DNA from: Bugula neritina
Taxonomy: Eukaryota; Animalia; Bryozoa
Direction of reading: 5' to 3'
NCBI GenBank assembly: GCA_964035545.1
Contig: OZ037772.1
Span: 13,080,818 to 13,144,817, forward strand
DNA: 64,000 nucleotides
Within the stretch, counting starts at the first letter, position 1; every line of letters begins with the position of its first letter. Under the pieces are notes generated by a model. That model had not been told where the DNA came from. It did not search any database and saw nothing but the letters and a program-made list of their open reading frames with translations. The translations under genes were made by a program, and so were the position numbers. Shown here in pieces: positions 1 to 64,000 of the stretch.

Positions 1-1550
1 AATACATACTACTTGGTGTACTAATACATACTACTAGGTGTACTAATACATACTACTAGGTGTACTAATACATACTACTAGGTGTACTAATACATGCTGC
101 TAGGTGTACTAATACATACTACTAGGTGTACTAATACATGCTACTAGGTGTACTAATACATACTACTAGGTGTAATAATACATACTACTAGGTGTACTAA
201 TACATACTACTAGGTGTACTAATACATGCTACTAGGTGTACTAATACATACTACTAGGTGTACTAATACATACTACTAGGTGTACTAATACATACTACTA
301 GGTGTACTAATACATACTACTAGGTGTACTAATACATACTACTAGGTGTACTAATACATACTACTAGGTGTACTAATACATGCTACTAGGTGTACTAATA
401 CATACTACTTGGTGTACTAATACATACTACTAGGTGTACTAATACATACTACTAGGTGTACTAATACATACTACTAGGTGTACTAATACATACTACTAGG
501 TGTACTAATACATACTACTAGGTGTACTAATACATACTACTAGGTGTACTAATACATACTACTAGGTGTACTAATACATACTACTAGGTGTACTAATACA
601 TACTACTAGGTGTACTAATACATACTACTAGGTGTACTAATACATACTACTAGGTGTACTAATACATACTACTTGGTGTACTAATACATACTACTAGGTG
701 TACTAATACATACTACTAGGTGTACTAATACATACTACTTGGTGTACTAATACATGCTGCTAGGTGTACTAATACATACTACTAGGTGTACTAATACATA
801 CTACTAGGTGTACTAATACATACTACTAGGTGTACTAATACATACTACTAGGTGTACTAATACATGCTACTAGGTGTACTAATACATACTACTAGGTGTA
901 CTAATACATGCTACTAGGTGTACTAATACATGCTACTTGGTGTACTAATACATACTACTAGGTGTACTAATACATACTACTAGGTGTACTAATACATACT
1001 ACTAGGTGTACTAATACATACTACTAGGTGTACTAATACATGCTACTAGGTGTACTAATACATGCTGCTAGGTGTACTAATACATGCTACTAGGTGTACT
1101 AATACATGCTACTTGGTGTACTAATACATACTACTTGGTGTACTAATACATACTACTTGGTGTACTAATACATGCTACTAGGTGTACTAATACATACTAC
1201 TAGGTGTACTAATACATACTACTAGGTGTACTAATACATGCCACTAGGTGTACTAATACATACTACTAGGTGTACTAATACATACTACTAGGTGTACTAA
1301 TACATACTACTAGGTGTACTAATACATGCTACTAGGTGTACTAATACATACTACTAGGTGTACTAATACATACTACTAGGTGTACTAATACATACTACTA
1401 GGTGTACTAATACATACTACTAGGTGTACTAATACATACTACTAGGTGTACTAATACATACTACTAGGTGTACTAATACATACTACTTGGTGTACTAATA
1501 CATACTACTAGGTGTACTAATACATGCTGCTAGGTGTACTAATACATACT
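1..1550. repeat. 22-bp minisatellite (AATACATACTACTAGGTGTACT)n, probably intronic in the GTPase gene; truncated by the window start
   Basis: About 70 near-identical direct units read from the sequence. Confidence 0.97.
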
Positions 1551-1630
1551 GATATCAAGCCATAGAAAGAAATTGGTAATCTTTAGAGGAGTATTAGAGT
1601 TTACAAATAAATCTGCTCATGTTGTTTCAG

Positions 1631-3900
1631 AATGACACAGATGACGGTTGGGAGAAAAGTTTAGAACAGCCAATAAAGGGTGGAGCTTGGGCTAAGAGTA
1701 AGAGAGCTGTCACGGAGGGGATATGGCTCTGGGACAGTCCGTTCATTATCAATGGGGTGAGTCTACAAGTTATGTCGGGATCAATAAATAGGCAGCAGGA
1801 AAATGTGTTACTTCACTCACATGAATATCTTCAGAAATGGCTAAATTATTGGTAATATTTTGTTGTGTTCCACTGATAGAAGTGAGATTGAACTCTCAGT
1901 TTACCAAATCACATACAATTGAGTGGTTTTATTTTCAGGTAGCGATCTACTTAATGGACTGCCAAGGGTCGGGGGACGCTGTGCGCAGCAGCCCCACATT
2001 AGACAATCTCATCCTGTACATGGGGCTACAGATGGCTCAAGTGCAGATCCTCAACTTGAAATCAAACCTCCAGTCGACTGATTTGGAGAGACTCCAAGTA
2101 ATGTCATGTCATGTGACTAGCTAGTAGCTGATAATTGAATTGTCTCTTTTTACTTACCTCCTGTATACTAGTTCCTGTATACTACTTCCTGTATAATACT
2201 TCCTGTATACTACTTCCTGTATAATATTTCCTGTATACTACTTCCTGTGTACTACTTCCTGTGTATTACTTCCTGTATACTACTTCCTGTGTACTACTTC
2301 CTGTATACTACTTCCTGTATACTACTTCCTGTATACTACTTCCTGTGTACTACTTCCTGTAAACTACTTCCTGTTTACTACTTCCTGTATACTACTTCCT
2401 GTATACTACTTCCTGTATACTACTTCTTGCATGCTACTTCCTGTGTACTACTTCCTGTATACTACTTCCTGTACGTACATCTACTCCTACAGTTGTGCGC
2501 TGACTACGCTGATGTCGGAGTGACGGATGCAACTCTCAGTCAGACTCCAGAGTCTCTGTTTGACTCACTGATCTTCTTGGTCAGAGACTGGCAGAATGGG
2601 GATGAGTACGGGGAGCTCCCCAATGAGTTTATTGAAATAGTAGGTGAACTAAGTCTATGTCTCCACTTCCTATGCACATATGTAGAGTGAAGGTTTTATT
2701 CAACAGTGTAGCAGTTCACCAGGAGGAAAGATGGTTTCATTTATTATATAAATAAAGTACAATATTCAACAGAAATACCTTTAATTAAGTAACTTCTCAT
2801 AATTAGCAACAATAAAAATTAAAATAAATATAATAATAATAAATTATTAATAAAAAGTAGACTTTTCGCCTATATTACATATACATTTGATTGTTGTGTT
2901 AAGCTTAAGGAGGCAAAAGCTGGAAAAATTAAAAGGTTTGGAGAAGGAATTCAAAAAGCCTTTGAAATCATAACAACTTTTGTGTTTCCCCATCCGGGGA
3001 GAAAAGTAGGGACTGCGTCTGAAAAGGATAACTTAGTTATAAGAGGTAAGTTGACCTAGTTATATATAAGAGATAAGTTGACCTAGTTATAAAAGGTAAG
3101 TTGATAGTTGACCTAGTTATATTAAGAGGTAAGTTCACCACCGTTCAGTTTAGCTGCACCTCAAACAACTCAAAAATAATAAAAATACACTTTTTCAGAT
3201 GTAGACCAAGGATTTGTAATGGCAGCCAAATGTCTCTTTCAAAAGCTCTTCCTTTTCTTACCTCTTCACAAGCGATTGATGAATGGGCGTGGCACCGTGA
3301 GGGCTTTTCAGGTAAGTTATTCAACTTCCCACACAGGGGCTACTAAATCTGAAAACAGGTCAAGTATTATATTTGAGGACATCTATTTGTCCTTTCAAAG
3401 TTTGATGTAATATTTAAGTTATAACTTGATTACAAGATGTGAGCGAAGATGTAAACAAACTGTAAGTTACATTCAATATCTGAACAAAGCTAGTTGTGTC
3501 TATAGTAGAGACTACTGCATGCAGCTACACAATCACATATACAGTGATGTCTCACAGGAATACCTGTTGCTAAATACAGGCTTTAGAGAATAGATGCGTG
3601 GACAGTGAGCTCTCTAAGATCAAAATACAGACTGGTGCAGAGGCTCTGGAAGAGTCACTTATCCATAGAGCATTTGTAGAAGCTTCTAATTATTATGACG
3701 AGGAAATGATAAAAGTGAGTAGACTGCTTGTAGATATTGTTTAGGATGTTAGTATGTGGGCATCTGCTAGTTACAGACTGCTATTAATAAACCTTGGTGA
3801 GCTTTTGTTAGAGTATTATTACTTAGACTACAGGACTTCGATAAATCATTTGAATGCATCATATTTTATGATAATTGTAAAAGATGTATATATGATATAA

Positions 3901-3997
<97 letters not shown>

Positions 3998-5271
3998 AGG
4001 CCTATAGCTTAGACTACGCTAATGAGCAGGCTATTACAGACCACCTGGAAAATATTGTTAGCCAGTCGATACAAGTGTTTCAACACAAGAAGACAATTGC
4101 CCGCTACAAGGATAGCAAAAGAAAAGAGTGAGTGCAGATTTAAGTACCCAACACTAACATAGAATTGGGTATAACTAATATAAGTAACTAATATTAGCTA
4201 ATGCGTTGTAAGGGGTGCCTTGTGTTAGAGGAAATACCCTGTGTTTTAGAGAATTCCTTGTGTTGTAGGGAATACCCTGTGTTGTAGGGAATATCGTGTG
4301 CTGTAGGGAATACCCTGTGTTGTAGGGAATACCTTGTGCTGTAGGGAATACCCTGTGTTGTAGGGAATACCTTGGTCTACTTAGACAGAAAGGCCACTAC
4401 CTCATCATTGACGAAAAAAAGAAATACATCATGGCTGCTCAGCAACTTTCCCGCCAGCACAAAGAATACAATAAAAAGCTGCAACTCCTCCAGGAAGAAA
4501 AGTTGGCTTTAGAAAACAAAATAAAAGAAGCAGAAGAAGAAGAAAAAAGGCGCAAAGTTGAGCAGAGAAACTCTCTGATGAAAGAGAAGGAGCAGCTCTT
4601 CAAGAAGCATATGAATAAGGAGGTGGAACAGAGAGAGAAACAGATGGAGGAGGATAAGAGGAGACGGAAAGAGAAAATGGAGGAAGAAATAAGCAGAGGG
4701 TACACACAGCAGGAAGAGATGGAGAAGGAGCTTAATGAGACCGAGGTGAAGATGACGGAGCAGAAGAAGAACCTGGATGTACAAGCTGAGCAGCTCAGAG
4801 CCGAGAATGAGAGGCACATTCTAAATCAACTTGAGAACTGGATAGACGAAGTGGACAGAGTGGCTAAAACTAAGCACAAGTCGAAATGCATGGTTAGTTT
4901 AAATTCAGCATCATAAATTTCCAATAACATAACTGTTTCTAAAAATTAGTAAAGACAAACCGAAGAAACAAAATAGAAGGTAAAATAATTGATTCTAGTT
5001 TGTTATTATACTAATAAACTGTAGCCATTTTAATCACATATAATAAGAAAACGTGTTAGAGTTCAAGAAATATTCCTGAACTAATGAATTTATATTTAGA
5101 ATGACAATTTATCTAAACTCAATCTAAGAACTCTTTTCTCAATAATTACCTCCCACCTTGACTACCTAACCTATAATCCACCTGCTGAAAACACAGTCGG
5201 GTGCTGATAGTTTTACAGGAACAGGTTCCACAGTTTTGCTACAATTAATGTGTTTATTGTAGATCATGTGA
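1631..5271 (+). CDS. Atlastin/GBP-family (GB1/RHD3-type) large GTPase, 5'-partial, with C-terminal coiled coil and CaaX. Exons 1631-1756, 1939-2097, 2493-2639, 2904-3045, 3199-3311, 3580-3714, 4000-4127, 4364-4892, 5263-5271
   Basis: Phase-consistent GT-AG exons. Motifs: G2 region RAVTEGIWLW, G3 VAIYLMDCQG, G4 LIFLVRDW, and FPHPG. E/K/R-rich coiled coil at 4431-4860. The last splice gives KTKHKSKCMIM*. The P-loop exon is not in the window. Confidence 0.85.
2150..2472. repeat. 14-bp intronic minisatellite (ATACTACTTCCTGT)n
   Basis: Direct tandem units. Confidence 0.93.
3903..3993. repeat. (AT)n microsatellite
   Basis: Direct reading. Confidence 0.98.
4215..4372. repeat. About 20-bp repeat that copies the 3' splice site (TGTGTTGTAG|GGAATACC)
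   Basis: The last unit is the in-frame acceptor at 4362-4363. Confidence 0.85.
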
Positions 5272-5521
5272 TGGAAAGCAAGCAAACTACTCTGACAGGA
5301 CAAACTGATGATTAAGCATTTATTTTATTATAAAAGTGTGAATTACTATACAAGCTTCTATACGCGGGACTAAGTTCTATAGTTCTATATTATAATTTGG
5401 GCTGGTGCAGGAGCCACCCGTGCCTTGCTAAGCGATACTATTTTAGTATTTAAATTTAAGGAGAATTTATTTAGCTTCATCGTGCTGATTTTATGTTAAA
5501 CTTTTGATCATGTAGAATGCT

Positions 5522-5527
5522 AATAAA
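5522..5527 (+). promoter_or_regulatory. Candidate poly(A) signal AATAAA for the spliced GTPase isoform; a second lies at 5013-5018 inside the last intron
   Basis: Hexamer about 250 nt after the stop at 5269-5271. Confidence 0.45.
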
Positions 5528-5664
5528 CTGCTATATCAATTATATTGGAGGTGCTGTGTATTACTTTATATGACTTTAAGTTGTCTGCTCGTGTTAGCTG
5601 CATGTGACATGAGAAGACAATTACTGTAGTACATTGATTTCTGAGCTAAAATACCAACTACAGA

Positions 5665-5962
5665 GTAAACTAGAGTACACAGTGAGTAGAGTACACAGTG
5701 ACTAGAGTACACAGTGACTAGAGTACACAGTGACTAGAGTACACAGTGAGTAGGGTACACAGTGAATAGAGTACACAGTGAATAGAGTACACAGTGAATA
5801 GAGTACACAGTGACTAGAGTACACAGTGAATAGAGTACACAGTGACTAGAGTACACAGTGAATAGAGTACACAGTGAGTAGAGTACACAGTTACTAGAGT
5901 ACACAGTGAGTAGAGTATACAGTGACTAGAGTACACAGTGAATAGAGTACACAGTGAGTAGA
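5665..5962. repeat. 16-bp minisatellite (ACTAGAGTACACAGTG)n between convergent genes
   Basis: Direct tandem units. Confidence 0.95.
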
Positions 5963-6162
5963 AAGACTTATAGAATATAGTTATTGATAGTTACTAAGAG
6001 AGAAAGAGAGAGACTCATGTGGAGAATTCATTAGCATTTATTACAACGAAATAGACAGTTTAGAGTATTACTGTAGAAGATTGATCACTTAGTATTTGAA
6101 GGTGTAGCTGAATCAGCATTCATTACCAGACCAGAACATGAAGAACAGTGAGCAGAGAGTGG

Positions 6163-6458
6163 TTATTACATAATATATGAGTAGTGTAGTTATTACATAA
6201 TATATGAGTAGTGTAGTTATTACATAATATATGAGTAGTATAGTTATTACATAATATATGAGTAGTGTAGTTATTACATAATATATGAGTAGTGTAGTTA
6301 TTACATAATATATGAGTAGTGTAGTTATTACATAATATATGAGTAGTGTAGTTATTACATAATATATGAGTAGTGTAGTTATTACATAATATATGAGTAG
6401 TGTAGTTATTACATAATATATGAGTAGTGTAGTTATTACATAATATATGAGTAGTATA
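6163..6458. repeat. 27-bp minisatellite overlapping the CAP1 stop codon and 3' UTR
   Basis: Unit TTATTACATAATATATGAGTAGTGTAG; the terminal unit encodes YYSYIM* on the - strand. Confidence 0.93.
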
Positions 6459-9400
6459 GGGTCAAAAAGAGAGTGGGGAGAGGAAAGGTGAAAGTGATTG
6501 GAGCTGCTAGAGAAGTTGCATCAGATTGAATCTCTGAAACAGAGAATTAATGGACATAGAAACGACGCTATAAAGCTGTTATACAATTTCTATTTATTAT
6601 TATTTATATGATATTACTGTACATATTATATTACTATATTATATATGTTACTATATACTAGATATTACTGTACATATTATATTACTATATTATATATGTT
6701 ACTATATACTAGATATTACTGTACATATTATATTACTATATTATATATGTTACTATATACTAGATATTACTGTACATATTATATTACTATATTATATATG
6801 TTACTTTATACTAGATATTACTGTACATATTATATTACTATATTATATATGCTACTATATACTAGATATTACTGTACATATTATATTACTATATTATATA
6901 TGTTACTATATACTAGATATTACTGTACATATATTACTATATTATATATGTTACTATATACTAGATATTACTGTACATATTATATTACTATATTATATAT
7001 GTTACTATATACTAGATATTACTGTACATACTATATTACTATATTATATATGTTACTATATACTAGATATTACTGTACATATATTACTATATTATATATG
7101 TTACTATATACTAGATATTACTGTAGATATTATATTACTATATTATATATGTTACTATATACTAGATATTACTGTACATATTATATTACTATATTATATA
7201 TGTTACTATATACTAGATATTACTGTACATATTATATTACTATATTATATATGTTATTATATACTAGATAATACTGTACATATTATATTACTATATTATA
7301 TATGTTACTATATACTAGATATTACTGTACATATTATATTACTATATTATATATGTTACTATATACTAGATATTATTGTACATATTATATTACTATATTA
7401 TATATGTTACTATATACTAGATATTACTGTACATATTATATTACTATATTATATATGTTACTATATACTAGATATTACTGTACATATTATATTACTATAT
7501 TATATATGTTACTATATACTAGATATTACTGTACATATTATATTACTATATTATATATGTTACTATATACTAGATATTATTGTACATATTATATTACTAT
7601 ATTATATATGTTACTATATACTAGATATTACTGTACATATTATATTACTATATTATATATGTTACTATATACTAGATATTACTGTACATATTATATTACT
7701 ATATTATATATGCTACTATATACTAGATATTACTGTACATATTATATTACTATATTATATATGTTACTATATACTAGATATTACTGTACATATTATATTA
7801 CTATACTATATATGTTACTATATACTAGATATTACTGTACATATTATATTACTATATTATATATGTTATTATATACTAGATATTACTGTACATATTATAT
7901 TACTATATTATATATGTTACTATATACTAGATATTACTGTACATCTTATATTACTATATTATATATGTTACTATATACTAGATATTACTGTACATATTAT
8001 ATTACTATATTATATATGTTACTATATACTAGATATTACTGTACATATTATATTACTATATTATATATGTTACTATATACTAGATATTACTGTACATATT
8101 ATATTACTATATTATATATGTTACTTTATACTAGATATTACTGTACATATTATATTACTATACTATATATGTTACTATATACTAGATATTACTGTACATA
8201 TTATATTACTATATTATATATGTTACTATATACTAGATATTACTGTACATATTATATTACTATATTATATATGCTACTATATACTAGATATTACTGTACA
8301 TATTATATTACTATATTATATATGTTACTATATACTAGATATTACTGTACATATTATATTACTATATTATATATGTTACTATATACTAGATATTACTGTA
8401 CATATTATATTACTATATTATATATGTTACTATATACTAGATATTACTGTACATATTATATTACTATATTATATATGTTACTATATACTAGATATTATTG
8501 TACATATTATATTACTATATTATATATGTTACTATATACTAGATATTACTGTACATATTTTATTACTATATTATATATGTTACTATATACTAGATATTAC
8601 TGTACATATTATATTACTATATTATATATGTTACTATATACTAGATATTACTGTACATATTATATTACTATATTATATATGTTACTATATACTAGATATT
8701 ACTGTACATATTATATTACTATATTATATATGTTACTATATACTAGATATTACTGTACATATTTTATTACTATATTATATATGTTACTATATACTAGATA
8801 TTACTGTACATATTATATTACTATATTATATATGTTACTATATACTAGATATTACTGTACATATTATATTACTATATTATATATGTTACTATATACTAGA
8901 TATTACTGTACATATTATATTACTATACTATATATGTTACTATATACTAGATATTACTGTACATATTATATTACTATACTATATATGTTACTATATACTA
9001 GATAATACTGTACATATATTACTATATTATATATGTTACTATATACTAGATATTACTGTACATATTATATTACTATACTATATATGTTACTATATACTAG
9101 ATATTACTGTACATATTATATTACTATATTATATATGTTACTATATACTAGATATTACTGTACATATTATATTACTATAATATATATGTTACTTTATACT
9201 AGATATTACTGTACATATTATATTACTATATTATATATGTTACTATATACTAGATATTACTGTACATATTATATTACTATATTATATATGTTACTATATA
9301 CTAGATATTACTGTACATATTATATTACTATACTATATATGTTACTATATACTAGATATTACTGTACATATTATATTACTATACTATATATGTTACTATA

Positions 9401-12400
9401 TACTAGATAATACTGTACATATATTACTATATTATATATGTTACTATATACTAGATATTACTGTACATATTATATTACTATACTATATATGTTACTATAT
9501 ACTAGATATTACTGTACATATTATATTACTATATTATATATGTTACTATATACTAGATTTTACTGTACATATTATATTACTATATTATATATGTTACTTT
9601 ATACTAGATATTACTGTACATATTATATTACTATATTATATATGTTACTATATACTAGATATTACTGTACATATTATATTACTATATTATATATGTTACT
9701 ATATACTAGATATTACTGTACATATTATATTACTATATTATATATGTTACTATATACTAGATATTACTGTACATATTATATTACTATATTATATATGTTA
9801 CTATATACTAGATATTACTGTACATATTATATTACTATATTATATATGTTACTATATACTAGATATTACTGTACATATTATATTACTATATTATATATGT
9901 TATTATATACTAGATATTACTGTACATATTATATTACTATATTATATATGTTACTATATACTAGATATTACTGTACATATTATATTACTATATTATATAT
10001 GTTACTATATACTAGATAATACTGTACATATATTACTATATTATATATGTTACTATATACTAGATATTACTGTACATATTATATTACTATATTATATATG
10101 TTACTATATACTAGATATTACTGTACATATTATGTTACTATATTATATATGTTACTATATACTAGATATTACTGTACATATATTACTATATTATATATGT
10201 TACTATATACTAGATATTACTGTACATATTATATTACTATATTATATATGTTACTATATACTAGATATTACTGTACATATTATATTACTATATTATATAT
10301 GTTACTATATACTAGATATTACTGTACATATTATATTACTATATTATATATGTTACTATATACTAGATATTACTGTACATATTATATTACTATATTATAT
10401 ATGTTACTATATACTAGATATTATTGTACATATTATATTACTATATTATATATGTTACTATATACTAGATATTACTGTACATCTTATATTACTATATTAT
10501 ATATGTTACTATATACTAGATATTACTGTACATATTATATTACTATATTATATATGTTACTATATACTAGATATTACTGTACATATTATATTACTATATT
10601 ATATATGTTACTTTATACTAGATATTACTGTACATATTATATTACTATATTATATATGTTACTATATACTAGATATTACTGTACATATTATATTACTATA
10701 CTATATATGTTACTATATACTAGATATTACTGTACATATTATATTACTATATTATATATGTTACTTTATACTAGATATTACTGTACATATTATATTACTA
10801 TATTATATATGTTACTATATACTAGATATTACTGTACATATTATATTACTATATTATATATGTTACTATATACTAGATATTACTGTACATATTATATTAC
10901 TATATTATATATGTTACTATATACTAGATATTACTGTACATATTATATTACTATACTATATATGTTACTATATACTAGATAATACTGTACATATTATATT
11001 ACTATATTATATATGTTACTATATACTAGATATTACTGTACATATTATATTACTATATAATATATGTTACTATATACTAGATATTACTGTACATATTATA
11101 TTACTATATTATATATGTTACTATATACTAGATATTACTGTACATATTATATTACTATATTATATATGTTACTATATACTAGATATTACTGTACATATAT
11201 TACTATATTATATATGTTACTATATACTAGATATTACTGTACATATTATATTACTATATTATATATGTTACTATATACTAGATATTACTGTACATATATT
11301 ACTATATTATATATGTTACTATATACTAGATATTACTGTACATATTATATTACTATATTATATATGTTACTATATACTAGATATTACTGTACATATTATA
11401 TTACTATATTATATATGTTACTATATACTAGATATTACTGTACATATATTACTATATTATATATGTTACTATATACTAGATATTACTGTACATATTATAT
11501 TACTATATTATATATGTTACTATATACTAGATATTATTGTACATATTATATTACTATATTATATATGTTACTATATACTAGATATTACTGTACATATTAT
11601 ATTACTATATTATATATGTTACTATATACTAGATATTACTGTACATATTATATTACTATATTATATATGTTACTATATACTAGATATTACTGTACATATA
11701 TTACTATATTATATATGTTACTATATACTAGATATAACTGTACATATTATATTACTATATTATATATGTTACTATATACTAGATATTACTGTACATATTA
11801 TATTACTATATTATATATGTTACTATATACTAGATATTACTGTACATATATTACTATATTATATATGTTACTATATACTAGATATTACTGTACATATTAT
11901 ATTACTATATTATATATGTTACTATATACTAGATATTACTGTACATATTATATTACTATATTATATATGCTACTATATAATAGATAATACTGTACATATT
12001 ATATTACTATATTATATATGTTATTATATACTAGATATTACTGTACATATTATATTACTATATTATATATGTTACTATATACTAGATATTACTGTACATA
12101 TTATATTACTATATTATATATGCTACTATATAATAGATAATACTGTACATATTATATTACTATATTATATATGTTATTATATACTAGATATTACTGTACA
12201 TATTATATTACTATATTATATATGTTACTATATACTAGATATTACTCTACATATTATATTACTATATTATATATGTTACTATATACTAGATATTACTGTA
12301 CATATATTACTATATTATATATGTTACTTTATACTAGATATTACTGTACATACTATATTACTATATTATATATGTTACTATATACTAGATATTACTGTAC

Positions 12401-15400
12401 ATATTATATTACTATATTATATATGTTACTATATACTAGATATTACTGTACATATATTACTATATTATATATGTTACTATATACTAGATATTACTGTACA
12501 TATATTACTATATTATATATGTTACTTTATACTAGATATTACTGTACATATTATATTACTATATTATATATGTTACTATATACTAGATATTACTGTACAT
12601 ATATTACTATATTATATATGCTACTATATACTAGATATTATTGTACATACTATATTACTATATTATATATGTTACTATATACTAGATATTACTGTACATA
12701 TTATATTACTATATTATATATGTTACTTTATACTAGATATTACTGTACATATTATATTACTATATTATATATGTTACTATATACTAGATATTACTGTACA
12801 TATTATATTACTATATTATATATGTTACTTTATACTAGATATTACTGTACATATTATATTACTATATTATATATGTTACTATATACTAGATATTACTGTA
12901 CATATATTACTATATTATATATGTTACTATATACTAGATATTACTGTACATATTATATTACTATACTATATATGTTACTATATACTAGATATTACTGTAC
13001 ATATTATATTACTATATTATATATGTTACTATATACTAGATATTACTGTACATATTATATTACTATATTATATATGTTACTATATACTAGATATTACTGT
13101 ACATATTATATTACTATATTATATATGTTACTATATACTAGATATTACTGTACATATTATATTACTATATTATATATGTTACTATATACTAGATATTACT
13201 GTACATATATTACTATATTATATATGTTACTATATACTAGATATTACTGTACATATTATATTACTATATTATATATGTTACTATATACTAGATATTACTG
13301 TACATATATTACTATATTATATATGTTACTATATACTAGATATTACTGTACATATTATATTACTATATTATATATGTTATTATATACTAGGTAATACTGT
13401 ACATATTATATTACTATATTATATATGTTACTATATACTAGATATTACTGTACATATTATATTACTATATTATATATGTTACTATATACTAGATATTACT
13501 GTACATATTATATTACTATATTATATATGTTACTATATACTAGATATTACTGTACATATTATATTACTATATTATATATGTTACTATATACTAGATATTA
13601 CTGTACATATTATATTACTATATTATATATGTTACTATATACTAGATATTACTGTACATATTATATTACTATATTATATATGTTATTATATACTAGATAA
13701 TACTGTACATACTATATTACTATATTATATATGTTACTATATACTAGATATTACTGTACATATTATGTTACTATATTATATATGTTACTATATACTAGAT
13801 ATTACTGTACATATTATATTACTATATTATATATGTTACTATATACTAGATATTACTGTACATATTATATTACTATACTATATATGTTACTATATACTAG
13901 ATATTATTGTACATATATTACTATATTATATATGTTACTATATACTAGATATTACTGTACATATTATATTACTATATTATATATGTTACTATATACTAGA
14001 TATTACTGTACATATATTACTATATTATATATGTTACTATATACTAGATATTACTGTACATATTATATTACTATATTATATATGTTACTATATACTAGAT
14101 ATTACTGTACATATTATATTACTATACTATATATGTTACTATATACTAGATATTACTGTACATATTATATTACTATATTATATATGTTACTATATACTAG
14201 ATATTACTGTACATATTATATTACTATATTATATATGTTACTATATACTAGATATTACTGTACATATTATATTACTATATTATATATGTTACTATATACT
14301 AGATATTACTGTACATATTATATTACTATATTATATATGTTACTATATACTAGATATTACTGTACATATTATATTACTATATTATATATGTTACTATATA
14401 CTAGATATTACTGTACATATTATATTACTATATTATATATGTTACTATATACTAGATATTACTGTACATATTATATTACTATATTATATATGCTACTATA
14501 TACTAGATATTACTGTACATATTATATTACTATACTATATATGTTACTATATACTAGATATTACTGTACATATTATATTACTATATTATATATGTTACTA
14601 TATACTAGATATTACTGTACATATTATATTACTATATTATATATGTTACTATATACTAGATATTACTGTACATATTATATTACTATACTATATATGTTAC
14701 TATATACTAGATATTACTGTACATATTATATTACTATATTATATATGTTACTATATACTAGATATTACTGTACATATTATATTACTATATTATATATGTT
14801 ACTATATACTAGATATTACTGTACATATTATATTACTATATTATATATGTTACTATATACTAGATATTACTGTACATATTATATTACTATATTATATATG
14901 TTACTATATACTAGATATTACTGTACATATATTACTATATTATATATGTTACTATATACTAGATATTACTGTACATATATTACTATATTATATATGTTAC
15001 TATATACTAGATATTACTGTACATATTATATTACTATACTATATATGTTACTATATACTAGATAATACTGTACATATATTACTATATTATATATGTTACT
15101 ATATACTAGATATTACTGTACATATTATATTACTATACTATATATGTTACTATATACTAGATATTACTGTACATATTATATTACTATATTATATATGTTA
15201 CTATATACTAGATATTACTGTACATATATTACTATATTATATATGTTACTATATACTAGATATTACTGTACATATTATATTACTATATTATATATGTTAC
15301 TTTATACTAGATATTACTGTACATATTATATTACTATATTATATATGTTACTATATACTAGATATTACTGTACATATATTACTATATTATATATGTTACT

Positions 15401-18400
15401 ATATACTAGATATTACTGTACATATATTACTATATTATATATGTTACTATATACTAGATATTACTGTACATATTATATTACTATACTATATATGTTACTA
15501 TATACTAGATAATACTGTACATATATTACTATATTATATATGTTACTATATACTAGATATTATTGTACATATTATATTACTATATTATATATGTTACTAT
15601 ATACTAGATATTACTGTACATATATTACTATATTATATATGTTACTATATACTAGATAATACTGTACATATTATATTACTATATTATATATGCTACTTTA
15701 TACTAGATATTATTGTACATATTATATTACTATATTATATATGTTACTATATACTAGATATTACTGTACATATTATATTACTATATTATATATGTTACTA
15801 TATACTAGATATTACTGTACATATTATATTACTATATTATATATGTTACTATATACTAGATATTACTGTACATATATTACTATATTATATATGTTACTAT
15901 ATACTAGATATTACTGTACATATATTACTATATTATATATGTTACTATATACTAGATATTACTGTACATATTATATTACTATATTATATATGTTACTATA
16001 TACTAGATATTACTGTACATATTATATTACTATATTATATATGCTACTATATACTAGATATTACTGTACATATATTACTATATTATATATGTTACTATAT
16101 ACTAGATATTACTGTACATATTATATTACTATATTATATATGTTACTATATACTAGATATTACTGTACATATTATATTACTATATTATATATGTTATTAT
16201 ATACTAGATATTACTCTACATATTATATTACTATATTATATATGTTACTATATACTAGATATAACTGTACATATTATATTACTATATTATATATGTTACT
16301 ATATACTAGATAATACTGTACATATTATATTACTATATTATATATGCTACTATATACTAGATATTACTGTACATATTATATTACTATATTATATATGTTA
16401 CTTTATACTAGATATTACTGTACATATTATATTACTATACTATATATGTTACTATATACTAGATATTACTGTACATATTATATTACTATATTATATATGT
16501 TACTATATACTAGATATTACTGTACATATTATATTACTATATTATATATGTTACTATATACTAGATATTACTGTACATATTATATTACTATATTATATAT
16601 GTTACTATATACTAGATATTACTGTACATATTATATTACTATATTATATATGCTACTATATACTAGATATTACTGTACATATATTACTATATTATATATG
16701 TTACTATATACTAGATATTACTGTACATATTATATTACTATATTATATATGTTACTATATACTAGATATTACTGTACATATTATATTACTATATTATATA
16801 TGTTATTATATACTAGATATTACTCTACATATTATATTACTATATTATATATGTTACTATATACTAGATATAACTGTACATATTATATTACTATATTATA
16901 TATGTTACTATATACTAGATAATACTGTACATATTATATTACTATATTATATATGTTACTATATACTAGATATTACTGTACATATTATATTACTATATTA
17001 TATATGTTACTATATACTAGATATTACTGTACATATTATATTACTATATTATATATGTTACTATATACTAGATATTACTGTACATATTATATTACTATAT
17101 TATATATGTTACTATATACTAGATATTACTGTACATATTATATTACTATATTATATATGTTACTATATACTAGATAATACTGTACATATTATATTACTAT
17201 ATTATATATGTTACTATATACTAGATATTACTGTACATATATTACTATATTATATATGTTACTTTATACTAGATATTACTGTACATACCATTTGCGAGAG
17301 AATCTAAAACAAAAGAAAATCAGCTAAAGTTAATTTGATGCTACAAATGCATATGTATAGTACAATGCATATTTGTACCTGTTATTATTACTATTACACG
17401 CCTACAGGGACATATAGTATAATATTACACACACTTACAGAGGCATATAATATAATATTACACACACTTACAGAGACATATAATATAATATTACACTCAT
17501 AGGGACATATAATATAATATTACACACACTTACAGGGACATATATTATAATATTACACACACTTACAGGGACATATATTACAATATTACACACACTTACA
17601 AGGACATATAGTATAATATTACACACACTTACAGAGACATATAGTATAATATTACACGCTTACAGGGACATATAATATAATATTACACACACTTACAGGG
17701 ACATATAGTATAATATTACACACACTTACAGGGACATATAGTATAATATTACACACACTTACAGGGACATATATTATAATATTACACACACTTACAGGGA
17801 CATATAATATAATATTACACACACTTACAGGGACATATAGTATAATATTACACACACTTACAGAGACATATAGTATAATATTACACACACTTACAGGGAC
17901 ATATAGTATAATATTACACCTACAGGGACATATAGTATAATATTACACACACTTACAGGGACATATATTGCAGACTTTGGGACACTGTTCTACTACATCG
18001 GAATGGCTTAAACAGAGATGAGAGTAGGAATTACACCTAGCAAATTCTTCAACATTGCTACAGTTTACTACAACACAACGACATACGTACTGTCATTCTG
18101 CAGTTTATAATAATAGAGTATAATCTACAGAATACTACAACACAATGTTATACAGCAGTCAATAGAGTATAATCTACAGAATACTACAACACAACGTTTT
18201 ACAGCAGTCAATAGAGTATAATCTACAGAATACTCACATCCACAGTCGTACTTAGAGAGGTACCACTTCTTGGTGCAGCAGCACCTGCAGGATGACAACT
18301 CCAAAACTCCACCATTTCTACACACTTTACCTCCACAGTCTAAAGAGTAACATATGATATGACAGTATACTATACAGTATAAAGAGTGACATATGATATG

Positions 18401-21400
18401 ACAGTATACTATACAGTCTAAAGAGTAACATATGATATGACAGTATACTATACAGTATAAAGAGTGACATATGATATGACAGTATACTATACAGTATAAA
18501 GAGTAACATATGATATGACAGTATACTATACAGTATAAAGAGTAACATATGATATGACAGTATACTATACAGTATAAAGAGTAACATATGATATGACAGT
18601 ATACTATACAGTATAAAGAGTAACATATGATATGACAGTATACTATACAGTATAAAGAGTAACATATGATATGACAGTATACAAGACAGACAATCTGATT
18701 GGACAAATGACAGGATATAAGAGACGCAATCTGATTGGACGAATATATCGCCGACTGACTCACCACACAACTCGTCTGCCGAGCATTTCCCTGGACAGTA
18801 CTCACATCTGGGACCACGATCAAATGCCATCAACCAGTCTTCATTCTCCAACCTCCTACAAACGAGCGCAGTCCACTGATATAGTGTTGTGGTAAATTAC
18901 AAGTTTCTATTCAAATACAGAGTGTGTTGTGGGGACACCCACAATCAGTGGAGAATGCCTTTCTGAGAACTCAGGCTAATTTGAAATTAGGCTAACCAAC
19001 TCAATAAAGAGATGCACCAGACAAAGGTCACGTTAAACCTTGGAACTTGAAATATCTAAAATTAGTATTGTCTGTCGTACGTGTTTCTGTTTTTGCTGTA
19101 GTGCTGTGAGTGAATATGGTATCTAACTGAATATAGTTAGATAAACTGTGAGTTGGTGTATTATTTAGATAAACTGTGAGTTGGTGTATTATTTAGATAA
19201 ACTGTAAGTTGGTCTATTATTTAGATAAACTGTAAGTTGGTGCGTTATTTCAATAAACTGTAAGAATTGGTGTATCATTTAGACTGACCGGTGAGCGTAG
19301 TTGCAGACGTAGAAGTTTTGCCCCTCCAAGTTGCTACAGGAAGAGTAACCACAGCCTATCTTTGCTGAAGTTGCCCAAATCATCTAGATGGTGTACAATA
19401 ACAGTATATAGTGTAGTGTAAGTTAATATAATGAGTATATAGAGTAGTGTAAGTTAATATAATGAGTATACAGTGTAGTGTAAGTTAATATAATGAGTAT
19501 ATAGAGTAGTGTAAGTTAATATAATGAGTATATAGAGTAGTGTAAGTTAATATAATGAGTATATAGAGTAGTGTAAGTTAATATAATGAGTATATAGTGT
19601 AGTGTAAGTTAATATAATGAGTATGTAGTGTAGTGTAAGTTAATATAATGAGTATATAGAGTAGTGTAAGTTAATATAATGAGTATAATATAGTGTAGTG
19701 TAAGTTAATATAATGAGTATATAGAGTAGTGTAAGTTAATATAATGAGTATATAGAGTAGTGTAAGTTAATATAATGAGTATATAGTGTAGTGTAAGTTA
19801 ATATAATGAGTATATAGAGTAGTGTAAGTTAATATAATGAGTATATAGTGTAGTGTAAGTTAATATAATGAGTATATAGAGTAGTGTAAGTTAATATAAT
19901 GAGTATACAGTGTAGTGTAAGTTAATATAATGAGTATATAGAGTAGTGTAAGTTAATATAATGAGTATATAGAGTAGTGTAAGTTAATATAATGAGTATA
20001 CAGTGTAGTGTAAGTTAATATAATGAGTATATAGAGTAGTGTAAGTTAATATAATGAGTATATAGTGTAGTGTAAGTTAATATAATGAGTATATAGAGTA
20101 GTGTAAGTTAATATAATGAGTATAATATAGTGTAGTGTAAGTTAATATAATGAGTATATAGAGTAGTGTAAGTTAATATAATGAGTATATAGTGTAGTGT
20201 AAGTTAATATAATGAGTATATAGAGTAGTGTAAGTTAATATAATGAGTATATAGTGTAGTGTAAGTTAATATAATGAGTATATAGAGTAGTGTAAGTTAA
20301 TATAATGAGTATATAGTGTAGTGTAAGTTAATATAATGAGTATATAGAGTAGTGTAAGTTAATATAATGAGTATATAGAGTAGTGTAAGTTAATATAATG
20401 AGTATATAGTGTAGTGTAAGTTAATATAATGAGTATATAGAGTAGTGTAAGTTAATATAATGAGTATATAGAGTAGTGTAAGTTAATATAATGAGTATAT
20501 AGTGTAGTGTAAGTTAATATAATGAGTATATAGTGTAGTGTAAGTTAATATAATGAGTATATAGAGTAGTGTAAGTTAATATAATGAGTATATAGTGTAG
20601 TGTAAGTTAATATAATGAGTATATAGTGTAGTGTAAGTTAATATAATGAGTATATAGTGTAGTGTAAGTTAATATAATGAGTATATAGTGTAGTGTAAAT
20701 TAGTATAATGAGTATATAGAGTAGTGTAAGTTAAGAATACCTGGATGTAATTCTGGATTTCACTGAGTTGGTTATCCATCCCGATAGAGTAACGTCTTTT
20801 CTCCCTCAGCCAGCTGTCGAGAGCGTCATCCCAGGAGGCCCCGCCCAATTCAATGTTCTGGCCAAGGTCATACTTCCCCGGAATTCGTCGAATCGAATCT
20901 CGCCGATACTGGCAGTTGTCTGCCCACCGCTGAGCTACAGCCGCAATCTCATCGTCCCAGACCTGAGGTGAGAATTATCTGATTAACTGAATCCTACCAT
21001 ATCATAACGTGACATACCATGTGACATATCATGTCATCACGTGACATATCATGTCATCACGTGACATACCATGTCATCATGTGACATACCATGTCATCAT
21101 GTGACATACCATGTCACATGATGACATACCATGTGACATATCATGTGACATACCGTGTCATCACGTGACATATCATGTCATCACGTGACATACCATGTCA
21201 TCATGTGACATACCATGTCATCATGTGACATACCATGTCACACGATGACATACCATGTCATCACGTGACATACCATATCATCATGTGACATACCATGTCA
21301 TCATGTGACATACCATGTCATCATGTGACATACCATGTCATCACGTGACATACTGTGTCATCATGTGACATACCGTGTCATCACGTGACATACCACGTGA

Positions 21401-24028
21401 CATACTGTGTCATCATGTGACATACCACGTGACATACCATATCATCACGTGACATACCATATCATCATGTGACATACCATGTCATCATGTGACATACCAT
21501 GTCATCATGTGACATACCATATCATCATGTGACATACCATGTCATCATGTGACATACCATGTCATCATGTGACATACCATGTCATCATGTGACATACCAT
21601 GTCATCACGTGACATACTGTGTCATTATGTGACATACCATGTCATCACGTGACATACCACGTGACATACTGTGTCATCATGTGACATACCACGTGACATA
21701 CCATATCATCACGTGACATACCGTGTCATAGCCTAGAGACAGTAAAGTATGTAGTTTGCTTGGTCTAATTATCCACATTCTAAAGTTACAACAAATAATA
21801 TTAATTCTAGAGTTTGGACAATATCTAATATTATATTATTTATTATATTATGTTATTAAGTTATAATATTATATTATGTACTATAATATATTTTTATATT
21901 ATGTTATCATATTACACTATTATATTATATATTATTATGTATTACCATCTTCTGCATATTCCGAGCATTGACAAGAGATCTGATACTATTGTGTCTTTCT
22001 ACAATAGTCTGCTGGTCTGTGACAGACACGCCTACAAATTATCAGCCAATCAAATTATACGATACATGAAGTTTACGGAAGGAGATATATACTCGCGCCA
22101 ATCATTCTATTCGATGTAGCAGTTCATTCTATTCAATATAGTAGATAACTCTATGTAATATAGTAGTTAATTCTATGTAATATAGTAGTTAATTCTATGT
22201 AATATAGCAGTTAATTCTATGTAATATAGCAGTTAATTCTATGTAATATAGCAGTTAATTCTATGTAATATAGTAGTTAATTCTATGTAATATAGCAGTT
22301 AATTCTATGTAATATAGCAGTTAATTCTATGTAATATAGCAGTTAATTCTATGTAATATAGCAGTTAATTCTATGTAATATAGCAGTTAATTCTATGTAA
22401 TATAGCAGTTAATTCTATGTAATATAGCCGTTAATTCTATGTAATATAGTAGTTAATTCTATGTAATATAGCAGTTAATTCTATGTAATATAGCAGTTAA
22501 TTCTATGTAATATAGCAGTTAATTCTATGTAATATAGCAGTTAATTCTATGTAATATAGCAGTTAATTCTATGTAATATAGCAGTTAATTCTATGTAATA
22601 TAGCAGTTAATTCTATGTAATATAGCAGTTAATTCTATGTAATATAGCAGTTAATTCTATGTAATATAGCAGTTAATTCTATGTAATATAGCAGTTAATT
22701 CTATGTAATATAGCAGTTAATTCTATGTAATAGAGCAGTTAATTCTATGTAATATAGCAGTTAATTCTATGTAATATAGCAGTTAATTCTATGTAATATA
22801 GCAGTTAATTCTATGTAATATAGTAGTTAATTCTATGTAATATAGCAGTTAATTCTATGTAATATAGCAGTTAATTCTATGTAATATAGTAGTTAATTCT
22901 ATGTAATATAGCAGTTAATTCTATGTAATATAATAGTTCATTATATTCAATACAGAAGTTCATTTTATGTAATATACAAAGTTAGGAACTACAATCTCCA
23001 CAGCAGTGATCAAAATAAATAAATATACAAGGTGATGGTTGACATGGAAACGCTGCTATTCAGGTGAAAGCAGGTTGTACCTGATTGGTTGGCATAGGTA
23101 GACTTGGGCAGACAGGCTGTATGGTTCTCGTTGTAGTAGAAGTAGTTGGTGGTTATGCAGTCAGAGGGCTTTACGCCTTTACATGTCTACAAGCAGATGT
23201 GGGGGAATATGACAGACTGTCTACAAACAGATGTGGGAGAATATGACAGACTGTCTACAAACAGATGTGGAGAATATGACAGACTGTCTACAAACAGATG
23301 TGAGAGAATATGACAGATTGTTTAGAAGTAAACCACAGTTATCAGAAAACCTGATTTGCTCACCTGCAGAAGTGTGACTAGAAACAAGATGGCTACTTGG
23401 AGATAGGACACTCTAGCGGAAGAAGATTCCCAGTCTAAGTATGACAAAGTAGTTATTATGTAATATTATGTAACACTGTATCATGTAACACTATATCATG
23501 TAATACTACATCATGTAATACTATATTATGTAACACTATATTATGCAATACTATATAAATGTAATATTATATTATGTAATACTATATCATGTAATATTAT
23601 ATTATGTAATATAAATGTAATATTACGAGTTTATTATGTAATATAAATGTAATATTATATTATGTAATATAAATGTAATATTATATTATGTGATACTTTA
23701 TCATGTAATATTATATTATGTAATACTATATCATGTAATACTATATTATGCAATACTATATAAATGTAATATTATATCATGTAATATAAATGTAATATTA
23801 CAAGTATATTATGTAATATAAATGTAATATTATATTATGTAATATAAATGTAATGGTATATAACTGAGAGATCAATGAATCTGATGTACTAGTGGCTGAG
23901 AGGTAGTAAAAGCTGCATAGCTATATTGTGACCAGCACTAGTCTCACACTCAGCTAGAGATGAGCCACTCGTATAGTTCCTCAATACAACTTAGGTTTTG
24001 GCTAACCTGAGAGAGAACTAACAGTCAT
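6436..24028 (-). CDS. CAP1: CAP/SCP (CRISP/GLIPR-like) protein with signal peptide, CAP, hinge, EGF-like, ShKT-like and hydrophobic GPI-like tail. Exons 24007-24028 (tentative), 23364-23434, 23081-23186, 21946-22031, 20741-20962, 19289-19383, 18764-18855, 18238-18339, 17957-18067, 17289-17303, 6436-6533
   Basis: Motifs HNSIR..NMQKMVWDDEIAAVAQRWADNC, GQNI, MIWATSAKIGCG, FYVCNY, CGGKVCRNGG and CPKVCNIC. Phases are consistent. AATAAA on the - strand at 6037-6042. Confidence 0.85.
6610..17288. repeat. About 10.7-kb AT-rich satellite, 51-bp unit with a 48-bp variant, about 210 copies, in the last intron of CAP1
   Basis: Unit ATATTACTGTACATATTATATTACTATATTATATATGTTACTATATACTAG; it accounts for all ORFs from 6645 to 17307. 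Confidence 0.98.
17398..17965. repeat. 33-bp minisatellite that reiterates the CAP1 ShKT-exon donor (- strand TGTCCCT|GTAAGT)
   Basis: About 17 units, most containing CCCTGTAAGT on the - strand. Confidence 0.93.
18340..18680. repeat. 39-bp intronic minisatellite abutting the CAP1 EGF-exon acceptor
   Basis: Direct tandem units. Confidence 0.93.
19404..20733. repeat. 31-bp intronic minisatellite
   Basis: Unit GTGTAAGTTAATATAATGAGTATATAGAGTA. Confidence 0.96.
20995..21730. repeat. 20-bp minisatellite with an internal inverted repeat (TGACAT-ACC-ATGTCA)
   Basis: Unit TGACATACCATGTCATCAYG. Confidence 0.93.
22150..22935. repeat. 22-bp intronic minisatellite
   Basis: Unit GTTAATTCTATGTAATATAGCA. 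Confidence 0.96.
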
Positions 24029-24235
24029 TTTGATTGGCTAATCATCTACTAACAGTTGATGTGAATAGCTGAAGCATTTCCAGATGCTATGCTGTGACGC
24101 AATAAACATATCAAAGTAGAGAAAATGGTTAAAATTCTGTTGAAATTTGAAAAAATTCTTCAAGTTTTTTGAATTTTTTAATTAGCTAAAAGTTCAACAA
24201 GAATTATATCATTTTAGGACTTATGAAATTTTACA

Positions 24236-24980
24236 ATTATTCAACTATCCTATACAGATTATATAACATATTATTATATTCAACTATGCTATACAGATTA
24301 TATAACATATTATTATATTCAACTATCCTATACAGATTATATAACATATTATTATATTCAACTATGCTATACAGATTATATAACATATTATTATATTCAA
24401 CTATGCTATACAGATTATATAACATATTATTATATTCAACTATGCTATACAGATTATATAACATATTATTATATTCAACTATGCTATACAGATTATATAA
24501 CATATTATTATATTCAACTATCCTATACAGATTATATAACATATTATTATATTCAACTATGCTATACAGATTATATAACATATTATTATATTCAACTATC
24601 CTATACAGATTATATAACATATTATTATATTCAACTATCCTATACAGATTATATAACATATTATTATATTCAACTATGCTATACAGATTATATAACATAT
24701 TATTATATTCAACTATGCTATACAGATTATATAACATATTATTATATTCAACTATGCTATACAGATTATATAACATATTATTATATTCAACTATCCTATA
24801 CAGATTATATAACATATTATTATATTCAACTATGCTATACAGATTATATAACATATTATTATATTCAACTATGCTATACAGATTATATAACATATTATTA
24901 TATTCAACTATGCTATACAGATTATATAACATATTATTATATTCAACTATGCTATACAGATTATATAACATATTATTATG
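24236..24980. repeat. 39-bp minisatellite
   Basis: Accounts for ORFs 24223-24981 and 24237-25013. Confidence 0.96.
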
Positions 24981-25027
24981 AACTTTCAGTGAGTGCCATT
25001 GCAGAAAACGCATCTCTTAGTTTGCAA

Positions 25028-25405
25028 ATAATATCTACATAGAATATATACATATAATAATATCTACATAGAATATATACATATAATAATATCTACATAG
25101 AATATATACATATAATACTATCTACATAGAATATATACATATAATAATATCTACATAGAATATATACATATAATAATATCTACATAGAATATATACATAT
25201 AATAATATCTACATAGAATATATACATATAATACTATCTACATAGAATATATACATATAATAATATCTACATAGAATATATACATATAATACTATCTACA
25301 TAGAATATATACATATAATAATATCTACATAGAATATATACATATAATAATATCTACATAGAATATATACATATAATAATATCTACATAGAATATATACA
25401 TATAT
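25028..25405. repeat. 29-bp minisatellite
   Basis: Unit ATAATATCTACATAGAATATATACATATA. Confidence 0.95.
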
Positions 25406-25867
25406 AAAACATCTCCTCTGTAAGAGTTTGCAATCCTATTAGTTCTCAGGTATAAACACTGCGCATGTGGTGTACACAGTATTATTACATTGACATAAGA
25501 CACCTGCAGCCACTTGCTAGAATGGTCACAGCTAGTCTACGTGTGATCGCAATCTCAGACAGTTTTGGATTGGATAGTAGATAATGTTATCTCGTATACT
25601 ATTGGTCCAATTAGCAAATCGTCAGTTACTGTAAGAATGTTGTACGCCAACGCTCCATTTCAATATTAAAATGTGCTTTATTTTAAAAATTACAAGAAAC
25701 AGATTGTTAGTTCTTAGTTTGGTTAGAATGAGTTCTTAGTTTGGCTAGAGTGAGTTCTTAGTTTAGTTAGAGTGAGTTCTTAGTTTAGTTAGAGTGAGTT
25801 CTTAGTTTAGTTAGAGTGAGTTCTCTTCTCAGAGTGTGGGTGGGTGAGAAGGTAATCCATCTTCAGC

Positions 25868-29522
<3,655 letters not shown>

Positions 29523-30156
29523 ATTCAAACTATACTATTTCCCAGCACATGCTTCACTTTCTGCCAAATAAAAAAACATTCACTCTAATTGAAAAGGATT
29601 CCGTCTTAGAAGTAGAAAATTTCGTGTTTCCATTCCTGACATTGCTGGAATTGCAGAAGTTTATAATAGTTTCCTATAAAGTGAGAAACTGAAATGAGAA
29701 ATTTTGCAGTCAAACCTGTATCGTACTATTACCGTAGTTTGAGGGTAAACTATTTATATGGCAATAAGTGACCCTGACACAGCATACCCTTAAAACTAAA
29801 ACCTCTTTAGGGATTGACAACAAATGTCATGATTACTTTTTAAATTGAGCTAAAATAAAAACAACCTAGCTAGTAGCATATACTCTACGTATGAGATTTG
29901 TTACGTACTATACTGAATCCCCAACTCTCTACACTCAACCGTGCAATGTTAGAGTGGTAAACCGTATGTGAGAACTTAGGAATTGCTGTTCTTGACTATA
30001 GAATGAGAAATGTGGGTGTGGTGTATTACTTTATTCAGTATTCTAGAGAGAACATAACTCCCAGTAGATCAAATAAGACCAACACCATAGCATATATTTA
30101 AAGTCAATCAAAGTTACAAGAAGGAGTATATAAATCTGTTGACTACTCAATCTGTG

Positions 30157-32070
30157 TTAAGTTGTGTCAAAGTGAAGGTTTTCATATGTTTCCTCAGGGA
30201 CCATCTTGGATTCCTCCGCATCCTTTTCCACATTGACATCTCCCTCCTTCTCACCTGTTTTCATACCTTCTAAATTGCCTTCCATGTTTAACTCGGCGTA
30301 GGATTTCATGTCGGAGTGACTTTTGCTAACCACTTCGTTAGTGCCAGCTAATCCATCAACTTCTAGTTGAGAATTGTGATTTTCAGCCGCGCTGGGCTCC
30401 AGATTACCAGATTGCTGGTTCTCATTTCTTTCCTTATCAGCAATGTCCTGGGCACTGAGTTTAATGTCATTCACCTCGATGCTATCTTGTGCAAGAGCTT
30501 CAACAAACGGAGGAGTTGCCTGTCCTTCATCTCTTGATTCACCGCCAAGCATATTCATACTTGGAATGTTTGAGCCGAGAATGAGTTGTGCGAGCTCATC
30601 GCTGGTTTTATCTTTAGACTCGTTGCCATCCACCACTAGCTCGCTCCTCTCACCCCCAACCACAGTGTCGGAGGTTGAGGAGCCAGAGTTCAGTCTATGA
30701 TTTATAGGAATGCATTTCTCTGAGGCCAGGGCTAGCTCCTGCATGTTGAGGAACATGTATGTGTACTCTGATTGGTCGGTCATGGAGGAAACCTTGAGTT
30801 TACTTCCTGTCAACGGTTTCACGGCCGGCACCATCAGCAGAGCACTGCTTTCCTTGTCTACAGGGTTTGATGTCTTCTTCAGTGATTTGCGTTTTACTCT
30901 GCAGAGGTACAAGTCAGTAATTACACTATGTACTACGTGCTACTATTATACTCTATTATACTACTATTATACTACTATTATACTACTATTATACTATTAT
31001 ATTATACTACTGTATTATACTACTGTATTATACTACTATTATACTACTATTATACTACTATTATACTACTATTATACTGCTATTATACTACCATTATACT
31101 ACTATTATACTATTATATTATACTACTGTATTATACTACTGTATTATACTACTATTATACTGCTATTATACTACTATTATACTGCTATTATACTACTACT
31201 ACTACTATTATACTACTATTATACTACTATATTATACTACTGTTTTATACTACTATTATACTACTAGTATACTACTATTATACTGCTACAACTACTATTA
31301 CTGCTACTACTACTGCTACTACTACTACTATAACTACTACTAGTACTACTGCTACTACTGCTGCTACTACTACTACTACCTACTACTACTACTACTAGTA
31401 CTACTACTACTACTACCTACTACTGCTACTGCTACTACTACTACTAGTACTACTGCTGCTACTACTACTACTACTATAACTACTACTAGTACTACTGCTA
31501 CTACTGCTGCTGCTACTGCTATACTACCATCAATACCACAAAACCTCCTTGTTTACCATCACCATGACGCTACAATATGATGATGACTTGTATTACATCA
31601 ACTCACTACTCACCTCACTACTGCTGACTCGCGCTTAGCTTTCGGTTTCTTCTTCTTACATTGAAGACAGCAAAAGGCTGACAGCAGAAGCACCACGAAA
31701 CCAGCTGCTCCAACAACCGACCAGCTGAGTGAAGATTTCCACCCGAAACCTGTAACTAATAGCACACAACTCCTCAAAACTCTGAGATGGTAACTAAGTG
31801 GTGTATCAATGTGAAGGTCATATCAAGGTGACTTACCTGTCTGAAGAGGCATATTTGGACTTGTGTTCAGAGTGATACATGGGAGACCTACACCGGGAGT
31901 ATAGATGGGTAGACCATGACTTCTAGCAGTGTGTAGAGATGATATTTAGTATATGAAGTATGCAGTATGTGAAACAGGTGTAGGCTGAGCTCACTTTAGT
32001 CGAGACAGGTGTTACCTGAGCTCACTTCGGTAGAGACAGACGGAATACGAAATGTTGAAACTGGGTCAGT
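30157..32070 (-). CDS. Single-pass membrane protein with a long acidic cytoplasmic tail carrying Tyr motifs; 5' end unresolved. Exons 32016-32070 (tentative), 31837-31922, 31614-31749, 30157-30898
   Basis: TM segment WSVVGAAGFVVLLLSAF, then CCLQC and KKKKPK. It splices in phase to ORF 30157-30912. AATAAA on the - strand at 30030-30035. Confidence 0.7.
30940..31525. repeat. Degenerate (TAC/TAT)n microsatellite in an intron
   Basis: Direct reading. Confidence 0.92.
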
Positions 32071-32227
32071 AGAAAATGAACTCTCATATTTACAATGAAC
32101 TACTCTTATTAAATACAATATTTGCTATAAATTAGTTGAGCAGTAGAAAACATCTGTGCAATTTATAGGTTGATTGTTGAGATAAAAGCAAAAATATTTT
32201 CACATCTCAACTCTCAGCTCACTTGAA

Positions 32228-32400
32228 GTATGGAGTGCCTTCATGAGTAGGAGTTGTCCTGCCTTCATGAGTAGGAGTTGTCCTGCCTCCATGAGCAGGA
32301 GTTGTCCTGCCTTCATGAGTAGGAGTTGTCTTGCCTCCATGAGTAGGAGTTGTTCTGCCTTCATGAGCAGGAGTTGTCCTGCCTCCATGAGTAGGAGTTG
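32228..32400. repeat. 24-bp minisatellite
   Basis: Unit CATGAGTAGGAGTTGTCCTGCCTY. Confidence 0.9.
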
Positions 32401-34139
32401 TGTTTGACTTGAAGGCAGGTTTAAAGTGTAGTCAGCCATTTCTAGTTTTTTCAAATTTAAATGAATAAGTTGTTGGATAAGTAATGTTAGTGCCAGTCAA
32501 CATAGTTTAATAACACCAATGCACAGTATATACTATATATTACGTTACACTATACTATATTACATTACACTACATTATACTATATATTACGTTACACTAT
32601 ACTATATTACATTACACTATATTATATTACACTATATTACACTATATTATATAACACTACAACATATTATACTATACTATATTATACTATATTACACTAT
32701 ATTACACTACATTACATTACATTACACTACGCTATATTACACTATACTATACTGTACTATATTACAGATCGAGGACTGCATTTAATACATCAACTCTCAG
32801 CTACTCAAATAAATTAAAACGTTATCCAGTCTATATAGACTATATTATAGTGATTAGGTGTTGGCATGGAATAATGGTTTTCCATTAGCATATGAAGCTA
32901 GGAAACAGATCAGAATTACTCCAAGTATAATATATTACAGCACACTATTCGATAGCCTTTATCCTGTACAGGAGATAAACCTTCTATACTACACAGTGAA
33001 ACCTTTGCTGTGGAAATACTAAAGTGTGACCACCTGATTTACCAACAGTTGAAAGGTGTTGAAAGAATAACATCTGAGGTTTTGATGCTTAACTTAACAC
33101 AGCACTAGTCAGAATGACTGAATAGAGAATATTTATTGCTATAAGGACAGAGTAAATATGATATTATGTAACAGTTCTAATGAAATATATCGATACAACT
33201 ATGTGTTCAGTGTAGCACAAGCTGGGATTACTATTATAAATCAGAACTGTGTAGCATATTCATTACGAGTCATGCACAGTATGGAAATATAGCCTCAGTG
33301 ACATGATCATATGAAACATTGTGCTCAAGCAGTAAGTGTCTCTGTGGTGCACAGACTGCTAATACTTCTTCAAGGTATAGTATAGATGTTGAAGACACAC
33401 AGTATGAGTGAGGTTGTATTGAGTGTTGAGTAAATAGTTGTATGTATAATAGACAGATGATATTATCCCCTGCTGTATTAATACTGCATGTAAAGTGCTC
33501 TCATCTTCTAACACTGTGTTCTGATTATAAGTATATCTTCTAGTGTCAGTTTATAACTAATTTGATAAAATATAATTGGTTGATTCTATCCCAGCCTGTT
33601 ACATGATTGGTGTAGTTTACTGCTGCCTGTTACATGGCTGGTTTGGTAGGCAACTGATTCGCTGTAAAATTAAACATTTGCTGTTAGTAAACGTCAGACT
33701 TGTGCAAACACGGCTGTACATGTTCTAACAGTCGCACATCTAAGTGAGTTGGGAGTTGTTCCCCCTATTCAGTTACTAGCTAAGTTATACTTCACTTGCT
33801 TTGGAAATGTTAAGGCTGAAAGGCTTTAAAATAATAAAAAAATAAAATATAAACATATAATTATATCTAAAGATTATAGGTCTGGTGAGAAGAGATTGTG
33901 TGGAGACATACCTTGTGGTAGTGAAGGAGATGCTCCCAGCTTATTGTGTGCCTCTGCCACTGCCTTCAATGTGTTCCTACATCATACATCATACAACATA
34001 TGTACCATGTACAACATACAACATATGTACCATATACAACATACAATACTTGCAGATGTAATAACAGCTATGACAACTTGTATTACTAATTAACAAGTTT
34101 TGTCTAATAAAAAGCGCAAATAAATAGAAAAGCATGCTG

Positions 34140-34271
<132 letters not shown>

Positions 34272-37200
34272 GCGTAGGAAAGAGGGGAGCGCAGGGTTAA
34301 AGAAGTTACTTTTAGTCTCGCAGGTTATAAGTTAGACAGAAGGAAATCGTACAATAAAGTTGATTGAGAGAAATTCCATGGCAGTCAGGCTTAGTAAGAG
34401 TTTATGAATACCTTTGTCTTTTAATTCGTATAGCAATAACAAGTCTTTTGAAGAGAAATATAAGGGCAGTGTAGGCAGCAGGCAGCACAGCAAGAACAAA
34501 TATAGATAGAAGGTACATGACTCTGTCTGGTTGTCAGCAGAAGTAAACCAATGGCAAACTGTTAACCCTGCCAATAGTAGTACAATATATGAAACAAGCA
34601 CTACAAGCATATATAAGTCTATGATCTACATGTATAAATACTATAGTATTTGTGTTTAATTATTATAGCTACATTTAATTATATATAAATAATGTTTAAT
34701 TACACAATTATTGTTTGATGAATAATATTATATAATTAATTTAAAATGAATATTAATATAATTAAATGTACAAAATAATTTAAATGCATATATAAATAAG
34801 TGCACTCTATTGTGTCACAGTAGTAAATAGATATATATTTAATACTTAAACAAAAACATTTACAGTACACAAGTTTAGCTCCTCCAGATTTTGTGGACAT
34901 GAAATATTACACCAACAGCAAGCAATATAATAATGTATTAAATAATTAGTAATTAATTACCCGGATTCTGAGAGTAAAGAGCTAAATAAGTGTCTAACAA
35001 CTGAAGAGCTCAGAGAGTAGCTTTATTGTTGTTTATATTATATTGTTTGATGAGCACCAAATCATCAAACCTTCCAACAATGCAACGAATTCTCATATAA
35101 AATGCACTTTGACCATTGTTATTCGCACATCAATTTTATTGAAATATTAATTGTTCGAAATATTAATAAAATATAATATTATAGTTTCAGCAAAAGCATA
35201 TTATTATGTCACTGTATGTTATATAATAACCTCCTTGCTGTGATAAATATCATATATTAAAACTACACAACATATCTCTCACTAGATACACATAGAAGTA
35301 AAATACTGCTGCGGATGTGTTGCTCTTAGCAACTCATCTTTGCTATTTATTGGCTGACATAAGATTGATAACTTTTCATTCATAGGAAATTTCTAATTTC
35401 TTGTATTTTATCCTGAATTTCATGTATTGTTTAAATCATGCTGCAATTTACTCCCAATACAGTACTGCCCATAATCTTATTAGTTTCACAGCAAAATATT
35501 TAGATTAGCAACTAAGTTAGCATTAGTAGCATCAGTAGCATGAGCATAAAAATAACTTAGATAAATTATATTTATATGTATAAATTACCTACCAATAATA
35601 TTATACATGGTCTGTTTATATTTTCACTGTATAATCATATAATTATCAAGTCGTTTAGTTGACAATGTATAGTTTCAGATTATAACTTAAATAAACTAAA
35701 CAAAATTTCTATTGGCAAATCATGTTTAAGATGAAGTTTCTCCTAATACCACTTTTTATTGAAAGTAATGTTTAGCATGTTAATATATATTTACTTTTTT
35801 TTACTCTAAAAACTAAATATATTATATATTGTGCATGATTCATCTCTCTTATAACTGTACCATAGTAATTTACTAGTAAAAGCTATTTGGAGTTGCACTA
35901 CTTTCTCACACCATGTCACAACACATAAACAATAAAGTTGTAAACTTGTACTTTAGAGCTAAACATTATTATATTGCCTTGTCGGAAAAATATGAATGAA
36001 AACTTGCATGTAACTAATATGGAGCTCAATAACTCTGTTTTGTGTAGACTGGGCATGTGCAAGTGTGCGAGTTTTATCTAATGATGGTAGGAGCAGCTTT
36101 TACTACTAGTTTGCACTGTTGGTTTGACTATGTATAATGTATATGAAATATATAATATAATATAATGCAATTGCTAAACTCAAACTTTGAAAAAACAATT
36201 ATTTCTTGTTCGACTATTCCTCAAATTAAGTAGAAAACTGCAATTAATAATTTGTTGAGTGAAGTCCTAATTGAAACAAAACATAGAATAATACAATTAA
36301 ATAAGTATTGTTTTTCTACAATACAGAATAAAGATAAAATTCTTTCCAGAAAGAATCAATACATTACAACCAATATATAATGATAATTTATTTAGTAATT
36401 GTAGTAGCTATAGAACATATGAAAATGCAACACCTCGAAGTTTGTATTTACCAAGAATCACAATTAGCATAACTAGTAATAAAACAAACAAAACATGAAC
36501 CAAACTGCAAGCATGAATCATTTTACATATGTTCATGTATAAGCAGCTTAATAACTAATACTTCATCGGCAGCAACTAAAAATCAACTTGTTAAATTGAC
36601 TTTCGACATTTCTGAGCAAAACCCAACATTATCTCAGTTTAAATTTTACTTTGAAGTTTAAATTCTTAGCTCGTGAAAATGCAAGTGATAAGGTAAAATT
36701 GTGAATTCTGGTCTATAACCACAAAATGTAATTAATTTCCAATAAATTAAACTATGCTGTATTGTTTGTTTTATTTAAAATAAAATTCATTCAACTTTTC
36801 TTACATTCATAATATTAGAGTCATATACAACTGTTGAAACTCTATTCATCTGCTAGCATTGCTTCCACTAGAAAATGAATATTTTCTAATAATGTGGATT
36901 AACACAAGAAAGGCTGGTATTTGGTTTTTCCTATTGCATTGACAATGTGAGAGTTTCATAATAGTGTCAATAACATTGTTGCAATGTGAATCATGGAATA
37001 TAAAGCGCACCACCAGAATAGACCAGAATTTCTCATCACTAAACTAAAGCTGCTCTCTTTTTACTGTATAATAACACATTGGCTTAATTTTATTATATTA
37101 GCATTACAACAATTCATCTACCACATTTATTATGGTGATTATTATTTTATATTAATTTTAGTCTTTTAATCATTTATTTTTAAAGATAGCGTGAGTAGTG

Positions 37201-39339
37201 ACCTAAACTATAAGTAGAATCATTACCGAATCTTATAATAGTAATTGCAACAATTATAATTATAATTATAATTATTACCAAATGTATTTACTATAATAAT
37301 TGTTTTAATATAACAGATACTAATACAGTTATATTTAAATGATAGATATTTATATAATAATTCGGATACTCAAAAATTAGTATTATAATTAAAAATTCTA
37401 CTTATCATAATTATAATATTATATATACTTCTCACATTAAGTTTGACTTATTGGGTTTTATATCTACTTTTAGATTTTTAAATTTGAAACCAATATTTGA
37501 ACTATGTTATAAATACCTATGGTATCAATATGAATATTTAGAAACATAAACAGTCAACATGAACATATTGGTAATAAAAAATTAGTAATTATGATTAATG
37601 ATCTTGATTGTGAATATCATTATCTATATTTATATTGCTATTAGGTTATTCACTTTGATGCATAATTTACATAAGCATTATTATGACTAATGCCAATATT
37701 TATACTATCAAAGTAAAACTAGTTATGATAATATGAAGAACAGTAATTACATTTATTATAAATTAGTCTCTGAGTAATAGATATACAAAGAGATTTATAA
37801 TAAATATAATAGGGTAAGTCAGTAACACTAAGAGTATTAGTAGTAGACTAATATATATTAGTAATAATTGTAGTTCTACTAATTGTAATAACAGCAATAG
37901 TTACATATAATATTTACATTTATTTAAAAGTAAATAATGATATAATATTTATATTATTATTATTTCAGATTTTTCAATTTGCATTAATTTTAAGTTTTAG
38001 TTTAGTACTACAAAAATAAACTACTTTAAGTTTAAACTTTGAAGCAAATTAATTTTTAAAACCAGTTATATACAAAAAAACTAGTAAACCTGACAAAATG
38101 TTATGAAAAACATTAAACGACCAATACATAAGTTGTGAGTTCAATATTCTGAATAAAACCCAATTTAATTGAATACCTCGACTTGCCCGAAGCTGTCTGC
38201 AGAAATGTATTATAAAGCAATATACTGGACACGGCAAGGAAAGTGTTTTTAAAAGATATACTCCGATTTGTTGTTTATACTAAATCTAGCGAATCACATA
38301 AATAGTATCAAACGTCTATAGTTTTGTTCATTGACAAAAAGATTTAGTTGACTTGCTGTTCTCATAGCTTGCATACGACACATGAGGTTTTAAGCTAATA
38401 TTGTGAACTTCAACTCAATTTAATGCACTCTATGATCACCAACTTGGTGCTGTTTTCAGCAACATTTTTACGTTTTATCACAGCGTTTTCCCTCAAACTA
38501 AATAGTAATACAAAATCCCATAGTATCAGTCATTAGACCCGTCACATTAACTGTACCTCTTACCTCTGTAAGCAGTAAAAAATAAAAAGTTTAGTCTTGG
38601 GGCTTTTAGTTTTACTTTTAGTTTTACTTTTACTTTTAGTTTTAGTTTTACTTTTAGTCTTTAACTTTAAGTTTATTAATAATAAAACATTAATTTTAAA
38701 TGCAGTTACTATTGCAAAGACATTCACATAAGACTTAGCGGTAGAGTTAGTCTTAGGGTGGTCGAATTCATTGAAACTGACAATATTACTATTAGTTAAT
38801 CATATTCATAACGATTTGCATTTGAATTTTTGGTATCACTATGACTTATGAGTATGACTTTGACTATGCTCTATGGTAATGAATATTATAATCATATTCA
38901 TTTTTACTTTAATTTGATGATTGAATTTGATGTTATCAATTTCAAATACAATATAATAATCATACTGATAATCAGCATCACTATGACTATCAAAAACTGT
39001 ATTTGTTATGCCCATCAGTCTATCACTATAAATTTAATATAATAAATTTATAGTCATAATGATATTAATGATGAATATCCAATATCAATATGCACATGCT
39101 AATGCACAATCACAATGACAATGTGAATGTCAGTAGTGGGACTCAGACTGAGCAATCAGACTAGCTGTAAATTTAAAGTTCAACGTCCAAGTGCCACTGA
39201 TTCTGATGGTCATGGTGTTAATGCTAGTCATACTGGGGCTATTACTATCAAGCCGCTATTGTAATAGATTTAGATGGGAGAGTATCTAGTAGCAACACAC
39301 AAACAGATGAGAGAATAGCTAGTAGCAGCACACGAGCAG

Positions 39340-44810
<5,471 letters not shown>

Positions 44811-45535
44811 TACTGTTCAGTCACGTGACCACGCATCATGTGACCACATGGCACGTGACTGTCACTCTACTGGGACTTCTCATAGTTTTATATTCATCTG
44901 TTACAGGAAATTATACAAGGACTTTACGTTATTTTCTTAGATAAGTTATATGATGAACTGACAGTGTGTGCAATTGAGTAGCTGAAGTTGATAACTGCAA
45001 GGGCTCTTTTCTGTCTAGACAGGAGGTAGCTCCTGTGTCAGCTGACCCAATTTATCTCGAGATTTGTCATAGAGTTTCTAGCGTAGCCAAATCATTAGTC
45101 TTTTTATTTGTATGAAAATAAACATGTCAATTCCCTGGAGACACGTGCTAAATGCACAATAGGTTTGTTTACTTGACGTTAGATTTGAAATGTGATTGGT
45201 CAGTTGGTTGCTAGTAAACACGTGGTAACTAACATCTAGGCGGAGTCACGCTATTGAATGTACTTCACGCTTCACTCGCTGTCCCAATTCAGCCATTGAA
45301 TGGCGCAGCAGTAGCTAATGTGATATCGTATTAATATGAATGGTTATTGAATAAATACCCTGGTTGTGGATAATTTGTGGTTATGAAATATGTAGAAGTA
45401 ATTATATGGTATAACTATATACCGCTTGTGTCTAGCTCGTAGTGTTATACTCACACGTGTAAGTAGAGCACACGGCACATTGTACCAGTTGCTAGACAGT
45501 CACACATAGAGTAACACACTAAGTACAACACAGAT

Positions 45536-48500
45536 ATGGCAGGTACATAGCAGTTACTTATTTCCTTTACATGCCATATAATATATGCATACCATATAAT
45601 AGTATGATTTTATTACACTGTAGTATGTTATTATTATACATATATTACAGTATATTACTTTATTACACTGTTCATTTTTCATTGGCTGTCCTTCGTGTCC
45701 GAAGATGACTTCCGGTGAATCATGGTCCTCCATTTACATCTGTCTTTGCTGAGAGATTGCCAGCTACCAATAGGGATCTTCAGGTCTTTTAGATTGCGTT
45801 TAACGGTATCTTTGAATCTCAGTCGCGGCCTGCCAACACCACGGGTGCCTTCTTTCAGTTGTGAATAGAGAATTTGTTTAGGTAATCTAGAGTTATCCAT
45901 TCGATGCACATGACCAGCCCATCTCAGGTTTTTTTGAATGAGTAGTTCATACATGCTGGGTAGATTTGCCTGTGCTAGAGTCTCCTCATTCGAGATGAAA
46001 TCCCACCACTTCACGTTCAAGATCTGGCGTAGATGTCTCATCATATAGGTGTTGAATTTGTGAGCGGCTATCCTGTATACAGGCCAGGCCTCCGCTCCAT
46101 AGAGCAGAGAGGACAGGACAATGGCTCTGTACACTGTACACTTGGTCTTGAATGACAGATCCCTATTGTACCACACTTTGGTCTTTAGTCTGCCGAAAGA
46201 GATTGAAGCATTGGACATCCTTGTATGAATCTCTTCATCCATCTTGTTGTTGCACATCACTGTAGACCCAAGATATTTAAACTTATTGACGTTGGCAAGG
46301 TCTTCATTATCTATGCAGATACTGTCACCACTGTCATGGGCTCCAGGTGCCGGTTGGTAGAGCGTTTCCGTTTTCTTGATATTGATTTTCAGACCAAAAG
46401 CTTTGGAAGCTCTGGCGAATCTGTCGACTAGTTCCTGTGCATCGCCATGGCTGTGTGCAACGAAGGCAGTGTCGTCAGCAAACATGAGTTCTCTAACCAA
46501 TACTTTCTGTGTTCTTGTTGTTGACTTGTATTGGTTCACATTGAACAGATCAGCTCCAGGTCTACTTTGAATCCAGACGCCTTTATCACAGTTTTCAAAT
46601 GCGTGCTGTAGAACAGCCGATAAGAAAATAGAGAATAGCGTTGGAGCCAACACACATCCTTGTTTCACACCATTGTTGACCTGGAACGGCTCAGATAACT
46701 CCTCCTTCAGCTTGACTGAAGCCTTCATGCCAGTATGGAGAGCGCTGATAAGATTGGTGAAGTGACTGGGAAAACCGAGTTTCTGTAAGATCTTCCACAG
46801 GGTCGCTCGATCAACAGTATCGAACGCTTTGGTAAAGTCAATGAAGACCATGTACAGGGGCATATTTTGCTCGATGCATTTTTCCTGTATCTGCTTCAGT
46901 GCAAATATCATATCTGCTGTTCCCCTTCCACTACGGAATCCACACTGAGTTTCGGGTAGGAAGTTTTCTGCGTATGATGTCAGTCTATTTAGAAGGACAC
47001 GAGCAAAAACTTTACCGGGAATTGAGAGCAGGGAGATACCTCTGTAGTTACCGCACAGCTTCCGATCACCTTTTTTGAAGATGGTTATAAGTTGGGCATC
47101 TTTCCAATCTTGAGGGACTACAGCAGTTTTCCATGCCTCCTTTATTATCTCATGGAGAGTACTTATTAGTTTGGGCCCTCCCCTTTTGATAACCTCCGGG
47201 TGAATGCCATCAGAGCCAGGTGATTTCCCTTCACTTAGCATCGAAGTTGCCTTGATGATCTCTTCAATATTTGGGCAATCGTCCATCCAGTCCTGAATGG
47301 GAGCTTGTCTCAGGTTCTCAATGATGTTGTCATCAATATCTGGAGTCTCGTTTAGTAGCTTGCTGAAATGCTCTGTCCATCTCGCTAGAAGATCTTGTTT
47401 TTCTGTCAGGAGTGTTGAGCTGTCACTGGCCAGGAGCTGGTCAGGATGACTCACTCTTGGACCCCAAACAGTTTTCATGCTTTGGTAAAAGCCTTTCATG
47501 TCGTTAGTGTCAGCAAACCGTTGCAGTTCAGCAGCTTTTGCCAACCACCAGTCGTTCTTGAGCTCCCTGCATCTTCCTGTGAGTTTTCTGCCAGCCATTC
47601 TAAGCTTTGACTTGTTCGAGCGAGTATTCCTGGTTAACATGTCTGCTCTGGCCTTGTTTCTCTTCTGGATGAGTTCTTGAAGCTCATCATTATTCTCGTC
47701 AAACCAGTCCTCATGCTTCCTGCTGACAGTGCCGAGGTGCACTTTTGACTCTGCATAAACTATCTCTTTGAATGCTCTCCACTTACTCTCCACGCCCTCT
47801 GGAGCAGAGTTCAGTTTCCCAGCAAGGGACTTTTCCAGTTCTTGTCTTACTTCCTCATTCTTAAGTCGAGAAACGTCCAGCTTCTGGCAAGGTGTTCTCC
47901 CTTTCTTCATTTTTCTCTTCACTCTGAGCTTAGCTTTTGACCTGATCATGATGTGGTCAGTACTGCAATTCGCCTCTCTCATCGCCCTTGTGTCTAGAAT
48001 GTCTGGTAGATCACGTTGTCGTGTGATAACAAAGTCGATGAGATGCCAGTTCTTGCTTCTCGGGTGCATCCAAGAAAACTTGTGAGCTGGTTTATGCTTG
48101 AAGAAGGTGTTGGTAATGCACAGTTGATGTTCACTACAGACTGAGATCAGAAGTTCACCATTGGAGTTCAGGTTTCCGCAGCCATACTTGCCTATCACAC
48201 CGGGCCAGGTTGAGTGATCTTGTCCAACCCTAGCATTGAAGTCCCCCATGAGTAAGATCTTATCAGCTGCTGGGACTGATCTTAGAGCCTGATTCAGTTG
48301 GTCATAGAATCTGTTGATGTTTTCTTGGCTGTTTGTCATCGTGGGAGCATAGACAGCTATCACAGTGCACCATCGCTCATCAGACAGAGGAACCCTGAGT
48401 GACATCAGTCTGTCGCTTATAGCCTTTGGCTCTTCGATTAGTCTCGAAACAAGTTCGTTCCTGATAGCAAGAGCCACGCCTGACTCACTGCGCTCAGATG

Positions 48501-51500
48501 CAGTTTTGCCACTCCAATAAATGGTGTAGCCTGACTCTTCACGAATGTTACCTGTATCTTTGAATCTGATTTCACTCAGTGCTGCAATGTCGATGCCATA
48601 CTTCTGTAGTTCAGATGAAATGATTGCACTTCTTCTCTCAGGTCTTTCTTTGTTCTCCCGGTCTAGCAATGTTCGTATGTTCCATGATGCAAGGTTGAGT
48701 TTAGAATTTTGGACCTTTTTATCCTGGGTGACGTCCTGCCAGTATGATTTCGTGTTCATTTTTCTTTTCATGATTCAATCGGATTATGCTGACAAGAAGT
48801 TTAAGGATACTTAGGGTTTTGTCAGTTGCTTAAGCACCCCTCTCCACTAAAGAAGTACGCTGTGCTGGCAAGGAGTGTCCAGGACGAGCACAGCAGTTCA
48901 GTAGTCGCAGTGACTGGCCGAGTAATTCGCCCTCTCAGAGTGTCACGTTTCTGGATGGATTGTTGTCTGGGTGATCAACCCATAGATCCTCATACTATTA
49001 GCCTGGGTGTATCTACACCCAGTTACCAGTGGTGACCGCTTGGAGGTTAGTATGAAGTCTTGACTGATGGGAACTTCTCTACAGTACATCATTGCCATCA
49101 GTCCTTGGATGCTGGGGTCCGTAGTGTAAACTGGTACAGCTCTTGGTTCCACCATCCACCACCACCATTACACTGTAGTATGTTATTATTATACATATAT
49201 TACAGTATATTACTTTATTTCACTGTAGTATGTTATTATTATACATATATTACAGTATATTACTTTATTACACTGTAGTATGTTATTATTATACATATAT
49301 TACAGTATATTACTTTATTACACTGTAGTATGTTATTATTATACATATATTACAGTATATTACTTTATTTCACTGTAGTATGTTATTATTATACATATAT
49401 TACAGTATATTACTTTATTACACTGTAGTATGTTATTATTATACATATATTACAGTATATTACTTTATTTCACTGTAGTATGTTATTATTATACATATAT
49501 TACAGTATATTACTTTATTACACTGTAGTATGTTATTATATAGTATACATATATTACAGTATATTACTTTATTACACTGTAGTATGTTATTATTATACAT
49601 ATATTACAGTATATTACTTTATTACAGCCATACAGTCTCTCCTCTTCCTTACTCTCCTCTACATACAGGTGAGACACAACGTCTCTTATTACTAACAATG
49701 AGTAAATAGAATCCAGTACATTAATACCGAATACTTCCATGGCCTGCTATCAGTTATTCTCCATGTAGTGTCCTTTATAATAGATAGTAAAATTTCATAA
49801 ATTTGGTTTATTCAGTTTGCTTACTGACGCTTTGCTGCCAATTTGTTCATAGCTGTTATAATATTATATATCAATTAGCAATTCAGCATTTACTGACATT
49901 GCCACACTGCGTCTGTGTTGTCACATATTCCAACAGCAATGGATCACCCAACCTTAGTGTACTCTTTAGCACTTGTTTGTCACTGTTTTTATCTTCAGGA
50001 CCATGTTAGTGCCACTAGGTGCATTGCAAGTTTTATTCTGCACTCAAAAATCATGACCAAGAAACTGAGGGCATTAGCTTTACACATGCCGACAAAAACA
50101 GTTAAAATACATTTAGCCAGGACATTATTTGTAAGAACCCTCAAGCGTCATGGTTCCATTCTCATCTACTCTCACATAATACCAGCTATTTTTTTACAAA
50201 CTCACGGTATAAAATGTTGCTTTCTTTATACTACTAACTCTCTCCTAGAAAGGGTGAAAGAGTTTCACGGTGTAAAAGGTGTGAACAGTGTGAATAAATA
50301 AACTATCTACATTAAACATACACCCTTATGGAACTTTCATATCAAACTAGGAGGGCAGTTACACTCCAGTTTATCAACACTGCAATAAATTAAAATATGG
50401 TGATGATGAAGTATGAGTCATATTAGACATGATTTACTTGGAGTGTTTCAACTCTTGGAAATAGTTTATTGCATAACGATAGAGAAGTGAGTAAGTTATT
50501 CGATATAATACCATGTGATACTGTGTAGCTATATAATATAGCCTTAGATGTTGTCTCTCTCACAGACTGTGGGGGGTGTGAAGGTGTCCGACTGTATAGC
50601 CAAGAAGTACTACTACTTTTCTACTGACCACACAGCCTGTGTTCTCAAGTCTGCAGGGGCCGACACTTCAGGTACTCTTTATGTCTCTCTACAGCTTAGG
50701 AATGGCGGGCTATTCTATATGTTCTGTGAGAGATGTGTACAACACTGCATAGTTACTACCCCTAGATGTGTACCACACTGCATAGTTACTACCCCTAGAT
50801 GTGTACCACACTGCATAGTTACTACCCCTAGGTGTGTACCACACTGTATAGTTACTACCCCTAGGTGTGTACCACACTGCATAGTTACTACCCCTAGATG
50901 TGTACCACACTGTATAGTTACTACCCCTAGATGTGTACCACACTGCATAGTTACTACCCCTTGTAGGCGTGTCCGAGGAGGATCGACAGCTGATAGTTGA
51001 TAAACACAACCAACTCAGAGCTCAAGAGACAGCTGCTGACATGCAGGAGATGGTAAGCTGTCTGTTACATAATAACTATGACTGACTGTGCCATGTTACT
51101 CCTTGTAAGACAACTCCTCTCCACATTGAAGGTGTGGGATGATGAAATAGCTGAGATAGCTCAGAGGTGGGCAGACAACTGCCTGTTTGAACATGACGCA
51201 ATGCAGAGGATTCCAGGCAGGTTTTCTCTGGGTCAGAACTTAGCTGCAGGATACACAACGTGGGACAGTGCCATTCAGGGGTGGTACGACGAGGTTAAGG
51301 ACTTTACTTATGGTTCTCAGGCTGCAAATGTGTTCAGTGAAGTCGGACACTACACCCAGGTGATGTGTTACACTATATTATATAGTATTATATTGTATAG
51401 TATTCTATTATATAGTGTTATATTGTATACTATTATATTGTAATATATTATATTACAATGTTTCAGCTGGTTTGGGCATCTTCAGCTAAGATAGGATGTG

Positions 51501-53019
51501 GCTACACGTACTGCTCTACACTCGCCAACTATCACAGATTGTACGTCTGCAACTACGGCCCCGCGTGAGTTCTAGCTACACCTCTAGCAACTAGGCTATG
51601 CTGCTAAGGCTATGTGATTAGCTCTCATAAAATAAACATTGTATGGTAACATTTATCTTGAAACTTGTCTAAATTATCTCAAACTGTTTTCTGTTCAATG
51701 TTTTGGCATTTCTTCTGCAGTGGGAATCTTGATTGGTCGAAGCCGTACCGTCAAGGCAGCAAGTGCGCTGACTGTCCGGACCAGTGTTCAGACGAGGGTC
51801 TCTGTGGTGAGTCAACTTCCTGTGTGGGCGTGTCTGCGGTTAGTCAGCTTCCTGTGTGGGCGTGTCTGCAGTTAGTCAACTTCCTGTGTGGGCGTGTCTG
51901 CAGCTAGTCAACTTCCTGTGTGGGCGTGTCTGCGGTTAGTCAACTTCCTGTGGTAAACTTACTGAACTCAGGTGTATTTCACAGACTGCGGAGGTAAAGT
52001 CTGTCAGAATGGAGGAACTCTCGACCTCAACACCTGTGAGTGCAGCTGCTCCCAGAACTGGCATCTCCTCCAACATGACTGTGCTTGTGAGTCCTTCCGG
52101 AATAGTCTTCTTTACTACTCTGTATACTCTACTCTTTATTACTCTGTATACTCTGTATACTCTGTGTACTCTGTGTACTCTGTGTACTCTGTGTACTCTG
52201 TGTACTCTGTGTACTCTGTGTACTCTGTGTACTCTGTGTACTCTGTGTACTCTGTGTACTCTGTATACTCTACTCTTTATTACTCTGTATACTCTACTCT
52301 GTATACTCTGTATACTCTGTATACTCTGTATACTCTACTCTGTATACTCTACTCTGTATACTCTACTCTGTATACTCTGTGTACTCTGTGTACTCTGTGT
52401 ACTCTGTGTACTCTGTGTACTCTGTGTACTCTGTGTACTCTGTGTACTCTGTGTACTCTGTGTACTCTGTGTACTCTGTGTACTCTACTCTGTATACTCT
52501 GTATACTCTACTCTGTATACTCTGTATACTCTACTCTATATACTCTGTATACTCTACTCTATACTACTCTACTCTACTCTGTCATAGGGATAGCATTGTT
52601 GTGGTACACTGTGTGTTTCAGTGAACTGCAGTGCTGTAAAGGAAAGCTCCAGCTGTGCCCCCGGAGGTTTTTATGATGGCAAATGTTTTGTATATAGTAA
52701 CGTACCTGACGAGTGTCCTAAAGCATGCAATATCTGCCCCTGTAAGTAATATACATACTGTAAGTTATATACGTACTGCAAGTTATATACAACTGTGAGT
52801 AATATTATGTACTGTAAGTTATATACGTATTGTAAGTAATATACGTATTGTAAGTTATATACGTACTGTAAGTTATATATATACTTGTAATTTACAGATT
52901 CCGATTATCTGGCAGATGAAGAGGAAATACCCGAGGAATCTGTTGGAGTTGTGTCCACGTCTAACTATCTCATCATCTTACTGAGTGCAGCAGCTGTGAG
53001 ACTCGTTAGACTAGCATGA
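45536..53019 (+). CDS. CAP3: CAP/SCP-EGF-ShKT protein with a hydrophobic C-terminal (GPI-like) tail. Exons 45536-45542, 49628-49668, 50566-50671, 50967-51052, 51132-51359, 51467-51564, 51721-51806, 51985-52086, 52622-52741, 52898-53019
   Basis: Signal peptide MAAIQSLLFLTLLYIQTVGG. Motifs NCLFEH, GQNLA, WYDE, VGHYTQLVWA, YVCNYGPAGN, CQNGG and CPKACNIC. Tail NYLIILLSAAAVRLVRLA*. AATAAA at 53186-53191. Confidence 0.9.
45679..48771 (-). CDS. RTE LINE ORF: APE-type endonuclease plus reverse transcriptase, 1030 aa, uninterrupted
   Basis: Endonuclease motifs SWNIRTL, ALSE, YAPT, GDFNA, IDFV, TDH. RT motifs NYRGISLL, DFTKAFD, GVKQGCVLAP, FADD, FKYLGS. RTE-like C-terminal LRWAGHVHRM and GRPRLRFKD. 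Confidence 0.97.
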   Translation of the reverse strand: MKRKMNTKSYWQDVTQDKKVQNSKLNLASWNIRTLLDRENKERPERRSAIISSELQKYGIDIAALSEIRFKDTGNIREESGYTIYWSGKTASERSESGVALAIRNELVSRLIEEPKAISDRLMSLRVPLSDERWCTVIAVYAPTMTNSQENINRFYDQLNQALRSVPAADKILLMGDFNARVGQDHSTWPGVIGKYGCGNLNSNGELLISVCSEHQLCITNTFFKHKPAHKFSWMHPRSKNWHLIDFVITRQRDLPDILDTRAMREANCSTDHIMIRSKAKLRVKRKMKKGRTPCQKLDVSRLKNEEVRQELEKSLAGKLNSAPEGVESKWRAFKEIVYAESKVHLGTVSRKHEDWFDENNDELQELIQKRNKARADMLTRNTRSNKSKLRMAGRKLTGRCRELKNDWWLAKAAELQRFADTNDMKGFYQSMKTVWGPRVSHPDQLLASDSSTLLTEKQDLLARWTEHFSKLLNETPDIDDNIIENLRQAPIQDWMDDCPNIEEIIKATSMLSEGKSPGSDGIHPEVIKRGGPKLISTLHEIIKEAWKTAVVPQDWKDAQLITIFKKGDRKLCGNYRGISLLSIPGKVFARVLLNRLTSYAENFLPETQCGFRSGRGTADMIFALKQIQEKCIEQNMPLYMVFIDFTKAFDTVDRATLWKILQKLGFPSHFTNLISALHTGMKASVKLKEELSEPFQVNNGVKQGCVLAPTLFSIFLSAVLQHAFENCDKGVWIQSRPGADLFNVNQYKSTTRTQKVLVRELMFADDTAFVAHSHGDAQELVDRFARASKAFGLKINIKKTETLYQPAPGAHDSGDSICIDNEDLANVNKFKYLGSTVMCNNKMDEEIHTRMSNASISFGRLKTKVWYNRDLSFKTKCTVYRAIVLSSLLYGAEAWPVYRIAAHKFNTYMMRHLRQILNVKWWDFISNEETLAQANLPSMYELLIQKNLRWAGHVHRMDNSRLPKQILYSQLKEGTRGVGRPRLRFKDTVKRNLKDLKIPIGSWQSLSKDRCKWRTMIHRKSSSDTKDSQ
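48988..49166 (-). ncRNA. HDV-like (double pseudoknot) self-cleaving ribozyme at the 5' end of the RTE element
   Basis: On the - strand: P1 GGUGGUG (49166-49160) with CACCACU (49034-49028), G1-U wobble. P2 CUUCAUACUA (49057-49048) with UAGUAUGAGG (48997-48988). P3 ACC/GGU, L3 UCCAAGC, P1.1 CC/GG. P4 CUGGGUGUA-GA-UACACCCAG. J4/2 GCUAA with catalytic C at 49001. Confidence 0.9.
49167..49627. repeat. 50-bp minisatellite (left remnant at 45605-45670) split by the LINE and ending at the CAP3 exon 2 acceptor
   Basis: Unit TACTTTATTACACTGTAGTATGTTATTATTATACATATATTACAGTATAT. Confidence 0.95.
50730..50962. repeat. 33-bp minisatellite resembling the downstream acceptor
   Basis: Units CTACCCCTAG|RTGTGT compared with the real CCCCTTGTAG|GCGTGT. 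Confidence 0.92.
51807..51950. repeat. 32-bp minisatellite starting at the donor
   Basis: Units begin GTTAGTCA; the real donor is GTGAGTCA. Confidence 0.9.
52115..52580. repeat. 9-bp minisatellite (TACTCTGTR)n
   Basis: Direct reading. Confidence 0.94.
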
Positions 53020-55126
53020 GAACACAACTCTTCATGCCAGAGCAGCCAATCACACTCATGTCTTATGCAACACAGAATCAAACTTTTCATAATCAAATTC
53101 ATGCTTTTTATCAACGAGTGTCATTATTAACACACTCTGACGTAGGAATGCTCTTACGAGTGCCTAGTCAAACCCTTGAAGTATAAATAAACGTGTGTAC
53201 TTTTTTATTACTGTCTTTATCAAACTACTCATTCTATAAAACATTATTTGATATTCTGAAAATAAATTAAAAATCCTAAATACTCAACTCGTGTTATTCA
53301 AAGAATAAAATAGAAAACTGTAAATTTTCTGACAAGTATTTTGAGCTATTTCCGAACTTTCAACTGCAAGAGAAGACTCGTGTTATTTACTAGCAGTCAC
53401 ATGATTAACCTGTCATTATGAATCAGTATATACCATGCATACAGCTTGTACTGGGAATAGATAACTCCACACATAGAACTATAGTAACATTGTTATTCTA
53501 TTAGAAGACTGAGTGAGTGGCTGAAATTATGACAAGGGCTAAGTCATACACTACTAAGTGTTATCTCACTGATACAACTGCATATGAAGTGATGATTCAT
53601 GCTGCACAAGATGTGGCTGATTAGATGTAATATATCACATAGTAAAGTAAAAACTAGAGGCATGCAATAATAGATAAAAAGATTATTTGTCTCAAAGTTA
53701 TGGAATATGAAATTTGGCTTGTCTTTGTGACTACTAGAAACTGACTAGTAGTTCCAAACTTTGAAATACGGAAGTATATACTTTTTTATTTCATGAAAAC
53801 AGGCATACCATATAGAAGTTGTATATGACTATGCCTATTTCTAGCTGAAAAGACATTTGATTCTTCTCATGCAGCTCACAGATCTAAAAGTAACCAAAAT
53901 AATTTGGTCATTTTCATTGTGATTGATTGACCATTTCATTTTTCTTAGATATAATTGAACATCCATAATTTAAAAAATTAGGGTTGAACTTCCCATACAA
54001 TTATTCTAGTTTAATATATAATGATATTTTAGAAAATAAACATAATTGACAGAAGAAAAATGTTTAAAGCATTAATTAAGCTACAAAAATTTATTTAATC
54101 TTTTTAAAATGTGAGAGATTCTATAAATATAGCAATTTTGAAATTTACACACTTGAATTTATACATTTTTGATTTGATTAGGCACCGTTGAAAACAATGG
54201 GTGAAGACAATGTGATATTAATAGCACTTAATATCTGCAGCACAACTATTCTGGTGACTCTGCTACACTGTTGCTGGGGGGGATAAACTCCCTGAGTTGC
54301 TCGGAGACTCACTACAGCAACTGAGGTGACCTGGTTGAGTTGTGCCTACAAGCATGACGAATGTTCTTGTTACAGAATTGAGTTGAAAGGCAGTTAGAGT
54401 GAAGTAGTTTGCAGTCTCTGAGTTAGGAGAACACAACTCCAAACCTGAGAACAATAAGCTGCCACATTCAATCACCATCAACAGGGTGCTGCTTGTAAAG
54501 CCATCCTGCAACTACTTGCAGTCTTGCACATTCTTATATGCTCATAGATAACTGCACCTATGTATCGACTATAAAACATGCTATCCCGTAGCCTACCCAG
54601 TCGTAGCCTATTCCCTTTCAACCCACGCAGGGTTGAAAGGGAAATAGAAACAAAAAAATTACTCAATTCTTTTCTTCAAAAATAATTTGCTCTCAGCACA
54701 GCTCTCAAAAATTTAGTTCAACAGTCAAACACCAAGTTGCAACACTCATTTTCATCATTTGCCTGATTAGCTTCTAAAAGAAGTAGCTTCTCTAGCTCAC
54801 TTGTTCAATTTTTTCATGTCTCTTTGCGTTATTCGTTCATGTTCTTCTCTTGATGGTTTATTTAACACTGTCTATCTTCTTTTCCTGTTTATTTTGCCCT
54901 AAACATGATTGAAAATGCTGCTTGAAAAAGAAACATTTTTCAAAAGCATTTGATTGCTACATCACTATTTTCTCTTATTTGGATTCTGAAACTTGAGGCC
55001 CATAAAATCTTGGGCACTAAAATTAGTGTTCATCTTTTTTGCTGCATACAGATTACTGATTTGGTAATGCCATTGAAACCTTCAGGGATATTCTGAGTCA
55101 TGAATTGTAACGCACGACGCAATAGT

Positions 55127-55208
55127 CACGTGATCAGTTACAGACGACTGAGCACGTGACCAGTTACAGACGACTGAGCACGTGATCAGTTACAGACGAC
55201 TGAGCACG
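55127..55208. repeat. Three copies of a 26-bp repeat, each with an E-box (CACGTG)
   Basis: Unit CACGTGATCAGTTACAGACGACTGAG. Confidence 0.85.
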
Positions 55209-58200
55209 TCTGCTGCACTGTCATCAGTAAGTTGCTCTTCATACTGGCTGGTCTCCTGCAAATAAAACTGTCATCGCACCAAGGTAGTCCTTTATTTAGC
55301 ATGCTATTTAATAATTTTTTACTAACAATGTCTTTAGTAAACTGATTGTATATCTATTTCTGTTTGAAGTAATGAAAAGTTATGTTTTTTTCCGTTATTT
55401 TAGTCTTGTTAATTCCTAGTCTTGTGAATTTGTTCAAGTTGATTACTTGTAGTAATTAGACTAGTATCTCAGCTCTTCAAACATTTACTATTAGCAAATT
55501 AAAATGAAATGTTTTATATATTAAAGGAGTTTAGAATATTTCTTGCCTGTTTTGTAATTGTGTTTAGCCACATGCAGATAGAAGTTACCTTGCTATCAAT
55601 ACCAGTTTTATATCTGTGATATGCTCATAAGCCGACATGTAGAATTTGTCTTCTCCCTGTGTTTGATTCAACGAAACTTTCATCAGTTCAGGTTTGTGTC
55701 TAAATGAATAGCTTATTGTAACAATATTTACTCTTCCTTTCATCAAGTTGGAGTTGTCTAACCTTCACTACCAACTCTTGGAATTAGTAAGACTACCAGT
55801 GCACGGCAGTGAGGTAAAATCAGTTGACCCATATCTGCTCCTATTAGCTATGAAATCCACTGTTGATTAGCATTACCGTAACACATGGCCTTTTCTCTGC
55901 CGTTTCATTTAGTTTTAAAAGTTATGGCTGCATGTTTATTTCATTCAAAAATTGATGCTGCCAAATGTGTTCCTAATAAAAGTTGAACAGCCTATTGTGA
56001 AAGCTCTTGCCAATCTAACCCTTGCTCTGTAGAAAGATGCCGTTTATATAACTCTGCAGTTTTCTTTGTTTTTGACATGTCTGTAACCTTCCTGGCTCAG
56101 ACTCAGCATTGGTTTGTTTCACTCATAGGTTAGTGATGGCTCCTTCTGGATGGTTTGGTATTAGTTGGAGTTGTTTGATCTTTACTTGACCTGAGCTAAT
56201 TTCAGACTGAGGTGAACTGCATACTACTCTATTTGAAGTGTGAGGTTAGCTGGTTATTACCTTATGCATGTCTAATTTTTACATTGTGTGTTGGAATTTT
56301 TTGCATCTGTATCAACCCTGATTAAAAGTAGACTTAATTTCTGTCAACATAAAATGTATAGCCAGGATAATGTTTGTCCGAATTTGGGTGTTCTACTTTT
56401 ATGTGGATAAAATCATTGCCTTAATTAAACACTATTGAACATCAATTTATTTGACTTTGGAGTTGTTTGACCATTTCTTGTAAATCCTACAAGCAAGCCT
56501 ATAATTTGTGCACCATTACATTATATTTGATTTAACTTGTGAAGAAACATGGAGATCTTTCTTACTTTATGTACCAGCAGCAATGTTTGTGCTGTAAATG
56601 GCTGAATTTTAAGACAATGCAAATTTCATCAATTTGGTGACTAAAACTGTTCTTTAACTGAAAGCAGCAATACGTTTATAATACACCTCAAGTCACATTA
56701 TGTGAGATCACGTTTTTGATGCAGATCTGTGCCACATTCTGAGTGAAACTTCTACCCATTATATTAGAAATAGGTTAGTCCACAATAAATTGATGCCTTT
56801 TATTACCATTATGTTTTTTTCACAAGTGAAAAGTAATAATGCTAGACTCGGTCTCATAAGGCAAAATGGGTCCCTTTAGGGAAGTGACTATGTACATAAC
56901 TATTGCAAGTCATGCCACCAATAGAGGTGAGATGCTGGTGTAATACACTAGCATCTCACCTCTATCGGAGATATTTTGTATTGCATTATGACAGTGCCAG
57001 CAGTGATATACACTGTCTGGACCGTAGGCCAAGGGTGTGTCCTGTGACACTAAGTACGATTCTACTAGATAACCTCAGCTGCAGTACTAAGTTGACTGAA
57101 CAACTTAGTCTGATACTTACCTTTTCTGTAACTATTATAAAGTTAGCTAGTTGAATCGTGTGAATGTAACCGTGCGCTATGAACACACTTTGACCGTAAA
57201 ACAATATCGCATCGATACTATTTAAATCGTTTTTGCTTAGTAAAAGGTGTGCAAGACTTGTAATAGTTTTATAATGTAATTTTTCATATAATCCTCTACT
57301 GCTAATTATTAGATAATTCAAGTTTGTAGCAAATAATATAAAAATCTTGCAGCACCTGCATTTTGTTATCTCTCTCAGGTAAATGTGCATAAAAGCTTAA
57401 AATCCTAATTTTTAAAGTTTTTGATTAGACAACTTCAGCTGGAAATACGCATAGCCATATAAGACAAGCCATTAACTTCTCTGCCTGTTTTTTGAACGAA
57501 TTGAGGGCATTCACCTGATATTTTTTATAGCTGCTTTTTGTTTAGAAAACAAATCATTTCTACAAAATAAATAAATTGAATTGTCTTATAAATATGGAGA
57601 AACTATAATATTATATTAAAGTTATATATTATAAAGTTATATATTATAGATTATATATTATAAAGTTATATATTATAGATTATATATTACAAATTATATA
57701 TATTAAATATTGTATATTATATTCTATATATTATATATTATAAGTTATACATTATATATATATTATTATATTTTTTGTATATTATATTTTTATTATATAT
57801 AATATTATATATCATATTATATTGTATTTCATATATATTATTACAGCGGAGCTGTTAGGACCAATGTGTTGACTACAGTGAACACCGCCAGGTGTACCTG
57901 TCCAAGTGTCCCCATGACCTGTACTTTGTACTCAGTGTTACAGTAAACAGGATGGGCCATACATACAGTTGCTGGGGTGAGTAGTGGTGGTAGTCTATAA
58001 ATAGATTACATAACACATGTCTCTCTTATCTTCCCATGGCGTCACTATCTGCCAGCTGGTAGCTCACACACTGTAGTTCTGCCTGTCTGTAGCTGAATCT
58101 CTCAGAATCTACAAAGTATCCGCTCTGTTTGGTTGACACTCTCTGTCAGGTGCTCTACATCTACTCTGTATATCATAGTCTAGTTTGTTTAGTATTTATA

Positions 58201-58408
58201 TCATAGTGTAGTCTATTTAGTAATTAAATCAACTTTTGTAATTCTCAATTGTGTTATTTGTTATTTCTGCTGAGCATTGTGGGTAGACAGCAGCAGTTGA
58301 ACTTTAGCCTTTTCCTCAAGCAACGCGTGGCTGAGTTCTCAGCATTTTGAATAATTAGACTGGGTGGCTACTTGTTCCCCCCTTTGTTTTAGACACTCAA
58401 GAGAAGTC

Positions 58409-61400
58409 ATGATGAGATTGATTCTGTTAGCTGCAGCCTTCACGCTCATATCAGCAGCCGAGTGGGAGGACGCCTCTCAATATGTGAGTCACATGATTAT
58501 AGTTGGAGTACCATAGTGATTGTAGTATGAGTGCTGATGGTGATGGTGTTGGTACTAGTACTAATACTAGTACTAATACTAGTACTAATAGTAGTACTGG
58601 TATCAGTACTACTATTAGTACTAATACTAGTACTAATACTAGTACTATTAGTAGTACTGATAGTAGTATTAGTATTAGTACTAATACTAGTATTAGTACT
58701 AATACTAGTACTAGTACTAGTATTAGTACTAGTACTAGTATTAGTACTAGTACTAATACTAGTACTAATACTAGTACTGATGTTCTTATTTCAGGTGAAA
58801 CCTGTGGTTGACTTTGCCGAGAAGTCATTCAATGCCAGGATGAATTCTATTTTCATTCACAAAATAACTCAGGTTACCAAAGCTTTGAGAAAGGCTGGAG
58901 ATGGCTGGAAATATGATGTAAGTTGGTGCACTTCTCGGGTGGGTGTTAGGCTAACTATCTAGTAGTTCAACAGAGTGTGCTGGGCGCTAAGGCTTTGAAA
59001 TGTTAGAAGGAAAGCAGAACTAACAAAGTGGGTTAGCGGTGAGACAGTCATCTTGTTTATTCCTGCAGATGGAGTTTGTGATGGCCCCAACTGACTGTAT
59101 GAAGTTTGGTGAGAAACATCAAGATTGTCACGTAGCAGAGAACTCCCCTGTAAGTGTCACACATCAACTAGTTGACCACAATATGTACTGACACATACTA
59201 TACACTGATACATACTATATACTGACATATATTACAGCATACTAACACATATTATAGCCTACTGACACATTATCTTATACTGACATACATTACAGCATAC
59301 TGACACATATTATAGTATACTGACGCATATTATGTTATACTGATACAGGTTATAGCCTACTTACACAATATAAATTCTATCTTACAGAAACAGACCTGCC
59401 ACGTCGACATTTCTCTCACTTCTGCTGGAGACTTCTCTCTCGATGATTTCAACTGCAAATCTATGTATGTGTAAGCCTTGGTTCTTAGTTCTTATACTAC
59501 ACTGTTGAGGGGGGGGTTGCCCTGCAAATCTATGTAGCCTATATGTGTAAGCCTCTGGTCTTAGTTCCTATACTAAACTACATCCAAGAGTTTCCATGAT
59601 ATGTTTCTATAGTTACCACACAGTGTTTTCATGATATGTTTCTATAGTTACCACACAGTGTTTTCATGTTATGTTTCTATAGTTACCACACAGTGTTTCC
59701 ATGATATGTTTCTATAGTTACCACACAGTGTTTCCATGTTATGTTTCTATAGTTACCACACAGTGTTTCCATGTTATGTTTCCATAGTTACCACACAGTG
59801 TTTCCATGTTATGTTTCTTCTAGGAATAAGAGACAAGTGGGAGGAATAGGAGCTCCTGTGGACAACCCAGAAGATGATGAGTACAGAAACCTTCTCACAA
59901 GAGCCACCTCTTTCACCAATACACTCTACAAGGTGACCTTCTATACACATAAATATACAATCTATTTCAAACATTTTACTCCATGCATCAGAGTTAATAT
60001 CAGGTATTCACATTTCTTTCATTACTTTACTTCAATATATATATACAGAGATCAGAATGTGTACGTACCATCTGTAAGTTTCTGTCATGATGTATATCTT
60101 CTCTGTAGGTTAATAAAGTGATTAGTGTGAGAACCCAGGTGGTTGCTGGGATTAAATACTACATTGACTTCTCTGCTGCCAATACTGACGGAAAGGTATT
60201 TCTATATATTCTATGAATATCTGCTGTTGGTTTTGTTGTGTATCTTTACATTATCTTTGTTGTTATTTCCCCTGACACACTCTGAATGTAAACAGATATT
60301 GTAAATACTTTGTGGTTGTCTCCCCTGACAGGAGGAGCTGTGTACAGCTGTTATATGGGAACAGAGTTGGACAAAGCGTTTCGAAGTCCAGGAATACAGA
60401 TGTAATGGGAAAGATTACACACTCAAGTACTTATAAAAATCTTATATTGAAATCTTTATATTTTATTATATAATAATTTTATACTTATATTTATAGTACA
60501 ATATTGTATATTTAGGGCTATAAGTTATCACATGTTGAGCTGTTTCCATGTTATGTTTCCATAGTTACCACACAGTGTTTCTATGTTATGTTTCCATAGT
60601 TACCACCCAGTGTTTCCATGTTATGTTTCTATAGTTACCACACAGTGTTTCCATGTTATGTTTCTATAGTTACCACATAGTGTTTCCATGTTATGTTTCT
60701 ATAGTTACCACACAGTGTTTCCATGTTATGTTTCTATAGTTACCACACAGTGTTTCCATGTTATGTTTCTATAGTTACCACACAGTGTTTCCATGTTATG
60801 TTTCTATAGTTACCACATAGTGTTTCCATGTTATGTTTCTATAGTTACCACACAGTGTTTCCATGTTATGTTTCTATAGTTACCACACAGTGTTTCCATG
60901 TTATGTTTCTATAGTTACCACATAGTGTTTCCATGTTATGTTTCCATAGTTACCACACAGTGTTTCCATGTTATGTTTCTTCTAGGAGTAAGAGACTGGC
61001 TGGTGGAATAGGAGCTCCTGTGGACAACCCAGAAGACATGAAATATAAAGATCTGCTCAGAACTGCAACTTCCAGCATCAACTCAGTCTACACAGTAAGT
61101 CCAGTTCTCTCTCTTCTACGTACACTACACTTAACAAGAGAGGAGGGAGTAGAAATACTCACAGTGAATGAGGAACTAAGGCTTTCTATGTGTATAAAGC
61201 TTTATAATTTCTTTATAAAATCTTCAAATCAATCAGCCGTTCTAATATTCTGGCAGCCATGTTGAACTTCATGTGATTTAAACAAAGATGCCTGACATTT
61301 ATTCAGGTTTAGATTATAAGCTATTGCCTGCAGGGATTTCACGTCACTTACTTTACCTTAGGTTTGATGTATTCAATTTGATTATTAGACTATAAAAATA

Positions 61401-63941
61401 TTTTTTCCTGATGCATAAAAGTAAAGGTGTATAGTTATTAGCAATTTTGAAATGATATTGTGTACAGATTATCTGTAAGGTCAATAAAGTGTATTCTGTC
61501 TGTAGATTAACAGAGTAGTCAGTGTGAGAACCCAGGTGGTTGCTGGGATTAAATACTACATTGACTTCTATGCTGCCAATGCTGACGGAAAGGTATTTCT
61601 AGATATTCTATTAATATCTGTTGTTGGTTTTGTTGTGTCTCTTTACATTATCTCTGTTGTTATTCCTCCTGAGTTACTCTAAATGTAAAAAGATATTGTC
61701 AACACTTTGTGGTTGTCTCCCTTGACAGGAAGAACTGTGTGAAGCTGTTTTATGGGAACAAAGTTGGCTAGGTTCTCTCAATGTCCTGAATTACAGATGT
61801 GATGGAAAAGAACTTGCTGGAAGGTACTTTGCAAAGTATTACATTCAATTCTCTTCTTAAATTATTAATATTTTATTCTTATACTAACACATGTATAATA
61901 TACCAGTTTATATTTAAAGCTATATATGTTACCACACAGTGTTTCCATGTTATGTTTCTATAGTTACCATGCACACAGTGTTTCCATGTTATGTTTCCAT
62001 AGTTACCACACAGTGTTTCCATGTTATGTTTCTATAGTTACCACACAGTGTTTCCATGTTATTTTTCTATGGTTACCACACAGTGTTCCCATGTTATGTT
62101 TCTATAGTTACCACAGTGTTTCCATGTTATGTTTCCATAGTTACCACACAGTGTTTCCATGTTATGTTTCTATAGTTACCACACAGTGTTTCTATGTTAT
62201 GTTTCTTCTAGGAGTAAGAGACTGGCTGGTGGAATAGGAGCTCCTGTGGACAACCCAGAAGACATGAAATATAAAGATCTGCTCAGAACTGCAACTTCCA
62301 GCATCAACTCGGTCTACACAGTAAGTCCAGTTCTCTCTCTTCTATGTACACTACACTTAACAAGGGGGGGGGGAGTAGAAATACTCAAATTGAATGAGGA
62401 ACTAGGGCTTTCTATGTATAAAGTTTATAATTTCTTCATGAAATCTTCAAATCAATCAGCCTTTTAATTCTGGCAGCCATGTTGAACTTCATGATGTAAA
62501 AGAGCATGGCTGATCATACAGGTTCAGTTTTAGCTTAGACTAAGTAGAGTTTCCACTTCACCTACTTTGCCATGGGTTATGCATATATAGGATTATAAGT
62601 TTTTTATGATGCATAAAGAAAAGGCTAATAATTATAACAGCAATCTTCAGAGTGAATCTGTACAGATTATCTATAAGGTCAATAAAGTGTATTCTGTCTG
62701 TAGATTAACAGAGTGGTCAGTGTGAGAACCCAGGTGGTTGCTGGGATTAAATACTACATTGACTTCTATGCTGCCAATGCTGACGGAAAGGTACTTCTAT
62801 ATATTCTATTAATATCTGTTGTTGGTTTTGTTGTGTCTCTTTACATTATTTCTGTTGTTATTCCTCCTGACACACTCTAAATGTAAACAAATATTGTCAA
62901 TACTTTTTGGTTGTCTCCCCTGACAGGAAGAACTGTGTGAAGCCATCTTAGTAGAACAAGTTTGGTTGAAAGCTCTCCACGTCCTGAATTACAGATGTGA
63001 TGGGAAAGAACTTGCTGGAAGGTACTTTGCAAAGTATTACATTCAATTCTCTTCTTTAATTACTAATCTTTTATTCTTATGTTGATACATGTATAATATA
63101 CTAGTTTATATTTAGAGCTATATATATTATCACACAGTGTTTCCATGTTATTTGTTTCGATCCATAGTTACCACACAGTGTTTCCATGATATGTTTCCAT
63201 AGTTACCACACAGTGTTTCCATGTTATGTTTCTATAGTTACCACACAATGTTTCCATGTTATGTTTCCATAGTTACCACACAGTGTTACCATGTTATGTT
63301 TCTTCTAGGAATAAGAGACAAGTGGGAGGAATAGGAGCTCCTGTGGACAACCCAGAAGATGATGAGTACAGAAACCTTCTCACAAGAGCCACCTCTCTCA
63401 CCAATACACTCTACAAGGTGACCTTCTATACACATAAATATACAATCTATTTCATACATTTTACTCCATGCATCAGAGTCATTATCAGGTATTCACATTT
63501 CTTTCACTAGTTTACTTCAATATATATATACAGAGATCAGAATGTGTACGTACCATCTGTAAGTCCATATCATGTGTACTTACCATCTGTAAGTTTCTGT
63601 CATGATGTATATCTTCTCTGTAGGTTAATAAAGTGATTAGTGTGAGAACCCAGGTGGTTGCTGGGATTAAATACTACATTGACTTCTCTGCTGCCAATGC
63701 TGACGGAAAGGTATTTCTATATATTCTATGAATATCTGCTGTTGGTTTTGTTGTGTATCTTTACATTATCTTTGTTGTTATTCCCCCTGACACACTCTAA
63801 ATGTAAACAGATATTGTCAATACTTTGTGGTTGTCTCCCCTGACAGGAAGAGCTGTGTACAGCTGTTATATGGGAACAGAGGTGGACAAAGCATTTCGAA
63901 GTCCAGGAATACAGATGTAATGGGAAAGATTACACACTCAA
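58409..63941 (+). CDS. Secreted multicystatin polyprotein, 3'-partial: signal peptide, one degenerate cystatin domain and at least four QVVAG cystatin domains. Exons 58409-58483, 58795-58917, 59069-59149, 59388-59464, 59824-59932, 60109-60195, 60332-60426, 60986-61094, 61506-61592, 61729-61823, 62212-62320, 62704-62790, 62927-63021, 63309-63417, 63624-63710, 63847-63941
   Basis: Signal peptide MMRLILLAAAFTLISA. Each repeat has N-terminal GG, RTQVVAGIKYYI, EQxW and a Cys pair. Three-exon modules are joined by phase-2 introns and continue past the window end. Confidence 0.9.
58551..58780. repeat. (TACTAG/TACTAA)n intronic repeat
   Basis: Direct reading. Confidence 0.9.
59590..63308. repeat. 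35-bp minisatellite arrays before each cystatin module (59590-59820, 60540-60985, 61925-62210, 63130-63308)
   Basis: Unit TTATGTTTCTATAGTTACCACACAGTGTTTCCATG; each array ends at the acceptor TTTCTTCTAG. Confidence 0.92.
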
Positions 63942-64000
63942 GTACTTATACAAATATTATATTGAAATCTTTATATTTTATTATAGTTTTATACTTATAT

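Follow-up and report, generated by a model that had tools for sequence, protein, structure and literature searches.

A single-ORF retrotransposon at the locus

The window, the 64-kb stretch of DNA that was analysed, carries on its minus strand a young non-LTR retrotransposon that is inserted within a 50-bp satellite (Table 1). Its one long ORF matches the Pfam families Exo_endo_phos (1.3e-10) and RVT_1 (2.6e-35) and is preceded by a 5′ UTR of 395 nt. A second ORF of at least 80 aa was not found on the element's strand within the element, and there is no ORF1. Members of the RTE clade are compact (~3.2-3.5 kb), have a very short 3′ UTR, end in short tandem repeats and not in long poly(A), and are flanked by TSDs. 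The element agrees with this layout in its ORF content as well as in its size, 3′ end and TSDs and, judged by that layout (a single APE+RT ORF, the size, the 3′ UTR and the TSDs), looks like an RTE-type element.

Table 1 Features of the retrotransposon and of the ribozyme predicted at its 5′ end (window coordinates)
Feature	Coordinates	Strand	Remarks
Whole retrotransposon	45671..49166	-	3,496 bp; eight other copies align end to end
Single ORF, 1030 aa	45679..48771	-	APE endonuclease and reverse transcriptase; ORF list, Pfam
3′ UTR/tail AAAATGAA	45671..45678	-	8 nt
Upstream TSD copy CAGTGTAAT	49167..49175	-	9 bp; adjoins G1
Downstream TSD copy CAGTGTAAT	45662..45670	-	9 bp
Predicted HDV-like ribozyme, complete	48988..49166	-	179 nt; G1 = 49166; sequence read, descriptor, covariance model, Rfam
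P1 5′ strand GGUGGUG	49160..49166	-	Predicted cleavage 5′ of the G at 49166
P1 3′ strand CACCACU, then P1.1 GG	49026..49034	-	CACCACU = 49034-49028; GG = 49027-49026
J1/2 insertion	49058..49159	-	102 nt; two hairpins, ~49158-49106 and 49103-49062, with an AGG linker between and CAAGA after
P2 5′ strand CUUCAUACUA	49048..49057	-	Pairs with 48997-48988
P2 3′ strand UAGUAUGAGG	48988..48997	-	Pairs with 49057-49048
P3 and L3	49035..49047	-	ACC (49047-49045) / GGU (49037-49035) closing UCCAAGC (49044-49038)
P4 hairpin	49003..49022	-	8 bp, loop AGAU; MFE fold
J4/2 GCUAA	48998..49002	-	Putative catalytic C at 49001

Anatomy of the predicted ribozyme

A sequence-only reading of this DNA had proposed that the retrotransposon begins with an HDV-like ribozyme, folded as a nested double pseudoknot, with its cleavage site at the element's first base. 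Every part of that fold is present on the minus strand from 49166 to 48988, in the canonical order P1-J1/2-P2-P3-L3-P3′-P1′-P1.1-P4-J4/2-P2′ (a position p counted from G1 corresponds to window coordinate 49167-p). Read on that strand, P1 comprises 7 bp between GGUGGUG and CACCACU and opens with a G1-U wobble, P2 comprises 10 bp between CUUCAUACUA and UAGUAUGAGG, one of them G-U, and P1.1 is formed by the CC of L3 (49043-49042) and the GG that follows P1′. The spacing of GCUAA in J4/2 is that of the G-C-N-A-A of HDV J4/2. We found no core defect in the window sequence. One detail had to be corrected: P4, given as 9 bp, has 8 bp and the 4-nt loop AGAU, because a ninth A-U pair would leave a loop of only 2 nt.

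An unconstrained MFE fold recovered P2, P4 and the J1/2 stem GACUGAUGG/CCAUCAGUC, bearing out the earlier suggestion that J1/2 has stems of its own. In the same fold the 5′ strand of P1 is paired into J1/2, which means that a competing conformer exists; the pseudoknotted P1 itself lies beyond such folding. The second P1 register that had been noticed 3 nt downstream is real, since the descriptor scan described below places G1 at either 49166 or 49163. At the other side of the junction the upstream TSD copy ends at 49167, so that G1 at 49166 directly abuts the TSD, as had been described.

Specificity of the match

To describe the fold in general terms we used a generic HDV descriptor. It required a 3-bp P3, a 7-nt L3 with CC, a P1′ of 7 bp with GG after it, C-N-A-A in front of a P2 that has 7 bp or more, a P4 stem and, at most 200 nt away, a P1 5′ strand. 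Scanned over both strands of the 64-kb window, it matched a single site, in two P1 registers, and it had no match in 60 dinucleotide-preserving shuffles of the window. Because this descriptor was composed after the sequence had been seen, we regard the result as supportive and not decisive. A covariance model of the core likewise had one match in the window (E 1e-20, core 48981-49064). The single descriptor site, the shuffles and the covariance model together make a chance match unlikely. Across the genome the core model found at least 26 sites. Two new genomic matches, at C3:19530455 and C4:19395342, are known from the core model alone.

The sequence-only reading had suggested a descriptor and Infernal search as a check, and a search against Rfam gave a match below threshold. 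Over 10 kb, a permissive search (E up to 10) matched no HDV family. In a narrow scan, drz-agam-1 (RF01787) was the highest of four weak matches and the sole ribozyme family among them, scoring 23.1 bits (E 0.011, 48989-49068) against a gathering score of 37. Its alignment assigns P2, P3, L3, P4 and J4/2 as in the scheme given above, and with that model a related element's core reaches 27 bits. None of the HDV-type families in Rfam (RF00094, RF01787 and others) reaches its gathering threshold, a shortfall that concerns those specific families and not the structural class, and that plausibly arises because J1/2 is long here, where the models expect a short one, and because pseudoknots are unmodelled. 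Rfam also returned snoRNA-like matches inside J1/2 at E 2.4-9.1, which we took as chance.

Genomic copies and the 5′ boundary

The 216-Mb genome holds 12 copies that are 98-100% identical to the window copy (family A); in the ribozyme their identity to it is 99-100%. Ten of these are full length at the 5′ end and two are truncated, at positions 15 and 20. Eight of the full-length copies could be aligned with the window copy over the whole element, and their identity to it is 98.3-99.5%. Among the full-length 5′ ends, seven of ten start at G1 and the remaining three at position 2, with A in place of G1. TSDs of 6-12 bp adjoin G1 in the window copy and in three others (L070, L075 and L077). Sequence shared between copies 5′ of G1 had been named beforehand as evidence that would speak against a ribozyme; we looked for it and found none, the upstream flanks of the 12 copies being mutually unrelated.

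We considered whether A at position 1 is a heritable variant and rejected this idea. The three copies that carry it form no cluster and have no further diagnostic site in common, and in two of the three the A is readable from the target sequence. They are junction variants and not a lineage. The 3′ tails of the other copies vary as well, being (TGAA)n, (ATG)n or an A-rich run. Assembled Logan contigs from 18 runs, whose RNA label is only a guess and which cannot show ends, cover the element as far as 49131-49151, and none extends into the flank. As a separate observation, copies differ at the 5′ end in how many GGT repeats they have: two, three or a long array.

Conservation and covariation of the fold

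Comparison within family A, whose copies are 98-100% identical to the window copy, reveals little about selection, and we turned to more distant sequences. Older subfamilies, B to E, are present in the same genome (loci L013, L014, L033 and L048-L052), and ORF homologues 64-84% identical to the one in the window occur on contigs of other public assemblies. Five of these homologues contain the 5′ end (L018, L020, L022, L023 and L024); in each the homologous region opens with GGUGGUGG and the fold is kept, with different sequences in P2, P4 and J1/2. Five subfamilies of this genome thus keep the fold, as do the five relatives found in other assemblies. At least five lineages, which have different P2, P4 and J1/2, have DNA copies that start, to the base, at the predicted scission site.

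We measured covariation in two alignments. In a full-length alignment of 13 sequences, made with MAFFT and scored on the full pseudoknotted structure, 89.8% of cells were standard pairs, compared with 30-52% when the partners were slid, and double-sided changes were found at nine pairs. The covariation score was reached by 0 of 500 shuffles. In a core alignment of 19 sequences, aligned by the covariance model, 88.3% of cells were paired and 11 pairs had double changes, figures that favour the structure because this alignment was fitted to the model. Over both alignments the slid-partner controls gave 25-52% paired. The covariation alignments take in decayed copies; one of these, L046, in which L3 is deleted, is absent from alignments A1 and A2 and present in A3.

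The helices differed in how they varied. P2 had compensatory double changes at eight of its ten pairs in the 19-sequence core. In P3 one pair was compensatory, the first, which changes from A-U to G-C or C-G. P4 had one compensatory pair in the full-length alignment and two in the core aligned by the covariance model; across lineages its outer four pairs are conserved, and the inner pair and the length of the helix vary. P1.1 had one-sided, wobble-compatible changes alone, with 88-92% of cells paired. P1 was nearly invariant (97.7% of cells paired in the 13 sequences), and its changes were all one-sided with pairing kept, from G-U to G-C and from U-A to U-G. The pair at G1 is G1-U in nine and G1-C in three of the 12 sequences that have the position. 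Because no double compensatory change in P1 was found in the 13 sequences, this helix rests on its conservation and on the copy boundaries. The invariant columns of the 13 sequences include U, C, C and G of L3 and the C of J4/2 at 49001, the counterparts of U20, C21, C22, G25 and C75 of HDV.

Collectively, the fold and the core residues are kept, with compensatory changes, down to 64% ORF identity, which shows long-term selection on the structure. At greater distance, three RTE homologues with 47-53% ORF identity (L025, L026 and L027) had no HDV-like core by a relaxed descriptor, the covariance model or Rfam; truncation of these copies, or reliance on some other device, may account for this.

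A self-cleaving 5′ end and its alternatives

Four independent lines, namely anatomy, covariation, copy starts and the best Rfam match, thus support the proposal that the element is headed by an HDV-like ribozyme with its scission point at the first base. Taking the sequence evidence as a whole, we consider it highly probable that the 5′ end of this RTE-type non-LTR retrotransposon encodes a working self-cleaving ribozyme of this class. In such a scheme, the element would be transcribed within a longer RNA that starts upstream, and in the nascent RNA the first 179 nt of the element would fold into the double pseudoknot of P1, P1.1, P2, P3 and P4. The C of J4/2 at 49001, together with a bound divalent ion, would then catalyse attack by the 2′-OH of the upstream nucleotide on the phosphate 5′ of G1. 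All of the foreign upstream RNA would be removed, leaving an element RNA with a 5′-OH that starts GGUGGUGG. This RNA would give rise to the APE+RT protein and would be copied into DNA by target-primed reverse transcription, and because the proposed cleavage lies 5′ of G1, full-length daughter copies would start at G1 and be flanked by TSDs. One base may occasionally be lost at the 5′ junction of full-length copies.

A uniform start at G1 would equally be produced by a precise transcription start site. The 5′ UTR could accordingly be a conserved structure whose main job is not cleavage, serving instead in cap-independent translation initiation or in binding the element's own protein, with an internal promoter that starts at G1. 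The covariation indicates a selected structure and is not proof of catalysis, and the HDV-like fold has been linked to translation initiation too (by the title of Ruminski 2011, as cited in PMC3774820, and in PMC7761336). We nevertheless think this explanation improbable. The residues that are invariant extend beyond those that hold helices together and are the ones of the catalytic core, and the copies of several lineages with different P2, P4 and J1/2 begin exactly where scission is predicted; moreover, a role in translation and cleavage are mutually compatible.

Less probable again is that the ribozyme is ancestral and inactive in this family, its fold persisting from the youth of the copies alone. 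The near identity of the family A copies leaves room for such a history, as does the pairing of the P1 5′ strand elsewhere in the MFE fold, but the fold and core residues have been kept in subfamilies B to E and in the external relatives, and the window sequence itself is free of core defects. As for a chance likeness to the HDV fold, descriptors of this kind are loose and known for false positives in large genomes. The shuffles and the covariation effectively refute that reading, the position of the match at the exact 5′ end of the copies speaks against it too, and we give it next to no weight.

Relation to known ribozymes

A self-cleaving ribozyme in this position would explain why these elements, in which no promoter of their own is apparent, have exact 5′ ends. 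RTE elements with an HDV-like ribozyme at the 5′ end are already published, as are long J1/2 loops, and the element here is a further example; what is known of the workings of such ribozymes or elements is unchanged by it. What it adds to the HDV-like ribozymes that trim RTE elements is a well-documented lineage, known from five or more subfamilies of one genome and from relatives in other assemblies, along with covariation data from nature for an HDV-like fold whose J1/2 is large and structured. It also has a use in annotation, as the ribozyme core is a sharp marker of full-length 5′ ends in this RTE-type element family.

Cleavage at the 5′ junction of the element is common to the ribozymes of the R4, L1 and RTE clades, according to PMC3774820, which cites Ruminski et al. 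2011. As with the RTE-clade HDV-like ribozymes described there, a single-ORF APE+RT element has a double pseudoknot at its very 5′ end, and the predicted cut falls at the 5′ junction, where it would remove upstream co-transcribed RNA. The present element differs in its host genome, and its lineage is not named in the literature consulted; this comparison was by description. Its features include the J1/2 of 102 nt with two hairpins and a 5′ end of (GGU)n, which allows P1 two registers.

R2 and other LINEs are further carriers of HDV-like ribozymes (PMC7761336). The R2 ribozymes (Eickbush and Eickbush 2010; PMC3774820) resemble the one predicted here in fold, in large J1/2 loops and, if our prediction holds, in a role in 5′ processing. 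In silkmoths the J1/2 loops of R2 are 216-498 nt long and are partly required for activity (PMC3774820). In Drosophila, R2 is cut at the first base of the element and its 5′ junctions are slightly variable (PMC3774820), to which the three of ten copies without G1 may be compared. By contrast, the endonuclease of R2 is restriction-like, its insertion is specific to 28S rDNA, and in many R2 ribozymes part of the 28S sequence is used to form P1, whereas the element here encodes an APE endonuclease, is inserted at dispersed sites flanked by TSDs and contains all of P1 within itself. In Schistosoma mansoni, the RTE element Perere-3 has a variant of the twister ribozyme at its 5′ end (PMC8501958). 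The element clade and the logic are alike, in that an APE-type element that makes TSDs is trimmed by a self-cleaving RNA at its 5′ end, as predicted here. However, the ribozyme class is unrelated, and each inserted copy of Perere-3 makes a new P1 substrate (PMC8501958), whereas both strands of P1 lie inside the present element.

Of the individual HDV-like sequences compared, drz-agam-1 (RF01787), an HDV-like ribozyme of Anopheles gambiae, aligns position for position in P2, P3, L3 (ACC-UCC..G.-GGU), P4 and J4/2 (CUAA). Because its model expects a short J1/2, the actual 5′ strand of P1, which lies 102 nt further upstream, is left unaligned. With the genomic HDV ribozyme the present sequence shares a 7-bp P1 with G1-U, a 7-nt L3 of the form UCC..GC, a 2-bp P1.1 and a J4/2 of the form G-C-N-A-A. 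In two of the relatives, L023 and L024, L3 is UCCUCGC, the L3 of genomic HDV. The HDV ribozyme differs in having a J1/2 of 4 nt and in serving the rolling-circle replication of a circular RNA instead of the 5′ processing of a retrotransposon.

The J1/2 domain and the P1 register

When J1/2 was folded alone (MFE), the two-hairpin layout appeared in 12 of the 13 lineages, the exception being L049. The first hairpin has the base UGG/CCA and begins one nucleotide after P1; it is followed by the AGG linker, the second hairpin and CAAGA leading into P2. Bases 9-11 belong to the first hairpin, which therefore competes with the P1 register further downstream (bases 4-10); in this model the hairpin would favour the upstream register and hence cleavage at G1.

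We put forward, as a speculative extension that we think more likely wrong than right, that the (GGU)n 5′ end and the two-hairpin J1/2 act jointly as a device for selecting the register, by which the downstream register is blocked and the full 5′ end is kept. The P1′ sequence CACCACU would be able to pair with any GGUGGUG register, and slippage between registers, or at the completion of the cDNA, could yield both a variable GGT count and an invariant P1 while P2 covaries. If true, this would be a means, not described before, by which a retrotransposon headed by a ribozyme maintains its 5′ terminus.

The stems of J1/2 differ in sequence among lineages. Compared with shuffled sequences, J1/2 was more stable in the majority of lineages though not in every one, with Z values of -0.35 to -4.4, and these were -2 or lower in seven of the 13.

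Insertion site and 3' ends

The element in the window is inserted in an AT-rich satellite with a 50-bp unit (9 copies, 96% matches). The satellite resumes beyond the far side of the element, indicating that the array was split by it. The surrounding region is repeat-rich, with four tandem-repeat arrays besides the satellite. The 3' tails of element copies (L010/L078, G000:C1 ~27909872, and the 3' ends at L070-L077) are variable microsatellites composed of (TGAA)n, (ATG)n or A-rich sequence. Among these, one copy lies within (TGAA)n target DNA, the repeat also found in its tail, suggesting microhomology priming at the 3' end.

Variation at 5' ends and the ribozyme region

In subfamily D, an older subfamily in this genome, the 5' end of one copy (L048, G000:C9, ~590434) is directly preceded by a long (GGT)n array. 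Other subfamily D copies have two or three GGT units at their start, indicating that the 5' repeat number varies between copies. At L004, a full-length copy is preceded, at a distance of 5 bases, by an inverted duplicate of 21 nt or more from the 5' terminus of the element itself, which may have arisen by snap-back or template switching as cDNA synthesis ended. In the copy at L052, the ribozyme core and the first ~105 nt have opposite orientations, the latter having been flipped in place, much like the 5' inversions that twin priming produces.

Downstream of the ribozyme, the 5'-UTR motif CCAG-Y-CACUGC is kept even in two distant RTE homologues (L025 and L026), in which the HDV-like core was not found. 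Within the genome, the covariance model built on the core identified two further core matches that were absent from the DNA-search results.

Coordinates of features in the window, at element-copy or homologue loci (L numbers) and on contigs of the same genome (G000:C numbers)
Feature	Position	Remark
Inverted 5'-end piece	L004 ~1692-1712	G000:C3, just upstream of G1 (first base of the element) at 21377913
In-place 5' inversion, P1 5' strand and J1/2	L052, G000:C2:28036440-28036606	Subfamily D
CCAG-Y-CACUGC motif	Window 48919-48904	Minus strand
CCAG-Y-CACUGC motif	L025 ~1360-1380	
CCAG-Y-CACUGC motif	L026 ~1355-1375	
Ribozyme-core match	G000:C3:19530455-19530530	Covariance model, ~81 bits
Ribozyme-core match	G000:C4:19395342-19395417	Covariance model, ~81 bits
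50-bp AT-rich satellite	Window 49167-49626 and 45620-45670	Flanks element on both sides
Tandem-repeat array, period 33	Window 50731-50961	Adjoins element
Tandem-repeat array, period 32	Window 51801-51952	Adjoins element
Tandem-repeat array, periods 9/18/23	Window 52140-52575	Adjoins element
Tandem-repeat array, period 18	Window 52740-52879	Adjoins element
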